From the sequence record NC_042013.1: a DNA stretch of 64,000 bases; one strand, 5' to 3'. The position numbers and the translations under genes were made by a program. The notes under the pieces are model-generated. The model did no database searches. It was not told the DNA's origin and was given only the letters and a program-made list of their open reading frames with translations. Below are positions 1 through 64,000 of the stretch, one piece after another; within the stretch, counting starts at the first letter, position 1; each line of letters begins with the position of its first letter.

Positions 1-31
1 TTACTCCTATTGGCGATTGGCCTAACATGTC

Positions 32-84
32 TTGACATTATTTTTGAATAGTGTATAACTGAATCATCGAAACGTTGAAGGAGA
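32..84 (+). promoter_or_regulatory. Early promoter-leader cassette (TTGACA-N16-TATAAC, ATCGAAAC, AAGGAG RBS)
   Basis: TTGACA 32-37, TATAAC 54-59, then catcgaaacgttgaaggag just before ATG 92; same layout recurs 9 more times in the window. Confidence 0.85.
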
Positions 85-91
85 TTTAAAA

Positions 92-274
92 ATGGAAAAT
101 GAAGCTAATACCGTTTGCAAGTTGTACCCTCGTTACGATAATTGTGCAAAATTTGCGGCCAAAATTGAAATGGCAAAGCCTGAAGAACGTCTTTCTCTGA
201 TCTATCAGTACGTCAAAACTAACAAAATAGGTCTTGGTGTTTTTACTAAGATGATCAGCGACTACGTAAAGTAA
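92..274 (+). CDS. Small early hypothetical protein
   Basis: 60 aa ORF directly behind the promoter cassette and AAGGAG RBS. Confidence 0.75.
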   Translation: MENEANTVCKLYPRYDNCAKFAAKIEMAKPEERLSLIYQYVKTNKIGLGVFTKMISDYVK

Positions 275-309
275 TTTATATAAAATATAATAACATTAAG
301 GAGAACGGT

Positions 310-600
310 ATGAGTCGCGGAAAATATAGCCCGAATTGCCCACACGCGGGTGATCGTTCGTATGAATACAAGTATAATGCGGATAAACAAATTCCTCCTG
401 AATTTGATCCAAAAACTGATGTCTACAACGAGCGCCTACATTTCGGTGATTACGATTCGGAAGGTTTTGATAGATACGGTTATTCGTCTTTTGACAGCGA
501 CGGCAAGTTCGTTGGATTGGGTAACGGTGTTGATCGTAACGGATATACCGAAATGGACTATCTCACAATGTCGGACGACGAATTTTTCTACCACCTCTGA
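310..600 (+). CDS. Hypothetical protein with D-x-x-G-F/Y-D-R-x-G-Y repeats
   Basis: 96 aa, GGAG RBS, repeats YDSEGFDRYGY and VDRNGY; ends at a terminator. Confidence 0.75.
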   Translation: MSRGKYSPNCPHAGDRSYEYKYNADKQIPPEFDPKTDVYNERLHFGDYDSEGFDRYGYSSFDSDGKFVGLGNGVDRNGYTEMDYLTMSDDEFFYHL

Positions 601-604
601 TTAT

Positions 605-631
605 AAAAAAGGGCGCTTAAAGCGCCCTTTT
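605..631. terminator. Bidirectional rho-independent terminator
   Basis: aaaaaa-gggcgct-taa-agcgccc-tttt between convergent genes. Confidence 0.85.
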
Positions 632-632
632 G

Positions 633-2456
633 TTATTTGGATTTAACCGATGAAAGTACAAGACCAACTTCCTCAGTTTCCTTATCTTCAAGTGCTCGCC
701 CTACAACCAAGGATTCCTTAATGTCCTCAAGGTATCCACGGTATGCAACCGCAACACCGGGGGTTGAACTTAGTACAAGGCGTTCACCCTTAACTACCGT
801 TCCAACAACTTTAACAGGAACTCGACCTGTAAGTGCAACAGGAAGTGTTACACCTGATTTAGGATGTGAGTTAAGCAAGAAACCGGGCTTTGTAGAAATT
901 ACGCCAAAATAACGCGTATCATCATGACCGTTAGTAATTGTAATTTCCGCTGAACCACCGATAGAAACAAGCGTACCTGCCTCATACTTTTCGTCTGCAT
1001 AATAATTTTCTGCCAAGTCAGCATATCGTGCTTTCGTTACTTCACCGTCAAACACGTTTGCATAGATAGTACCCCAACGCTGCGCGTTGTTACCCATATC
1101 AAACTGACCAGCAGGAACTGATGATGCGTCCAATGGAACAAAGTTATTTTTAATTTGTTCTTCGATAACCTCTTCAACAACGTCTCTCGAGATATCTTTA
1201 ATAGAATCTTGACCAGCCTGCGAGAACGAATATGTCCAAGTATATTCATTTGCACCTGTTGCTGCAAAATCAGTTAGATCACCAGAAAGAACGCCTGCTG
1301 CTGTAATCTTTTTACCGTTTGCAAACATTTCTGCTTTTTCAGCGTAATCTGTTTTTTCTGCATAAGTTGCACGTCCGTGTAGATTGATAGTAGCAATATC
1401 GTCTTGACCATCAGGGTCGCTATCGCCAGCGTAAAAATGCTTGGAGAAAATATAGCGCCATTTACTTTCAGTCGTACCAAGATCAAAAACGTTATCTGTT
1501 CCAACCGGGAAATCTGACTGGTCGCGGCGAAGGAATGCGGTAGAGTCCAAACCGTCAAGGGTTTCAGAATCGAATGCAATACCATTCATTTTCATGCCGA
1601 GAAGATGGTTCATGTTCAAACCGGCTGTAAGAACGGTCGAACCTGATTGTCCCGGTTCGTTAGTGTATGTCAAAAAGTCCATATCATCGATTTTGGAATC
1701 TTCAATATCGAAAGGTTCATTTGTCCAAACTGCAACGAGGTCGCCATTAATAACAATTTTAAGAACGTCTACACTCTGACCTGACTGATTAACAATAGTT
1801 GTATACTGCGTATAGTTATTGTCTGTTTTGCTTCCAACTGGACCAACAAGTACCCAACCATTAGGAACAAGCGACTCATCCGCACGTTTTAGATTAGGAG
1901 GGAATGTTCCAGTATTTGCCAAGGTAGCATCGTATGCCATCAACTGACGTTCAGGAAGCATCCACCACAAATCACCCTCTTGTGGGTCTGGTGGAGGGTT
2001 ATTTGGCTGATTAGGATCACCGCCATTATTACCTTCATTGCCGGTATATGGACCACCAACTTTAACCCATTTGAAACCATCCCAATAGTAAATCTGAGAC
2101 GTTTCCATATTATACCAAAGGTCACCGGGTTCTGGATTTGTTGGCGGGTTTACGCTTGACTGCGCTCCACCAGCGACAACCCAATCGGTTCCGTTAAAAA
2201 CTTTAAGTTTATTAACAACCGATACAGGAGGACCAGCCTCAAAGGTGTGGAACCATAACTGACCAGTCAATGGATTTGAAGGTGCGGAAGGTGCAGCGAA
2301 ATGTTCAAGAAGATGAACAAGGTTTTCAGCCATAGCCTCGCCGTAATTAACGATACCACGACCAAAAAGACTAAGACTTGTTGACGTTGTATCACGCGTA
2401 AATTCTTGCAAATTTACCAACAATGTACCGTCAGATAGGTTGACTGGATAAACCAT
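633..2456 (-). CDS. Tail fibre-like virion protein with C-terminal autoproteolytic/chaperone (Peptidase_G2 IMC-like) domain
   Basis: 607 aa; repeated P-x-x-G-D/Q-L-W-Y motifs; C-terminal YADLAENY...GVISTKPG...VALTGRVPVKV; preceded by ATAAATA late motif. Confidence 0.7.
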   Translation of the reverse strand: MVYPVNLSDGTLLVNLQEFTRDTTSTSLSLFGRGIVNYGEAMAENLVHLLEHFAAPSAPSNPLTGQLWFHTFEAGPPVSVVNKLKVFNGTDWVVAGGAQSSVNPPTNPEPGDLWYNMETSQIYYWDGFKWVKVGGPYTGNEGNNGGDPNQPNNPPPDPQEGDLWWMLPERQLMAYDATLANTGTFPPNLKRADESLVPNGWVLVGPVGSKTDNNYTQYTTIVNQSGQSVDVLKIVINGDLVAVWTNEPFDIEDSKIDDMDFLTYTNEPGQSGSTVLTAGLNMNHLLGMKMNGIAFDSETLDGLDSTAFLRRDQSDFPVGTDNVFDLGTTESKWRYIFSKHFYAGDSDPDGQDDIATINLHGRATYAEKTDYAEKAEMFANGKKITAAGVLSGDLTDFAATGANEYTWTYSFSQAGQDSIKDISRDVVEEVIEEQIKNNFVPLDASSVPAGQFDMGNNAQRWGTIYANVFDGEVTKARYADLAENYYADEKYEAGTLVSIGGSAEITITNGHDDTRYFGVISTKPGFLLNSHPKSGVTLPVALTGRVPVKVVGTVVKGERLVLSSTPGVAVAYRGYLEDIKESLVVGRALEDKETEEVGLVLSSVKSK

Positions 2457-2482
2457 ATAGATGCTCCTGATAGCTTTTCATA

Positions 2483-2489
2483 TATTTAT
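2483..2489 (-). promoter_or_regulatory. T4-type late promoter core (ATAAATA)
   Basis: ATAAATA on the minus strand about 27 nt upstream of the 2456 start. Confidence 0.55.
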
Positions 2490-2508
2490 TTCGTAATAAT
2501 AGTAGTAT

Positions 2509-3105
2509 TTAACTCGTGATGATTCTAATTGTGTAAACAATTTCAATCATTCTATTCAATGATTTTGCCACAGGAGAGAAAATACAATGGGATATTAGAC
2601 TTCCTTGTTCTGGTCCAGCAGGACTATAAGTCTTTAACCCAATTTCATCAAACACAAATGGAGAATCCAAATCATTAGAATCGTCAAATGCCTCTTGACC
2701 TGCTGGTTCGGAATATTCGAGAGTACACTTAATGATAACATCTGAATAAACCGTACCAGTCAAATGTCGAACCTCGATATAATTTTTTGAAGGATCGGTG
2801 TTTAACGGGCTTTGATCATTAACCACTTTATAATATGTTGGATTATAAAGTTCGGCATTGATACCAACTACATTAGGAGGAAAATAAGTGATACCGCCTG
2901 TACCCGAAACAGCAGAACCACCTGAACCAAACTGCATTTCTTGGATATTTCCTTCCGGCCTTCCTGCAAGGCCACGTGCCAAAGCGATACTCATCGTTTC
3001 ATAATTTATCTGGTTGTGTTTATCAACGAGAACTTCACCGGTTGTTACGTCTTTTATCAATACGTGACCGAACATTTCTTGCTTGCTTAAATCTAATGTA
3101 GTCAT
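2509..3105 (-). CDS. Conserved virion structural (tail/baseplate-associated) protein
   Basis: 198 aa within the structural operon; GHVLI...GEVL..K.N.I.YE.MS.ALA, FDEIGL and K.LNR.IEI.YT.RI motifs recalled from jumbo myovirus structural proteins. Confidence 0.65.
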   Translation of the reverse strand: MTTLDLSKQEMFGHVLIKDVTTGEVLVDKHNQINYETMSIALARGLAGRPEGNIQEMQFGSGGSAVSGTGGITYFPPNVVGINAELYNPTYYKVVNDQSPLNTDPSKNYIEVRHLTGTVYSDVIIKCTLEYSEPAGQEAFDDSNDLDSPFVFDEIGLKTYSPAGPEQGSLISHCIFSPVAKSLNRMIEIVYTIRIITS

Positions 3106-3818
3106 TATTGTAATCCTATTAAATCTGTGTTTTTTCCAACTTTGGTAGTTGTAAAACCTTTTCTACTGTGATAAACATCATAAAAATGATATCCGTAAAT
3201 ATCACACCAACGTCTTAGACCGTCATCAATCTGATATTTATTTCCGTCCGGTGTCACTACCTCCCATTTACAAGATTGATAATTTTTCTTTCCTGAACGG
3301 GATTCACTCATACGTTTTTTTGTTTCGTCTGATAATATTCTTCCAAGTTTTTTTGATGCCATCAACTTTTTAGATTCTTCGCTTCTTTTTTGTCCGGTTC
3401 TAACTGCGGCATTAAGAGTATTATCTCTTTTCTTTTTATGCTTCATTCCTTTTTTGCCACCACCTAAAGATGATTTTATATCAATGGCAATATTTGTTAG
3501 TATACCATTTTCATCAAAGGAAATACGACCATATTTTTTAATAAGATTAATTTCCAATTCAGAAGCCACAATGTGAGATAGATTTTCTTCTATTTTAATT
3601 ATCACTGGTTCTAAATTTAAAGAAATAAGTTCTTTTATGACATTCTGTTTTAGTACATTCTTATCATTGCAATTGGATTGTTTTACGCATTTGACATGAT
3701 AATAACATCTTTTGCGAGTTCCCTTTCCAATATAAAAAGGTTTAAATTTAAAAATATCATCTTCAAAAATAACCCGTGGATCACATAATGCATATACGTA
3801 AAATACGTTTTTTGTCAT
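3105..3818 (-). CDS. Free-standing GIY-YIG homing endonuclease with NUMOD3-like repeats
   Basis: FYVYALCDPR...PFYIGKG...R N-terminus; RSEESKKLMA and LSDETKKRMSESRSG repeats; Lys-rich and more AT-rich than its flanks. Confidence 0.85.
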   Translation of the reverse strand: MTKNVFYVYALCDPRVIFEDDIFKFKPFYIGKGTRKRCYYHVKCVKQSNCNDKNVLKQNVIKELISLNLEPVIIKIEENLSHIVASELEINLIKKYGRISFDENGILTNIAIDIKSSLGGGKKGMKHKKKRDNTLNAAVRTGQKRSEESKKLMASKKLGRILSDETKKRMSESRSGKKNYQSCKWEVVTPDGNKYQIDDGLRRWCDIYGYHFYDVYHSRKGFTTTKVGKNTDLIGLQ

Positions 3819-3943
3819 TTTGTATCCTTAATCTTCTTTGGCGTTTGTAACGATTTGTTCACGAAAACCTCGCCGGATTCAGGATCACGTATTAGAACGT
3901 GACCCTGTATTTTAGTTGTTGTATCGTCTTTTACGTTATCCAT
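3815..3943 (-). pseudogene. Truncated 5' remnant (42 aa) of the 2509-3105 gene
   Basis: MDNVKDDTTTKIQGHVLIRDPESGEVFVNK matches the N-terminus MTTLDLSKQEMFGHVLIKDVTTGEVLVDK; its stop overlaps the endonuclease ATG (ATGA). Confidence 0.75.
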
Positions 3944-3977
3944 AATATTATATCCAATATTCTTATGACAATATTTA

Positions 3978-6900
3978 TTACGGTGTGATACCGGGAATAC
4001 CGTCTTCTTGCGCATCTTCAATCCAAGATGTCCAGTTAGCAGTATATTCTTGGACGCTGCTAACTCGCATATCATAAACATTAAATGATTTAAGATTATG
4101 TAAGCTGCTACCGTCAATTACTTCCTCGCCAACAAATGACAACAATGGTCTTGAAGTACCCTTCGTGCCGCGTGTTACACCAGTCAAGGTGTATATGTCA
4201 TTTGCAGATTGGCTATAATCAACGCCAGTGTATACAATACGCTCTGTACCAATCCATACAACACCTTCAACATTGTTGATAATGAAACGATCAATCGCCG
4301 CTTCCACTAGTGATGTAATATCTTCATTATCTGGTTTGCCTTCTATTTCAGCATCCAATCCAAATACAAATGCCATAGAAATAGCTTTGAATTGCTTAAC
4401 AGTAATAGGGCTTGACGTATCAATAGAATACGACAATTTAACCTTGGATCGAACATATTCAATATATGCAGGATCAGTGTTGTTCGGATCGTGAAGTGTT
4501 AATCCACCAGATTGCATAATTACAATTTCATTCGCGGTTGATGTTAAATCTTCAGCGAGTGTAATAACGTTATCCTGTGTATAAGTACCTGTCCAACCAC
4601 CAAATGAATCTTTAAAGAAACGGAATGACAATGGAATAGGTGACTGCATAGAACCTGTTACCGTTGCCTGACGATATACGTTCATGATAATTGGCGAACG
4701 AATATATGCCTTAACCTGTTCGTCTGGATGGTTCGCCTCAAACCAAGGTTGCGCAAGTTCGCCGCCGTTGATTTGAATATCCGCTGGTCCATCTAAATCT
4801 TCATTAAAGCTTACACGGTTTGGATTAATATCAAGATCATCACCGATATAGAATGCATACTCGTTATCCCATCCTGAATTATGATCCCATTCAAACATAT
4901 CCCAAAGACCGGTTGACAAGTTACCACCGTCGATAATCGTTCCGCGATATGAACAACCCTTGATAAGAATGTCCATGTCTTTTTTCTTCATATCGAATGT
5001 TGGTTCATAATATTCATAGATACGATCAGCAGCACCGCCGCCGTGGTTCTTATCCCACTGAACTGACCAGAATTCTACCCACTCGGTTCCAGACCACATA
5101 AAGAAACGGCTATCGTCCGTCTGCGTTATGATATCACCCATATTAACTTTAGGTGGTTCCCCTGCATTAATAAGGTTTTGGTCTGTTCTAATCATATCGT
5201 CACGTTCGATTGAATTTTTAACGATAAAATATTCATATGTACGCGTGTTGTCGGTTTGATATTTTGCAATAAGTTCATCAATACCTTCAAAATATTGATC
5301 CTTTTTCCAACGTGTTTCCGTACCATCCCAAGGCAATTCTAGCTGGTCCCAACCGACAATAGCCTTACATGATACGCGATCAAACAGAATAGTTGTTTCA
5401 TAACGTCTTACAGGATTCCAATTTTCGTCCCATTCATTGAGATTATAATTGGTTTTCTGATAGTTATTATACCACCATTTGAACCTAGAATCATTCTTTA
5501 AGATATTAACATCAAACGGGTCTGATGGATCAAGTTTTCTCCAACCACCTGCACCATTGTTAATTGTTTGATCAAAATACAATGGCTTATCAAAATCGGT
5601 TACGGTTACATTAACTGTATCCATTGGAACTGAAAGCCTACGAACATAATCACGAATTTTCACGTGATATGGCTTCGCGTCTTCAACGAATTCCAAGACG
5701 TTTTCCGTCTGATTTCTCATATTGAACGGCGTTTGCAATAATTCTTCATTATATCCAGCCATATACAAGAACGATGTCTTAAATGCCCAATCGGTATATT
5801 GATGCTGCGATACAGCGGTCTGCACCATAGAGAAGAACAATTCATTTCTTTCTCTATCGGTTAGAACCTTCGTCCATAGGCCATCAATAATTTTTTGAAG
5901 TTCCCAAGAACCATCTCTACGACCAATATTGTTAATGATATGATTACCAAAACCATAAACAAACGTACCCGGCTTATAGAAATCATCCTTAAGCTTGATA
6001 GTCGCCTTTTCACAAGCAACTTCAATCCAGCCATCATTCGTATAGAGATTCCAAACCCAACGAGGATCAGTTTCAGAACGGCGATCTACTTTAACAAGCG
6101 TTCCCTTAAGAAGGCCAATATCGATGTTTCCTGCCGCGTCTCTATCCTTAATAGTTTCGAAACGTCTAATTGGGAAATCATTAGAACTCCAACCTTCCGC
6201 ATACCAATCTACAGCTTCCCATAGTTCGCCTTCTTGCAATCTCCAATTTTGCGCATCAATCATCACAAAACCATTAGTAGATGCAGTTTGGCTTGGCTGA
6301 TATTTCCAAAGAGTCCAGAAACCATAGGTATTTTCTACGCCGTTCATTAGAACAACTTGGCCTTCTTTAATCTCACCAAATGCAACCAAATCATCACGTT
6401 CGTCTTCGCTGTCAACTTCGAAGTTGAATTCTGTTGATTTTGGCTTAGCATCTTCTGTTCTAAAGATATCAACCCATTCAAAACGAGTATTCAAGATAGC
6501 GTCTCTTGAGAAGATATCATTAAGAGTTTCAACAAATGCCTTACGCGCAACCTTTGATGGGTGGAAATAACCATATTCATCAATATCAACTTTAAACCAA
6601 GTCTGAAGAGGAATGTTAAGGTTACCGTAACGTTCTTTTTCACCCAACCATTGGTCTGGTACTTTATTAGGATTGCTAATTGATTGCGTCTGTTCAATAG
6701 TCATACCTGATGGGAATGACAAGTTGCCCAAACCAGAAACTTCCTTAAGAACGTTTCCAACCTTGTAATTATACGTAATCCAATAATCAGTTAATTTAAA
6801 TTCGCCAGAATTTGAAAATTCAGACGCATCTTCAACTAAGATTTCTGTTGTTTCGGCATCAATGCGATTTTTTGTAGTCGTCTTGACTACGCGATTATCA

Positions 6901-9900
6901 ACATTAGTGTTCCATCCAACCAAGCTATCACGCATCTTGTCCCATAGGGTAACGTCAACAACCTTACGGTCGTCTTCGTCACGAACGAGTTGCCATTGCT
7001 TATGGAAAAGTCCATCGTTATCAACGGTTTTCCATTCGAGATGTAATGCGGTGCTTGTATTGTTAACATATACCTTAGAACCACCTACAATAATTTTGTT
7101 TGCAGAAATAACAGCGAACCAAGGAATATCACTTTCAAACGGATTTTGAAGTATTGATGCTACCTGTGTTGCAGTTAGTGTTCTATCAGTTCTTACTGGA
7201 AGTGATGTTGCGTTCTTAACCCAAAAATAATACACGGTTTCCATACGATTATTTTCTTTGTTATATTCTGAACGAACAACATAACTCGGATTTTCGATAT
7301 CTTTCACTTCGCCAGTTGGCTTTTGCTGTGTTCTATCGAAAATAACATTACGATTTAACAATACCGTATCTGCCCAATTATCAGGAGATACCGTACTACG
7401 AGTCCATTCATAGATATCGATAGTGATACCGGGTGCCAAATGGCCCCAATTTCTCCACTTATAATCATCCGAATCAATTTCGTAATCAAGATATCGAGTA
7501 GTACTGATGTCCCACCATAGTGAGCCTTCCTCAATATTGTTCCAAGAATTTTCTTGTGAATTTTCATTAAGAAGAGGACCACGGTTATAAATCGCAGGAT
7601 CATATTCAATAATATATGTCAATTCTTTTTCGACAGAGCCCGGTATAATTCCCTTATAAGGATCAAACAATTGCAATGTTTGAAGAGTTTCTTGTGTATC
7701 AACATCATAAATGTACGCCGATTTAATAAGAGAAGAATCTACCATTGGAGTTTCTTCACGAATAGTATTCCAATCGTCGCCATTGATAACTTTAGTAAAT
7801 TCTTTTACCTTCCACTTAGCTTCAGATTCTGTTGTTGATTCCCAATAACGCTCGTCAAATGTAGACATGCTGTTACGTTCATCCGTGAATGACATAGTCG
7901 CGGTGGTATAATTTTCACCACGATTTTCCATCAAGATATCTTTCACAACCGCAGGGTTAAGAATAACATCAAATTCAACCTTGTTAGTCGATTGATCATT
8001 TTCTATTTCAACTATAGGCGTAGAATCATATCCCCAACCGCTGTTGATAATTGAAACTTCCTTGATAGAACCATCAACAACGCTACTAATAACGGCCTGT
8101 GCATTTCTGCCTGCGCTATGCTTAGGAGTGATGATAATAGTTTCTGTACCAACATATCCACTGTTAGTGTCAGGATTTTTAACGATAATTTTATAAAGAG
8201 ATGTTGGTGCAAGGCGAACAGACGCCTCTGCTCCATTACCGTCACCAGATATCGTAACCTTAGGATCAGCCGTATACTTAGTACCCTTGTTAGTGATGAC
8301 GGGATATGCGAGTGAAGTCTGGCCACTCTTAGGTTCGATTGTCGCCTCGAGACCATAACCGCCTTCAATGCTTCTGTATACGAAACCGTTTACCTTAACC
8401 AAATCGTGGTATGCATAAGGAACGTTAGGCTTCCATTCAACCGCGCTTTCACGTGCGTTGCGGCCATCATCAAGCCATACCTTTGTACCATATGTCCAAC
8501 CGTCAACTGGCAAGTTTCCGATTTCATTCATGACACTCATATCTGCAAAACGAACTGTGTTCCACGCGAATACGTCACCGCCTGTTCCGGTTGAGGCAGA
8601 AATTTGCGGCGTACCATCTTGTTCAAACAATTCGAAACCATTCAAATAATGATAGTCAACAGAAATTGTTAGTAGACCGTTTGTTGCGCCATCGCCGTCA
8701 TAGTAAATGATCATCTTATCATCTTCTAAGATACGATCATTCAAGATAAATGAAGGTAATGTACCTGCAACTTTAAGATCAATATCACGAGAACCAGCAA
8801 CATTATTAACAACGTTAATATAAGCGGTTACTGTGTCACCCATTGTACCATTAGTTACGTTCGGTGTGTCTGTTAATTCAATAACAATACCATCGTCCGT
8901 TTCGGTTACGAGTGAAACAAAATCGGGAATGTTTACTTCATACGTCACGTTCTCTTCTATGTCACCAAGAGGTAACTCGAAGGATTGCAACCAGTATTCA
9001 TTCGTACTTGCATTAGTAGGAGGATTAAATGTTATAGTTTCATCAACATAATCCCAAACACCATAATTTGGATGTGATGGTGGTGAAATTACGCGCTTTC
9101 TCCATTGTGCAATTGTTGTTGGTTCAAGAACTTCAGGAACTGCAATGATTTCAGCAATAGGAGCGCCGCCATTCAATGGAGGTTCGATTAATACTTGACC
9201 GTTTTCGCCAGTCCAAGAACATTTGCCCCAATCATCGATAGTTATTGATGTTACTCTCCACATCATTACAGGCTCGATAATTGCGCCCGCGCCATTACCA
9301 CCACCAACAATGATAGTTGGTTTTGATTTATAACCAATACCAGTCCAAGGATTAATTTTTACGTTTGGTGCGGTCAAATAGCCGCTACCAGCGCCATCAA
9401 TAGTTATGGATGAAATTCCACCATTGGTGTCAAGACTCGCGGTGACAACGCCGTGTGATTGTGGAGCGCCGCCCTCAAACGTAATAATAGGAACCATTTC
9501 CCAACCAGAGCCAGCAACCGCCGTTACTCCTGTTAATGATCCACCTGCAATAGTTGCAGTTGCGGATGATCCAGTTCCTGCACCGGGGATTGTTACGGAT
9601 ACGATTTTACCATTTGAAATATTAGCAACGGCTTTAGCACCCTGACCTTGACCACCAATGACAGATACAGAAGGTGTAGATGTATAGCCATTACCGCCGT
9701 CTACAACGGTATATCCAACAATAGTACCTTCGATATGCGCCGTAGCCTTCACGCCAGTTGGTCCAAGAACGGTTACCTTCGGCATAGAATCGTATGAATA
9801 TCCCCATCCAGAATTTTTAACAACAATAGATGATGGAGTTACAAAGATATTGCCCGTACGAATCAAACGAATAATTGCGTTTTCCTCGCTTTCAAATACG

Positions 9901-12900
9901 GTCATTGTATTATCCCAAATATCAACAGATATCGGTTTAGAATACAAGAATGTAGGTCTTGTTGGTGCCGTACGAACGCTACGAATAGCCTCGTCATTGC
10001 TAACAGAACCAATAAATCTTGAAGGATTTGCACGCGTACCAATCTTAACAGTTGGGTTCACACCAGCCGGATTATTGAACGGACGTACAACGCTTGCTGT
10101 AATTTTGTTAATAACAATTTCAGAAGCACCAATCAAGTCCATAATGTCGATTTGGTTTGAAGTAGCCGTTCCAGAAATTAACTGTTCTGCCGCATCAACA
10201 TAGATGTTAGCCGTATTATTAACTTTTGTTTTATAGGTTCCGCCAAGAATCGCATCACCGCTGGATGTTTCAACCCCATCAAGAACAACACGACTCATAC
10301 GATCTTCAAACTGCGTAAAATCGCTAAAGAAATTAGGATTTACAATAGCAGCATCAGCCGTTGCAATAGGTTCAAACCAATTATGTTCTATACCTAAAAC
10401 AGTGAACATGTTTCGGTCAGTTGCTACAACTGAACCCTGACCTTCAAACGATGCAGGTCGTGCTTCAACTACGTTGGCTGACGTATCACCTAAACGGAAT
10501 ACCGACCAATCACCATTTGCAACATCATAGCACCATGCATTATCACCGGGTAGTACATTTTTCTTGATAACCTCAAGATTTGCCGTAACGGTAAGTTTAC
10601 CGGGCGCTGCTGCAAGACCAGAACGCTGATAAGTGTAAACGAAAATTTCGTTTCCTGAATCATCATTTACAAACAGGTAATTAAACACTTGCTGTGTATG
10701 CGTGTAAATTCTGTCAGTTTTAACGGTATCACGTGACATATACAATTCTGGATTTGAAAGTGTACCAATACTAATTTCAAATTCACGAATATCGTCCGCA
10801 TCAACGTTGAATGCATTTTCAACATCAATAACAAAATTCTTAACGCGGTAAGTACCCTTGCTTAGCTTTTTAATGATAACCGTTTTTGATGTACCAGTGA
10901 CGCCGCCTTTATAAGTAACAGTCAAATCATTAGTGATATCAACTGGTGGGTTTGCGGTCTTCGCATCGCTATAGATTGCTAAGAAATTGTTGTAATCTGT
11001 AGCTGTCCACTGAACGTCGCCAAGATGTACATAACCCGCTGACGGTAAGTTACCCTTGTCATAAGCGGATACGTTCTTCAATGCCCAATCAGGATTATGG
11101 GTATCATGACGCCAAATCCAACGAGGATCACGATATACGAACTGGCCTGTTGTATTATCAAACAAGTCAACAATGTTCAATACATTCGTGTCACGATCAT
11201 CTGTAGCAAAGATTTCGTTATAATAATCAGGCGTAAATTTATACTCGATGTCAATCTGAACATTACCGGAAATGCTCGCATTTTTTACGTACACGTTAAT
11301 ATCAAGATCAAAGTTTGTTGTAATCCCCTCTGCATCCAATTCATAGATATGAATTCCCTTTTCAGAGATTGAAATATTAGAGACATAACGTTCATTATCG
11401 CTTTCGTCACCAACTGACAAAATAGGCTGTATTCCGTTAAATTCTTCAAACACGCTAACAGTTATTTTTTCGATGTTGATACCGTTAGTTCTCTTGAAAG
11501 ATGCCAAATTGATCACACCACTGGTGCTTTCAGTTTGGATTTCAGCTTCAATAGTTGCCTCTTCGGTAGAGTCACCAATCAGTTTCAAGACTGGAGTTGT
11601 TTCAAAACCAGTGCCGGGATTTACAACCTCAACGAAGTTAACTTTTGCACCTGTGGTTGCAACATCAAGAATAGCACCTGTTCCAGTTCCATTAAAAGTA
11701 ATGAAAGTAGAATCATCATATCCTTGACCAGAACTTGTTACTTCAACGCCAGAGATAGCACCTCCAGAAACTCGGAACTTCAAGCCGTCTTGCGCGGACC
11801 AGTTTGTTCCAACGAAAGATACGACAGGATTCGTTTTGGTATATCCACCACCGGGTTGTGTAACGCTAACCTTAAGAATCGCACCTGTTGGTGAAACCTC
11901 AGTCACTTTACCGCGTGCTTGGTTATTACCACCATATACACGAATAGAATCACCTACTTTATAGCCGCTACCTGCGCCAACTTGACCGGCAGGAACGTCA
12001 ACATAAATATCGATAATTTTACTTGATTGATAATTAACGCTGGAAACCTTTGCGGTTGCACCATAACCATTACCATTGATGTTTAACAAGTCACCTTCGA
12101 AGAAACCTGTTCCACCACGAACAACCTGTATGCTTTCAATACCGGTAACTGACCAGTCAAGAGATACATTGAATGTTGCATTATTTGCACCACCAACAAC
12201 TTCAACGCTAGGCGCAGTTCTGTATCCACGACCGGGGTTAGTTACCTTGACGTTAGATATACCACCAATGGTATAACGAACCGTCTGCTTTTCCTTTGGA
12301 TTAATGTAATCCCAATGTTCATCATCCCAACCAAGACGCAAGTCCCATCCACCTTGACCAGCGCCGACGAAATCGATTAGCTGCGGGTTATTGGTGAAAT
12401 CTTCTTGTTTAAGAACGAAATCCATAGATTTGTTAGTAGAGCTATAACCATAATCACCAATACGGAATGCCCATTCTTCCAAGAATTTAGTGCTTTCATT
12501 ATGACGAATAAAGTTGCTTCTAAAAATCTTATGAAGAGCAGACACTGTTCCCTTTTGTTGGATCAAGCCTTGATAGAACTCAAACTGGTTGGTTTTCGTA
12601 ATCAATAGATTATCAAGATATGGTTTTTCATAATAACCAATATTGAGACGTGCACGCTCCATAAGCTCTGAACTTTCAACGGATTCAATATCAAACATAC
12701 GTCTAATATTGTCAGCAGATTTTTCAAAGTTTGGTCGAATAACATTTCCAGTGATCAAGAAGCCGGGAGCGTCAATACGTCCCTTCCAATCGTCGGTTTT
12801 AAATCCTTGTAGACGAACGCGTGTTTGGCGTGAATTGAACAATGGATCATAAATTTTATCACCAAAAATAGTCGTATTATCAATTAAGATGATATGTTCC

Positions 12901-15900
12901 ATTTCACTAACAGACAAACGAACCGAAAGTATTTCTTGATCTGTTCTTGACGTAACTGTTAGTTTGCCATCTTCACGAATGACGTTAGTATTATATGGCT
13001 GAATAGGGAAACCGTTTTGATCAAGAACACTATAAACACCATTAACAGTTTGTTCAATAGGTTCAATAGTACCGTGTTCAGTTTCGAACTTAACAAGGTC
13101 TTTTGAAGGGAACAAGATAATAGTATCAAATTCTTTAGTGTTCTTATTTGCAACCCAACTCATAAATTCGCGAAGGCAACTTCTCCAGTTATATACATCG
13201 CCTTCCTCGTTGGAAACCTTATCAAAAACCCAACCACGTGATTCAAGATATAGCTGATATCCACTCAACAAGACAGACATGTCCTGAACATTACGGATAG
13301 TTGAACCATATTCGAAACGTTCTACGGTCATAGCCTTGTTAGGGGTATGATAGAATGGCACAGTTGTATCATTAGCAAATGATGGGCGAGGGATAGCCTG
13401 CCAATATTGCGTATCGAAAAGACGTCCAGACGTATGAGTTCTTGTGCACGCATAGTATAGATCATTGTAACGAACTTGTGTCGATTTGCTATAATATACT
13501 GATGATTTCCATTCAAGAATGTTAGTTCTTCTTGTTGAATTAATAGAAACGTTAGTAGTTTTACCAGAAAAATCAGGTGGAATAGTTTTGAATACTGGAT
13601 CAAGCAAGTCGTATCCGTATACTTTCCAAGCATTTCCAACACTTTGAACAATAATACCACCAACAAATTCTTCACGAATACTTGGGCTTCTATAAAGTTC
13701 TACTTTGACATTTTCTGTTGGAAGACGGTCTAACGTATCACTGATAACAAACAAGCTGTTCTTATCAGTATAACCACCAATTTTGTATGATAATTTTACA
13801 TCAAGACCACGAACTTTTTTACCCAATACTTCGGTAATATTAATGTTCTTACTATGAATGAAGTCATATAACCATTGCTGTATACCATATGGATAAACGG
13901 TTACACCGAGATTATTTGTTTCACCGTAAACATATTGATCTTTATATGGATAACCGCGACCTGCTGTACCTTCAGTGATAGTAGCGCGTTCGGTATCCCA
14001 AAGCGTTTCTATTACTACAGGAGGCTTCATCAAATAACTTGCTTGAACTTTTGCAAATGGGAACCAATAGCTCTTTCTCCACGCAGCTTCTGCTGGTGCG
14101 CCGTCACCCCATTTCCAATCGTCTCCTGCTTTATCGAGATTCGGTGCAGTTCTGACAATACCGGATGCAACCGGATCAAGAAGTTTACCCTGATCATCGA
14201 CAGGAATCATATTCAACAAGTTAGGAATTGCATAGCGAGCATCTGTACCCTTACGGATACCGTCTGCAATAGTTCCATTCTGGATATCTCTCCAAAGAAT
14301 ATAATTATCTGCACCATAAGGCGCAACGCCATACTTATTCTCCCACCATTCAGGTTTTACTGAAAAACCAAGCATTTCCCAAGGATGGGTGTTAGGTCTA
14401 TCAGTTCCATAATAGAGACGGTAAATCCCTCTCCAATTACCGGGAACAGGGTTATTGTTGAAATCACGTGCTGTAGAATAATTCCACGTAAACGGATCAT
14501 TAGCGTTAAATGATTTATTCTTTTTATATTCAACAGAGAAATTAACACACCATTTTTCAAACATTGAACGGTAGATGTAATTTTCTTCGTTAACAGAATA
14601 AGAACCTGTATAGAATGCTGATGATGTAAAATCTTTATAATCCAAAAATCCGGTTTGTTTATCTTTTACAAACTGCGGCGCAGATTCATAAATTCTCTTT
14701 TCGAGTTCAAGGTTAGCCTGATCGCGAACATCATTGGACAATGGCATATAAGAGCCATCGTGACCTACAATAAAACTTTCGCCAGAAATGCTATCGGTGT
14801 AAACTGATGGTTCTTGGATTGGATATGCACCAATCCAGCTAGGTGTTACCGGGATAAAGTTACGTTCTGGACGTGATGATGTATTAGCCATACGGCTTGT
14901 AAAGAACGGAAATTCTTTAGTGAAACCGCGACTTAGGTCATCAAGAGCAGCGTCTACCCATTTTCCAATAGGATCATTAGAATTGAATTTCCCGTCTACA
15001 ATATATTCCTTGATTTTCTTTTCAAACTTTGAACGGAAACGTGCATATTCCATTTCGGAATAGCGAACAGCTTTAATGAAATCGGTTTCCTCATTAGATG
15101 CAAGAAGCATGGTCAATGGCAGAGGTGCTGTATTGCTAACAATACGTGTACCGATATTCAATGAATGCTTAATGTCTTTCCAGTTATTCGTTGAATATTC
15201 TGTTCCTTTGAAACCAACTTGACCAGCGATCACCTCGCTAATCTGACCAAACAAGTCACCTTTAGTTGCAGTCTCAATTGATTGCCACAATGGGTTTGCT
15301 TGTAGGTTAAGAGGGATTTGATAAAAACCGGGTGTGTCGTTTGCTTTTGACAATGGATTGAATGTATGAATTTCAATCTTGTCACCATCCTCGAGAGTAA
15401 CGAACAGGAATTGATTATATTGACGAATATAATCAGAACCCTCACGGAGTTTCATTCCATTTTTATAAACGAAATAAGGTGTTCCTGCTGCTGGTTCCTG
15501 ACTTGCAGTATAGAGACGTGAGCCATTTGCGGCGACAAAGCGGTCGATTACATACTGCTTTGATAAGCCGTCTGCCAAATACCAATCATTAGTGTAAGTA
15601 TTTTCACCATTTTTAATAATTTTATAGAAAATATTTGGCGTAATATCGTAAGTTGTTACACCAACTTTATACTGGTATGTTTCAGTTGAAAGGTAATTTC
15701 TGAAAATGAAATCACCATTTTCACCGTGTTTAACATAGATACCAAGAACGGTATCAAATGTTGCAGAACCAATGTCATATCCAAAAATTTTCGAACCAGC
15801 GAACGTGCTATTTGGGTAACGCGATTCATCATCGATTGCTACATTATCGTCATCAAATAAAGTAAACAAAGGTGCTTGATTATCTGCCGTCTTTTTCTGT

Positions 15901-17327
15901 GCAATTTTCCAAACAGTTCCGTTCCAGTATAGGTCTGTTCCACCATATGTCGCACCAAACTGAACTTCCATTGTGTCGCCAACAATAGGATATCCAGATG
16001 GGTCTTCGCCATCTGCGTACATGGTAACAACCATTAGGTTCGCACTGTTATAACGGATACGATATACGCGATTGTTAACTTCAGCACGGGAATCGTCTGT
16101 TACAAGAACGCGAATTTCACCATTATCATTATTTTCATCAAACCATTGCTTCGTGATAGTAACGCCATCAAACTTAACAGTTGATGAAGCCAAGCCAGAA
16201 ACGCTTTCAAAGAAATTTTTGTTATTGAAAGAAACTAGTTGTACTTTGTTACGGCGATAGGTGCCGTGATTATACAATTGTGTGTCACGGGCAAATTCAA
16301 TAATCGGACGCTTAGCTTTTGCCGCAGCGAGTGTTGCCTTATCCAGATTACCAACAACTGAGCGATGGAACCAACGGTTAGATGAAGACCAATCGTTTCC
16401 ATCAACTGAACCACGCGCAATAGTGAAATAATCAGGAACTAATGTAAGGTCAGGATTGCTGTCGTTGATAAGAATAATACCAGTTCCAACACCTTCAACG
16501 ATAAAGGTTTTACCAATATTTGCAGGATTCAAATCATTTTTAATGAAAATACGAAGGTTGCTCTGTAGAGTTGTACTTTCAGCAAAAGAAAATGTTTCAA
16601 GACCAACAACAGACATAATATCGATTGCGGTATAAACACGAACATCAGCAAGACGAACAGGTGCCGGATTAAGGGTAATATTACCATTATCATAAGAGAA
16701 CGGGACAGGAATACTATCAACCGTTACAGTAACGTGTTCTTTATCTACCGGGAAAGGTACAACGTCAGTCAACGAATACATTTGTGTTACGCCGTCACCG
16801 ACATACTTCTTGCAATGACCATAGACGTCGACTGCTGGAGCGCCTTCGTTCAACCAGAAATATTCACGGAAGTTAGTGAATTTATCAAGATCAATGCTCG
16901 GACACCAGCTATAATATTTCTGTTCAAACATGCGATTATGGTTATTAACAATACCGCCTTGAAAGCGAACTTTGTTAATGAAATCTGGATAGAACATAAC
17001 AGCCTCGGTGTTACCGGAAACATCGGTAGACACCATTGCTGGATCGAATTGATAAAATTCACGTGTTGGATTCTTATCGACAAGATAATAATCGTCGCTC
17101 TGTTCAGGATAGTCAATATTGCGGCCAATATAACCATTGATCGGCTGGCTTTTACCCGGCTGGAACAAATGGTCGGCAGATGCTGAGAAGAACTTAACCA
17201 ATGTTTCGGTTTGGTTCACTCCCGGTAGAAGCTTGATAACTCGTTTCTTTTCTGGATCAACCGTCAACTTGGTTGGTGAAAAACGAAACTGAGGGCTCAG
17301 TTGTTTGCCAGTAAGCTTATTAGCCAT
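3978..17327 (-). CDS. Giant (4449 aa) baseplate/virion structural protein
   Basis: Uninterrupted 13.35 kb ORF coupled to the gp6-like gene; internal V.V.NPG.GY..P.V.I.G.G.GA repeats typical of myovirus baseplate proteins. Confidence 0.75.
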   Translation of the reverse strand: MANKLTGKQLSPQFRFSPTKLTVDPEKKRVIKLLPGVNQTETLVKFFSASADHLFQPGKSQPINGYIGRNIDYPEQSDDYYLVDKNPTREFYQFDPAMVSTDVSGNTEAVMFYPDFINKVRFQGGIVNNHNRMFEQKYYSWCPSIDLDKFTNFREYFWLNEGAPAVDVYGHCKKYVGDGVTQMYSLTDVVPFPVDKEHVTVTVDSIPVPFSYDNGNITLNPAPVRLADVRVYTAIDIMSVVGLETFSFAESTTLQSNLRIFIKNDLNPANIGKTFIVEGVGTGIILINDSNPDLTLVPDYFTIARGSVDGNDWSSSNRWFHRSVVGNLDKATLAAAKAKRPIIEFARDTQLYNHGTYRRNKVQLVSFNNKNFFESVSGLASSTVKFDGVTITKQWFDENNDNGEIRVLVTDDSRAEVNNRVYRIRYNSANLMVVTMYADGEDPSGYPIVGDTMEVQFGATYGGTDLYWNGTVWKIAQKKTADNQAPLFTLFDDDNVAIDDESRYPNSTFAGSKIFGYDIGSATFDTVLGIYVKHGENGDFIFRNYLSTETYQYKVGVTTYDITPNIFYKIIKNGENTYTNDWYLADGLSKQYVIDRFVAANGSRLYTASQEPAAGTPYFVYKNGMKLREGSDYIRQYNQFLFVTLEDGDKIEIHTFNPLSKANDTPGFYQIPLNLQANPLWQSIETATKGDLFGQISEVIAGQVGFKGTEYSTNNWKDIKHSLNIGTRIVSNTAPLPLTMLLASNEETDFIKAVRYSEMEYARFRSKFEKKIKEYIVDGKFNSNDPIGKWVDAALDDLSRGFTKEFPFFTSRMANTSSRPERNFIPVTPSWIGAYPIQEPSVYTDSISGESFIVGHDGSYMPLSNDVRDQANLELEKRIYESAPQFVKDKQTGFLDYKDFTSSAFYTGSYSVNEENYIYRSMFEKWCVNFSVEYKKNKSFNANDPFTWNYSTARDFNNNPVPGNWRGIYRLYYGTDRPNTHPWEMLGFSVKPEWWENKYGVAPYGADNYILWRDIQNGTIADGIRKGTDARYAIPNLLNMIPVDDQGKLLDPVASGIVRTAPNLDKAGDDWKWGDGAPAEAAWRKSYWFPFAKVQASYLMKPPVVIETLWDTERATITEGTAGRGYPYKDQYVYGETNNLGVTVYPYGIQQWLYDFIHSKNINITEVLGKKVRGLDVKLSYKIGGYTDKNSLFVISDTLDRLPTENVKVELYRSPSIREEFVGGIIVQSVGNAWKVYGYDLLDPVFKTIPPDFSGKTTNVSINSTRRTNILEWKSSVYYSKSTQVRYNDLYYACTRTHTSGRLFDTQYWQAIPRPSFANDTTVPFYHTPNKAMTVERFEYGSTIRNVQDMSVLLSGYQLYLESRGWVFDKVSNEEGDVYNWRSCLREFMSWVANKNTKEFDTIILFPSKDLVKFETEHGTIEPIEQTVNGVYSVLDQNGFPIQPYNTNVIREDGKLTVTSRTDQEILSVRLSVSEMEHIILIDNTTIFGDKIYDPLFNSRQTRVRLQGFKTDDWKGRIDAPGFLITGNVIRPNFEKSADNIRRMFDIESVESSELMERARLNIGYYEKPYLDNLLITKTNQFEFYQGLIQQKGTVSALHKIFRSNFIRHNESTKFLEEWAFRIGDYGYSSTNKSMDFVLKQEDFTNNPQLIDFVGAGQGGWDLRLGWDDEHWDYINPKEKQTVRYTIGGISNVKVTNPGRGYRTAPSVEVVGGANNATFNVSLDWSVTGIESIQVVRGGTGFFEGDLLNINGNGYGATAKVSSVNYQSSKIIDIYVDVPAGQVGAGSGYKVGDSIRVYGGNNQARGKVTEVSPTGAILKVSVTQPGGGYTKTNPVVSFVGTNWSAQDGLKFRVSGGAISGVEVTSSGQGYDDSTFITFNGTGTGAILDVATTGAKVNFVEVVNPGTGFETTPVLKLIGDSTEEATIEAEIQTESTSGVINLASFKRTNGINIEKITVSVFEEFNGIQPILSVGDESDNERYVSNISISEKGIHIYELDAEGITTNFDLDINVYVKNASISGNVQIDIEYKFTPDYYNEIFATDDRDTNVLNIVDLFDNTTGQFVYRDPRWIWRHDTHNPDWALKNVSAYDKGNLPSAGYVHLGDVQWTATDYNNFLAIYSDAKTANPPVDITNDLTVTYKGGVTGTSKTVIIKKLSKGTYRVKNFVIDVENAFNVDADDIREFEISIGTLSNPELYMSRDTVKTDRIYTHTQQVFNYLFVNDDSGNEIFVYTYQRSGLAAAPGKLTVTANLEVIKKNVLPGDNAWCYDVANGDWSVFRLGDTSANVVEARPASFEGQGSVVATDRNMFTVLGIEHNWFEPIATADAAIVNPNFFSDFTQFEDRMSRVVLDGVETSSGDAILGGTYKTKVNNTANIYVDAAEQLISGTATSNQIDIMDLIGASEIVINKITASVVRPFNNPAGVNPTVKIGTRANPSRFIGSVSNDEAIRSVRTAPTRPTFLYSKPISVDIWDNTMTVFESEENAIIRLIRTGNIFVTPSSIVVKNSGWGYSYDSMPKVTVLGPTGVKATAHIEGTIVGYTVVDGGNGYTSTPSVSVIGGQGQGAKAVANISNGKIVSVTIPGAGTGSSATATIAGGSLTGVTAVAGSGWEMVPIITFEGGAPQSHGVVTASLDTNGGISSITIDGAGSGYLTAPNVKINPWTGIGYKSKPTIIVGGGNGAGAIIEPVMMWRVTSITIDDWGKCSWTGENGQVLIEPPLNGGAPIAEIIAVPEVLEPTTIAQWRKRVISPPSHPNYGVWDYVDETITFNPPTNASTNEYWLQSFELPLGDIEENVTYEVNIPDFVSLVTETDDGIVIELTDTPNVTNGTMGDTVTAYINVVNNVAGSRDIDLKVAGTLPSFILNDRILEDDKMIIYYDGDGATNGLLTISVDYHYLNGFELFEQDGTPQISASTGTGGDVFAWNTVRFADMSVMNEIGNLPVDGWTYGTKVWLDDGRNARESAVEWKPNVPYAYHDLVKVNGFVYRSIEGGYGLEATIEPKSGQTSLAYPVITNKGTKYTADPKVTISGDGNGAEASVRLAPTSLYKIIVKNPDTNSGYVGTETIIITPKHSAGRNAQAVISSVVDGSIKEVSIINSGWGYDSTPIVEIENDQSTNKVEFDVILNPAVVKDILMENRGENYTTATMSFTDERNSMSTFDERYWESTTESEAKWKVKEFTKVINGDDWNTIREETPMVDSSLIKSAYIYDVDTQETLQTLQLFDPYKGIIPGSVEKELTYIIEYDPAIYNRGPLLNENSQENSWNNIEEGSLWWDISTTRYLDYEIDSDDYKWRNWGHLAPGITIDIYEWTRSTVSPDNWADTVLLNRNVIFDRTQQKPTGEVKDIENPSYVVRSEYNKENNRMETVYYFWVKNATSLPVRTDRTLTATQVASILQNPFESDIPWFAVISANKIIVGGSKVYVNNTSTALHLEWKTVDNDGLFHKQWQLVRDEDDRKVVDVTLWDKMRDSLVGWNTNVDNRVVKTTTKNRIDAETTEILVEDASEFSNSGEFKLTDYWITYNYKVGNVLKEVSGLGNLSFPSGMTIEQTQSISNPNKVPDQWLGEKERYGNLNIPLQTWFKVDIDEYGYFHPSKVARKAFVETLNDIFSRDAILNTRFEWVDIFRTEDAKPKSTEFNFEVDSEDERDDLVAFGEIKEGQVVLMNGVENTYGFWTLWKYQPSQTASTNGFVMIDAQNWRLQEGELWEAVDWYAEGWSSNDFPIRRFETIKDRDAAGNIDIGLLKGTLVKVDRRSETDPRWVWNLYTNDGWIEVACEKATIKLKDDFYKPGTFVYGFGNHIINNIGRRDGSWELQKIIDGLWTKVLTDRERNELFFSMVQTAVSQHQYTDWAFKTSFLYMAGYNEELLQTPFNMRNQTENVLEFVEDAKPYHVKIRDYVRRLSVPMDTVNVTVTDFDKPLYFDQTINNGAGGWRKLDPSDPFDVNILKNDSRFKWWYNNYQKTNYNLNEWDENWNPVRRYETTILFDRVSCKAIVGWDQLELPWDGTETRWKKDQYFEGIDELIAKYQTDNTRTYEYFIVKNSIERDDMIRTDQNLINAGEPPKVNMGDIITQTDDSRFFMWSGTEWVEFWSVQWDKNHGGGAADRIYEYYEPTFDMKKKDMDILIKGCSYRGTIIDGGNLSTGLWDMFEWDHNSGWDNEYAFYIGDDLDINPNRVSFNEDLDGPADIQINGGELAQPWFEANHPDEQVKAYIRSPIIMNVYRQATVTGSMQSPIPLSFRFFKDSFGGWTGTYTQDNVITLAEDLTSTANEIVIMQSGGLTLHDPNNTDPAYIEYVRSKVKLSYSIDTSSPITVKQFKAISMAFVFGLDAEIEGKPDNEDITSLVEAAIDRFIINNVEGVVWIGTERIVYTGVDYSQSANDIYTLTGVTRGTKGTSRPLLSFVGEEVIDGSSLHNLKSFNVYDMRVSSVQEYTANWTSWIEDAQEDGIPGITP

Positions 17328-20300
17328 TATTTAATCCTTAAACTCAAATGCGTATTGCTTGGAATAATTTCTATATCATCAACTGTAGCGGTTGGAAAGA
17401 ACAATTCGTCTGGATTGCATCGAACTTCGAACAATTCTCCAAAGCTTTGTGTTTCCTTCAACGGAACGATCACGATACTCGCTATTGCGTTAACAAGTTG
17501 TCTATGAACGTATGCGCTCAATTCGGTGTAATAAAAAGTTTCTCCAAAATCCCAATTATTTACATCAAAGAAATCTTGAATAGCGTCAAGTATTCTTGAT
17601 TTTATTTCCCCGTCAGAAACGGTTGTATTTGCTAATTTTACTATTTTAAACTTTGCTCTTAGTTCAAGATCAGCAGAATTACCGAATATCAACTTATATT
17701 TAACAGGACGCCAAGCTATCTGGTCCGTAAACATCTTATATTCTTCTAGACCAGAAAACGTTGTTCTAAGCTGTAATTCGGATGTAGGTGATGGCTTTGT
17801 TAAAATATTTGCGCCAGCATCATACCACTGTCTCATCAAATTATTGTACTCGCGAGTTAATACGAAAATATCAATAATGTTGTTAATTGCAGGATCGATT
17901 CTCTGGTCGAGCGGTGCATAATGCGTCCACTGGAATTTCAAATGATCTCTACCACGATCATACGTGTATTCGCTCTGATCGTTGATTGGTGCAAATTCGC
18001 TAACCTTACCAAGAGTCGGAACGCCTTCGGAATTGCGAAGATAACGATAGAATGTTCCAGTTGTCATTGCCTCGTTGTAAAGGAAAACAATCTGACCGGG
18101 TTTCATGACAGGTAATGCCGATCCTTGCTTTACCGCTAAAACGTCATCGGTAATGACATAAGATGAATAGCCGTAAATATCGAGAACACGTTTATGGAAT
18201 ACCCATTTTCCTTTGTTTACGATTTCATCAAAAGCCTCAGGATTATCTGGCTGACCATCCAAATCACTGTCATTAAAAGTAATTTTAACGCGACGTGGTT
18301 CTTGGAACCCATCGTTATATGTATAATTAGCATTAACTGTCCAATTTACGTCTTTACCCAACCCCGGTGCAACCGATCTCCACGTTTCAATCAACACTGC
18401 TGCTGGTGGTTCAACTTGCGTATTGATAGTAGCGCGATATGGCACAAACTCGGTTGTAGACGTATGATTTAGAACGCATTCCCAATAATTTACTTGCTTA
18501 ATGTTATTAACAACACTTTCAACAGATACGATGTCACCAACCTTATAAGCGGTATTTTTATTCCAGACAGATGCACTTGCAATTAATGGATTATAATTGC
18601 TATCAAGAACTGTAATAGAATCTGTTCCAACTTTACCAGTTTGCGGGTCAATCGCCTTGTATTCGTTTGTGAAGAAAAATTTAACGTCATTCATACTTTC
18701 GAATACATATTTTAGACCACGCGTTGTGAATCTCCAATTTAAGGTACTGTATTCACATTTGATTAACCAACTTGAATCAGCAGATGTATCTTTTGTAATA
18801 TAATCATAATCACCGCCAAGGTTGATATGCGATGAATCCATAAAGTACCATTCTTGCTTGTCAATATCCCAACCCATTCCAAATGTTCTTTTTGCTGCCA
18901 ATCTTGACAACAATTGATTACGTTCATCGACGTTTAGCTCGCGACGATATGATGGAATTAATTGAAGGGCAATGTCACCCGTATTAACGGATTCATTCAA
19001 TCTAACTGGTCCACGACCATTAGTTAAGAAAGAAATACCTGTACCATCTATACTATTAACGGTTGTCCATCCTGCATCGCGGAATTTTATCAATGACAAT
19101 GGTAAAATATGGCGTTCAACTGCATCATCTGGAGCATATCCACCGAGTTCAATTGCCGCGTCATTCCATTCTTGCTCGGTTGTTGGTATCACGTCAGTGC
19201 GTGCCAAACGTCCAGTAGATGAATAGATAGAGTTTGTTGAACGTTCCCAACGTACTGCCTCACCGGTAAATTCAAAATCGTAACCGGGATTGTTTACCTT
19301 TGTAAGCCATTCATTAAACAGAAAATCGCGCAATGAGGTGCCTGCAAGCGCAGGAACAATGTAATTAGAAACGATAAATTCATTTGAATAATTATTATTC
19401 ATCGCAACTTCACGATACGTATTTTCAAACTCGCGATAGATACAACCGTCATCAGAAAAAACGATTGTATTTTGATACGTACCCGTAGGATCATTCAAAT
19501 CAATATAACGCGAGTGACCGGAATATACACGATTAATTGCTTTTACTTTTAGAGCGATTTGATTAGATGCCGGGAATTGGTTATAGTCATCACCAGAAAC
19601 CATACGTCCTTGTGTAGCGTATACACCGGATGCACGGCGACGGATATCATCATTCGACTCGGTAACAACGCTGTTAGAAATAGTTTCCTGAAGAGAGAAA
19701 CTAATCCCTAAAGTATGACGGCGTCCGTTTGAACTCTGATAAGGTAGGGTAATACCAACATTACGCATGTCTTCAGGGCGAATTGTCATATTCACGCCTG
19801 CTGATTGACGATGCCATACACGGACAAGACCGGTTGGAATAGAGCCAAAGCGGCCATCACCAAATCTTACGGAAATACGATCTTGATCACGTGTTACTAC
19901 TTGGTAAATATCGCGAACATTGATAGGAACATCATTATATGAAACGTTTTCACCAGTAATAATAATTTTACGAATATCATCATCAGGTACATACCCAACA
20001 CGAGTCCAGTCTTTTTCAACTGCACCACTCTCAAGAATACTTTGAACCCAAATGTCCGATTCATTGAGGTTAATAACATCGATGTCAAGAACACGATTTT
20101 CAAGTGGTTCTGCGAAAACAACGTCAGTTCTAAGAAGTGCACCTTGCTTAAACATCAAGAAGAAACCGGTATTCGGTGACTGATTACCATTTCCGTCATT
20201 TCTATATAAAATATGAAACGCAGCATTAGGGTCTGGATTTCGTTCAAAGAAACCTTCTTGTGTAGAAAAGTCGATGTTAACAATGTCAAAAGCATACGTC

Positions 20301-20923
20301 GCATTGTTAATAGTCGCGGAAAATGGAACGTTACCAGTTGTAAATGGAATGTTTTCAAGACGGTAAAGTTGTGTTGAAACACCGCTAATGTTAGAGATTT
20401 TCAATGGCGTCCCGAACTGATTCGTAGAAATCAATGACGCATTCATTACCAGAATAAACTGTTCAAACCAGTTAGGGTTATTAGGGTCATCCCAACGAAT
20501 AGTTCTGCTGCTAAGATTGTTTCCAGCAGAATCGTAAATCTCCTGCGTTGTAGTTATTTCGGATAACTTCACAAGACCTTTGCTTGGCAAATTTCTCTTA
20601 GGAGAATATGACAAGAAACGTGCAAGACGAAGAATATTTTCACGCGATCTTGCAATTTCAAGAAAGTTTTCTCGAGCATCAATGTCCATACGAAATGCAA
20701 GAGACTGACCAAGATACGCTAGAAGATCAATCAACATAACAAATTCTGATGATTCAATCCAGTCATTGAAATCTTCAGGATAATTACGTTGAATATATTC
20801 TTTCATAGACTGGCGAATGGTATCGAAGTCATAAGCATTTAGATTTACCTCACTAAATGACTTATAGATAACGGTCCAATCTTGACCAGCAAATAGTTCA
20901 CTTTGACGAATATTACTTGACAT
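17327..20923 (-). CDS. gp6: Baseplate wedge subunit, T4 gp6-like
   Basis: 1198 aa; YDFDTIR..M..YI...YPEDFND.IESSEF.MLIDLLAYLGQSLAFR.D...RENF...A N-terminus and R.V..DDY motif. Confidence 0.8.
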   Translation of the reverse strand: MSSNIRQSELFAGQDWTVIYKSFSEVNLNAYDFDTIRQSMKEYIQRNYPEDFNDWIESSEFVMLIDLLAYLGQSLAFRMDIDARENFLEIARSRENILRLARFLSYSPKRNLPSKGLVKLSEITTTQEIYDSAGNNLSSRTIRWDDPNNPNWFEQFILVMNASLISTNQFGTPLKISNISGVSTQLYRLENIPFTTGNVPFSATINNATYAFDIVNIDFSTQEGFFERNPDPNAAFHILYRNDGNGNQSPNTGFFLMFKQGALLRTDVVFAEPLENRVLDIDVINLNESDIWVQSILESGAVEKDWTRVGYVPDDDIRKIIITGENVSYNDVPINVRDIYQVVTRDQDRISVRFGDGRFGSIPTGLVRVWHRQSAGVNMTIRPEDMRNVGITLPYQSSNGRRHTLGISFSLQETISNSVVTESNDDIRRRASGVYATQGRMVSGDDYNQFPASNQIALKVKAINRVYSGHSRYIDLNDPTGTYQNTIVFSDDGCIYREFENTYREVAMNNNYSNEFIVSNYIVPALAGTSLRDFLFNEWLTKVNNPGYDFEFTGEAVRWERSTNSIYSSTGRLARTDVIPTTEQEWNDAAIELGGYAPDDAVERHILPLSLIKFRDAGWTTVNSIDGTGISFLTNGRGPVRLNESVNTGDIALQLIPSYRRELNVDERNQLLSRLAAKRTFGMGWDIDKQEWYFMDSSHINLGGDYDYITKDTSADSSWLIKCEYSTLNWRFTTRGLKYVFESMNDVKFFFTNEYKAIDPQTGKVGTDSITVLDSNYNPLIASASVWNKNTAYKVGDIVSVESVVNNIKQVNYWECVLNHTSTTEFVPYRATINTQVEPPAAVLIETWRSVAPGLGKDVNWTVNANYTYNDGFQEPRRVKITFNDSDLDGQPDNPEAFDEIVNKGKWVFHKRVLDIYGYSSYVITDDVLAVKQGSALPVMKPGQIVFLYNEAMTTGTFYRYLRNSEGVPTLGKVSEFAPINDQSEYTYDRGRDHLKFQWTHYAPLDQRIDPAINNIIDIFVLTREYNNLMRQWYDAGANILTKPSPTSELQLRTTFSGLEEYKMFTDQIAWRPVKYKLIFGNSADLELRAKFKIVKLANTTVSDGEIKSRILDAIQDFFDVNNWDFGETFYYTELSAYVHRQLVNAIASIVIVPLKETQSFGELFEVRCNPDELFFPTATVDDIEIIPSNTHLSLRIK

Positions 20924-20932
20924 ATATTATCC

Positions 20933-21346
20933 TTAATCGGCTTCTTTAGCGCGGCGGTCAAATTCAATACTGAAGCTATCAACAACGTCTACTGGTTTAT
21001 ACAACAAACTAAATCCAACAATAATACCATGTTCGAATTCAGATACCGTAATGGATTTCATCTCAATTCGTGAATCCATAGCAATAATACGTTTAGAATC
21101 TTCGACAATTAAATCAATATTAGTTTCGGTCAATGGATCAAATAGCAAATCCCACGCAATCGAGCCATATGTAGGCATCATTGGACGTTCGCCCTTAACC
21201 GTGTAAAAAACGTTTAAAAGGTCACGTTTGACTAATTCAATATCAAACAATGTCCAGTCACGATTCTTCTGGTTTTGAGGAGTCGGAAAAGTCGAATATC
21301 CTTTAAAATAGCGTGTTACCACCGGTTTTTCCTTGACTTGTAGCAA
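20933..21346 (-). CDS. gp25: Baseplate wedge subunit, gp25-like
   Basis: 137 aa; LVKRDLLN.F.T.KGER.M.PTYG...WDLLF.P motif; TATAAATA upstream. Confidence 0.85.
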   Translation of the reverse strand: MLQVKEKPVVTRYFKGYSTFPTPQNQKNRDWTLFDIELVKRDLLNVFYTVKGERPMMPTYGSIAWDLLFDPLTETNIDLIVEDSKRIIAMDSRIEMKSITVSEFEHGIIVGFSLLYKPVDVVDSFSIEFDRRAKEAD

Positions 21347-21356
21347 TCTTTAAAGT

Positions 21357-21364
21357 ATTTATAG
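21357..21364 (-). promoter_or_regulatory. T4-type late promoter TATAAATA
   Basis: Exact TATAAATA on the minus strand upstream of the baseplate operon. Confidence 0.75.
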
Positions 21365-21399
21365 GAGCATTATATCTATAGTTTTGAAAGAAGAATTAC

Positions 21400-21972
21400 A
21401 TGAAAGATTTATATTTTAGTTGTGATGCGGAGTTAAACGGACCAGTTTATGGCGTTCATTCTATCTTAAGCTTCGGTTGTGCCGTATATGATATTGAAAA
21501 AAATCTCATTGGAACATTCGAACGTAATTTTGAAGAAATCGAAAATGGGCAACAAGACCCTGACACAATGGATTTTTGGAAACGGAATCAAGCAGCATAT
21601 GATGCAACCCGTATCGATATGGTTTCTCCCTTAGACGGAATGCAAGATTTTTTTGATTTCATCGAAAGTTTTGATAAAAAGAAAGTCTTTATGGGATATC
21701 CTGCCGCATACGATTTTGGATGGATTAATTACTACCTATTACGTTATGTTGGAAAATCACCGTTTGGTCATTCAAATTGCATTGACTTGAAATCAGTAGC
21801 GTATGCACTGTTGAAAAAGAAATCTTTTAGCCATACGACTAAGAGAAACTTTCCCAAGAGATGGTTTGACAATCTCCCACATACACACGTAGCTATCGAT
21901 GATGCCATTGAACAAGGGGCTATGGGAGTAAACATTTTACGTGAAATGTACGGCTTAGAAAAAATCTCTTGA
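21400..21972 (+). CDS. DEDDh 3'-5' exonuclease (Rv2179c/RNase AS-like)
   Basis: YFSCDAELNGP, AYDFGWI and HTHVAIDDAIEQG motifs. Confidence 0.8.
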   Translation: MKDLYFSCDAELNGPVYGVHSILSFGCAVYDIEKNLIGTFERNFEEIENGQQDPDTMDFWKRNQAAYDATRIDMVSPLDGMQDFFDFIESFDKKKVFMGYPAAYDFGWINYYLLRYVGKSPFGHSNCIDLKSVAYALLKKKSFSHTTKRNFPKRWFDNLPHTHVAIDDAIEQGAMGVNILREMYGLEKIS

Positions 21973-22020
21973 CATTTTTATTAATAGGAATAGTATGTAT
22001 CTCAACAAAAGGAGATTAAG

Positions 22021-22719
22021 ATGTCTATTCCTACACAGGTCGAAGCTTATAATTTCATCAACGAATTTCTGAGTGAAATCACGCCCTTTGTCGAGAATGA
22101 ATTCGACATCAAAATCGATTTTACTCCCGTAATCACTAACAAAGACCTCAAATATTATGGTAGAGCGGGATATGTTAATGGCCGTCAGACATTTCGTCTT
22201 AATATCGGTGCTCTCCTAAAATATCAAGTTAACGCATATCGTGAATATAAGGCGTTGGATCGATTCTATGGCATTGGTTCGTTTGCAACCGAAGACTGGC
22301 GCGAGTGGCTTAAAGCCCTCATTCTTCATGAAATGTCGCACGTAATTCAATTTTCTCTACCGAATCAAAAAACGGATTTGCACATTTATGGTAGACGATT
22401 TAAGCGACTTGGATTTTTCGAAAACGGTCACGGTGACTTCTTTCGTAGAATTTATAAAATTCTCAGGAATGAATTTCTTCCCGGCAAAGAACCACTTCGT
22501 GAAGACATAAAGGCGTTTAGTGGAAAAGAATATAAAAGGAAGACCTTTATTCAAAGCCATCCGATGGTAGGTGGCGAGTTCGAAACATCTCTTGGGAAAG
22601 TTGTTGTTCTTTCCTATCATACCAATCGTCCAAAATACCCGTTCGTCATTCGTACTGAAACTGGTAAGAAATACAAAGTTTACGAACATTTTTTACAAAA
22701 TAGCAAAAATGAGGGTTGA
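22021..22719 (+). CDS. SprT-like zinc metalloprotease
   Basis: LILHEMSHVIQ (HExxH) and downstream HGDFF; own TTGACA promoter and AAGGAG RBS. Confidence 0.7.
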   Translation: MSIPTQVEAYNFINEFLSEITPFVENEFDIKIDFTPVITNKDLKYYGRAGYVNGRQTFRLNIGALLKYQVNAYREYKALDRFYGIGSFATEDWREWLKALILHEMSHVIQFSLPNQKTDLHIYGRRFKRLGFFENGHGDFFRRIYKILRNEFLPGKEPLREDIKAFSGKEYKRKTFIQSHPMVGGEFETSLGKVVVLSYHTNRPKYPFVIRTETGKKYKVYEHFLQNSKNEG

Positions 22720-22890
22720 CGATGATTTAGAATTGGAATATACATTAATCATCAACACGAAATCAAATCGAACGAAAACAAATTACAGAATTGAGGAAAT
22801 ATGTAAAAAACGTTTGACAAGAAAACTTAAACAGATTAAAACAGATTGTAACGTAAAAACGAACTAACTTTCTCAACAAGGAGTAATAGA

Positions 22891-23151
22891 ATGTCTGAAC
22901 TGCCTACTATCGAAATCTACCGCGATAACAACGACCGTCATGACTGGAAGGGTCACATTATCGTAGCATTTATGGCACTCCCGCCAGAAGATGTAACGTA
23001 CCTTTGGGAAAAGGTTGAACAGCTTGGTCTCGAGCTTACCTTCAAGAAGGTTCTTTGGTTTGCTTTCGAAAATCCCGACGACATCGTTGGTCTGGTTCTT
23101 GCAACGAGCGACCGTTTCAAGTACAATATCCAGAAGGGTCTTCAGGACTAA
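22891..23151 (+). CDS. Small hypothetical protein on its own transcript
   Basis: 86 aa; AAGGAG RBS; TTGACA-N17-TAAAAC promoter at 22814-22842; structured 3' UTR and terminator. Confidence 0.8.
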   Translation: MSELPTIEIYRDNNDRHDWKGHIIVAFMALPPEDVTYLWEKVEQLGLELTFKKVLWFAFENPDDIVGLVLATSDRFKYNIQKGLQD

Positions 23152-23160
23152 TAACGAATA

Positions 23161-23224
23161 GCCGCCGCAAGTAACTCTTCGTTTTACTCCTTTCACGAAT
23201 TGAGTTAGACCATCTTGCGGCGGC
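23161..23224 (+). ncRNA. Long 3'-UTR hairpin or possible sRNA with an anti-Shine-Dalgarno loop
   Basis: Stems gccgccgcaag/cttgcggcggc, taactc/gagtta and ttcgt/acgaa enclose the loop tttactcctttc. Confidence 0.5.
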
Positions 23225-23242
23225 AAACCAAAAGGAAACATC

Positions 23243-23273
23243 AAAACCGTTCCCGTCAAAAGGAACGGTTTTT
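23243..23273 (+). terminator. Rho-independent terminator
   Basis: aaaaccgttcc-cgtcaaaa-ggaacggtttt followed by T/A tract. Confidence 0.75.
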
Positions 23274-23288
23274 ATTAAGGATTTGTAA

Positions 23289-23564
23289 ATGCTTTTACAC
23301 TCATCAGACCAAAAAGACGACTATATATGTTTTATGGTGTTACTCGATGATTTTGACGAATTCATTGAATGGTTAGAAACTTCAGATTCGACCTTTACTT
23401 TTTTCGGGAAATATTTTAATAATATCAAGGATTACAAAAAAGAGTATAAGGATTGGAATTCAATTGTTCTTTACATAAAGCCGCACGATGACCAACTTTC
23501 CCTTATTATGACATATAGTGATATAATCAATTGGGAGGCTAGTAGTGAAATTTATCGTCAATAA
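23289..23564 (+). CDS. Hypothetical protein
   Basis: 91 aa ORF with AAGGA RBS. Confidence 0.6.
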   Translation: MLLHSSDQKDDYICFMVLLDDFDEFIEWLETSDSTFTFFGKYFNNIKDYKKEYKDWNSIVLYIKPHDDQLSLIMTYSDIINWEASSEIYRQ

Positions 23565-23766
23565 TAGGCAAAACGTGTACCCCGGCACTGTTAGTATTGC
23601 CGATCTTGCATTTAATACTCCCGGCATCGATTCCGTAGAAACCATTAATGATATTGTAAAAACGTTTCTTGAACATTGGAAGTTTGAACTCCAACGTATC
23701 GACAATTTTGAAAAGAAAATCCAAATTATATTCGTTGATAAAACAAAGCTGGTATTCTATAAATAA
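23545..23766 (+). CDS. Hypothetical protein
   Basis: 73 aa, GTG start with GGAGG RBS, overlaps the upstream gene. Confidence 0.6.
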   Translation: MKFIVNNRQNVYPGTVSIADLAFNTPGIDSVETINDIVKTFLEHWKFELQRIDNFEKKIQIIFVDKTKLVFYK

Positions 23767-23796
23767 TAGAAAGAATATCATTCGGAGTTTAAAAAA

Positions 23797-24279
23797 ATGT
23801 CACGTCATGTAGAAGATGCAGTAAAAGAATATTTTGCAGATAAAATTCCACCATATGTTAAGGCTATGGCATCTGCCGTAAAATATGATCTTATGCATGG
23901 TCCTGCCTATGCAGAAATTCCAGAATCTGGAATTGAAAATTTCACGGTTGATGATTATGCATCATACCCTGAAGATTTGAATGATCCAGAGAAAGCGGTT
24001 CTCGTTTTTGATGATATCTATAATCACTTTACAAAGTGGCTTGATGACAATTTCCCATCAGAAATTTACGTTGATGAAGACGGTTATGTATCTGAAAATG
24101 AGCCAACCGGTTATTATCTTGACACGGACGGTGAAGAAACAAGCGATAGCGAATACGAAGATGAAGACGGCGATATCGTCTCTAACGAATACGTCGAACC
24201 CGGTGAATATTGGGCAGTAGATGCGAGAAATATTGCAAACATTCTTTGGGGTAAGGAAGTAGCAAACCAACTTTATTAA
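23797..24279 (+). CDS. Highly acidic hypothetical protein (DNA-mimic candidate)
   Basis: 160 aa with 40 D/E and 9 K/R by my count; GGAG RBS. Confidence 0.7.
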   Translation: MSRHVEDAVKEYFADKIPPYVKAMASAVKYDLMHGPAYAEIPESGIENFTVDDYASYPEDLNDPEKAVLVFDDIYNHFTKWLDDNFPSEIYVDEDGYVSENEPTGYYLDTDGEETSDSEYEDEDGDIVSNEYVEPGEYWAVDARNIANILWGKEVANQLY

Positions 24280-24291
24280 AATTTTAATAAT

Positions 24292-24346
24292 GAAATCTCA
24301 CAAGGTATAGTGATAATCTAATCACATTATTATCTTGTGAGATTTC
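24292..24346. repeat. 13-bp perfect inverted repeat immediately upstream of the MTase
   Basis: gaaatctcacaag (24292-24304) / cttgtgagatttc (24334-24346), with an inner gtgat/atcac stem. Confidence 0.8.
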
Positions 24347-24351
24347 TATCT

Positions 24352-25329
24352 ATGAACTACATTGGCTCAAAAAACAAACTTACTCCGTGGATTAAAAAGT
24401 CCGTTATCAAGCATTACGGAAAAAGTCTCAAAGAAGCAGTTTTCGCTGACTTCTTCGCAGGAACCGGTCAGGTTGCTCGCGGTTTTAAAACATCAGTAAA
24501 AAAAGTCATAACAAACGATCTCGAGGATTATAGTGTTGCATTGAATGCTCACTATATCGGTAACTCAGATGAGATTGAATGGCCGTCTGTTGATAAGTCA
24601 CCTTATCAGGGAATTATCTCAAATAATTTTTCTGAATTATCAAATCCTCCACGTATGTACTATACGGTAGAGAATGCAATGAAAATTGATGGCATTCGTA
24701 AAAATGCCGGTGATGATCTTGCTTCTGGTAAAATTTCTCAAGAACAATATAATTGGCTTATTGCATCATTAATAGAAGCAGCCGACAAAGTCGCAAACAC
24801 GTCATCAGTATACGGTGCATTCTTAAAGAACTACAAGAAAACCGCTATCAAACCATTAGACTTCTATGGCGTTCATCATGACGTTACCAATCAGAAAAAC
24901 GAAGTACTCCAAGGTGATGCGAACGCGAATATCAAAAAGGTATCTGGTGATATACTTTATCTTGATCCTCCATATAACCAGCGCCAATACGGGGCTAACT
25001 ACCACGTACTGAATCATATCGTAAACTGGAAAGAATTTCAGTCAGATAGAATCACTGGCCTCACAGAGGATTATAACAAATCTGACTACTGCTACAAAAA
25101 CAAGGCAGCAGATGTTTTTGATGATCTTATCAAGAATTCAGATTTTGAATTTATTTTCGTTAGCTATAACAACGAAGGTATCATTCCTGAAAACACATTC
25201 AAGGATATTTTAACCAAGTACGGTCGATACGAACTTGAAACGCAAGAATACCAACGTCTGAAGGTTAATTCTGCTGATAACCAAAGTCCAACAACAACAG
25301 AATATCTTCATATCTTGGTGAAAAAATGA
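24352..25329 (+). CDS. D12-class N6-adenine DNA methyltransferase
   Basis: MNYIGSK N-terminus, motif I DFFAGTG, motif IV LYLDPPY, SYNNEG. Confidence 0.9.
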   Translation: MNYIGSKNKLTPWIKKSVIKHYGKSLKEAVFADFFAGTGQVARGFKTSVKKVITNDLEDYSVALNAHYIGNSDEIEWPSVDKSPYQGIISNNFSELSNPPRMYYTVENAMKIDGIRKNAGDDLASGKISQEQYNWLIASLIEAADKVANTSSVYGAFLKNYKKTAIKPLDFYGVHHDVTNQKNEVLQGDANANIKKVSGDILYLDPPYNQRQYGANYHVLNHIVNWKEFQSDRITGLTEDYNKSDYCYKNKAADVFDDLIKNSDFEFIFVSYNNEGIIPENTFKDILTKYGRYELETQEYQRLKVNSADNQSPTTTEYLHILVKK

Positions 25330-26438
25330 AAACATTTCTTAACGAAATGCGCTCGTTTATACCGGGCGCTAAACCCAATACCCGTAATGCGACTAGACAC
25401 GTTAGAGCGACCGTTAATGATATTCAAATAGATGAATTCACAAAACGTTTTAGCTTCACATCAGACAAAGATACTACGTGCAGTAACACGTATCTAACCC
25501 ATCGAGTCGTTTTTGACAACGATGTTATCCCGGTGGTTTTGTCTAACAAACAGTTTAAAACATCTAAAGGTTCCATTCTTCAAAAACAGTTGACGCCAAC
25601 CAAGTTGGGGATTTATGGGGAATATACCAACTTAGATTTTTTTGTCAATAGGGTTTCTGAAGGTTTTTCAAACGTAGATATCGATACTGATACAAGAGAC
25701 ATGCTTCTCAACATTCTCAATCACGTGTCATATGGCGAATCTATCAATAAATTTTCGCTCTATAAAGCATCTAAGCGAGCTATCGACAAAGATTACGGTG
25801 AAATTCTTGCTGGCGCACACGTTATTAGGATGAATGGAAACGTAACCTTTGCGGAGGGCGAGGCATCTGCTTTTTACGATTTGACGTCTATAAAAGATAA
25901 AAATTTAATAAAATACAATGTAAAATCAGGTAGCGGTTCAGGTCAATCATTCAAGTCCGTTATCCCAAGTGGATCAGGTCATTGCGTTGATCTTATACAT
26001 ATTTTACAAGAAAAATTAGTTGGACGAGAAAAGCTACATAAGTATGTCAAACGTGCGAAAGATGAAGATTCACCAATTTATGACATCATGAAAAATTTAC
26101 AGATACAAGAAACAAAAGATCAATTCATTTCAATGATGAATACCATTTCGAAAAAAACTAATGACGAATGCGGGGTGCCTAAAAATTTCGACATATATAA
26201 CGCAGAAGATGCATATCTATTCGCCGGGTGTACACTAATTTCTCATCACTATCCAATCGATCTTGTAACCGATTCTTTGAAAAACAATGACATTAGAATT
26301 CTACATATTCGTTCAGGTAAAGATAATATCTATATACAAGAGCCACATGACATAAAATACAAAATGCACTATTGGGGTAACTATGCCCACCTATATAATA
26401 ATTTTCCCGGCTTCAAAGGTTTGTATTATGATAAATAG
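25326..26438 (+). CDS. Putative PD-(D/E)XK (restriction-like) endonuclease
   Basis: Coupled to the MTase by an ATGA overlap; KDYGEILAG...FYDL...YNVKSG spacing fits an E...D...(N)xK active site. Confidence 0.5.
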   Translation: MKTFLNEMRSFIPGAKPNTRNATRHVRATVNDIQIDEFTKRFSFTSDKDTTCSNTYLTHRVVFDNDVIPVVLSNKQFKTSKGSILQKQLTPTKLGIYGEYTNLDFFVNRVSEGFSNVDIDTDTRDMLLNILNHVSYGESINKFSLYKASKRAIDKDYGEILAGAHVIRMNGNVTFAEGEASAFYDLTSIKDKNLIKYNVKSGSGSGQSFKSVIPSGSGHCVDLIHILQEKLVGREKLHKYVKRAKDEDSPIYDIMKNLQIQETKDQFISMMNTISKKTNDECGVPKNFDIYNAEDAYLFAGCTLISHHYPIDLVTDSLKNNDIRILHIRSGKDNIYIQEPHDIKYKMHYWGNYAHLYNNFPGFKGLYYDK

Positions 26439-26514
26439 AGGTATGGATGACTGCCAATCGTTCTACAAGGTATATTTTTTTCAAATGATTTAAATATAAT
26501 TTGTTCTGTTTAAG

Positions 26515-26541
26515 AAAACCACCCTTCGGGGTGGTTTTTTT
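26515..26541 (+). terminator. Rho-independent terminator with cUUCGg loop
   Basis: aaaaccacc-cttcgg-ggtgg-ttttttt. Confidence 0.85.
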
Positions 26542-26692
26542 GTGTCTAGATAAATAGAAATATAATGATCGTATCAGTAAAATTTGATACAATCTTTAAG
26601 AGTGATTGTGTGGCAACAATCGTGAAGCTCTATTTTCTAAAACAGAACGAATTAATAATATTTTAAATCAACTCGGGTAATTAAACCCTGTA

Positions 26693-28996
26693 ATGAAAAA
26701 AATTAAAATGACAAAAATCTATTACGTCGACGGCCACGCCGGTTCAGGTAAAACACTTCAAACAAGCCATTGGGTTGTTGAGCAAGCATGCAAATTCAAT
26801 AAGAAAATTGTCATCGCGACTCCAACCACACTTCTTCAGTATCAATGGGCTGAAAATATCAACAATCTTCTTATCGATATTCCATCAAAGCCAACTGTTT
26901 TGGTAATCAATTCAGATACCTCTGATACGTCTGCTCGCGGACAGCTAACGAATGCATACAAAGATGGTAGCGCAAATATCATCATCGTGACACAGCAAAA
27001 TCTCATCAATACCGGCATCGTAAAAGGTAGCAATAAGTATCACCTTATTATGGACGAACTTCCAACAATTGAAGGTATCGATATTGTTACCGCGTCTTCA
27101 ACAGAATCAAAAGAACTTATTAAGAGTTCTGTTTCAATTTTAGATACAAAAACCCCATCTTACAAGTTGATCACTTGCGAAAACAAATCATCACTTCGTA
27201 AATTCGTTGATCAAAAAGGTGATGCACATCGCAATGATTCTGCTGTAGATGCATTCAAAAAGATCATCGATAACGATATTGACGTCTTTATCAAATCTTC
27301 TGATTGGAATTCTTTTTATAATAATGAATTAGAACAACTGAATTTCCATCATATCGTAAAGCCAAGCCGCTTTACCCATTTCAAGTCCGTTACATTTATG
27401 GGCGCAAACTTCAAGCATTCTATGCTTTACAATGTTTGGGAACGAGTTTACTCATGCGAATTTACCAAGAGTAACATTGCAAATGTTCGTGAAATTGTTG
27501 AAGAAGAAACCGGAAGACGTGCTACTATTCATTTTTTGATGGACGAACATTTTTCAAAATCAAAAAGAAATATCGTTACTCCAGAAGTATCAACAACTAT
27601 TTTTAACGAGCTTGTTAATGGAAAAGACCATATCTGGCTTGCAAATAATGACGTAAAGGATTCTCAATATACCATCAAGAACGGTAAGAGACTCCCTATC
27701 ATTTCACACGGTATCAACTCTTGGCGCGATCATACTACAGTTGTACATCTTGCTGCTCTAAATGACAAACCCTTTCATATCGCATTCCTAATCGATTATG
27801 TAGGATTTTCTTCCGAAGAAATCAAAAAAGCAAAAATGTCCGAAATCATTTATCAGGGCGTAATGCGTTGCAATCTTCGTGTTAGAAAAAGTGATAAAAA
27901 AGTTGATATCTATGTCATGGATAAGCAAACTGCTCTTGATCTCAAATCATATCTCCCCGGCGCTTCTGTAAAAAAGATCGCACAAGGAATGGTAAACGAT
28001 ACGTATAAGAGAGAAAAACTATCATCGCGTGATACTACAGAACGTCATCGTTTTAAGAATGAATTCATCGAACATCCCGGTATTTTCAATGAACCTGATA
28101 TCAAGGTTTCATTTGAAGAGACTATTTCCTCCACTTGCGTCGGTGAATTCGATTCCCCTACGTTTAGACATTTTCGCGATTTCTTTAAAGCGGAATCATC
28201 AAATGTCGTATCTGGAAAAGAACATAATAATCTTTTTTCTCCCGCTATTTTTGAATCTGAATATACAATTCGGTGTGGTGACGAAGTGGTACATATCGGT
28301 GGAAAGAATAAACAGATTAAGGGTCTTTCACAATTCAAGCAAGCATCAGTTCTTGTCTTTGACATCGATAAAACAACAACGTCTCCTGAGGAAGTTTCAG
28401 CGAGAATTCCTTTCAAGCATTTCATTTATTCCTCATATTCAAACAAAAAAGACGGATTATACAGCTACCGTGTAGTTGTTGGTCTAAAGTATGCAGTTGA
28501 TGAAAAGAATTACAAGCTTCTCTATGATTTTATCTACGAGAAGTTTAAAGATATTGCCTCTGCCGATGCTTCTAAAAGAACACCAGTTTCTTTCTTCTAT
28601 TTCCCATCTCAGTCTCATTTTGGTGAAAATGTATGGATCGATATGGTTGATTGCCGTAAGCATCGCCTCTTAAACCCCATCGACATTATCCCTGCACTTG
28701 AAGAAATGTCAAATGTAGAAAAGCATGACGAAATTGAAAATGTTTATGTTTCAACCGATATGTCTGCTATTCAGAATAATCTTGTTGATCGTAAGCAATT
28801 CCTCATCAATCAATGGCGTGGAATGGGTCGTGGTCGTCATAAGGGATTTTTCAACTTAGGACTTGGCCTATCATATATTGGTGTTAATCCGGTTGAATTG
28901 CATTCAATTCTTACAACCGAATCTAAAACAAATGGACGTGATAGATCAAGGCAAATCCCATCTATTATGTCATCTATCTACAGATATTCAATCTGA
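26693..28996 (+). CDS. SF2-like helicase fused to a primase-like C-terminal region (origin-binding/replication protein)
   Basis: Walker A GHAGSGKT, IVIATPT, Walker B LIMDELP, FMGAN, YQGVMRCNLR; C-terminal VLVFDID...YSSYS...YRVVVGL and GRHKGFF (AEP/PriCT-like); start may be 26708. Confidence 0.65.
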   Translation: MKKIKMTKIYYVDGHAGSGKTLQTSHWVVEQACKFNKKIVIATPTTLLQYQWAENINNLLIDIPSKPTVLVINSDTSDTSARGQLTNAYKDGSANIIIVTQQNLINTGIVKGSNKYHLIMDELPTIEGIDIVTASSTESKELIKSSVSILDTKTPSYKLITCENKSSLRKFVDQKGDAHRNDSAVDAFKKIIDNDIDVFIKSSDWNSFYNNELEQLNFHHIVKPSRFTHFKSVTFMGANFKHSMLYNVWERVYSCEFTKSNIANVREIVEEETGRRATIHFLMDEHFSKSKRNIVTPEVSTTIFNELVNGKDHIWLANNDVKDSQYTIKNGKRLPIISHGINSWRDHTTVVHLAALNDKPFHIAFLIDYVGFSSEEIKKAKMSEIIYQGVMRCNLRVRKSDKKVDIYVMDKQTALDLKSYLPGASVKKIAQGMVNDTYKREKLSSRDTTERHRFKNEFIEHPGIFNEPDIKVSFEETISSTCVGEFDSPTFRHFRDFFKAESSNVVSGKEHNNLFSPAIFESEYTIRCGDEVVHIGGKNKQIKGLSQFKQASVLVFDIDKTTTSPEEVSARIPFKHFIYSSYSNKKDGLYSYRVVVGLKYAVDEKNYKLLYDFIYEKFKDIASADASKRTPVSFFYFPSQSHFGENVWIDMVDCRKHRLLNPIDIIPALEEMSNVEKHDEIENVYVSTDMSAIQNNLVDRKQFLINQWRGMGRGRHKGFFNLGLGLSYIGVNPVELHSILTTESKTNGRDRSRQIPSIMSSIYRYSI

Positions 28997-29050
28997 TATT
29001 AAAAACCGATTCCGGTAACAGAATAACTCTCTCAAAATATTAAAAAACTC

Positions 29051-29179
29051 GAAAACGAACAGCCTAACGGCTTTCGTTTCTATGCTTACATAGAGCAATG
29101 TTGAAAAATCTTGCGATTTTACAGGACATATAAGCCCTTACGGGCCTATATATCCTTTCAACAACTTGCTCTATGTAGC
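29051..29179. other. Multi-branch inverted-repeat structure (candidate origin or ncRNA)
   Basis: tacatagagcaa/ttgctctatgta and tgttgaaa/tttcaaca close two inner hairpins; a separate hairpin lies at 29051-29080. Confidence 0.6.
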
Positions 29180-29365
29180 TTTTTAAAAGTTTTTGGGCCT
29201 AAAACTGATTGACATAGTGATTTTCTTTATAAAGAAATATTCATACAAAATATCACCAAATTGTTTTTCTGTCTTTGGCAATGATAAGACGAAGACCCGA
29301 AACTTGACATCAGAACGTCATAATGATACAACCCCGAATGATAACTAATACAAAGGAGTATTTTT

Positions 29366-29752
29366 ATGAAGTTCATTGAGGACGTCTATCGACAATTTGA
29401 TAGGTTGCCAGATACCATTCGATCTTGTCTTATGGCACTATCAGTATTCGGTCTTGCATACTCTTTGTATCTACTCAACCCTGAAAAGATAATTGCCTAT
29501 TCTATTGTAATTTTTGGTGCAGGTGCGATTATCATTGATATCATGCTGATGAAAGTCGGAAGGGATGTCTTTTATAATACTAAAATTGATACGAGAACCA
29601 GTAAGTTTTCCGTAATATCAAAATTTATTATATTTGGCCTGTTTGTCTTTTCAATGATTTTCTATCCAAGTCTGTATATTTTAACAGCATACGTATCTTA
29701 TGAACTGTTTAAGTTCACATCATATTCACAGTATGTGAGGGTTTCAGAATGA
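29366..29752 (+). CDS. Small multi-pass membrane protein (paralogue 1)
   Basis: 128 aa, about 4 hydrophobic segments; TTGACA-N17-TACAAC promoter and AAGGAG RBS upstream. Confidence 0.75.
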   Translation: MKFIEDVYRQFDRLPDTIRSCLMALSVFGLAYSLYLLNPEKIIAYSIVIFGAGAIIIDIMLMKVGRDVFYNTKIDTRTSKFSVISKFIIFGLFVFSMIFYPSLYILTAYVSYELFKFTSYSQYVRVSE

Positions 29753-30126
29753 ACCGTATTTTTACTTTTCTTGATTCATTACCAAATTATGCTCTATCGA
29801 TATTGTATTACATTGGCGCGGTCATGTTTGCCTATTCGATATACGATAGATACCAAAATGTATATCTTGCTCTTGGCTTGTTTTTTACAACCATTGTGTT
29901 TCGTGTTGGTTTTTGTTTTATGTCTAATAACAAAGATGAACTATATGAACATCTAAAATCTTCCCGTGAATCCAGTGTATTGAAGATGATTATTATCATT
30001 TTCTTATTGCTCGTTGTGGCGGATGTTGTTATTGGAGGTTTTACCACATCACCGTTGCCTCTTATTTCATATTTGATTATGACTCTTGCCCATCACTCTT
30101 ACAATGAAAGGACTCAAGATGCTTAA
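29749..30126 (+). CDS. Small multi-pass membrane protein (paralogue 2)
   Basis: 125 aa, about 4 hydrophobic segments, ATGA coupling. Confidence 0.75.
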   Translation: MNRIFTFLDSLPNYALSILYYIGAVMFAYSIYDRYQNVYLALGLFFTTIVFRVGFCFMSNNKDELYEHLKSSRESSVLKMIIIIFLLLVVADVVIGGFTTSPLPLISYLIMTLAHHSYNERTQDA

Positions 30127-30577
30127 ATTTGATCGTTGGATTTTCAATCATATTGATCGTAGTATTGAATGGTTTCATTCAGCCGGTATCCATAGAAATT
30201 GGGTAATTCGTTTCCTCGTTGCGACAATCATCGCACGCTTTACTTGGTATATGTTTCACCCTGATACTGGTCCATTGGAATTGTCATTTCTTATAAGTCT
30301 ATCTATACTCTTTGCATTAGGGGCATATCGAGATGAAGTCCTTTTCGAAAAGAATCGTGAAGTTCACAATACAACCAAATTGCTTTCGAGAGAATCCATT
30401 ATTGGAACTTCGATTCGATGGTTTGTAGTCGTTCTTACCGTGGTATTTCTACCCACCCAACATATTCTTCTCGCGGCTTCTTGGATTCTCTTTGCCGTAT
30501 TTGTTTACTACGACGATTCCCTTATGCCATCAGAACCACCATCTAAAATTTTTGAACCAAAAGGCGTTACTGCATGA
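30119..30577 (+). CDS. Small multi-pass membrane protein (paralogue 3)
   Basis: About 152 aa from ATG 30119 (AAGGA RBS), about 4 hydrophobic segments. Confidence 0.75.
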   Translation: MLKFDRWIFNHIDRSIEWFHSAGIHRNWVIRFLVATIIARFTWYMFHPDTGPLELSFLISLSILFALGAYRDEVLFEKNREVHNTTKLLSRESIIGTSIRWFVVVLTVVFLPTQHILLAASWILFAVFVYYDDSLMPSEPPSKIFEPKGVTA

Positions 30578-30951
30578 TTTTTTTCCTTGATAATAAAATT
30601 ACCTATATCCAACGACAGCTTCTAATGGCTGTCGTATCAGGTATCTTGATCTACGTTGCATTGTCATCTTCTACAAATCAATGGATGTTCTTATATCTTA
30701 TTGCGGCTGGTTTTCTTAGTTTCGTAACCGTAATGGAAGACTTGATTAGTGTCTGCTCTAAAAAATGTGATGATATTTTTTATTTTCGATATTCGGCACT
30801 TTCGGTGTGCATTATCTCTTTTTCATTAGCAATGTTTATGGTATCATTCTTTTATTCAATTTATGATGTAATTGGGACGGTGTTGGTTTTGCTGTTTTAT
30901 TACATCTATGCAACTAAAGGTAAAAACGATGAAGACCCTATTTCGAGTTGA
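30574..30951 (+). CDS. Small multi-pass membrane protein (paralogue 4)
   Basis: 125 aa, about 4 hydrophobic segments, ATGA coupling. Confidence 0.7.
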   Translation: MIFFLDNKITYIQRQLLMAVVSGILIYVALSSSTNQWMFLYLIAAGFLSFVTVMEDLISVCSKKCDDIFYFRYSALSVCIISFSLAMFMVSFFYSIYDVIGTVLVLLFYYIYATKGKNDEDPISS

Positions 30952-31921
30952 ATCTGGATCGTCTCTTTACGGGACAAGGTTGCCAACGAGCGACACCGAT
31001 TTCAAATCCGTCCATCTACCGCCATATGATGATATCATTCGTATGCGTACAACTGGAGTTGTCAAAAAATCAACGGGTAGCGACAAAGTAAAAAACACCG
31101 TTGATGACATTGACGATGAAAGCTTTGTCTTGCGTAAGTTTTTTGACATGCTTATTGGCGGGGATATGGTTGCGCAAGAACTTTTATTTGTTTCACCTGA
31201 AACCGCACTTGTATTTGAACCTGAATGGAAAAAGGTTTATGACAACCGCCATTCGTTCATTGCGTCGGATATCAAAGGGTTCGTTGGTTATATTCAACGT
31301 CAGACAAACACGTACTCGACAAAAGGTCTTCGTGTTGAATCCGTAAGATCGTTTGTTGAGGTAATGAATAGTTTGATTGACAAATATTCAGCCACTACTA
31401 AGTTGAGGGATATTACAGAAATCAAAGAATACCTTGATCCATTTGTCGAAAAATATGATCATGCGCAGTATGTGTTGATGCCTAAGTCATATGGCAATGA
31501 TGAAATGGAAGAGTATTTTGAGCTTGTGAACCGTAAGGTTTCAATGAATGTTGCTTTGAAAGAAGTTGTAAAACTTTTTGCGGGTGTACTGAAAGACTAT
31601 GGTTCACGTTCTCTTGCAGCAGAACAGAATAAGGGTGTTGATTGGAAATCTGTTTATCATGCAATTCGTGTCTCTGAACAGGCAATCGAATTGTTAAGGG
31701 ATGGAGTCATTACGTTCCCTCGCCCTAATGTTTCTGAATTGCTAGACATTCGTGCAGGAAAGTATCTATATGCGGATATCGGTAGTCGGTTAGAGGATAA
31801 TCTTAACTTGCTTTTGGAACTGCGTGGAACAACATCACTTCCAAAAACCGTTAACGTTAAACTTCTTGAAAACATCCTTTTTGAGTTGCACGAGAATGTA
31901 GTCAAAGAAAAAGGGGGTTAA
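30929..31921 (+). CDS. Pol-beta superfamily nucleotidyltransferase (RlaP/PF10127-like)
   Basis: GSSLYGT...SDTDFKSV (GS...DxD) motif; C-terminal DWK...HAIR...Q..ELL..G.I.FPRP. Confidence 0.8.
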   Translation: MKTLFRVESGSSLYGTRLPTSDTDFKSVHLPPYDDIIRMRTTGVVKKSTGSDKVKNTVDDIDDESFVLRKFFDMLIGGDMVAQELLFVSPETALVFEPEWKKVYDNRHSFIASDIKGFVGYIQRQTNTYSTKGLRVESVRSFVEVMNSLIDKYSATTKLRDITEIKEYLDPFVEKYDHAQYVLMPKSYGNDEMEEYFELVNRKVSMNVALKEVVKLFAGVLKDYGSRSLAAEQNKGVDWKSVYHAIRVSEQAIELLRDGVITFPRPNVSELLDIRAGKYLYADIGSRLEDNLNLLLELRGTTSLPKTVNVKLLENILFELHENVVKEKGG

Positions 31922-31930
31922 AACCCCCTT
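31911..31930. terminator. Bidirectional terminator hairpin
   Basis: aagggggtt-aa-aaccccctt at the junction of convergent genes. Confidence 0.7.
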
Positions 31931-33431
31931 AATTTTCTTCAGTTTCCTCATCAGGCTCTAACTTGAGACCTTTTTTTATCAACAATGGTTTAATCCATGT
32001 GATGAATTTTTGAACTTCAGGTGATGGATCATAAGTAGCTAATATGTTTTTGTAAGATTTTTCTATACCGGGTGTAATTGAAATTTTATTAATAAGGTCA
32101 CGAACACCTATTTTTAATGACGGTGACCAGCTTGAAAAATCAATATTATTTGCATTGTAAATAATATATTGAACAATTTTTTCAGGAGAGGTGTTTGTTG
32201 GTTTAAACCCGGTAAGTTCCTCTATTTGATTTGCTATTATAGTTGAATTATTACCCTTGCTATCTACTTGGTCTTTATCAATAAACTTGGTTAGCTTCTT
32301 GAGATATTCTTGACGATGTGCCTTTTCATCCATAGCAACATCAAGAGCTAAAAGAACTCGCTTAAGAGTGTTCATTACCTGTGGAATTTTATTTAAGTAA
32401 TCACCACCAACCGCACGGAATTCGATGTAGTTGTTATTAATAAGGCGTTCGAAATTAAAGAAACGATACTTTGTCGCTTTATCGATTAACATTGTATTGA
32501 GTTTATATATAGCTCTTTTGTATTTGTCTTTATCTTTCCCGACTGCAAGATAATTTGCAAGGTCCGCAAGATTTGATTCGGCATATGTGTTATCTCGTCT
32601 GTCGAATTCATCAAGAACGTGGCCCTCTCCTGTAAACAATAGTAATTTAAGTAGGTCAACGTCTTCAACACCAAAGGTTCCTATGTTGATGTGGAACCCG
32701 GTTGATCCATTTGTTTCAAAACCATAATTTTCGAACCATTGAGATACATTTTCTATAGCGGTTTCTGCGTCTTCAAAATTCTTGAATATTGGTGAAACAA
32801 GTTCAACACCTAATGGAGAAATAGAACCATCCGGTTCAAAAATCCATTCTTTACCTCTACCGGTGATATTGCCGTGATAGCGATCATCATAAGTTACATC
32901 TGAATCTATTTCATTAGCGAAATAATCTTCAAGTTTTTCGAAATTAATTTCAGACGTTTCATCAGAGGATACATAATGACTATATGAATCTGTTAATTCA
33001 TTCTCGTAATATTCTCTATACACCTCGTCAAAACGTTCTAACCAGTCATTCCCATTTTGAATAAGTTCAGAATACAGTTCGGGTGTTATTTGTGAAATGG
33101 AATAATCATTTCCGTCCGAATCGTAAATCATGTCAGTCATGATATCAAGTTCATATGGGTTGCGATTACCGTTCTCGTCGTATAATGCAATAGTTACCGC
33201 ATCATGTGGTAAAAACTCGTCCCACATATACTCAGTTGGAGAAAGATCAATCTTAAAATCGTCGCTATTTTCGAAGTCTTCTATATCGATTGGTTCAGCA
33301 ATAAAATCATCAGGTAAAACTACCTCGAATTCAAAACCAAGTGTAAAAGGATATTTTGTCTTACCTGTAAGAGTAGACGAATTCATTTTAAGTTCTGTTA
33401 ATTTTTTACTGGAAATATCTTGCCAACGCAT
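31929..33431 (-). CDS. Putative amidoligase (COOH-NH2 ligase, Amidoligase_2-like)
   Basis: LGFEFEV, EPDGSI, GVELVSP, TNGSTGFHINIG, KYRFFN and YIEFR motifs; ATAAATA upstream. Confidence 0.8.
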   Translation of the reverse strand: MRWQDISSKKLTELKMNSSTLTGKTKYPFTLGFEFEVVLPDDFIAEPIDIEDFENSDDFKIDLSPTEYMWDEFLPHDAVTIALYDENGNRNPYELDIMTDMIYDSDGNDYSISQITPELYSELIQNGNDWLERFDEVYREYYENELTDSYSHYVSSDETSEINFEKLEDYFANEIDSDVTYDDRYHGNITGRGKEWIFEPDGSISPLGVELVSPIFKNFEDAETAIENVSQWFENYGFETNGSTGFHINIGTFGVEDVDLLKLLLFTGEGHVLDEFDRRDNTYAESNLADLANYLAVGKDKDKYKRAIYKLNTMLIDKATKYRFFNFERLINNNYIEFRAVGGDYLNKIPQVMNTLKRVLLALDVAMDEKAHRQEYLKKLTKFIDKDQVDSKGNNSTIIANQIEELTGFKPTNTSPEKIVQYIIYNANNIDFSSWSPSLKIGVRDLINKISITPGIEKSYKNILATYDPSPEVQKFITWIKPLLIKKGLKLEPDEETEEN

Positions 33432-33464
33432 AGTTATGACGTCCTGTTACAAATCTTATATCTA

Positions 33465-33471
33465 TATTTAT
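33465..33471 (-). promoter_or_regulatory. Late promoter core upstream of the amidoligase
   Basis: ATAAATA on the minus strand; a divergent TAAATA near 33501 faces the next gene. Confidence 0.55.
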
Positions 33472-33530
33472 GGGATAATAATCAAAGTTAATAAGGTAGT
33501 TAAATACTATATAATATCTGGATTCTTTAC

Positions 33531-36068
33531 ATGGCGACCGAATTTGAACTAGAACAGTTGCGTTCTTTATTCCAAACACTTGCAGATAAGTTGTCTAAAA
33601 CAAAAGGCGATGAGGCTACTCTGTCTCAATTAGAGGCCGTTGAAGATGCAATTCGCAATCTTAATAAAGAGATGGTCAAACAAGCGTCCAAAGGTACAAA
33701 AGGTAAAAATAATTTATCAACGAAAGATATATCACAATCGTTGATTGATGCCTTAAATAAAGCACAGCCTTTTAAAAAGGCAGAAGATGCCTTAAATAAA
33801 ATAGCCGAAAATTCTGCCAATCCATCCTCTGGTATGGACATATCTCTTGATAGTTTACCGGGTGCCAATACTCTTAAAAGTAAATTCGGTGCACTTGCAG
33901 CAGGTATTGGTGCCGTTAATAAATCTACTGCTGGATTTGCAAGAAATTTCACTCGTTTAACCGATGGGTTGAATGGTAGTTTTTCTGGTCTTGCAACTGG
34001 ATTAGGATTAGGTGAAACCGCTTTTGGAACTATGGCGAAAGCGTTAGATGACAATGTTAATGCATATCGCAGTTTGGTAACATCGGCTGAAGGTAGTATT
34101 GGTTCTATCGGTGATATGCGTAAAGCGATGTCTACCGCTGCAATGAGTGCTACCGAATTTGCGGAAGCTATCAAGTCAGGAACTGATGGTACTCGTCTTC
34201 TTGGCGGTCAAAATTGGGCTCAGCTTTACAAGTCTATAAAATTACAATCACAAGATATGGGGTATTATGGTTATACCTTAGAGGGGCTTGCAAAAGCTCA
34301 AAATGAATATCTTGGTATATTGGTTGATCGAGGTGATATCAATAGACTTAGCCAAAAAGGAATAGCTGACGGCCTTCAGAATCTATTACAGGTCAACGAT
34401 CAGGTAGCAACCATTCTTGGAAAAGATCGTGAAGATATGTTGAAACGTTTGGCAGCAGAAAGCCAAGACGTTAACTTTAACACTTTTCTAAAATCGTTAG
34501 GTGATAGACTCGGTGAAACTGGTAAAACAGAACTGGCTGGTATTCAGGCAACGTTGACACAACTTCATCCATTAGTAGCATCCGCATTTAAAGACATGGT
34601 TATGACTGGTGGTGCAATTCTCGACACCGAGGCTGCTAATGCGTTCTCGACTCTTGGACCAGAAATGCAAAAAGTTCTAACCGATACGGCTGGAGCGGTT
34701 CGTGCAGGTAATATTGGTGCCGGTGATGCTGTGGCATTTACGCAAACAGTTAAAAATGCGTCGGCAAGAGACGAACCGTATCGTTCAAATGAGACTATGG
34801 CTATTCTCGGAAGAACTAACGGAGGTGGTTTTGAGGCATCAAACGCAGCATCTATCAACGCAGCAAATCTACGAAATATAACTGACCAAACTAAATTTGG
34901 ATCACAGCAAGATGATGCAGTTACGAAATCTCTGTTACAATTCCAAGGAATGGCAACCGACGCACGAGCGTTGGTGAATGATGCAATTGACGGGTTTGTA
35001 AAACCATTAGTAGATCAATTTGGACCAGCTTTGACTTCATCTGTTGATGCAATGCGTGGTGAAAATGGTTGGATCAACACCCTAAGAGAATCAGTGAATT
35101 CACTTACGCAATTTGATACTGCATTGAAAACAATTTCAGGATATCTTATTGGAGGAACATTTCTTGCAGCGTCGACCGGGATGTTAGGTGTTATTCTAAG
35201 TAAAACCCTCGTTCCAGTATTTAAGAGTGTTGGTCTTGGTATATATGCAGGAGCTAAAGGTGTTGCAGGAGGCGTTGGTCGTGCAGCCGGAGCCGCTGGA
35301 ACAGGAATAGCAAAGTCTGCTGCTGTAGCAAAAGGCGTTGAAGCAATCAAAGCAACGGAGGTTGGTGCTAAAGCGGTTGGTGCAACATCCAAAGTAGGTG
35401 AAATGGCGTCAAAAGCATTGAACTCAGGTGTTGCGTCAAAACTAACAAAAGCTCTTGGACCACTTGCTGTAGTTCTACAAGGTCTTGATACTTATAATCA
35501 AATCGAAACAGATTATGATCGTAAAGAAGCGGGTGAAATTACCGACGAAGAATTCAAAAAACTTATGAGCCAGCACATTGGTGCAGGACTTGGCGGCGTC
35601 GGTGGTGCTATACTTGGTGCTAAAATCCTTGGCGCAGGTGGTGCTGCTGCTGGTTCTGTTGTACCGGGATTAGGAACAGTCGGCGGTGGTGTCGTGGGAG
35701 CGGTTGGTGGTGCTATCGGCGGCGCATTTGCAGGTGATGCTCTTGGTGATGAAATTGGCGCAATGGTATATGATTATATTCTTGCAAAAGATGAGGCTGC
35801 GCCATCGGTTACGCCAGTAGATATTACTCCTCCATTAGTCAATAATCCGGCAGGTATTGAAGATAATAATAATGCAATTGGTCTTCAGAATACGTTATTA
35901 TTAGACGAAATTAAAAATGGCAACTCTTCTTTGCGCGACATTGCATACTTGCTAAGAACAGCAAATGATATGTTGCGTGAACAAATAACGGTTAACAAAA
36001 CCGGTCTTGAAGATTTGAATAATACACAATCCGAACTTGCGAGACGTATCAGAGCCAATTCGTTGTGA
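33531..36068 (+). CDS. Tape-measure-like or ejection-type virion protein
   Basis: 845 aa, Ala/Gly-rich and predicted helical, C-terminal glycine-zipper hydrophobic stretch; lies just upstream of the portal. Confidence 0.5.
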   Translation: MATEFELEQLRSLFQTLADKLSKTKGDEATLSQLEAVEDAIRNLNKEMVKQASKGTKGKNNLSTKDISQSLIDALNKAQPFKKAEDALNKIAENSANPSSGMDISLDSLPGANTLKSKFGALAAGIGAVNKSTAGFARNFTRLTDGLNGSFSGLATGLGLGETAFGTMAKALDDNVNAYRSLVTSAEGSIGSIGDMRKAMSTAAMSATEFAEAIKSGTDGTRLLGGQNWAQLYKSIKLQSQDMGYYGYTLEGLAKAQNEYLGILVDRGDINRLSQKGIADGLQNLLQVNDQVATILGKDREDMLKRLAAESQDVNFNTFLKSLGDRLGETGKTELAGIQATLTQLHPLVASAFKDMVMTGGAILDTEAANAFSTLGPEMQKVLTDTAGAVRAGNIGAGDAVAFTQTVKNASARDEPYRSNETMAILGRTNGGGFEASNAASINAANLRNITDQTKFGSQQDDAVTKSLLQFQGMATDARALVNDAIDGFVKPLVDQFGPALTSSVDAMRGENGWINTLRESVNSLTQFDTALKTISGYLIGGTFLAASTGMLGVILSKTLVPVFKSVGLGIYAGAKGVAGGVGRAAGAAGTGIAKSAAVAKGVEAIKATEVGAKAVGATSKVGEMASKALNSGVASKLTKALGPLAVVLQGLDTYNQIETDYDRKEAGEITDEEFKKLMSQHIGAGLGGVGGAILGAKILGAGGAAAGSVVPGLGTVGGGVVGAVGGAIGGAFAGDALGDEIGAMVYDYILAKDEAAPSVTPVDITPPLVNNPAGIEDNNNAIGLQNTLLLDEIKNGNSSLRDIAYLLRTANDMLREQITVNKTGLEDLNNTQSELARRIRANSL

Positions 36069-36105
36069 TTGCTAAATATGTCATAAGGATTATAAGGAAC
36101 ATCAT

Positions 36106-37860
36106 ATGTCGTGGAAAAAGCATTTACAGACTGTAACAATGAGCACAAAGCTTTCAAGACAGCAGTCTAATTCGGATTATGGTCCTGTGACTAATTCAGC
36201 GATGTCGGGAAAATATTCAAGCTATCTTCCAGAGGTTTATGCAGGAAATCCGCAGCGTATTGAACGTTATGTTCAATATGATAATATGGACATTGACAGC
36301 GAAGTGAACGCTGCGCTTGATACTATTGCAGAATTTTCCACGCGTCCAAACGAAGATAACAATCGTTTGTTTGAATTGAATTTTTCAGAAACACCAAACG
36401 AATCTGAAATGACCGTTATTACAAGACTTCTTGATCAATGGATTAAGATGAATGGTTTCAAAAAGAAACTGTTTAGATTGTTCAGAAACACACTGAAATA
36501 CGGCGACCAGATTTTCATTCGTGATCCATCCACTTTGAAGCTATATTGGATTGATATGTATAAAGTCGAATCCGTTGTGGTTGATGAGGCGAATGGTAAA
36601 GAACCGGTAAGCTATTATATTCGTGATTTGGATTTGAATTTACAAACTGCTGTTGCAACAATCCCAACCCATTACGGTTCTAATGTTATGGGTAATGGAT
36701 TTAGACCAACAATGCAAAATGGTGGTTATGATGTAAATAATACAACCGCGAATGCAGGTCTCCAGCCAGCAACAGTAAATTCTTTGAATGTTGCATCACA
36801 AGCAGTACCCGTTGATGCTGCACACGTTGTTCATTTTTCTCTATCAGAAGGTCTTGATGCGAACTGGCCATTTGGTACTTCTGTTTTGGAATCCATTTTC
36901 AAAGTGTATAAGCAGAAAGAGTTGCTTGAAGATTCAATAGTAATTTATCGTGTTCAGAGAGCACCTGAGCGTCGTGCGTTCTACATTGACGTTGGGGATA
37001 TGAAGCTTACTAAAGCTGGCGCTTACCTTGAAAAAATTAAGATGGAAATTCATCAAAAGCGCATGCCATCAAGAACTGGCGGCGGCGCAAATATTACCGA
37101 CGCACGTTATGACCCGTTATCAATCCTTGATGATTATTTCTTTGCTACAAACAGTGATGGCCGTGGATCACGTGTCGAGATTCTTCCCGGTGGTGAAAAC
37201 TTGGGCAGCATCGATGATTTGAAATATTTTAACAACAAAATGGTTCGCGGCCTACGTGTACCATCATCGTACCTACCTACTGGTCCAGAAGATAGCCAAG
37301 CGGTATATACGGATGGCCGTGTTGGAACAGCGTATATTCAAGAATATCGTTTCTCAAATTATTGTCAACGTATTCAAAACGTTCTAACCGATACGTTTGA
37401 TCAGGAATTTAAACTTTATATTAAACAACGTGGTTATGATAATATCGACGTTTCTATCTTTGAATTGATTCTTAATCCGCCACAGAACTTTAGAAAGTTT
37501 GCTCAAATTGAGCGTGATGCGGCGATGATTAGTTCATTCCAAGCACTTGCAGATACACCATATCTTGCAAAACGTTTCTTGCTTTCACGTTACCTTGGCC
37601 TTTCCGACGAAGAAATCATTGAAAATGAAACTCTCTGGAAAGAAGAAAATGTTGATAAGAATAACAAACTTGGTGAACCAACTACGTCTGAAGGTGATAT
37701 TGGGTTGGATTCGGTTGGCATTAGAAACACCCCTACGGATTTTGACTCAGAAGACCTAAATATTAGTGACGATGAAATGGATTTCGAAGAAACTGAAGGT
37801 GACACCGAGGGTGGCGAAGACTTTGAAACCGAAGAACCCATCGATTTAGGTGAGGAGTGA
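36106..37860 (+). CDS. gp20: Portal protein, T4 gp20-like
   Basis: LLEDSIVIYRVQRAPERRAFYIDVG, DDYFF...GRGSRVEILPGGENLGSIDDLKYFNNK..RGLRVP. Confidence 0.95.
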   Translation: MSWKKHLQTVTMSTKLSRQQSNSDYGPVTNSAMSGKYSSYLPEVYAGNPQRIERYVQYDNMDIDSEVNAALDTIAEFSTRPNEDNNRLFELNFSETPNESEMTVITRLLDQWIKMNGFKKKLFRLFRNTLKYGDQIFIRDPSTLKLYWIDMYKVESVVVDEANGKEPVSYYIRDLDLNLQTAVATIPTHYGSNVMGNGFRPTMQNGGYDVNNTTANAGLQPATVNSLNVASQAVPVDAAHVVHFSLSEGLDANWPFGTSVLESIFKVYKQKELLEDSIVIYRVQRAPERRAFYIDVGDMKLTKAGAYLEKIKMEIHQKRMPSRTGGGANITDARYDPLSILDDYFFATNSDGRGSRVEILPGGENLGSIDDLKYFNNKMVRGLRVPSSYLPTGPEDSQAVYTDGRVGTAYIQEYRFSNYCQRIQNVLTDTFDQEFKLYIKQRGYDNIDVSIFELILNPPQNFRKFAQIERDAAMISSFQALADTPYLAKRFLLSRYLGLSDEEIIENETLWKEENVDKNNKLGEPTTSEGDIGLDSVGIRNTPTDFDSEDLNISDDEMDFEETEGDTEGGEDFETEEPIDLGEE

Positions 37861-37864
37861 TTTT

Positions 37865-38098
37865 ATGAAATTAACAGAATTGTTTAATCCATTGACTGAA
37901 AGTTATTATGATCCAGAACAGGATAAAATTTTTAAGCAGTCAATGGAGGAGAAGCATAAACCTAAGTTAACACTTCGTTCCATTAATAAAATGAAAAAAA
38001 TTCGCGCAACACGTAAGCTTGAAGATGTCAAGCATCAACAAACCGTTTCTGTCATGTATGGTGGCGGAAGCCAAGAAGATGACATGGGTGGTTTTTAA
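37865..38098 (+). CDS. Small head-cluster protein
   Basis: MKLTELF start; RKPKLTL-like KPKLTLRSINKMKK motif directly after the portal. Confidence 0.7.
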   Translation: MKLTELFNPLTESYYDPEQDKIFKQSMEEKHKPKLTLRSINKMKKIRATRKLEDVKHQQTVSVMYGGGSQEDDMGGF

Positions 38099-38333
38099 TA
38101 TAGGTTGAAATTTCATCAACTTTTAGTTTTTCTGATATTGGAAGATTTTTATAATAATCTTCCAATTTTTCTATTACCTTACGTAGCTTTGGTTTGATGG
38201 TTTCTTTGTCAACATTAGAACATAACACATATGCATATAATGGATGCCCATCTGCAATTGATGAAATTCTTCTTACGAAATCATTGCCGTCTGGTGTGTA
38301 GTGATCTTTTAAAAGCTTGTGAAAAGTTGACAT
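38052..38333 (-). CDS. Hypothetical protein
   Basis: 93 aa ORF filling an intergenic gap; overlaps the upstream gene convergently. Confidence 0.4.
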   Translation of the reverse strand: MSTFHKLLKDHYTPDGNDFVRRISSIADGHPLYAYVLCSNVDKETIKPKLRKVIEKLEDYYKNLPISEKLKVDEISTYIKNHPCHLLGFRHHT

Positions 38334-38442
38334 TTACATTCTCGGATTTCAATTTTCAAAACGTTAACATAGTTTTGAAACTGAATCAACCAAAATGTTA
38401 AATACTAACATATACGTATTTTTGCCGCGAGGAAGGGCTACT

Positions 38443-39612
38443 ATGACGAAAAAGATTGAAAAAATCATTAATCATATCATCAATGAGGAAAAATCCCTCG
38501 CAACGGATATGCTTGAAAATTATATCCTTAACATTTCAAAAAAGATCAGCGAACGTTTTGACGAGGAAGATAATATCATTGATGACCGTACGGCGTCTAT
38601 CATCGATGATATGGAAGAAATCGAAGCTGAAGAATTCTATAGTGATATCGATCTTAACGAAGAAGAGGAAGACGTTGATCAGGCGGTTTCCGATCTTGAA
38701 AATGAACTCATTGCACACGAGATTTCTGATATTGATGTTGCAGACCGTGTAACAAGCCTTGAAGATCAGATGCAAGATTTGCGTAATCAGTTTGATGACA
38801 TTATTGGGGCTGAAACTGTTCCTGATTATGGTAATGACGGTTTCGACTCATTGGACGAAATTGAAGGTCTTGCAACATACTATGACGAAATCGAAGGCGA
38901 AGAAGCTGACGAAGACGGTTACGTTGATGCAGAGGTTGAAGTTGAGGATGAACTCGAAGAAGGTAAAACTTTTAAACATTCTTCAAATGATGATTATGAT
39001 GATGACGAAATTCTTTCCCGTATCGCACGTAAAAAAGAAGATCGTGCACGCCGTGACACATCAAGAGAAAAGCGTCATATTGACGATGTTGTAACAGAAT
39101 CTGAAGATGATTTTTATGTTGAAAAAGAAGATGATGACTGGCACGTTTTTTCACCAAAAGGTAAATCTGTTTCATCTTGGTCTTCTAAGGGAGAAGCAGA
39201 GGCTGATGCTAAGACTCGCAACCGCTCTTTAAACGAAGAAGATAGCGGTGACTTCGAACTTGAACCTTTTGAAATTGATCTCGAAGGAGACGAATTTGTA
39301 GGTGATAGTGATGAAAAAATCGAAATCGAAACTGAATCACCTATTGTTGATATTGCACCAGATAAGCGTTGGATGACAAAGCCAGTTGAATATGCTCCAA
39401 GCACCCCCGGTGAATCTGCTGATGATGGTTGGGAAACTGGTCCAATCTACAAAAATATGAACAACACATCAGAAGACTATTTTGATGATTATTTCGAAAC
39501 AGCACGTAAGAAATCAATCATGTCTGATAAGGCGGAAGAAGAAGCATTTCCAGAGGATGATGCAAGACCTTTATTTCCACCAGTAAATGAATCAAGACGC
39601 CGCAAGGCATAA
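38443..39612 (+). CDS. Acidic prohead core/scaffold-associated protein
   Basis: Very D/E-rich; TAAATA motif upstream; shares motifs with 46454-47329. Confidence 0.65.
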   Translation: MTKKIEKIINHIINEEKSLATDMLENYILNISKKISERFDEEDNIIDDRTASIIDDMEEIEAEEFYSDIDLNEEEEDVDQAVSDLENELIAHEISDIDVADRVTSLEDQMQDLRNQFDDIIGAETVPDYGNDGFDSLDEIEGLATYYDEIEGEEADEDGYVDAEVEVEDELEEGKTFKHSSNDDYDDDEILSRIARKKEDRARRDTSREKRHIDDVVTESEDDFYVEKEDDDWHVFSPKGKSVSSWSSKGEAEADAKTRNRSLNEEDSGDFELEPFEIDLEGDEFVGDSDEKIEIETESPIVDIAPDKRWMTKPVEYAPSTPGESADDGWETGPIYKNMNNTSEDYFDDYFETARKKSIMSDKAEEEAFPEDDARPLFPPVNESRRRKA

Positions 39613-39613
39613 T

Positions 39614-39642
39614 AAAAGGGGCTTAAAAGCCCCTTTCTTTTT
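39614..39642. terminator. Bidirectional terminator
   Basis: aaaggggctt-aa-aagccccttt-cttttt. Confidence 0.8.
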
Positions 39643-39814
39643 ATTCAAATTCGATATTACCGCCTTTGATTTGATCAATGATTTCAACTTCTGAAATATC
39701 CACGTTCTGAGAAAGAATTTTCGCCAGATACTTGGAAACATTCAGATCATCATTTTCAACAGACATATAATCGTTGCCGGTTTTCCAGCAAATAAGATAC
39801 TTAAATTTATACAT
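39641..39814 (-). CDS. Small hypothetical protein (57 aa, not in the ORF track)
   Basis: MYKFKYLICWKTGNDYMSVENDDLNV...EFE*, AAGGAG 7 nt upstream. Confidence 0.6.
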   Translation of the reverse strand: MYKFKYLICWKTGNDYMSVENDDLNVSKYLAKILSQNVDISEVEIIDQIKGGNIEFE

Positions 39815-39819
39815 TCATA

Positions 39820-39842
39820 ATCTCCTTAATTCGTTTCGATGA
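39820..39842 (-). repeat. 23-bp direct repeat copy of the cassette core
   Basis: atctccttaattcgtttcgatga, identical to 40184-40206. Confidence 0.9.
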
Positions 39843-40179
39843 CAACAAAATGAAAGAAACCGCTTTCGTTGAGGCTGGAAATAAGAGTCTTGATGTTTTC
39901 TTTCATTTCGGTAGTTGCGCCGTTAAATTCATCAAAAATGATGAGAATGGCCTTGGATGTTTTTTCGGCACGGTTAAGAATAATAGTTTCAATGGTCTTA
40001 AGACCTTTAACACCTTCGATCAACGGGCAACGAAAATCAAGAACGCAGTACTTCTTGTAAGATGTCGTGATTGCATAAACCAAACCGTCGCCAGCGGATT
40101 TTTCGCAAAAAGTGATACCAGTGCAACCGTTAATGTCATTAGCCAAAGTGTTAAGGTTCTGTGCAACGGTCTTGGTCAT
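39826..40179 (-). CDS. Hypothetical protein, degenerate P-loop/AAA-like
   Basis: 117 aa; ILIIFDEF Walker-B-like motif without a clear Walker A; first gene after a cassette. Confidence 0.65.
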   Translation of the reverse strand: MTKTVAQNLNTLANDINGCTGITFCEKSAGDGLVYAITTSYKKYCVLDFRCPLIEGVKGLKTIETIILNRAEKTSKAILIIFDEFNGATTEMKENIKTLISSLNESGFFHFVVIETN

Positions 40180-40183
40180 TGGT

Positions 40184-40238
40184 ATCTCCTTAATTCGTTT
40201 CGATGATTAAGTTATACATCATTTGAAAATAATGTCAA
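40184..40238 (-). promoter_or_regulatory. Early promoter-leader cassette
   Basis: TTGACA-N16-TATAAC-ttaatc-ATCGAAAC-gaatt-AAGGAG. Confidence 0.85.
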
Positions 40239-40256
40239 CTGATTTTTAAAATATCA

Positions 40257-40484
40257 TCAGAAAGGATGTGTTTTTCTTTCACCCTTTTCAAGAATATGAG
40301 TAACCGAAGGCATTTCTGCCGGATATTCTATGCCTCTAGAATGAGCGGCATCGATGGCTTTGTTTTTTGTAGGATATGTATTCGCAGAATTCTCATCTCG
40401 AGTTATCCCATATCCAAAACACGTAGGATTTTTGTCAGTGACAAAATAACCATTTCCTACGTATATAACGAAATCTTTTTTCAT
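40257..40484 (-). CDS. Hypothetical protein
   Basis: 75 aa ORF with GAGGA RBS. Confidence 0.55.
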   Translation of the reverse strand: MKKDFVIYVGNGYFVTDKNPTCFGYGITRDENSANTYPTKNKAIDAAHSRGIEYPAEMPSVTHILEKGERKTHPF

Positions 40485-40544
40485 ATTAAATCCTCTGATT
40501 AAAAGAAATCCATATCATATAAACTCCGTATTTTCAATAAAAAA

Positions 40545-40552
40545 TATAAATA
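40545..40552 (+). promoter_or_regulatory. T4-type late promoter TATAAATA
   Basis: Exact match upstream of the prohead protease. Confidence 0.8.
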
Positions 40553-40584
40553 CTTATATACATTTTTCACGCGGGAAAATAACT

Positions 40585-41217
40585 ATGAGTACTAAACTTA
40601 CCGAACATTCTACTTTTGATTCGGCAAAGATTGTCGTTGAAGGCGGTGGTCTTAATGCTGATGGTAAACCAAAAGACCTTTATCTAAAAGGAACATTCAT
40701 TCAGGGTGGATCACGTAACCAAAACGGACGTATCTATTCTGTAGAAGAAATCAGAAAAGCTGTTGACGATATCAACAACGTCTTGAAAACAAATTCAGTT
40801 CTTGGTGAATTAGACCATCCACCAGAATTAACCATCAACCTCGACCGTGTTTCCCATATGATTACAGAAATGTATATGGATGGTCCTAATGGTATTGGTA
40901 AACTCAAAATTATTCCAACGCCAATGGGTAATATTGCAAAGGTTCTTATCGAATCTGGTTTCAAAATGGGTGTTAGCTCACGCGGTTCCGGTGATGTTGA
41001 TCATAACGGACACGTTCACGGTTTTATGATCAAGACCGTTGACCTTGTATCTGACCCTTCTTGCGTTGCGTCTGTTCCTGTTCCAATTTATGAATCCTTC
41101 TTGAATCATGGTCAAAGAGGTGCTATTCGTTATGATATGGCGCAAAATGCTAATAACGATTCCGCAGCACAAAGATACCTTCGCGAAGAATTACTTCGCT
41201 TCATTGATAGCCTATAA
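40585..41217 (+). CDS. gp21: Prohead core protease, T4 gp21-like
   Basis: NQNGRIY, LGELDHP, NLDRVSH, GVSSRGSG, DLVSDPS. Confidence 0.95.
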   Translation: MSTKLTEHSTFDSAKIVVEGGGLNADGKPKDLYLKGTFIQGGSRNQNGRIYSVEEIRKAVDDINNVLKTNSVLGELDHPPELTINLDRVSHMITEMYMDGPNGIGKLKIIPTPMGNIAKVLIESGFKMGVSSRGSGDVDHNGHVHGFMIKTVDLVSDPSCVASVPVPIYESFLNHGQRGAIRYDMAQNANNDSAAQRYLREELLRFIDSL

Positions 41218-41222
41218 GGATT

Positions 41223-41981
41223 ATGATTATGGATTTTAGACAGATTAGAGCACTTCTTGAAGGCGCGGGTAAAACATTTTATAATGATTATCGTGAAGGT
41301 TACATTCAATTTGAATCACCTGTAGATGAAAAAGTATTCACCGATTATCTGGTATCGTTATCAGATGGTATTGATGAAACCGGTGAATATGTGGTTCTTG
41401 ATAAAAAAGTACCGGCTGGAACTCTCGAGGCGTTTCTAAACGCAGATATTCCAGATGATGAATTTGAAGAAGTTCTTATGAAAATGGATGAACGTCTTAT
41501 CCCTTATTATGTTGATCTCACCCACGTCAAGAAAGACGGTGAAAGTGTAATTGACGATAACGATGACGTTGTTATTACATTTGAATTGCCAGATGGTAAT
41601 TTCTATGCATTTGAATCTATTGAAGATCAAACATACCTTGAGGAACTATTTCAACAGTTGGGAATGGATTACAAAATTGGTGCAATCAATAATGATGAAA
41701 GCATTCAGTATGTTCCAGCAGATTCACTTTTATCGTTTGACATCACCACTGATGACGACCGTGCAGAGTACGATTGGGAACAAGTTTCAAAATTGATTGG
41801 AAAATATCTAAATAAAGTTGTTGTTCGTGAACATCTTAGTAAGAAAGATGCTACCGCTGGTGAATATATCCGAGATTTCGAAAAGTCTAAAAACTGGCGT
41901 TTTAAAGGCGACGATATTGAAAAGCGTAAACAACGCGCTGTTGCTGCTTATATGCAGTCACGTGGAAGGGATGACAACTAA
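41223..41981 (+). CDS. Prohead core/internal head protein
   Basis: C-terminal DATAGEYIRDFEKSK..RFKG....KRKQRAVAAY motif recalled from T4-like head proteins; acidic. Confidence 0.6.
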   Translation: MIMDFRQIRALLEGAGKTFYNDYREGYIQFESPVDEKVFTDYLVSLSDGIDETGEYVVLDKKVPAGTLEAFLNADIPDDEFEEVLMKMDERLIPYYVDLTHVKKDGESVIDDNDDVVITFELPDGNFYAFESIEDQTYLEELFQQLGMDYKIGAINNDESIQYVPADSLLSFDITTDDDRAEYDWEQVSKLIGKYLNKVVVREHLSKKDATAGEYIRDFEKSKNWRFKGDDIEKRKQRAVAAYMQSRGRDDN

Positions 41982-42637
41982 TGTCTATTCGCAAGTTCTT
42001 AAACATTATTAATGAGTCTTATGTAATTGAAGCTGTTGGTCATTATGCTCTTCGTTACGGCGACAAGTATGTTCAGTTTGAATCTAAATCTGATTTTGAT
42101 TATGCTTACAATATCTTGAATTTATATAAGGCACGCGTTTCTAAAGTAGATGACGTTCTACCTAAACAAGTACCAGCAAATACATTTTCAAAGTTTTATA
42201 AATTGAACCTTGACGAATTGCACGATGAAACTGATGATGAATGGTATGACATTCTTCATGATCTTACAATGAATGTTTTGAAAAAGATTAAGCCATATGA
42301 AATGGCTAAATCTGAATTTGAAAAAGTTTATCCTATTTTCAAATATAGTGAAACAGATGGTTTACATTCAGAGGCAAAAGATGATCTTTATTTTGCATTT
42401 GAAAACGACGCTGATAAAGAGTTGTTTGATAAAATCATAGCTCACGCACACGGTTCAGTATCTGAGCCAACAGGAGACGAATCGTCAACGGTTGTTCCAA
42501 ACGGTTTCTTTGATAATTACAGCGATTTAGTAAATGAATTTGAACAATACGTAGAAAAAGATGAAGACATTGCTACAGAAATTGCAATTGATCTATACGT
42601 AAAAATGTTTAATAAACTTAAGAAATACGCAAGTTAA
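41981..42637 (+). CDS. Head-cluster protein, paralogue of 41223-41981
   Basis: MSIRKFLNIINE start; two repeats of F-E-[SN]-x-x-D...VP like the upstream gene. Confidence 0.6.
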   Translation: MSIRKFLNIINESYVIEAVGHYALRYGDKYVQFESKSDFDYAYNILNLYKARVSKVDDVLPKQVPANTFSKFYKLNLDELHDETDDEWYDILHDLTMNVLKKIKPYEMAKSEFEKVYPIFKYSETDGLHSEAKDDLYFAFENDADKELFDKIIAHAHGSVSEPTGDESSTVVPNGFFDNYSDLVNEFEQYVEKDEDIATEIAIDLYVKMFNKLKKYAS

Positions 42638-43029
42638 GTCCAAAAAACCCTCTTGAATTTATAATGGTCAATCGCCTTCTGGCAACCCACACAAGGTTTG
42701 CTGTTGGCGATTTTTCCATTTCTACCGATCCGCATAACATACAAATCACACGATTCAAGAAACTCCTCTCCGTGTATATTAATAGCACGCTTAATAGCAT
42801 CGATTTCAGCATGACGAAAAATCTTATGCTCATTGGTTTGAAAATTGAGCATAAACGTGTCTGTTTTCATTTGACAACTACCAATAGATACTATCTTTCG
42901 TTTATATACAACAGCAGATATATGTCGACTATTGCTAACATAATCAACATCCTGACAAGCATCAAAAAGTTTATCAAAAATTCTTTTAGACGATTTAGAC
43001 TTTACAATCGTATTCCACATTAATCCCAT
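42634..43029 (-). CDS. Zinc-dependent cytidine/dCMP deaminase-family protein
   Basis: HAEIDAI and SKPCVGC zinc-binding motifs. Confidence 0.85.
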   Translation of the reverse strand: MGLMWNTIVKSKSSKRIFDKLFDACQDVDYVSNSRHISAVVYKRKIVSIGSCQMKTDTFMLNFQTNEHKIFRHAEIDAIKRAINIHGEEFLESCDLYVMRIGRNGKIANSKPCVGCQKAIDHYKFKRVFWT

Positions 43030-43577
43030 AGTCCATCGTAATATTTCGAAAACAACCGCATACCATTTTCAATTCTTGCCATCTTAGCTCGAGAATCTTT
43101 AGTATTATCAAAAAGATCATCTTCCAATTTGCATTCAAACGCATATATCATTTCATCAATAACATATTCCCAACGTGAATGAACTAATTCATCGCTGAGG
43201 TTGGTATCCCGAAGAAAAAGAGGTACGTCTGATGGATCAATAGATGGAGAACCATTTTTGGTATTTTTAAGTTCTTTTAAACAAGGAATGATTATCAATG
43301 CAAGAGTTTCATACAAATTCCAAACATCGTAATTGTCAACCTTGATTTTGACTTTTCTCTCGCGCTTGTTCAAAAGATCAAGAATTTTCTGCAACGGAGA
43401 TTCAAACAAATAATCAGAAATTTTATTAATGGTGTCAGTGGTCATCCCGAATGATTTAAAATTCAACAAAAATCCATAAAAGGAATAATGTCTAGGCCAT
43501 TTCGATATACGAATTTTCATTTCTTCAACTCCAGAATAAAGGAGGATATTACCCCCTTTATTCGTAAAAAACAACAA
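43020..43577 (-). CDS. Conserved phage hypothetical protein
   Basis: VKVDNYDVWNLYETLALIIIPCLKELK..KNGSP...RWEYVIDEMIYAF...ENGMRLF.KYY.GLWD motif recalled from phages. Confidence 0.7.
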   Translation of the reverse strand: MLFFTNKGGNILLYSGVEEMKIRISKWPRHYSFYGFLLNFKSFGMTTDTINKISDYLFESPLQKILDLLNKRERKVKIKVDNYDVWNLYETLALIIIPCLKELKNTKNGSPSIDPSDVPLFLRDTNLSDELVHSRWEYVIDEMIYAFECKLEDDLFDNTKDSRAKMARIENGMRLFSKYYDGLWD

Positions 43578-44396
43578 TTAAATGGCTTTTGCGTAATTAA
43601 CAATAGTCTGGTCTGCATTGTTATAAACAGAATGCTTGGAAATTCGCCCCTTAAGAACAAAAACGTCACCTTCGTTCTTTTTAAACTTTGGAGACATTAC
43701 AACAATCTGCTTATTTTCTTCATTCGCCATGATGGTAACGTGTACCGTTTCCATACCACCAACGAAATGATTTTCGCGAATAAACGAGGTTGCCTTGATA
43801 ACTCGTACCCGCGTTTCAATGTTACCCTTTTCCACTCCAACAAAACCGGGTTCGAAAGAGAAATTGACACGATCAAAAAGTTCGGGAGTATTGATAATAT
43901 GATGAGCAACTGCCTTCATGATGTTCTCTTCATCAAAGGTATCGACATTCTCAACAACCCATTTCAAATAAGACGTCTTGATATCGGAAAATACTTCACC
44001 GCGATAATAACCAACCGGCATAATACCAGAATGTATCATTGCAATACGTTCGTCATACTGCTGACGGCATACGCGCTTATATTCAGCTTCGCGTTCCGCA
44101 ATTTGACGGGCGCGTTCTTCACGCTCATCTTTCTTCATACGGGTAATGGTTCGCATCTCAGCCTCGAGAGTTTCCTTGGAAGGCTGCTTGCACATAATAC
44201 CCCACTTAAGAGAAATCATCAGAGCCTTGGCAATAACATCGTCAATGTCCTGACCAAGATTAAAATGATGAAACGAACGGATTTCTTTATGTGCACAGTT
44301 GCCATAATGGGAAACGTGTTCGTAGGTTTCACGAAGGGTGTACATTGCGCCTGTTTCACCAATACCAATGTAAAGATTGGGAACAAAATTCGTCAT
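43578..44396 (-). CDS. Early protein with a probable C-terminal OB fold
   Basis: First gene after a cassette; C-terminal GDVFVLKGRISKHSVYNNADQTIV OB-fold-like segment. Confidence 0.65.
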   Translation of the reverse strand: MTNFVPNLYIGIGETGAMYTLRETYEHVSHYGNCAHKEIRSFHHFNLGQDIDDVIAKALMISLKWGIMCKQPSKETLEAEMRTITRMKKDEREERARQIAEREAEYKRVCRQQYDERIAMIHSGIMPVGYYRGEVFSDIKTSYLKWVVENVDTFDEENIMKAVAHHIINTPELFDRVNFSFEPGFVGVEKGNIETRVRVIKATSFIRENHFVGGMETVHVTIMANEENKQIVVMSPKFKKNEGDVFVLKGRISKHSVYNNADQTIVNYAKAI

Positions 44397-44400
44397 AACA

Positions 44401-44454
44401 ATCTCCTTCAACGTTTCGATGGGATAGTTATAACTCTTCTATAAAATAAGTCAA
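44401..44454 (-). promoter_or_regulatory. Early promoter-leader cassette
   Basis: TTGACT-N16-TATAAC-tatccc-ATCGAAAC-gttg-AAGGAG. Confidence 0.85.
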
Positions 44455-44458
44455 TAAC

Positions 44459-44767
44459 TTATTTGTCAATTATATATAAAAGATGTTCAGGAATTAATGA
44501 CTTGTAATCATAGTATTCTTTGGTAGTGATAATCAATTCATGGTATTTTCCCATATATCGAAAATCTACAAATTTTGTGGCATCTACTATAAAAGGAAAA
44601 ACATCAGTTACATCAAAGCATACCTGATAATGGTTACCATGCTCAATTAACCAAAAATATTTTTTGATAACAGCCATTTCACGAATCTCGTCGGATACGT
44701 CAATATCCTTAAACAATTGGTCGAAATCACCGTGATCGTTAGCGGACCATAAATCTATAAAATACAT
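44459..44767 (-). CDS. Hypothetical protein
   Basis: 102 aa ORF. Confidence 0.55.
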   Translation of the reverse strand: MYFIDLWSANDHGDFDQLFKDIDVSDEIREMAVIKKYFWLIEHGNHYQVCFDVTDVFPFIVDATKFVDFRYMGKYHELIITTKEYYDYKSLIPEHLLYIIDK

Positions 44768-44833
44768 TCATATATAACCTTGAATAACACTCCACATAAT
44801 GGTATATTATCCCGTTTTCAACGGAGAAGCAAT

Positions 44834-45073
44834 ATGACTGTAAATATAATTATGGGAAAGAAAAAAGAAACACGTCAGAAAAAAATTGCTGCTTTGGCAA
44901 AAAGATATAATGCATCTCTTGAAGGTGAAGTGTTAACTGTGCCTTATAGTGATGGTAATTTTGACGAGAACATAATCGTTAACCTTGAAAAAATTCCGGC
45001 AAAATTTTGGAAAGAATTGGTTGTAAAATCAATCGTTAAACATTTCTACAATAAAGGATTGCAAGATGCATAA
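44834..45073 (+). CDS. Hypothetical protein
   Basis: GGAG RBS before ATG 44834; ends at a terminator. Confidence 0.65.
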   Translation: MTVNIIMGKKKETRQKKIAALAKRYNASLEGEVLTVPYSDGNFDENIIVNLEKIPAKFWKELVVKSIVKHFYNKGLQDA

Positions 45074-45076
45074 ATT

Positions 45077-45101
45077 AAAAAGCCCGCTTTTGGCGGGCTT
45101 T
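45077..45101. terminator. Bidirectional terminator
   Basis: aaaaagcccgc-tttt-ggcgggcttt. Confidence 0.75.
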
Positions 45102-45107
45102 GATCTT

Positions 45108-45347
45108 TTAAGAATTCTGCAACAGGTGGTTTACGAGTTGACGCATTGCAGGGAATGAATTTACCGAATGCATATCGTTTTCATCCGAGTTTTTAGCAGA
45201 TTCGAAAATGACCTTGTAGGTAACCGTAGCCATCAAAACGGAGGTAATGATCTTGACAATAACCGTATTACCAGCAGCCGTTTTACCGGAAAATGCGATG
45301 TTTTCAAATACAAGACCATTGAAGTCGTCGCGGGAAATCTCTTTCAT
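45108..45347 (-). CDS. Small early hypothetical protein
   Basis: 79 aa, directly behind a cassette. Confidence 0.75.
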   Translation of the reverse strand: MKEISRDDFNGLVFENIAFSGKTAAGNTVIVKIITSVLMATVTYKVIFESAKNSDENDMHSVNSFPAMRQLVNHLLQNS

Positions 45348-45353
45348 AAAAAT

Positions 45354-45407
45354 ACTCCTTAATTCGTTTCGATGATTAAGTTATATACTATTTGGAAAAA
45401 TTGTCAA
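45354..45407 (-). promoter_or_regulatory. Early promoter-leader cassette
   Basis: TTGACA-N16-TATAAC-ttaatc-ATCGAAAC-gaatt-AAGGAG. Confidence 0.85.
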
Positions 45408-45425
45408 TAGATTTTTTTATTTAAG

Positions 45426-45509
45426 TGGTACGCCGCCCCGGACTCGAACCGGGATGCTTTCGCGGAACCTTTTGAGGATTCTGTGTCTAACCAATTTCAC
45501 CAGCGGCGC
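45426..45509 (-). tRNA. tRNA-Leu(CAA)
   Basis: Acceptor GCGCCGC/GCGGCGT, anticodon arm GAATC-CTCAAAA-GGTTC, long variable arm, T arm CCCGG-TTCGAGT-CCGGG, encoded CCA. Confidence 0.92.
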
Positions 45510-45520
45510 ATATAGAAATT

Positions 45521-45596
45521 TGGTAGGCGGGGTCGGGATCGAACCGACGATAAACCTGTTATGAGCAGGTGGCCTTAACCACTTGGCTACCCGCCT
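45521..45596 (-). tRNA. tRNA with CAT anticodon (elongator Met or Ile2)
   Basis: Acceptor AGGCGGG/CCCGCCT, anticodon arm ACCTG-CTCATAA-CAGGT, T arm GTCGG-TTCGATC-CCGAC, encoded CCA. Confidence 0.9.
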
Positions 45597-45649
45597 GAAT
45601 TTCTATGATCTAACTATATGATATTTACTGCTGGTTCGCAAGTTTTATT

Positions 45650-45958
45650 TTACGTTAAGGATGATATTTTTTCTATTATCTCTTGCATTGTATCGGCGCG
45701 ATGTATACCGGTATCATTTTCAAAATACGAAAAATCTCCGATGTATATTTTACTAATATCATTTGGATTTGGTAAACTCATTGGAAGTATTTGTGAAAAC
45801 GACTCCATTGTTGTTGCGAAAAATGTGTATGATTCACCATTAAAGATATCATATAATATATCTATGGTATAACCGATTTCATTTTCGGTATCTAACAAAT
45901 ATATTACGTTGTTTGTGTTCCTTATAAAATCTAAGTATTGTTTACGTATTGTGATCAT
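45650..45958 (-). CDS. Hypothetical protein
   Basis: 102 aa ORF overlapping the upstream gene. Confidence 0.55.
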   Translation of the reverse strand: MITIRKQYLDFIRNTNNVIYLLDTENEIGYTIDILYDIFNGESYTFFATTMESFSQILPMSLPNPNDISKIYIGDFSYFENDTGIHRADTMQEIIEKISSLT

Positions 45959-46307
45959 TGTTAATCTCTAGTATTAGTTCATCTATACTTGTTGTGTTTT
46001 TCCTAAAAAGTTCCAATTCATATTCTGACATATCTTTAGATATATTGAAACCAACTCTCTCGTGATTTTTGTAAAAAACGAATGGAAATACATCTGAAAT
46101 ATTATGGATGTTTGCAACATAGGTTGCTCTTAAAAGTAACAGGTTTGACCCGTATTTTTTAGATATGATTATTCCCCAACCTTCTTTGCCGTTGAACGTG
46201 TCGTGTTCCACATATTCACCAAATTTTGTTAATGATGCAAAACTTAAATATGATGACACTTTTGAAAAGAATACGGTGTAAGTTTCTAAAAAATTTTTCA
46301 ATATCAT
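45942..46307 (-). CDS. Hypothetical protein
   Basis: 121 aa with AAGGAG RBS. Confidence 0.6.
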   Translation of the reverse strand: MILKNFLETYTVFFSKVSSYLSFASLTKFGEYVEHDTFNGKEGWGIIISKKYGSNLLLLRATYVANIHNISDVFPFVFYKNHERVGFNISKDMSEYELELFRKNTTSIDELILEINNDHNT

Positions 46308-46453
46308 CTCCTTATAAATATATCAAACGATACCTTAAAAATGGTCAAAAATAAAGAAAAAAAGCATAAACTACGGCCTTTTAAAAGTGATTTGTTAAAT
46401 AGTTTTAGAAACAAAAAAGTTTCTAATCCGAGGACATTTAAAGGATAAACAAT

Positions 46454-47329
46454 ATGAAGAGTGAACTACATAAAGCATTAACGCTGCTCATCAATGAAGA
46501 TCGCGAAGCCGCTGTAAGCGTTCTTCGTGATGCTATTCTTGAAGCTGCAAAAGATATCAAGCAGAAGCTTGATGAAGAAGACGACCTTGAAATCGTTGCA
46601 CCTGAAGATGATCTTGACGACATCGAAGTTGACGAAGTTGAAGGCGCGGAATTTGACGGCGACGAAGTCGAAGTTGATGACGAAGTTGAAGTTGAAGAAG
46701 AACCTGAAATTGAAGACGTTGTAGATCGTATCGAAGATGTTGAAGCACATATTGCTGAACTTCAGGCTGAAATGGACCGCCTCCGTGGTGAGGAAGTTCT
46801 TGATGACGTTGACGGCGAAGAAGAAATCGAAGTTGAAGATGAAATCGTTTCTGAAGAAGATTTCACAAGCGAATTCGAAACTCTTGATGCTGATTTTGAT
46901 GACTTTGACATGGACGCTGAAATTGATTTTGATATCGATCTCGAAGAAGGCAAGTCATTCCGTCATTCAGAAGATGACGATGAAGAAATTGATTTCACCG
47001 CGAAGCGTAAAGCTTCTAAGGAAGATCGTGCAGCACGCCGTCGCGAATATGACCACGAACGTGAAGACGAACTCGTTGAGTCTGTTGGCGAAAAGGTAGC
47101 AATTCCAGCTAATAAGGAAGGACGCCTTGCAGGAACAAATAAAACTGTTGCTGTTAAGAAAAATTCCACATTGCCTAAGCAGGAACCAGTAATCAAGACT
47201 GAAGCTGAGCCAATCAAGACTGTTGGTGGTAAGACTAAGAACCCAACCGCTCCTAAGAAGCCAAAGCTTGACGTTGAAATTAAGAACGTTAAGAACGCTC
47301 CTCACGTTAAGGTTATTGGTAAAAAGTAA
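46454..47329 (+). CDS. Acidic prohead core protein
   Basis: 291 aa, D/E-rich centre and Lys/Pro-rich tail; TAAATA upstream; lies before gp22 and gp23. Confidence 0.7.
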   Translation: MKSELHKALTLLINEDREAAVSVLRDAILEAAKDIKQKLDEEDDLEIVAPEDDLDDIEVDEVEGAEFDGDEVEVDDEVEVEEEPEIEDVVDRIEDVEAHIAELQAEMDRLRGEEVLDDVDGEEEIEVEDEIVSEEDFTSEFETLDADFDDFDMDAEIDFDIDLEEGKSFRHSEDDDEEIDFTAKRKASKEDRAARRREYDHEREDELVESVGEKVAIPANKEGRLAGTNKTVAVKKNSTLPKQEPVIKTEAEPIKTVGGKTKNPTAPKKPKLDVEIKNVKNAPHVKVIGKK

Positions 47330-47336
47330 TAAAATG

Positions 47337-47362
47337 TTTTGGGAGGCATTGTCCTCCCAAAA
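47337..47362. terminator. Hairpin, possible terminator
   Basis: ttttgggagg-cattgt-cctcccaaaa. Confidence 0.5.
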
Positions 47363-47405
47363 TTTCGATTTTTTCGTTAAAAATTAAACTAAATTTTCGA
47401 AAAAG

Positions 47406-47413
47406 TATAAATA
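47406..47413 (+). promoter_or_regulatory. T4-type late promoter TATAAATA
   Basis: Exact match upstream of the scaffold and MCP genes. Confidence 0.8.
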
Positions 47414-47474
47414 TTTTTGAAAGCAATTATTAACCAAATACTTAATGATTGCGGTAATCAGGGAGTACCCACAT

Positions 47475-48719
47475 ATGGAAACTGGATTTGAAAAGCTGCT
47501 CGAAGGTGCCGTTCTTAGTGAAGATACTAAGGCTGCATTGTCGACCGCTTGGAAAAGAAAGTTGGATGAGGCTCGTTCTGAAATTCGTGATGAGGAAGCA
47601 TATAAACTTCGTGAAGAATTTGCAAGTCGCTTTGAAAGCGATAAGTCAGATTTGGTCGAAGCAATGAATCTTATGATCACGGATTCTCTTTCTGAAACCT
47701 TCAAGGAAATTGAAGATGAAAAGAAAGAACTCGTTTCAGAACGTAAAGCACTTGCCGACAAACTTTCTAAAGCAGACGCAGAAAAAGAAAAGTCTATTTC
47801 CGAACACGCTAAAGTAATGGAGCAATTCATTCTTAATGTTCTATCTAAGGAAATTAGAGAACTTAATGAAAGCGTTAAGGAAATCGGTGCAGAAAAAGAC
47901 AAGTTCATCTCTGAATCGAAAGAAGCAGAAGCAAAACGTGAAGAAGAAAGCGAAAAGAAACTTGAAGTTCTTGAAAGCTTTGTTCGTAAGCAACTTGCAA
48001 AAGAACTTAATGAATTCCAACAGGACAAGCGTCAGCTTGTTGAAACACGCGTTAAACTCATCACTGAGGGTCGCGCAAAGATGGCTGAAACACGTAAGGC
48101 ATTTATCGAAAGAGCAAGCCGTATCGTTGAATCAACTATCGAAGAAAGACTTACATCTGAACTTACACAGTTGCGTAGCGACCTTAAGGAAGCAAAGCAG
48201 TTGCACTTTGGCCGTAAGCTTTTCGAAGCATTCCAAGAAGAGTTTCTTTCAAGCCACCTTTCCGAAGGTACTAAGGTTAAGAAGCTTATGACTGAACTTG
48301 ACGTTGCAAAGCGCACAATCTCAGAATCTGCAACAAGAATTGCTGAATCTAAAAAGGTTGTTGAAAATATGCAGCGCCGCATCAATCTCGCTGAAGACAA
48401 AATTCAGCGCGAAAAAACACTCAACACCTTGCTTGCACCGCTTAACCGCGAAAATCGCAAGATTATGAGTGAATTGCTTGAAAGTGTTCAAACACCAGCA
48501 CTCAAAGCAGCTTTTGATCGCAACTTGCCCCATCTAATGGAATCAGGTGCATCATCACAGGGTCGCCGTATGTTATCCGAGACCTCTGCAAAAACCAAGC
48601 CTGTAGAAGTTACAGGTAACAGAACTACACGACTCGTTGAATCAACCCAACAAAAAGACGTCGATACATTTGAACTTGAAATCAATGATCTAAAGCGTCT
48701 TGCAGGGATTAAAAAGTAA
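47475..48719 (+). CDS. gp22: Prohead core scaffold protein, T4 gp22-like
   Basis: Coiled-coil E/K-rich; LSEDTK..LSTAW..KL..AR...R..EA..LREEFA.RFE.DK..LVEA; GGAG RBS before ATG 47475; precedes the MCP. Confidence 0.85.
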   Translation: METGFEKLLEGAVLSEDTKAALSTAWKRKLDEARSEIRDEEAYKLREEFASRFESDKSDLVEAMNLMITDSLSETFKEIEDEKKELVSERKALADKLSKADAEKEKSISEHAKVMEQFILNVLSKEIRELNESVKEIGAEKDKFISESKEAEAKREEESEKKLEVLESFVRKQLAKELNEFQQDKRQLVETRVKLITEGRAKMAETRKAFIERASRIVESTIEERLTSELTQLRSDLKEAKQLHFGRKLFEAFQEEFLSSHLSEGTKVKKLMTELDVAKRTISESATRIAESKKVVENMQRRINLAEDKIQREKTLNTLLAPLNRENRKIMSELLESVQTPALKAAFDRNLPHLMESGASSQGRRMLSETSAKTKPVEVTGNRTTRLVESTQQKDVDTFELEINDLKRLAGIKK

Positions 48720-48732
48720 GGAATTTTAAACT

Positions 48733-49962
48733 ATGAGTAAACTTTTTGAAAGCAATTGGGATACGGCAAAAGCTGCTCTCTTGGAAGGTAAGGACTTGAC
48801 CCGCAATTTTGACGGTTCTTACAACGACAACAAGAAGCGCGTTATGAACGCTGTCCTTGAAAACGTCCGTAAAGACATTGCAGCACGTTCTGCACCTCTT
48901 ATGGAAAATGCAACCGCAGGCGCAACCTCATCTGGTAACGTAGCTGTCCTTAATCAGGTCATCCTACCTATCATCCGCCGTGTTATGCCTACAATCATCG
49001 CTAACGAAATCGTTGGTGTTCAGCCTATTTCTGGCCCCGTTGCACAGATCTCCACCCTTCGCGTTCGTTATGCGGACTCAGTTGGTGGCGTTAATGGTGT
49101 AACTGCAGGTGCAGAAGCGCTTTCACCTTTCGATATCGCACGTTACTATTCTGGTAACGAAAACCCTGCTAACCCCGGCGCAGCAACAACTTCAGTTCTT
49201 GAAGGTCGCCCCGGTAACCGTCTTAACGTTGAACTCGTTCGTCAGACCGTTGAAGCAAAGACTCGCCGTCTTTCCAGCCGTTGGACGTTCGAAGCAGCGC
49301 AGGACATGCAGTCACAGTATGGCGTTGACCTCGAAGCAGAAGTAATGAACGCTGTTGCTACCGAAATCACAACCGAAATCGACCAAGAAATTCTTGGCGT
49401 TCTTCGTGCGCTTCCCGGTACACCAGCAGCAGTTTACGATCAGGCTAACGTTTCCGGTACGGCTACGTTCGTTGGTGACGAATTCGCGGCACTCGCAATC
49501 CTCATCAACCGTCAGTCAAACCTCATCGCGTCACGCACGAAGCGTGGTCCTGCGAATTGGGCAGTTGTTTCTAACACCGCGCTTACAATTCTTCAGGCTG
49601 CTACAACTTCAGCGTTCGCACGTACGACTGTTGGCACGTTCGAAGCACCTACCAACGTTAAGTACGCTGGTATGCTTAACAACAGCCTTCGCGTTTATGT
49701 TGACACATACGCATCCGACTCTACACCAGTTCTCGTTGGTTATAAGGGTCAGGGCGAAACGGACGCAGCGGCATACTTCTGCCCTTACGTTCCATTGACA
49801 TCAACCGGCGTTGTTATTGACCCACAGACCCTCGAGCCACTCTTGGGCTTCATGTCACGTAACGCTATTCTTACGTTCACCAACTCTGCATCATCCTTCG
49901 GTAACTCTGCGGACTACCTCGGCTTGATCGGTATTGACGCATCAACATTGAAGTTCCTCTAA
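48733..49962 (+). CDS. gp23: Major capsid protein, T4 gp23-like
   Basis: LPIIRRVMPTIIANEIVGVQPISGP, VEAKTRRLSSRWTFEAAQD, EIDQEIL, AYFCPYVPL; strongly biased codons. Confidence 0.97.
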   Translation: MSKLFESNWDTAKAALLEGKDLTRNFDGSYNDNKKRVMNAVLENVRKDIAARSAPLMENATAGATSSGNVAVLNQVILPIIRRVMPTIIANEIVGVQPISGPVAQISTLRVRYADSVGGVNGVTAGAEALSPFDIARYYSGNENPANPGAATTSVLEGRPGNRLNVELVRQTVEAKTRRLSSRWTFEAAQDMQSQYGVDLEAEVMNAVATEITTEIDQEILGVLRALPGTPAAVYDQANVSGTATFVGDEFAALAILINRQSNLIASRTKRGPANWAVVSNTALTILQAATTSAFARTTVGTFEAPTNVKYAGMLNNSLRVYVDTYASDSTPVLVGYKGQGETDAAAYFCPYVPLTSTGVVIDPQTLEPLLGFMSRNAILTFTNSASSFGNSADYLGLIGIDASTLKFL

Positions 49963-49989
49963 GTCATTGATTTGAAAGAACTTTTTAAG

Positions 49990-50015
49990 AAGCCGGGGTT
50001 CTCCCCGGCTTTTTT
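49990..50015 (+). terminator. Rho-independent terminator after the MCP
   Basis: aagccgggg-ttct-ccccggctt-tttt. Confidence 0.85.
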
Positions 50016-50069
50016 ATTTGTTAGACATCCATAATTTTATTTTCGTATACTTACTTTATGTATAAGATA

Positions 50070-50429
50070 TCAATCCTTTTCGTAAAACTTATTACTATTA
50101 AGAGGTGTATTCCAAGCGCCTCTCCAAACCAGAAACTTTTTCATCTTTTTTACATATTTGCCATTATGAAAAGATGCTCTCTGTTTTAGTTTTCTAAGTG
50201 TTGGCATTGGAATCCATAGAGAAATCATGAAATCAAGATTTGACGGGCTGGTATACTTATATTCCCATTTCCCGTTATAATCTACTTTTTCAAGTCTTGA
50301 AATGAATGTAAGATAGACCTCGCCTTTGGTATTGATCCACAATGCACGGTCACCGATAATTCGAACGATTCGACCATAAAAAGAGAAATACTTTTCATCT
50401 TTCAAATAAACAACGTCATTCCTTTTCAT
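50070..50429 (-). CDS. Hypothetical basic protein
   Basis: 119 aa, coupled to the upstream gene. Confidence 0.6.
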   Translation of the reverse strand: MKRNDVVYLKDEKYFSFYGRIVRIIGDRALWINTKGEVYLTFISRLEKVDYNGKWEYKYTSPSNLDFMISLWIPMPTLRKLKQRASFHNGKYVKKMKKFLVWRGAWNTPLNSNKFYEKD

Positions 50430-50430
50430 A

Positions 50431-50820
50431 TTATGCCTCGGTTACTTCGTATGGCTTGTCCCATTTTCCAACATTAACGTCGACATAATGACCAACGTCG
50501 AAATAATCTGTCTGGATATCGCTATTGTTATAATTGTCGGTGTTCATAACTTCGATAACTTCGCGAAGATAGTCGAGTGCTTCTGCGGAAAAATGCTCCT
50601 TGTAGTAATAGACATTAACGTCAATATTGGTTTCCACAATCCGATCATTCCGGCTGGTTTCGTTGTAGTTTTTGATGAAGTCGATTTTACCAGATGTGAT
50701 ATTGAGAACGAGGGTTGAATGATGGCGGATTCCAAGGCGTGCCTTAATACCATACTTCTTGTTGATTTCCTTGATCTTGGGTTCAAGAGCTTTCTTTTTT
50801 TCCTGCGAAATGTAAGCCAT
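50431..50820 (-). CDS. Conserved phage early protein
   Basis: MAYISQEKK...KKYGIK..L.IRHHSTLVLNI.SGKIDF...DIQTDYFDVGHYVDVNVG.WDKPY family recalled from phages; follows a cassette. Confidence 0.8.
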   Translation of the reverse strand: MAYISQEKKKALEPKIKEINKKYGIKARLGIRHHSTLVLNITSGKIDFIKNYNETSRNDRIVETNIDVNVYYYKEHFSAEALDYLREVIEVMNTDNYNNSDIQTDYFDVGHYVDVNVGKWDKPYEVTEA

Positions 50821-50825
50821 TGGAA

Positions 50826-50880
50826 ATCTCCTTCATTCGTTTCGATGATTAAGTTATACACTATCGAAAAATAAAGTCAA
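50826..50880 (-). promoter_or_regulatory. Early promoter-leader cassette
   Basis: TTGACT-N16-TATAAC-ttaatc-ATCGAAAC-gaatg-AAGGAG; TTCGAT in the spacer forms an IR with ATCGAA. Confidence 0.85.
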
Positions 50881-50884
50881 CTGA

Positions 50885-51085
50885 TTATTCTGGTATATTG
50901 GAGAGAAAAACGGTTGTAGATTCTTCAAGACCGTTTTTATAAAAAGAGAAAATATCGCTTACTTGCATCATAGGCCAATCCTCGATGCCAAATATTTTTT
51001 CGTTGAAATATGGAATTCTGGATAAAAAGATTGGCTTTGAATCACCGTGTTCACTTGTGAATACAACTTTATGGAGTGTTGACAT
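50885..51085 (-). CDS. Hypothetical protein
   Basis: 66 aa with GGAG RBS. Confidence 0.55.
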   Translation of the reverse strand: MSTLHKVVFTSEHGDSKPIFLSRIPYFNEKIFGIEDWPMMQVSDIFSFYKNGLEESTTVFLSNIPE

Positions 51086-51102
51086 CGAAAAGCTCCGATT
51101 GG

Positions 51103-51753
51103 TTATCTTAGACCTATTTTCATTTTTACATATTCGGCAACATCGATTGATAAATTATCAATACTGTCCATTGCGACTATTTCATCGAATACCGCTGCTA
51201 ATTGTACCTCAGTAGATGGGTTTTCTATATATGTTATAACCGCACCTCTATTTTTTACTGCTATCAATTTCATTTCCTCGGTTGGGTTTTCTATACATTC
51301 AATTGCCCAACCGCTATTTTTCACAGCAGCTAATTTTACTACATCGGATGGATTCTTGATATGTTCAATGTTTGTACCCTCGTAGTTTACGGATAACAAT
51401 TGCATTTCTTCTGTAGGGTTGTCTACAAATTGTATTGCATGGCCACTTGACCGAATAGCCGCTAACTTAACAGTTTCGGATGGATTTTTTATATGTTCTA
51501 ATACCATTCCATCTTCACTAACCGCTGCTAATTGAACGTTCTCAGAAGGTTCGTTTATATATCGTATAGACGAACCATAATATTTCACAGATTCTAGTTG
51601 TAATTTTTCAGACGGATTTTTGATAAATTTTATAACATTATATCCGTAACGAACTGCTGATAAGAGCATTTCCTCGGTTGGATTTTCTATGAACCGTATT
51701 GCGGTTGGATTATAACTTAATAATTCCAAAATTTCTTCATTTGATTGTTTCAT
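51103..51753 (-). CDS. Tandem 24-aa repeat protein (DUF4116-like)
   Basis: About 8 repeats of I.NP(S/T)E.VQL.AV..NG..I. Confidence 0.8.
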   Translation of the reverse strand: MKQSNEEILELLSYNPTAIRFIENPTEEMLLSAVRYGYNVIKFIKNPSEKLQLESVKYYGSSIRYINEPSENVQLAAVSEDGMVLEHIKNPSETVKLAAIRSSGHAIQFVDNPTEEMQLLSVNYEGTNIEHIKNPSDVVKLAAVKNSGWAIECIENPTEEMKLIAVKNRGAVITYIENPSTEVQLAAVFDEIVAMDSIDNLSIDVAEYVKMKIGLR

Positions 51754-51762
51754 AGCTATCCT

Positions 51763-52545
51763 CTAGAATGAAAACAAATCGTTACCGATGCTTGGATTAT
51801 TGTCTTTGACTCGTTCTACTGCTTTTTCATAATACTCATCATTTTGTTCCATGCAAATCCATTGACGTTTTGTATTTTCGGCAGCAATAGCTGTTGTGCC
51901 AGAACCAGCGGTATTATCCAGAACCATTTCGCCGGGATTGGTATATGTTTTGATAATATATTCAAAAAGGGCGACGGGTTTTTGTGTTGGATGAAAACCG
52001 GTTTCGCGACTTATTTCAATTCGTTGTTTTGGAAAATTGGTGAATTCTTGACGATGCTCTTTACCGGCAGTTCTGAGTGAACCTTTTCCGTTAGAGATAT
52101 GCTCACCTTTGAGTGTAGCACCACCTTGGGAGGCGCTATTTTTACGAACGACACTTGCCATTTGAACGCCTTGAGGATTGTATGTGGGTTGCTTCTTATA
52201 GAAAACACAAACGTCCTCAAGGTGTCGCAATGGTTGTTTAGAGGCATTTGCGAAACCAGTAACGCTAATCTTGTCCCATACCCACGTGTATTTGAAGTGC
52301 TTTATTTGGCTTGAAATAAGGGCTGTGGTGAACGGTTGTGCGCTGGTTAGTACGATAGCACCGTTTGCTTTAATAACGCGCCAGTATTGTTCCCAAAGCG
52401 GTTCAAAGGGTATTATGCTATCCCACGCGCAAGATGTTGTACCATAAGGAAGGTCGCAGAGGATAAGATCAACGGTTCCTTGTGGAATATCTTTCATTAA
52501 TTCAAGGCAATCACCTTTTAAGAACGTACCATTACCTAATTTCAT
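51763..52545 (-). CDS. N4-cytosine/N6-adenine DNA methyltransferase (beta class), orphan
   Basis: GDCLELM, motif IV CDLPY, HPTQKPV, motif I LDNTAGSGTT. Confidence 0.9.
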   Translation of the reverse strand: MKLGNGTFLKGDCLELMKDIPQGTVDLILCDLPYGTTSCAWDSIIPFEPLWEQYWRVIKANGAIVLTSAQPFTTALISSQIKHFKYTWVWDKISVTGFANASKQPLRHLEDVCVFYKKQPTYNPQGVQMASVVRKNSASQGGATLKGEHISNGKGSLRTAGKEHRQEFTNFPKQRIEISRETGFHPTQKPVALFEYIIKTYTNPGEMVLDNTAGSGTTAIAAENTKRQWICMEQNDEYYEKAVERVKDNNPSIGNDLFSF

Positions 52546-52546
52546 A

Positions 52547-52771
52547 TTATTTCCATTTAATGTTTTTAATAATCTTCGTATTTCTTATGTAATCAAAAAT
52601 TCCCATAACAATAACATACCCAATCAGTATAGGAATAATGAAAAACCATCCGAATATTTCACGGACGGTTTTGTTTTTATGCAAAATTTTTGAATCATTT
52701 CTGGTGATATAGACACACGTTGCCATAAAACAACCATATAATATTACCGGAATAATCAATAACCAAATCAT
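52547..52771 (-). CDS. Small membrane protein
   Basis: 74 aa with two hydrophobic segments. Confidence 0.6.
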   Translation of the reverse strand: MIWLLIIPVILYGCFMATCVYITRNDSKILHKNKTVREIFGWFFIIPILIGYVIVMGIFDYIRNTKIIKNIKWK

Positions 52772-53814
52772 TTTTCGCCTTTTTTAAACAGCGTGATAGC
52801 TGCCATTTTTCTCCAGTCACCACCGGATTTGTAGATACTTGCCAACTGTACAACACGTCGCATCGTAATACCATTAAATTTTTCAATATTGGTCTTGAAA
52901 AAATCAAAAACTTCGATTTGTTCATCAACACTGATACCGTGCTTTCGAAGAAATCCCGTTTCGATGACCTGTTCGATACGAGCGAGTCGTTCCGTTGTGC
53001 CATACATGTCAAGATCGAGAACTAGGCAACGATCTTGAATTGCAGATAGATGTTTGGAAAGGCGATTGTCTTTTTCAATAAGGGCGGTGAAATCAAGGTT
53101 GGTAAGAAAGATAACAGAACCCTCGAATTTGAAGGAACTCGGAACGGATTTATTGGTGGCCGACGATACCCTCCAAGAAACAATACGTTCGTCAGATGTA
53201 TCCATTGCAGCTTTCAAAAGATTCAATGCGTCCTCGTCACCAAATACCGCATCGCAGTCATCGATTGCGAGAACTTGACCGGCTTCTTTGTGATCAAATA
53301 GGAGTTCATAAAGCGCCGCAGCGGTAGAACGACCGGCAACGATACTGAAACGAGAACCAATACGCGAGGCGTCTTCGCTTTCTTTTACATCAAAGTTTTC
53401 TTCGGAGATGGTTGTGAAAACATTTTTGACTTCGTATGTTTTGCCGATACCGGGAGGGCCAGATACGATCAAACCGCGAATGGTCCCTTCACAAACAGAC
53501 GTTGTCAGGTGCGTTAGGGCATTAAACCGTTCGGTAATGCGGTTCTTGATATCGTTATACGTTTCTACCTTATTTTCTGGTGCTGGATTCAGAACAATCG
53601 CCTCATTGTTGTTGTAATCTACAAGCACGTTTTCTGGAGAAACGTGAATGCGAAACTTCCTCTGAAGATAGTTAGGATTGGACGTTCCATCAACAAGAAT
53701 GAACGTGCCATCTTGACCGTTACGGAAAAGTGAACCTTTAAGGAGTTCGGCGGTGTATACTTCGTTACGAATAACGTGATTGCCGTGTTTTCCGTCGATG
53801 ATTTTAACTTGCAC
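52768..53814 (-). CDS. AAA+ ATPase
   Basis: Walker A SGPPGIGKT, Walker B VLAIDDCD, FLTN sensor motif, QDR arginine finger; GTG start with AAGGAG RBS. Confidence 0.85.
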   Translation of the reverse strand: MQVKIIDGKHGNHVIRNEVYTAELLKGSLFRNGQDGTFILVDGTSNPNYLQRKFRIHVSPENVLVDYNNNEAIVLNPAPENKVETYNDIKNRITERFNALTHLTTSVCEGTIRGLIVSGPPGIGKTYEVKNVFTTISEENFDVKESEDASRIGSRFSIVAGRSTAAALYELLFDHKEAGQVLAIDDCDAVFGDEDALNLLKAAMDTSDERIVSWRVSSATNKSVPSSFKFEGSVIFLTNLDFTALIEKDNRLSKHLSAIQDRCLVLDLDMYGTTERLARIEQVIETGFLRKHGISVDEQIEVFDFFKTNIEKFNGITMRRVVQLASIYKSGGDWRKMAAITLFKKGEK

Positions 53815-53825
53815 GTTCGTTCTCC

Positions 53826-54035
53826 TTAGTTAAAAGTATCAAATTTACGGTCAGCCTCGGAAACGGCTTCTTCCAGTGTGTTGTATTTTGCTGGCTTGCG
53901 GTCGGTCATTGGGATATAGAAACGCCACGTTTTATTATCATGCTGTTCCTGAATATGGAAGCCACCATTTACGTTGGATACTACGCGGTTATTGTAAAAT
54001 CCGGTTCCGATATTTTCCTTGACTACGTTGCTCAT
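53826..54035 (-). CDS. Small early hypothetical protein
   Basis: 69 aa directly behind a cassette. Confidence 0.7.
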   Translation of the reverse strand: MSNVVKENIGTGFYNNRVVSNVNGGFHIQEQHDNKTWRFYIPMTDRKPAKYNTLEEAVSEADRKFDTFN

Positions 54036-54041
54036 AAAAAT

Positions 54042-54094
54042 AACTCCCTTACGTTTCGATAAGGGAGTTATATATCATTCAAAAATAATGTCAA
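54042..54094 (-). promoter_or_regulatory. Early cassette with an RBS-sequestering hairpin
   Basis: TTGACA-N16-TATAAC; AACTCCCTTA-TCGAAACG-TAAGGGAGTT perfect 10-bp stem. Confidence 0.85.
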
Positions 54095-54098
54095 CTCT

Positions 54099-54299
54099 TT
54101 ATTTTACGAATTTCCAACCTTCTTGTTGGTATCGTCCAACAACACCGGTTTTAATGCATTTCATATCATACACGTACCTACGGGTTTTTTCACTCCATAG
54201 TTTATCAACACATTCAAACTTTTTTCCGGTTTCGAAAACATCTTTGTAAATGCTACCGACAACCGGTTCGTCTACTATTGTCCAACTCCCTTTTTCCAT
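54099..54299 (-). CDS. Hypothetical protein
   Basis: 66 aa, coupled to the upstream gene. Confidence 0.65.
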   Translation of the reverse strand: MEKGSWTIVDEPVVGSIYKDVFETGKKFECVDKLWSEKTRRYVYDMKCIKTGVVGRYQQEGWKFVK

Positions 54300-54892
54300 T
54301 ACGCATTTTCCCTTTCGCGCTTGATAACATCAATAGCAGCCATGATGTGGTTGAAAGGAACTTTCCGGCCCCGAAGATACCAATCATAACGAATCCACTT
54401 TGTGCCGAAATAGTTCTGGCAGTAATGACCTTGAACGCCAACACCCTTGACGAACGTTTCGTCACCAACGAAAGTAACGAGGGCCTCCATCGTAGCCTTA
54501 ACGATGTCGAAATTTTCGCGATTCTTTTCGATCATTTCGATAACCGATTTACGGATTACCTGTTCAGGGTTAACCTTTGCTTCGCGCTTCACAATTGGCA
54601 TAGCCTTGATTTCTTCGCGCATATCAACAAGCTTCTGAACCTGTTCCCAATGTTCAGCCGTGAAGAATTCCTGATGCTTTGGCCGGATTTGATGAAGACC
54701 GAATGGGCGGTTCCAGCAATCCTTCATGTTGTCAGCATCGTTAGCGCGTTCGGTGATTTCTTCATAGAAACGATTAAGGGCGTCGGTTGCTTCCTTAATC
54801 TTGGTCTTGGAACCTTCGCCCGCTTCCATAACGGCGTTAACGCGTGCGGTGTACATTTCGCGGGCCTTGTCGGAAAGGTCTCTGTAACCCAT
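54299..54892 (-). CDS. Early hypothetical protein
   Basis: Likely start MGYRDLSD at 54892 behind the cassette RBS. Confidence 0.75.
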   Translation of the reverse strand: MGYRDLSDKAREMYTARVNAVMEAGEGSKTKIKEATDALNRFYEEITERANDADNMKDCWNRPFGLHQIRPKHQEFFTAEHWEQVQKLVDMREEIKAMPIVKREAKVNPEQVIRKSVIEMIEKNRENFDIVKATMEALVTFVGDETFVKGVGVQGHYCQNYFGTKWIRYDWYLRGRKVPFNHIMAAIDVIKRERENA

Positions 54893-54899
54893 TTGAAAG

Positions 54900-54953
54900 T
54901 CTCCTTTGTTCGTTTCGATGATTAAGTTATACACCATCGAAAAATAAAGTCAA
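54900..54953 (-). promoter_or_regulatory. Early promoter-leader cassette
   Basis: TTGACT-N16-TATAAC-ttaatc-ATCGAAAC-gaaca-AAGGAG; TTCGAT/ATCGAA IR flanks the -10. Confidence 0.85.
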
Positions 54954-54971
54954 CTGAATATTTTGATTATT

Positions 54972-55265
54972 TTAACGTGCGTATACCGCCCCATATTCGG
55001 TTACGGCGCTGAGACCCTTGTCATCCGAATAGATAGACCCGCGCACACCTTTTGCTGGTGCTTTCCAGCTTGCTGCCTTGAGGATATGACCGGTTGCGAT
55101 TTCTACAAAGCAATAAACAGAACGCTGACCATACGATTCGGAAATGACCTTAACGTTTTTCCTACCACGTTCAGTTTGTAGATCGGGTTGATTGACACCA
55201 CGTGCCGCCCGCATAGAACTTGCAACATTGATAAAGTTTTCAAGGGCGGTTTCAAAATCGGTCAT
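54972..55265 (-). CDS. Conserved phage early protein
   Basis: SVYCFV...TG.ILKAASWKAPAKGVRGSI motif recalled from many phages. Confidence 0.8.
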   Translation of the reverse strand: MTDFETALENFINVASSMRAARGVNQPDLQTERGRKNVKVISESYGQRSVYCFVEIATGHILKAASWKAPAKGVRGSIYSDDKGLSAVTEYGAVYAR

Positions 55266-55271
55266 TTATCA

Positions 55272-55324
55272 ACTCCTGTAATGTTTCGATGATGTAGTTA
55301 TACACCATCGAAAAATAATGTCAA
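55272..55324 (-). promoter_or_regulatory. Early promoter-leader cassette
   Basis: TTGACA-N16-TATAAC-tacatc-ATCGAAAC-attac-AGGAG. Confidence 0.85.
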
Positions 55325-55331
55325 CTGATTT

Positions 55332-55532
55332 TTAAATTGCGTTGTATGCGTTATGTTCGCTAACCTCGTCACACGCCTCGAGAATGGCCTTTGCGACGAT
55401 TTCGGAAATGCCAAGAGTCTCAATAAGCATCGTTAGCTTACGATCATCTGTCCTTCCACCAACGGAACCAAAACGTTCATCAACCAGATTCGCGATGGCG
55501 ATCTTAAGAATATTAACTTCATTGATAGGCAT
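55332..55532 (-). CDS. Small early hypothetical protein
   Basis: 66 aa behind a cassette. Confidence 0.7.
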   Translation of the reverse strand: MPINEVNILKIAIANLVDERFGSVGGRTDDRKLTMLIETLGISEIVAKAILEACDEVSEHNAYNAI

Positions 55533-55540
55533 AATAAAAA

Positions 55541-55594
55541 CTCCCTTATATGTTTCGATAAGGGAGGTATATATTATTCCAAATTGGATGTCAA
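55541..55594 (-). promoter_or_regulatory. Early cassette with an RBS-sequestering hairpin
   Basis: TTGACA-N17-TATACC; CTCCCTTAT-CGAAACAT-ATAAGGGAG stem-loop. Confidence 0.8.
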
Positions 55595-55848
55595 ATGCCT
55601 AATTGAAGAATTCGGCAACTATTTACTAGATACCGATTCCCTTCAAGTTCGTATGTGTTTAAAATATCTGTTTCCAAGCCATACACTGAATAGCCAGCAT
55701 GATTGGATGCACATCTAATTGCATCAGAAATATTTTTAAACACTATACCGCCTTTATAATCTTTTGACCTACCTAATTTTTTGAATTCATAACCGAATTC
55801 ATAAATTCCTTGATCATACGATTCTTTATGGCCGACAGTAAACATCAT
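55591..55848 (-). CDS. Hypothetical protein
   Basis: 85 aa, ATGA-coupled to the Thg1-like gene. Confidence 0.65.
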   Translation of the reverse strand: MMFTVGHKESYDQGIYEFGYEFKKLGRSKDYKGGIVFKNISDAIRCASNHAGYSVYGLETDILNTYELEGNRYLVNSCRILQLGI

Positions 55849-56636
55849 TGGCTTGAATAAACCAATTCCATTCTTTCTTCGAAGGGCATGTTTCTAAAAT
55901 CAACATTGAGATTAACATACCTTGATCGAATAACAGAATCATTTTCATATTCGCCGGTAGTATCGATTTCGTAGTTTTCGCGTTTCACAAAATTACCGAA
56001 CGTTTTAAGAATGTTTTCTTCAAAATCTGGAACGCTGTTTTTTACGAGTTCAAGTTTGTCACGTGTACTCATATTCATAAGTTTAGAATGACCAAACAAA
56101 TGATGTGCGTAATCCTGAATAACGTTTCTCGTAGCATCTTGCCAACGCCATACAAGCATGTTCACCGCTTCGAATTTTTCTTTAAAAACAACGAAACGAC
56201 AATCAAACGATACCTCAGGTACATACTTATACGCCTCGTTAAAATGGTAAATCCAACGAGCAGTAAAATATGACGCCAAAACAGAATTCAACTTAGTCAG
56301 ATTTCCGTTGAAAGGTAGCTGAGAAACGCCGCCCTTTACAAGTGGTTGGAAAAACAAACTAATTTCGTCTGATTGATGAAAACCGATAGTTAGGTTGAAC
56401 TCTTTAACGGTGTCTTTAACTGCTTCCACAAAAACATTTTCAAATGCATAATCTCTTGGTTTTACCAACATATTTGAAGATGCCATTTTCTTTGTAAATT
56501 TAGAAAAAGACCGACCATCAAGCCTTGCATATAGATACAAAGTGTCGGTTTCGTCATCATCCTTAAATTCTACAAACGAACGAAGTTCTCTTTCATAACA
56601 CTTCATCCGGTCGCCAAAATCATCATTTTTCATCAT
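55845..56636 (-). CDS. thg1: tRNA(His) guanylyltransferase Thg1-like 3'-5' polymerase
   Basis: DFGDRMK.YE, YARLDGRSFSKFTK, HQSDEISL, FDCRF, WRWQDATRN. Confidence 0.9.
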   Translation of the reverse strand: MMKNDDFGDRMKCYERELRSFVEFKDDDETDTLYLYARLDGRSFSKFTKKMASSNMLVKPRDYAFENVFVEAVKDTVKEFNLTIGFHQSDEISLFFQPLVKGGVSQLPFNGNLTKLNSVLASYFTARWIYHFNEAYKYVPEVSFDCRFVVFKEKFEAVNMLVWRWQDATRNVIQDYAHHLFGHSKLMNMSTRDKLELVKNSVPDFEENILKTFGNFVKRENYEIDTTGEYENDSVIRSRYVNLNVDFRNMPFEERMELVYSSQ

Positions 56637-56955
56637 TTTTACTTTCTTGAATTTCAGACGCGACCAAGATGATAGTGTCGCCATCCTCGATTACATTTAC
56701 CTTAAGACCGTTTCGTGTGAACAAACGTTCTTTAAGAGTATTATAAGTGCTTGCTTTGTTAAGGATATTTTTAGTCTCGAGGTACAACGCCTTGTTAACA
56801 CGTACCGCAGGAACTTTACCCTTTTTGATCATCTTGTGGAATTCAAGAAGAACACTAGTGACGTTATCAGCGTACGGATTGAAGGTGATACGTGATTTTT
56901 GTTTGTCCTTGATCTTCTTAACACGCTTTGAAAGTTTGTCGAAATCGAAGCCCAT
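56623..56955 (-). CDS. Basic hypothetical protein
   Basis: 110 aa, Lys-rich, in the operon. Confidence 0.65.
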   Translation of the reverse strand: MGFDFDKLSKRVKKIKDKQKSRITFNPYADNVTSVLLEFHKMIKKGKVPAVRVNKALYLETKNILNKASTYNTLKERLFTRNGLKVNVIEDGDTIILVASEIQESKNDEK

Positions 56956-57233
56956 TATTTTCTTCCTCCTTTGAGACTTAAAATCTTATCATACAACACA
57001 TCGTCTCCTGAAGCAAGTGTCAATAGTTCATCAATTGAATCTTCGTCAACGATATATTTTACTTCAGGGGTTGATAATGCATCAACAATTTTTGTTGAAA
57101 TGCCTAATGAAGGTCCACCTGATCCACTTAAAATTTCACCGGTTGCAACACACGTAATAATGGCGGCAGTTGCGAAACCGAAACCCTCTTGTGGATATAC
57201 AGGTGAAAGAATATAATATTCTGGTTTTTTCAT
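56955..57233 (-). CDS. Hypothetical protein
   Basis: 92 aa, in the operon. Confidence 0.6.
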   Translation of the reverse strand: MKKPEYYILSPVYPQEGFGFATAAIITCVATGEILSGSGGPSLGISTKIVDALSTPEVKYIVDEDSIDELLTLASGDDVLYDKILSLKGGRK

Positions 57234-57236
57234 TAA

Positions 57237-58430
57237 TTAATCCTCGTAATCAACTTCTATAAGGTTAAGTCTTACATTTTCTAACAAGTCTTGATAATCA
57301 GGATACACTAATTGTTCCTGATTTCCAAACAGATTTGTCATTGTTATATCAAGTTCATTTACTCTATCAAACTTTCTAATGAACCTCGTTGCGTTCTTTT
57401 TAAACAACTTTTCAAACATTCTGTTATGAAGTTTTTCAGCCTTTTGTTCAATAAGATTTCTATCTGTTTGGCGTTGAGTGATTACCACACGCTTCTCTTC
57501 TGGAAGTTTTGAATAATCAGCACACGTCATTACGTTGCTTTCTTTTATGATCAAATCCTCCATTCCTGCTTTACAATGAAATATGATAGAGACCATATGA
57601 TCAAAAACAGTAACGTTAGGGCTATAAACACAAATCTTGGCAATGAAATTCCCGGTGGTGGCATCCAATACAGTTGTACTACACGCACCGTGCGACATCG
57701 TAACTGAACTCGTTTTTTTAAGAACAAAAATGTATTTCTTGCCGGTAATCCTTATTTCCTCACCAGACAAAAATAGACCAGTTGAACCATCGCCCGCATA
57801 TGTTTCAAAAAGTTTTGCACTTCTTTTCAATGCTTTCTTTGTTTCCTTTTTAATTTCTGTTTTCTTTGGAACTGGAATTTGTACTTGACTTGGTGTTTGC
57901 GTCGACCGCTTATATTCGTGTGTTATTTTAAATTCACGAATCGTGTCTTTATGTTCAAACTCATTCCATTGACGTTCAATTCTGTCCCAAAAAGAAAAGT
58001 ATCTCTCGTTTCTTTTCAACTCGTCATATGGATTATAAATGTGGATTCCATTCTTTTTGATGGCGCGTGGCATATCACGCACGAATGAGCTTTCAGGTAT
58101 GGCCAGTTGACCAACCAACTCTCGTAATTCATGACGAATGTTTTTTGGACGATTAAACACCGCATATGCAAGGCAGAATGCAACGTGTTCAACTGGTGCG
58201 TTTTTTTGCCATTCAATATATTTTTCTTCTAACCAAATAGATTGCCCTGATATTGTTTGGTCTAAAGTTTCTCGTGAATTATCGTATGAATCAATCAATC
58301 CATTTGTATCTTCGTTGAACCATATAAGCCACGCATAAACATCTGGTGGAAGTGTTTTGAATTCCATCAGTGAGTCTATACAATATTGGATATCAGGTGC
58401 AATGTAGCACATAAGATTGATTTTAATCAT
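57237..58430 (-). CDS. Hypothetical protein with a conserved-looking ICVYSP...FD segment, partner of the GG-tailed protein
   Basis: 397 aa; starts 4 nt after the stop of 58435-58788. Confidence 0.75.
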   Translation of the reverse strand: MIKINLMCYIAPDIQYCIDSLMEFKTLPPDVYAWLIWFNEDTNGLIDSYDNSRETLDQTISGQSIWLEEKYIEWQKNAPVEHVAFCLAYAVFNRPKNIRHELRELVGQLAIPESSFVRDMPRAIKKNGIHIYNPYDELKRNERYFSFWDRIERQWNEFEHKDTIREFKITHEYKRSTQTPSQVQIPVPKKTEIKKETKKALKRSAKLFETYAGDGSTGLFLSGEEIRITGKKYIFVLKKTSSVTMSHGACSTTVLDATTGNFIAKICVYSPNVTVFDHMVSIIFHCKAGMEDLIIKESNVMTCADYSKLPEEKRVVITQRQTDRNLIEQKAEKLHNRMFEKLFKKNATRFIRKFDRVNELDITMTNLFGNQEQLVYPDYQDLLENVRLNLIEVDYED

Positions 58431-58434
58431 ATTA

Positions 58435-58788
58435 TTAACCGCCAGCGAACTGCTTCATACCAACCGAGTGATTAGTTGCAATTTCAGTTGCAGTGGTTGA
58501 CGGGCGAATTGTATCAATCATATTGGTGAGGCGGCTTACAATTCCAACCTTTCCGTCTGTGAACATCTTAGCAATGTCATCATCAGGAATATTAATGGTT
58601 CGGCTGGTAACGTCCTTAAGGGAATTAACCGGAATCTCGTCTCCCGTAAACGGTGCTACAATGAAAAATCGGACACCAGCATCCAGTTTTTTCTGGATGA
58701 TTTGTTCCATTTCTTTATCTTTAGCGGCGTCCCACGTTACTACAAGGTGTCCCATTTCATTTAAAAGAGTAAGGCTTCGTTCAATCAT
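58435..58788 (-). CDS. Small protein ending in Gly-Gly (ubiquitin-like modifier candidate)
   Basis: 117 aa, AGGAG RBS, C-terminus HSVGMKQFAGG-stop; beta-strand-like N-terminus. Confidence 0.75.
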   Translation of the reverse strand: MIERSLTLLNEMGHLVVTWDAAKDKEMEQIIQKKLDAGVRFFIVAPFTGDEIPVNSLKDVTSRTINIPDDDIAKMFTDGKVGIVSRLTNMIDTIRPSTTATEIATNHSVGMKQFAGG

Positions 58789-58837
58789 TATACACTCCTA
58801 AAGTAAAAGGCCACCGTAAACGATGGCCTTGATATTG

Positions 58838-59185
58838 TCAAGAACGCTTTTTGTTCTTTCTGGCAAGCTTTGGTCGCTTGATAGCAATATCCGAAAGAGA
58901 ATATCGAAGGGCGAGCATAAGGGAGTCTTCATCATTCTGAAGATAAACCTTATCAACGTAAACGATCTTTTCGGCATAAGAACCGTCGTCGTTACGAATG
59001 GACTTTTCGTGGGTGTAGCAAGTTACCTTGTAATAACCGGAACAATTTTCGCGGCACCAAGAAAGAATATCATCAGGGGCAACCTGATGTTCATTTACCC
59101 AAAACTTATGGGTGAAAACGTAATAATACGAAATGTCACCAAAACGTTCGCTATGACGACCGAAATCCTTAATGGTTGTAGACAT
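58838..59185 (-). CDS. Early hypothetical protein (small expanded phage domain)
   Basis: DDILSWCRENCSG...VYLQNDEDSLMLALRY; first gene after a cassette. Confidence 0.7.
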   Translation of the reverse strand: MSTTIKDFGRHSERFGDISYYYVFTHKFWVNEHQVAPDDILSWCRENCSGYYKVTCYTHEKSIRNDDGSYAEKIVYVDKVYLQNDEDSLMLALRYSLSDIAIKRPKLARKNKKRS

Positions 59186-59192
59186 TCAAAAC

Positions 59193-59249
59193 ACTCCTTT
59201 GCTTCGTTATCGATGCAAAAGGTATATCATTCGTGATTTAAGATGTCAA
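59193..59249 (-). promoter_or_regulatory. Variant early cassette (ATCGATAAC)
   Basis: TTGACA-N17-TATACC-ttttgc-ATCGATAAC-gaagca-AAGGAG; ccttttgc/gcaaagg stem. Confidence 0.7.
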
Positions 59250-59253
59250 CTGA

Positions 59254-59712
59254 TTATAGTCGCAAAAAAATAATTTCGTTGGTTAGTAGCAATTGGAGAA
59301 TTGTACTTTCATCATCATCATTTTCACTGCAAAACAATGCCCAATTACCGCGAATTTCAATTTTGGTTTTTCTGCTGAATTCGTTAACAAAATTGACTAT
59401 ATCTTTGTCATAAAATGCATAATTTGGAATGAACGGGCAATCGATTATAAAATTCGATAATTCAGGATGATCATTATATACTTTGGCAGCTAGTGATGTT
59501 ATCTGATCAAATGCATCCATTCTAATGTCATATTGACCATCCCCGTGGTATATTAATGCATTTTCCAAGTTTAACCCCCCATTGGCTTTCTTGAAAATGA
59601 CTTTTTCGGTGAGGTCTCGCAGATTTGTACACGCCTTTGAAACAAAATCTTTAGAATATGAATCCAGCGGGATTAGATTATTATCGGAGTCATACAATGT
59701 ATAATCAGCCAT
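59254..59712 (-). CDS. Hypothetical protein
   Basis: 152 aa, coupled in the operon. Confidence 0.6.
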   Translation of the reverse strand: MADYTLYDSDNNLIPLDSYSKDFVSKACTNLRDLTEKVIFKKANGGLNLENALIYHGDGQYDIRMDAFDQITSLAAKVYNDHPELSNFIIDCPFIPNYAFYDKDIVNFVNEFSRKTKIEIRGNWALFCSENDDDESTILQLLLTNEIIFLRL

Positions 59713-60352
59713 TTCTTTTTAATTCCTCTAAATCAATCATAGTCCAATTTATTTTATCTGAATGTGCTAATACAAACGGTAGAATATCCTCTTTATCTTT
59801 GAATGAAAAACAGTGATACTGCTGTTTATAATCAATCTTGTTTTCCTTACAAAAAGCCGTCAAACGATCCTGCGTATTCTGGTTTTGTTTTTGAACAATA
59901 GGAAATGCATTGTAGTGGACGGACGAGGTATCATTAATGATTATTCCAATTTTGAAATTTATGGAATTAGATATTAGAAACCTAACGTCATGTGGATTAA
60001 CCCACACGCTATTTTCTTTTATTTTATTCCAAACAGCATCATAGAGACTAATATCTGGAACGTTGTCCTCTCCACAAATTGATTCGGTAATCTCTAATTT
60101 GTTTTTGATGATTTCCCAATTATTTCTATTTTCCAAAAGATCGAGAAAATCAGGACTGATTTTCACTACGTCACATTCTTCTAGTTGATGGTTCCGCCGC
60201 AACGTTTCTTTGATTTTAAACAAAAAACGTTCTATATTTTTCATGCCTGTAAATTCAGTAATCGACTTAGATGACGATAACGTGACCTTGGACCCACAGA
60301 GAAACTTTTTTGTTTCTTTATGGCGAATAGTATAGAACGTTTTAACTGGCAT
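59705..60352 (-). CDS. Hypothetical protein
   Basis: 215 aa, coupled in the operon. Confidence 0.6.
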   Translation of the reverse strand: MPVKTFYTIRHKETKKFLCGSKVTLSSSKSITEFTGMKNIERFLFKIKETLRRNHQLEECDVVKISPDFLDLLENRNNWEIIKNKLEITESICGEDNVPDISLYDAVWNKIKENSVWVNPHDVRFLISNSINFKIGIIINDTSSVHYNAFPIVQKQNQNTQDRLTAFCKENKIDYKQQYHCFSFKDKEDILPFVLAHSDKINWTMIDLEELKRNG

Positions 60353-61161
60353 TAGTCATCCCCGAAATCAAATAAACCATTATTATGAATGGTAATTTTG
60401 TTTTGGTCAATAGTCTTTTGTATGCGTTGGACACTTGGCGTGTAATATTTTTCATCCATTTCCATACAAATCCATTTACGACCAGTGTTCTCGGATGCAA
60501 CAGCAGTTGTACCGGAACCTGACGTATTATCCAAAACAGTGTCGCCTTTATTGGTATATGTTTTGATCAAATATTCAAAAAGTTCAACAGGCTTTTGTGT
60601 TGGATGAACCGCTGATGTTTCTGAACCAATGTCAATAACTGACGTTGGATAACCGGTTTGGGTTTGAATGTAAGTATCCCCCGGTTGACCAGACAACTGA
60701 CCATAGTTCGATGTGGACTTGCCGGTCGCCTTTGATTTCTGTACGCCACAAACTTTTTGAATGTGACGAACACCTTGCGGATTATATGTTGGCTGACTTT
60801 TATAAAACACCAAAACACTCTCATGTGAACGGAGAGGTTGTTTCTTAGCATTTAGAAATCCAGTTACTTTCGACTTGTGCCAAATCCATTCGTACTTAAA
60901 ATACTTAAGCTGTGATTGCACAAGGGCGCTTGTAAACGGTTGTGCAGACGTTAATACGATTGCAGCATTTGGTTTAGTGATACGCCAGTACTGTTCCCAT
61001 AAAGGTTCAAATGGGATGATTTCTTTATCAAATTCATTTTGCGTTGTTCCATACGGAAGATCACAAAGAATCATATCCACGGAACCATCCGGTAATGTAG
61101 CCATAAGGTCAAGACAATTCCCGTTATAGATGGTTCCGTTATCAAAATCGTGTTTAATCAT
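60352..61161 (-). CDS. N4-cytosine/N6-adenine DNA methyltransferase (beta class), orphan
   Basis: GNCLDLM, CDLPYGTT, HPTQKPV, LDNTSGSGTT. Confidence 0.9.
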   Translation of the reverse strand: MIKHDFDNGTIYNGNCLDLMATLPDGSVDMILCDLPYGTTQNEFDKEIIPFEPLWEQYWRITKPNAAIVLTSAQPFTSALVQSQLKYFKYEWIWHKSKVTGFLNAKKQPLRSHESVLVFYKSQPTYNPQGVRHIQKVCGVQKSKATGKSTSNYGQLSGQPGDTYIQTQTGYPTSVIDIGSETSAVHPTQKPVELFEYLIKTYTNKGDTVLDNTSGSGTTAVASENTGRKWICMEMDEKYYTPSVQRIQKTIDQNKITIHNNGLFDFGDD

Positions 61162-61172
61162 GTTTGCAATCC

Positions 61173-61781
61173 TTATGCGATAGTTAGCATACCAGATGCA
61201 ATATGATCCTTAAAGAAAATTCTTGGATTGGTATCGGCCTCGCCATTACCCGTATCAATTGCCGCAGTTAGGCTTTCAATAAGAGTAACTTTTACGCCAT
61301 TCTTAATGAAACCATTAATTGCTGTTGCTACGCAAAAATTCATTGCTACACCGACAACAACCACCTCATCACCAGCGTGCTTGATAGATTCAAGAATTTC
61401 GTCTCTATCAAAGAAAACAGCGCGAGTTCCATCTCTGAAACGTACGTCTACGTCATTCTCCCACATATCAAACACGTCTTTTCTCAAGGTGAGAACGTCA
61501 ATACCGCCATTAACAATGTGTGGATTAATCACGTTTTCCCAACCGCGTGTACCATATTCACAATGCAGAGGAAACATCTTACTTTCCTCATAATCTGAAT
61601 ATGTATCCGCATGGTGGGTATCAAACGTGAATAGAACACCGCTGGTTTCTGTTGGACTTAGATTTGAAAGGTACTTGTTGAGCGGTACGATCAAATCCTC
61701 CGATCCGTTAACGTAAAGAATGCCATCGGACATCATAAAATCATACTGCGTATCAACAACTACAACATATTTTTTTGCCAT
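61173..61781 (-). CDS. pncA: Nicotinamidase (isochorismatase family)
   Basis: VVVDTQYDF, TFDTH, PLHCEYGTRGW, RKDVF, VGVAMNFCV catalytic motifs. Confidence 0.88.
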   Translation of the reverse strand: MAKKYVVVVDTQYDFMMSDGILYVNGSEDLIVPLNKYLSNLSPTETSGVLFTFDTHHADTYSDYEESKMFPLHCEYGTRGWENVINPHIVNGGIDVLTLRKDVFDMWENDVDVRFRDGTRAVFFDRDEILESIKHAGDEVVVVGVAMNFCVATAINGFIKNGVKVTLIESLTAAIDTGNGEADTNPRIFFKDHIASGMLTIA

Positions 61782-61785
61782 TTCA

Positions 61786-62412
61786 TTACCTCATTATAAA
61801 TTTCTTTGGGTATGTATTAAGGATAATATCATGGTTTACGCGGGGAATCCATTTTTTCCATTCTTTTACTTCACCCAAACTGATTAAAGTTCGAATTTCA
61901 GTTGCAGATGGGCAATCGTTTTTCTCGCGGTCGATGATATGAAGAAGGCGTTCCTCCCCGTTAGGAGCGATAAAACCATCCTCATCATCAAACGGTGGAA
62001 GGTCTGAGTAACTTTCAACCATAGGATCAACCATCATTTCGTTATAAAAACGTTCGGCGTACCATACAGCGTCTGCTTTGCTTCCAGAATAATAATCGGT
62101 TACATTTTCGTAACCGTACTTTTTACACATATCGAGTACGTAATCAACCCAATCATTTTTGGAACGATTTTTATCTTTTTTCGGTAAATCTTCCAATGGA
62201 ATAATTACCAGACGATCACCAAAAACATTTCTAAACATTTCGGTTCTAATGACCTGTGTCCAAGGATTTGATTCGTCAATATCATTGCCAGTAGAACCAA
62301 GTCCAAGAATAGCGGTATCACATTCGCGTGTAATACGTGTTAAGATATCAAGGTGGCCGATATGCGGGGGTTGACCTCGCATTACGGCAAAACCAATTCT
62401 TTTACTTGCCAT
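61786..62412 (-). CDS. NMN/NaMN adenylyltransferase (NadM/NadR-like cytidylyltransferase fold)
   Basis: RGQPPHIGH (HxGH), ILGLGS, NPWT..IR.EM, SATEIR; likely start MASKRIG at 62412. Confidence 0.82.
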   Translation of the reverse strand: MASKRIGFAVMRGQPPHIGHLDILTRITRECDTAILGLGSTGNDIDESNPWTQVIRTEMFRNVFGDRLVIIPLEDLPKKDKNRSKNDWVDYVLDMCKKYGYENVTDYYSGSKADAVWYAERFYNEMMVDPMVESYSDLPPFDDEDGFIAPNGEERLLHIIDREKNDCPSATEIRTLISLGEVKEWKKWIPRVNHDIILNTYPKKFIMR

Positions 62413-62899
62413 TAATAATCTCCCATACATCATCAACGATTTCATTGTGATTAAATGCGAGGGTCATATTGGAAATTTCGTGATGAGTAAAAGTTGACAA
62501 CTCAGCAAGATCGTCACCGGCACGAGAATCGTCTTCCTCTTGTGCGGTAAGGCGAACATAATAACAAATATTAACCACGTGGCAGCGTGGGTCCGTTTTT
62601 GGCTTGGATTTTACTTTTGCAAGCTGGAGGCGATCTTCGGTAATAACAATTCCGGTTTCTTCAAAAATCTCGCGGATTGCAGTTTCTTCGATGGTTTCGC
62701 CTTCAGACAATAGGCTTTCATCAAATTCCACCATATCACCTTCTTCGACCAATGGGTCCATAAAACCACCCGGTATACAATAATAGCCGGAAAATGCACT
62801 GTCCTTACGACCACGAAGCCCACATAGAAAATGATTGTCGTGGGTAACAAGTACAATCGTTGCCGTAACAGCCGGTCGTGGATGAGCATATTTGAACAT
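62402..62899 (-). CDS. Nudix hydrolase (ADP-ribose pyrophosphatase-like)
   Basis: HPRPAVTATIV, YCIPGGF, Nudix box GETIEETAIREIFEETG, R.DPR, LAFNH; TTTACA-N17-TATATT promoter upstream. Confidence 0.88.
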   Translation of the reverse strand: MFKYAHPRPAVTATIVLVTHDNHFLCGLRGRKDSAFSGYYCIPGGFMDPLVEEGDMVEFDESLLSEGETIEETAIREIFEETGIVITEDRLQLAKVKSKPKTDPRCHVVNICYYVRLTAQEEDDSRAGDDLAELSTFTHHEISNMTLAFNHNEIVDDVWEIINGK

Positions 62900-62979
62900 A
62901 GTATCTCCTTTTAATTTGATTTGTAAAAAATATACCAGAAAAAGGCAAACGTGTAAATACATAAAAAGGAGTGTTTTTC

Positions 62980-63411
62980 ATGTTAAAACTTAAAGGGTTG
63001 GTAGGGAAAAGTTTTAAAATTTTTGGATTATTACCCCAAATAAGATGGGATACCCCATCAACATTACCACCACATTATTATAATTATAATTTCACACAAA
63101 ACATTTCTATTTCAAGTAAATATCCAATAACTAAGGTAGTTGTTACCAATGGTTCATTGCCAACTGGAGTATTTGTAACTCAAAGCGGTATGATATTTGG
63201 TAGATTAAATGGATCAGGCTCGCCAACTACGAGCACCTTTACTTTAACTGCAACAGATTCAACTGGTTTTAGTGATAGTAAAGAATATATACTTACTATA
63301 GAGGAATATATAACTGAAGTTGTATGGATAACCGATCCAATTATTACTGAAGAATATGGTATTGGTCAAGGTGTTTATAATAAAGTTATTGCGGAAAGTG
63401 AAATAAAATGA
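62980..63411 (+). CDS. Ig-like (He_PIG-type) repeat virion protein
   Basis: W.T...GSLPTG...G.I.G...TFTLTATDS motif; TAAATA and AAGGAG upstream. Confidence 0.7.
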   Translation: MLKLKGLVGKSFKIFGLLPQIRWDTPSTLPPHYYNYNFTQNISISSKYPITKVVVTNGSLPTGVFVTQSGMIFGRLNGSGSPTTSTFTLTATDSTGFSDSKEYILTIEEYITEVVWITDPIITEEYGIGQGVYNKVIAESEIK

Positions 63412-64000
63412 CAACATTACCTTCACCATATCCTATAAAATATTCATTAATAAATGGAGAATTGCCGGAAGGTTTACATCTTATGCAAGATGGATCGATT
63501 CGTGGTATCGTTGCATATGGTAATTTTTATCCAGCACCAGAATGGCAAACTGCCGCAGGCCGTTTATTACTAACCAGTGAATTAGAAACAATAGAACCTA
63601 TTACGCTTGATTGCACACCATCGGTTGGAGCTACCAGCGTAGTATATTCACTGGTCCCGTCACCCATTTCTGGCGAAGTTTTGCCGTGGGGCATATCTCT
63701 AGATTGGGAAAATGGGATAATTTCTGGAACAGTAGCAGATTATTTACCACCAAATGAACCGAGTTGGCTACCAGAGGAAGAACCAGTATGGGTAACACCG
63801 CCCGGTTCAATTGGAACGTATAACGAACAACAAACAGTTTCATTTACATTTAATGCTACTCCATATGAGGATAATACCATAAAATATGCGATAGTTGAAG
63901 GTAATATACCATTTGGTATATCACTGAATACAGTAACCGGTTTATTGAGCGGTACGTTATCACGCTTGCCATTTAACGAGGATAATAATGATCCTTTGCC
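63408..64000 (+). CDS. Ig-like repeat virion protein (partial, runs off the window)
   Basis: Open frame MTTLPSPYPIKYSLINGELPEGL... with several W.T..G...YSL..G.LP.G.SL...G.ISG repeats; no stop before the window end. Confidence 0.75.
   Translation, partial: MTTLPSPYPIKYSLINGELPEGLHLMQDGSIRGIVAYGNFYPAPEWQTAAGRLLLTSELETIEPITLDCTPSVGATSVVYSLVPSPISGEVLPWGISLDWENGIISGTVADYLPPNEPSWLPEEEPVWVTPPGSIGTYNEQQTVSFTFNATPYEDNTIKYAIVEGNIPFGISLNTVTGLLSGTLSRLPFNEDNNDPL

Follow-up and report, generated by a model that had tools for sequence, protein, structure and literature searches.

Three adjacent genes of the Agrobacterium jumbo phage Atu_ph07, gp238, gp237 and gp236, probably supply three of five enzymes with which the phage would salvage NAD+ by a deamidating pathway, namely the Preiss-Handler route in the version of Acinetobacter and archaea, with NadM in place of NadD. 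The genes are present, belong to the respective families, have intact catalytic residues and are clustered in related phages, and from these sequence features each enzymatic activity of the module, as well as its purpose, is predicted. In the proposed pathway, gp236 would first deamidate nicotinamide originating from NAD+ cleavage to nicotinate, from which, together with PRPP, the phage PncB (gp242) would make NaMN. Conversion of NaMN to NaAD would be carried out by gp237, which probably also re-adenylates NMN, and a phage glutamine-dependent NadE would amidate NaAD to NAD+. As the fifth activity, gp238 would hydrolyse ADP-ribose to AMP and ribose-5-phosphate, and the latter could be returned to PRPP by the host Prs. 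Such a module could maintain NAD+ during infection for the needs of the phage, defeat NAD+-depleting defences, or do both.

Gene layout

The analysed stretch of DNA (the window, 64,000 nt) corresponds to positions 124001-188000 of the Atu_ph07 record. The original prediction of three genes agreed exactly in its coordinates with three minus-strand open reading frames, which match the GenBank/RefSeq annotation of Atu_ph07. The features of the locus are as follows (window positions).

62929-62957, minus strand: sigma70-like promoter match (TTTACA-17 nt-TATATT with an extended TG) within the 80 bp that separate the divergent genes gp238 and gp239
62402-62899, minus strand: gp238, Nudix hydrolase of 165 aa, predicted ADP-ribose pyrophosphatase of the NrtR/NadM-Nudix ADP-ribose clade
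61786-62412, minus strand: gp237, predicted archaeal/NadM-type nicotinamide/nicotinate mononucleotide adenylyltransferase of 208 aa (from profile and fold)
61173-61781, minus strand: gp236, PncA-like putative nicotinamidase of 202 aa (from signature residues and fold), annotated as 'hypothetical protein'
60352-61161, minus strand: gp235, DNA N6/N4 (adenine-type) methyltransferase (PF01555, 101.9 bits; PADLOC MTase_II, 269 bits)

The proposed coupling of gp238, gp237 and gp236 was borne out by the sequence: the start of gp237, with GGGAG upstream, overlaps the stop of gp238 by 11 nt, and gp236 begins with its ATG after a spacer of 4 nt with GAGG. The operon had been drawn with three genes only, a boundary that does not hold, as the stop of gp236 is followed by an 11-nt spacer containing AAGGA, the own Shine-Dalgarno sequence of gp235, and then by gp235 itself. 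This methyltransferase gene is a tightly coupled downstream neighbour, outside the NAD pathway. On the minus strand, a strong hairpin resembling a terminator was first encountered at 58830-58807. A sigma70-type promoter had also been proposed. The corresponding site is present approximately 30 nt ahead of the gp238 start codon, an ATG with AAAGGAG as Shine-Dalgarno sequence, but matches of such quality are no more frequent in the region than expected by chance (22 found, 24.0 +/- 5.9 in shuffles), so that the site is plausible by its position only. In one RNA-library run, a 244-nt contig identical to a stretch of gp236 was detected; such contigs cannot prove transcription.

Assignment of the three proteins

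gp236 matched the isochorismatase family (PF00857) with 34.2 bits and scored below the curated PncA equivalog cut-off (NF008623; 21.7 bits, cut-off 174). An Asp-x-His...His metal site together with a PxHC motif marks nicotinamidases within this superfamily. In gp236 the metal ligands D54/H56/H73, as well as C74 of the PxHC motif, are invariant among 44 homologues, as is the catalytic triad D10/K101/C150. Triad and metal ligands align to the corresponding residues of the PncA structures 3r2j and 3pl1; in Leishmania PnC1, the counterparts of the segments FDTHH and FPLHC are QDWHP and WPPHC. For the AF2 model of gp236 (pLDDT 93.9, pTM 0.91) the seven best Foldseek matches were nicotinamidases/pyrazinamidases, including 1ilw, 3r2j, 2wta and 3pl1. 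gp236 is a member of a very divergent phage PncA clade as judged from sequence; it carries every nicotinamidase signature and, by sequence and model, would be expected to hydrolyse nicotinamide.

The match of gp237 to Pfam CTP_transf_like was marginal (21.3 bits, cut-off 21), and its scores were below the NCBIfam cut-offs for archaeal NMNAT (TIGR01527, 46.1 vs 181.2 bits; NF002243, 47.1 vs 127), indicating a very divergent member of the family. A profile of the gp237 family matched M. jannaschii NMNAT 1f9a (E 3.8e-19) and the NadM-Nudix proteins 2qjt/2qjo (about 1e-13; 2qjt 9e-14), with no NadD match at E<0.01. When the AF2 model (pLDDT 84.9) was compared by fold, archaeal NMNAT, NadM and NadR ranked highest, with NadD well lower and behind several PPAT matches. 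Assignment as NadD was rejected in favour of the NadM type on these profile and fold comparisons. The HxGH motif with its preceding arginine is conserved (R12, P15, H17, G19 and H20 invariant among 15 homologues), and the C-terminal SxTxxR motif, SATEIR in gp237, aligns to SGTEIR of 1f9a, with R174 invariant and S169, A170 and T171 nearly so. NadM-type enzymes often prefer NMN, and the NaMN step is therefore our assumption for gp237. By analogy, a use of NaMN would have its precedent in bifunctional NadM: NadM enzymes with both NMN and NaMN adenylyltransferase activity are documented from archaea and Acinetobacter, and in Acinetobacter such a NadM works together with a conventional NAD synthetase (PMC3376133).

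For gp238, matches to Pfam NUDIX (53.8 bits) and phrog_1198 (118 bits) were obtained, and the best structure matches of its family profile were 2fml, 3i9x, 2yyh, NrtR 3gz5/3gz8 and NadM-Nudix 2qjt/2qjo, several of which are uncharacterised structural-genomics entries. Invariant among 13 homologues are E68, R76, E77, E80 and E81 of the REx2EE helix of the Nudix box, T102, D103 and R105 of a TD(P/T)R motif, and F149, N150 and H151 of an (A)FNH motif. In the Nudix box, the canonical Gx5Ex7 spacing is broken by approximately 16 aa inserted between PGGF and GE, an insertion that reaches up to ~35 aa in relatives and is missing in two of them. By its sequence gp238 probably belongs to the NrtR/NadM-Nudix ADP-ribose clade; its substrate could be one other than ADP-ribose. 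When gp236-gp238 were scanned with PADLOC, the sole match was a weak one of gp238 to PDC-S07, a candidate defence-associated Nudix model (25 bits).

Remaining pathway genes in the phage genome

PncB and NadE, which the original prediction had expected from the host or elsewhere in the genome, are both encoded by the phage, with profile matches above curated cut-offs. The window indeed holds no PRTase, as noted before: PncB (gp242) begins 1,773 nt (~1.8 kb) past its end, 2.9 kb from the three genes, and is divergently transcribed, starting from the intergenic region that also precedes gp238. The gp242 protein is full-length, 51-58% identical to alphaproteobacterial PncB, and exceeds the curated PncB cut-offs (NF003704, 464.6 bits vs 379; TIGR01514, 292.7 vs 269.55). 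A glutamine-dependent NadE is located ~84 kb away (about 100.8-102.4 kb of the record); this two-domain enzyme reached 557.2 bits against NF010588 (cut-off 479) and resembles solved glutamine-dependent NAD synthetases.

A NadV elsewhere in the genome had been named as the finding that would make this a standard NARP2/KVP40-type pathway. Neither a PF04095 search nor phmmer with a phage Nampt-like query revealed a Nampt/NadV in the Atu_ph07 genome. The single PF04095 match was gp242, and since this sole NAPRTase-family gene passes the curated NaPRT cut-offs, Atu_ph07 has no NadV. No Prs/Adps-like gene was detected in the genome with PF13793 or by phmmer with a Prs-like phage query, so that PRPP must come from the host, and for Namat there was no match to the Nampt-like phage query. 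Further NAD-related genes of Atu_ph07 are a NARP3-like PnuC+NadR pair (gp586 and gp587, record 420.8-422.8 kb), a second HIGH-nucleotidyltransferase paralogue (record 475382-475966) in the same PHROG as gp237 and with no sequence match in the PDB, an NAD+-dependent LigA-type ligase and a Macro-domain protein. A search for two families, SIR2 and ADPrib_exo_Tox-type enzymes, gave no phage member of either.

Conservation of the gene cluster

In Sinorhizobium phage Phosso and the JGI contig L013, NadE, PncB, Nudix, NMNAT and PncA are co-directional within ~6.5 kb. Among 16 assessable distinct loci of uncultured phages, PncB lay at most 10 kb from the PncA homologue in 15, NMNAT and NadE in 14 each and Nudix in 13, and the order NadE-PncB-Nudix-NMNAT-PncA was found in most of them as well as in Phosso. 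That the five genes stay clustered across related phages speaks for a link in function, while in Atu_ph07 itself the arrangement is broken up, with NadE 84 kb off and PncB on the opposite strand. Variation among relatives concerns the Nudix gene, which is missing from the L022 group with an otherwise kept PncB-NadE-NMNAT-PncA set, and the type of NadE, which is either glutamine-dependent or ammonia-dependent; the function of NadE appears to be kept although its type differs. The module is also joined to a PF15891 NDT-fold gene in relatives, and on one related viral contig the de novo enzyme NadA adjoins the PncA homologue. A metagenomic variant with ~98.7% identity showed no indels, and of 18 differences listed for gp236-gp238, 16 were synonymous; gp236-gp238 are under purifying selection.

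Alternative pathways and purposes

We consider it very improbable that gp236 is an isochorismatase-family amidohydrolase with another substrate and that the pathway is fed by imported nicotinate only. The low score against the curated PncA model (21.7 bits, cut-off 174), the label 'unknown function' of its family PHROG 19305, and the N-carbamoylsarcosine amidase and other cysteine hydrolases among its fold matches would fit such an enzyme, but the Asp-x-His...His site and PxHC motif are invariant, nicotinamidases make up the seven best fold matches, and PncB is recurrently adjacent to the gp236-type gene. A different order of steps is known from Francisella, where the replacement of NadD by NadM accompanies an NMN-synthetase NadE (PMC3376133). 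If this applied here, the NadE homologue would amidate NaMN to NMN and gp237 would be a true NMN adenylyltransferase, in line with its NadM-type rather than NadD-type assignment and with the efficient use of NMN by NadM enzymes. Comparison of the NadE proteins makes this order unlikely, as the two-domain glutamine-dependent NadE of Atu_ph07 passes the NAD+ synthase equivalog cut-off and the short NadE of Phosso is much nearer to the canonical NAD synthetases 3dpi (303 bits) and 1ee1 (278 bits) than to Francisella 3fiu (120 bits).

With regard to purpose, the module might also act by removal instead of synthesis, with gp238 destroying ADP-ribose-derived immune signals or toxic ADP-ribose, and gp236 removing nicotinamide and thereby relieving product inhibition of, or base-exchange on, NAD-consuming enzymes. 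Phage enzymes degrading cADPR-type signals are known (10.64898/2026.05.28.727677), and the placement of gp238 in an ADP-ribose-binding clade and its weak PDC-S07 match (25 bits) would agree with such a role. However, linkage to PncB and NadE that is so tight and recurs so often can be understood only in terms of synthesis, and the L022 group keeps the other four genes without the Nudix, which leaves removal distinctly improbable. Its second half had already been offered as an alternative in the original prediction, with PncA removing inhibitory nicotinamide, and found no beneficiary, as neither of the two families searched (SIR2 and ADPrib_exo_Tox) is represented in the phage. Of considerably more weight, though short of an even chance, is the view that the same chemistry serves as an auxiliary metabolic pathway raising or sustaining NAD+ for the large replication programme of the phage, with no dedicated counter-defence. 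The LigA-type ligase and Macro-domain protein, as well as NadA beside the PncA homologue on the related contig, are consistent with this, and surveys treat NAD genes of jumbo phages mainly as biosynthetic capacity (PMC11662467). Given also the redundant routes to NAD, namely PnuC+NadR and the second HIGH-nucleotidyltransferase, next to an NAD-dependent ligase, the role of the module may lie in NAD housekeeping at large and not in counter-defence. On the other hand, LigA releases NMN and not nicotinamide, so that a nicotinamidase is unnecessary for ligase turnover, whereas SIR2/TIR NADases yield nicotinamide and ADP-ribose, for each of which the module holds one enzyme, and the experimentally tested NARP1-3 are all counter-defences. 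From the sequence features, a counter-defence role against bacterial NAD+-destroying systems is plausible, and it does not exclude a supply of NAD+ for replication.

Comparison with known systems

NAD+ depletion is among the commonest bacterial anti-phage strategies. To our knowledge, restoration of NAD+ by phages has so far been demonstrated for three pathways, and a nicotinamidase, PncB or NadE is part of none of them. We put forward, tentatively and as a real possibility more than a probability, that PncA-PncB-NadM-NadE together with an ADP-ribose Nudix adds a fourth pathway to those by which phages reconstitute NAD+. It would differ from the others in mechanism, would be conserved within one clade of jumbo phages from soil and freshwater, and would overcome NAD+ depletion of the SIR2/TIR/Thoeris type by passing nicotinamide through deamidated intermediates. 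If so, host measures directed at NMN or Nampt-type salvage could leave this route unaffected. The pathway of the original prediction stands in its gene content, that is in the families of gp236, gp237 and gp238 and in PncB and NadE being found in the phage, but not in its label as a 'third route', since NARP3 has already been published as PnuC+NadR (Sci Adv 2026, PMC13464706) and Preiss-Handler clusters of jumbo phages had been predicted earlier (PMC11662467). Restoration of NAD+ by the deamidating route would add to the counter-defences known so far, account for a gene cluster that recurs in giant soil phages and give a function to the 'hypothetical' phage protein family PHROG 19305; a module that only boosts NAD+ for replication would be a tidy, unsurprising auxiliary metabolic pathway.

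As the genome searches detected neither a Nampt/NadV nor a gene resembling Namat or Prs/Adps, the module is neither NARP1 nor NARP2. NARP1 (Adps + Namat), rejected for want of a Prs/Adps-like or Namat-like gene, recycles both NADase products, as is proposed for the Atu_ph07 module, where ADP-ribose is predicted to be hydrolysed and not pyrophosphorylated. Standard NARP2 was rejected because the single NAPRTase-family gene is PncB. NARP2 and NadV-NatV of Vibrio phage KVP40 (Nampt and a bifunctional Nmnat-Nudix) are likewise phage-encoded, start from nicotinamide and combine a NadM-type adenylyltransferase with an ADP-ribose-type Nudix. In this respect gp238 and gp237 resemble a split KVP40 NatV in reversed order, Nudix and NMNAT being separate proteins in Atu_ph07, which has no Nampt and in which PncA, PncB and NadE would replace the single amidated step via deamidated intermediates. 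NARP3, a phage NAD+-restoring pathway of PnuC and NadR, starts from imported nicotinamide riboside, whereas the present module lies at another locus and consists of other enzymes.

The Preiss-Handler route PncA-PncB-NadM-NadE of Acinetobacter (PMC3376133) has its four enzyme families and their logical order in common with Atu_ph07. In contrast to this and other bacterial salvage, the Atu_ph07 version is viral, its PncA, NMNAT and Nudix each fall into a divergent clade specific to phages, and the ADP-ribose-type Nudix is joined to it. Comparable are also the 'NAD-jumbo phages', for which Preiss-Handler clusters pncB-nadD-nadE have been predicted bioinformatically only (Microbiome 2024, PMC11662467). 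These, too, are jumbo phages with clustered biosynthetic genes that include those for PncB and NadE. Atu_ph07 differs from them in an adenylyltransferase of the NadM type instead of NadD, in the Nudix, in a putative nicotinamidase that would tie the route to nicotinamide, a NADase product, and in a cultivable host (A. tumefaciens C58). As Atu_ph07 can be cultivated and has both the deamidating route and a NARP3-like pair, the contributions of the two could be told apart genetically.

Layout of the transcription unit

Over the 3.2 kb around the three genes, the sequence is 100% identical to Agrobacterium phage Atu_ph07 (MF403008 / NC_042013, 490,380 bp), and the window corresponds to record positions 124001-188000. 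The original prediction had described three coupled genes for a Nudix protein, an adenylyltransferase and a nicotinamidase, and its open reading frames agree exactly with the database gene models:

window 62402-62899, minus strand, gp238 (Nudix)
window 61786-62412, minus strand, gp237 (adenylyltransferase)
window 61173-61781, minus strand, gp236 (PncA-like)

Coupling was likewise borne out, as the gp237 start, with a GGGAG Shine-Dalgarno sequence upstream, overlaps the gp238 stop by 11 nt, and the gp236 ATG, with GAGG upstream, lies 4 nt past the end of gp237. The trio does not form the whole unit, however, since gp235, a DNA N6/N4 methyltransferase, follows 11 nt after gp236. The first convincing terminator-like structure on the minus strand, located between gp232 and gp231, probably closes the transcription unit starting at gp238:

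window 58830-58807, minus strand, hairpin resembling a terminator (stem of 10 bp including 6 GC pairs, T-rich tail)

The sigma70-like promoter proposed for the unit is present (window 62957-62929) and sensibly positioned inside an 80-bp divergent intergenic region, but such matches occur in the region at chance frequency (22 observed versus 24.0 +/- 5.9 expected).

Assignment of the three enzymes

In the database, gp236 is a 'hypothetical protein' of PHROG 19305 (unknown function) that matches both the curated PncA model (21.7 bits vs 174) and Pfam Isochorismatase (34.2 bits) only weakly. A search of 5.8 billion proteins led to a small, nearly exclusively metagenomic family of 45 clusters. None of the 44 aligned members deviates at the catalytic triad D10/K101/C150 or at the metal ligands D54/H56/H73 (with the PxHC motif), and these residues align to their counterparts in the enzymes of Leishmania and M. 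tuberculosis. AlphaFold gave a high-confidence model (pLDDT 93.9, pTM 0.91), and its best seven Foldseek matches in the PDB are all nicotinamidases/pyrazinamidases. Residue conservation and fold are much stronger evidence than the weak Pfam and PncA scores, and gp236 is a predicted nicotinamidase.

For gp237, profile and model both point to an archaeal/NadM-type adenylyltransferase. A profile of 15 homologues detected the M. jannaschii NMNAT 1f9a at 3.8e-19, the M. thermoautotrophicum NMNAT at ~1e-18 and, at ~1e-13, two NadM-Nudix enzymes, from Francisella and Synechocystis; the fold ranking of the model (pLDDT 84.9) also puts archaeal NMNAT/NadM families on top. The invariant residues R12, H17/G19/H20 (HxGH) and R174 (SATEIR) match positions of the archaeal enzyme for which mutants have been crystallised (R11, H19 and R136 according to PDB titles). 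An assignment as NadD was rejected, as no NadD appeared below E 0.01 in the profile search, in which archaeal/NadM families rank first.

The profile of gp238 suggests a Nudix protein of the NrtR/NadM-Nudix clade (best matches 2fml, 3i9x, 2yyh, NrtR 3gz5/3gz8, 2qjt and 2qjo), with an intact REx2EE helix and conserved TD(P/T)R and (A)FNH motifs. The family carries a variable insertion of 0 to ~35 aa that separates PGGF from GE early in the Nudix box and amounts to ~16 aa in gp238 (residues ~48-64, window 62700-62770).

Further NAD genes of Atu_ph07

A search for a phosphoribosyltransferase and NadE elsewhere in the genome had been recommended, and both were found, together with further NAD-related genes outside the window (G000:C1, whole-genome coordinates):

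record 189773-191071, gp242, PncB, 1.8 kb past the window end in the divergent unit from the shared intergenic region
record ~100.8-102.4 kb, NadE, glutamine-dependent NAD+ synthetase of 557 aa (557 vs 479 bits cut-off)
G000:C1:420809-422761, PnuC (gp586) and HTH-less NadR-like NMNAT/RNK (gp587), a NARP3-like pair
G000:C1:475382-475966, second HIGH-nucleotidyltransferase paralogue, 194 aa, PHROG 3041 (shared with gp237)
G000:C1:217410-217973 and 459410-459724, NAD+-dependent LigA-type DNA ligase (682-aa ORF) and Macro-domain protein (155 aa)

Both curated NaPRT cut-offs are exceeded by gp242 (464.6 vs 379 and 292.7 vs 269.55 bits), which aligns over its full length with PncB of Hyphomicrobiales and other Alphaproteobacteria (51-58% identity). 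As it is the sole NAPRTase-family gene in the whole-genome search, the genome has neither Namat nor the NadV that would have refuted the original prediction by indicating a standard NARP2-type pathway. No Prs-like gene was found in the genome either, so PRPP must be supplied by the host. The second HIGH-nucleotidyltransferase gave no match in a PDB sequence search and could be an alternative NaMN/NMN adenylyltransferase. The LigA-type ligase uses up NAD+ and the Macro-domain protein handles ADP-ribose; SIR2 and ADPrib_exo_Tox enzymes were not found in Atu_ph07.

A conserved cluster in related phages

Sinorhizobium phage Phosso, the sole close cultured relative, has the order NadE - x - PncB - four small genes - Nudix - NMNAT - PncA homologue - x - NDT-fold gene, all in one direction within ~6.5 kb, and a 55-kb JGI contig is arranged likewise. 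An IMG/VR pattern scan yielded 43 loci, many on contigs of 360-517 kb. After a phmmer search of their ORFs and dereplication, 16 distinct close homologues remained that had 6 kb or more of sequence upstream. In 15 of these 16 loci PncB lies no more than 10 kb from the PncA homologue; the corresponding counts are 14 each for NMNAT and NadE, 13 for Nudix and 10 for the PF15891 NDT-fold gene. Atu_ph07 is a rearranged version of the cluster in which Nudix, NMNAT and PncA are still together. At the same cluster position NadE is either of the two-domain glutamine-dependent type (related loci L018, L020, L027) or of the short ammonia-dependent type (L011, L013, L016 and others), which implies repeated replacement of the final-step gene. 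As the step is kept although the enzyme type varies, the pathway itself would be under selection and the genes are less likely to be hitch-hikers.

The nucleoside-deoxyribosyltransferase-like PF15891 gene, absent from Atu_ph07, comes after the PncA homologue in most relatives (e.g. L011:10040-10492, L013:10726-11202). One subclade has two conserved small genes (~87-113 and ~147 aa) between NMNAT and PncA, without any Pfam match and missing at that position in Atu_ph07. The positions of these small genes, and of further NAD genes at other loci, are:

L016:8744-9007 and L016:9176-9622, the two small genes, with homologues in L017, L019, L020, L027, L029 and L033
L034:8962-9963 and L034:7517-8452 (IMGVR_UViG_3300008255_004210), NadA quinolinate synthase (363 bits) directly upstream of the PncA homologue
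L012:4998-9436 (Phage Phass-1, OQ749652), nicotinamidase-Prs/Adps-like-NAPRTase-NAD synthase cluster, likewise in L049, L054 and L055

The NadA gene of L034 suggests that in some phages de novo NAD genes may accompany the salvage cluster. A radical-SAM gene lies close to the L034 pair and is present in L036 too. The Phass-1-type cluster recurs in gut and other phages, its NAPRTase-family protein (500-600 aa) being Nampt/Namat-like; as a deamidase lies on one side of a NARP1-like pair and an amidating enzyme on the other, a 'deamidated NARP1' (nicotinate + ADPR-PP to NaAD to NAD+) seems possible.

Metagenome run X1 contained an Atu_ph07 relative ~98.7% identical over window 60300-63100 without indels, with 18 differences listed in the three genes (17 at third codon positions, 16 synonymous), a pattern of purifying selection. 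Parts of this region are also present in biofilm, tobacco, sediment and other metagenomes; close relatives of Atu_ph07 are therefore environmentally widespread. In an RNA-library run, one contig of 244 nt matches part of gp236 without a difference, although contigs are no proof of transcription.

Proposed pathway and its purpose

At the level of the genome, the evidence supports the deamidating route of the original prediction, and deamidating NAD+ salvage is the best-supported reading of the module, with all enzyme activities predicted. Nicotinamide would be converted to nicotinate by gp236, to NaMN by gp242 with PRPP, to NaAD by gp237 and to NAD+ by the phage NadE, while gp238 would cleave ADP-ribose to AMP and ribose-5-phosphate. 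In an alternative, Francisella-type order, NaMN would be converted to NMN and then to NAD+. This order is less likely, because the phage NadE proteins are far closer to canonical NAD synthetases than to the Francisella enzyme 3fiu. For the preferred route through NaAD, in which a NadM-type enzyme works with a conventional-type NAD synthetase, cells provide a precedent: archaeal NadM is bifunctional, accepting NMN and NaMN, and in Acinetobacter a bifunctional NadM is paired with a conventional NAD synthetase (PMC3376133). Nicotinamide and ADP-ribose, the two NADase products, each have their own enzyme in the module, which favours a link to NAD+ cleavage; the purpose may be to beat NAD+-depleting defences, to supply NAD+ that the phage itself needs, or both.

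Comparison with published pathways

That NARP1 and NARP2 do not use PncA, as originally stated, fits their original preprint, in which PncA, PncB and NadE are never mentioned. Both NARP1 (Adps+Namat) and NARP2 (Nampt+Nmnat-Nudix) work without these three enzymes, which the Atu_ph07 module would use. A likeness to NARP2 exists nevertheless: as gp238 belongs to the NrtR/NadM-Nudix clade and gp237 to the NadM type, the pair resembles a split, order-reversed bifunctional NadM-Nudix (NatV). NARP3 (PnuC+NadR; PMC13464706) has its homologous pair in gp586/gp587, at a locus separate from gp236-238, so Atu_ph07 would have two independent NAD+ routes. In the original Atu_ph07 paper, NadR and PnuC are listed along with three other Nudix genes, PncB figures only as a PCR marker, and gp236-238 and NadE receive no discussion. 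A 2024 gut jumbo phage survey reports complete 'Preiss-Handler' clusters pncB-nadD-nadE from annotation alone and mentions phage pncA in passing (PMC11662467). No description of a 'NARP4' or a phage nicotinamidase counter-defence was found in the literature searched. Among phage NAD+ pathways, the module would be a NadM-based and nicotinamidase-initiated variant, linked to a Nudix gene, of a class that had been predicted before, and it is available in a cultivable phage-host pair.
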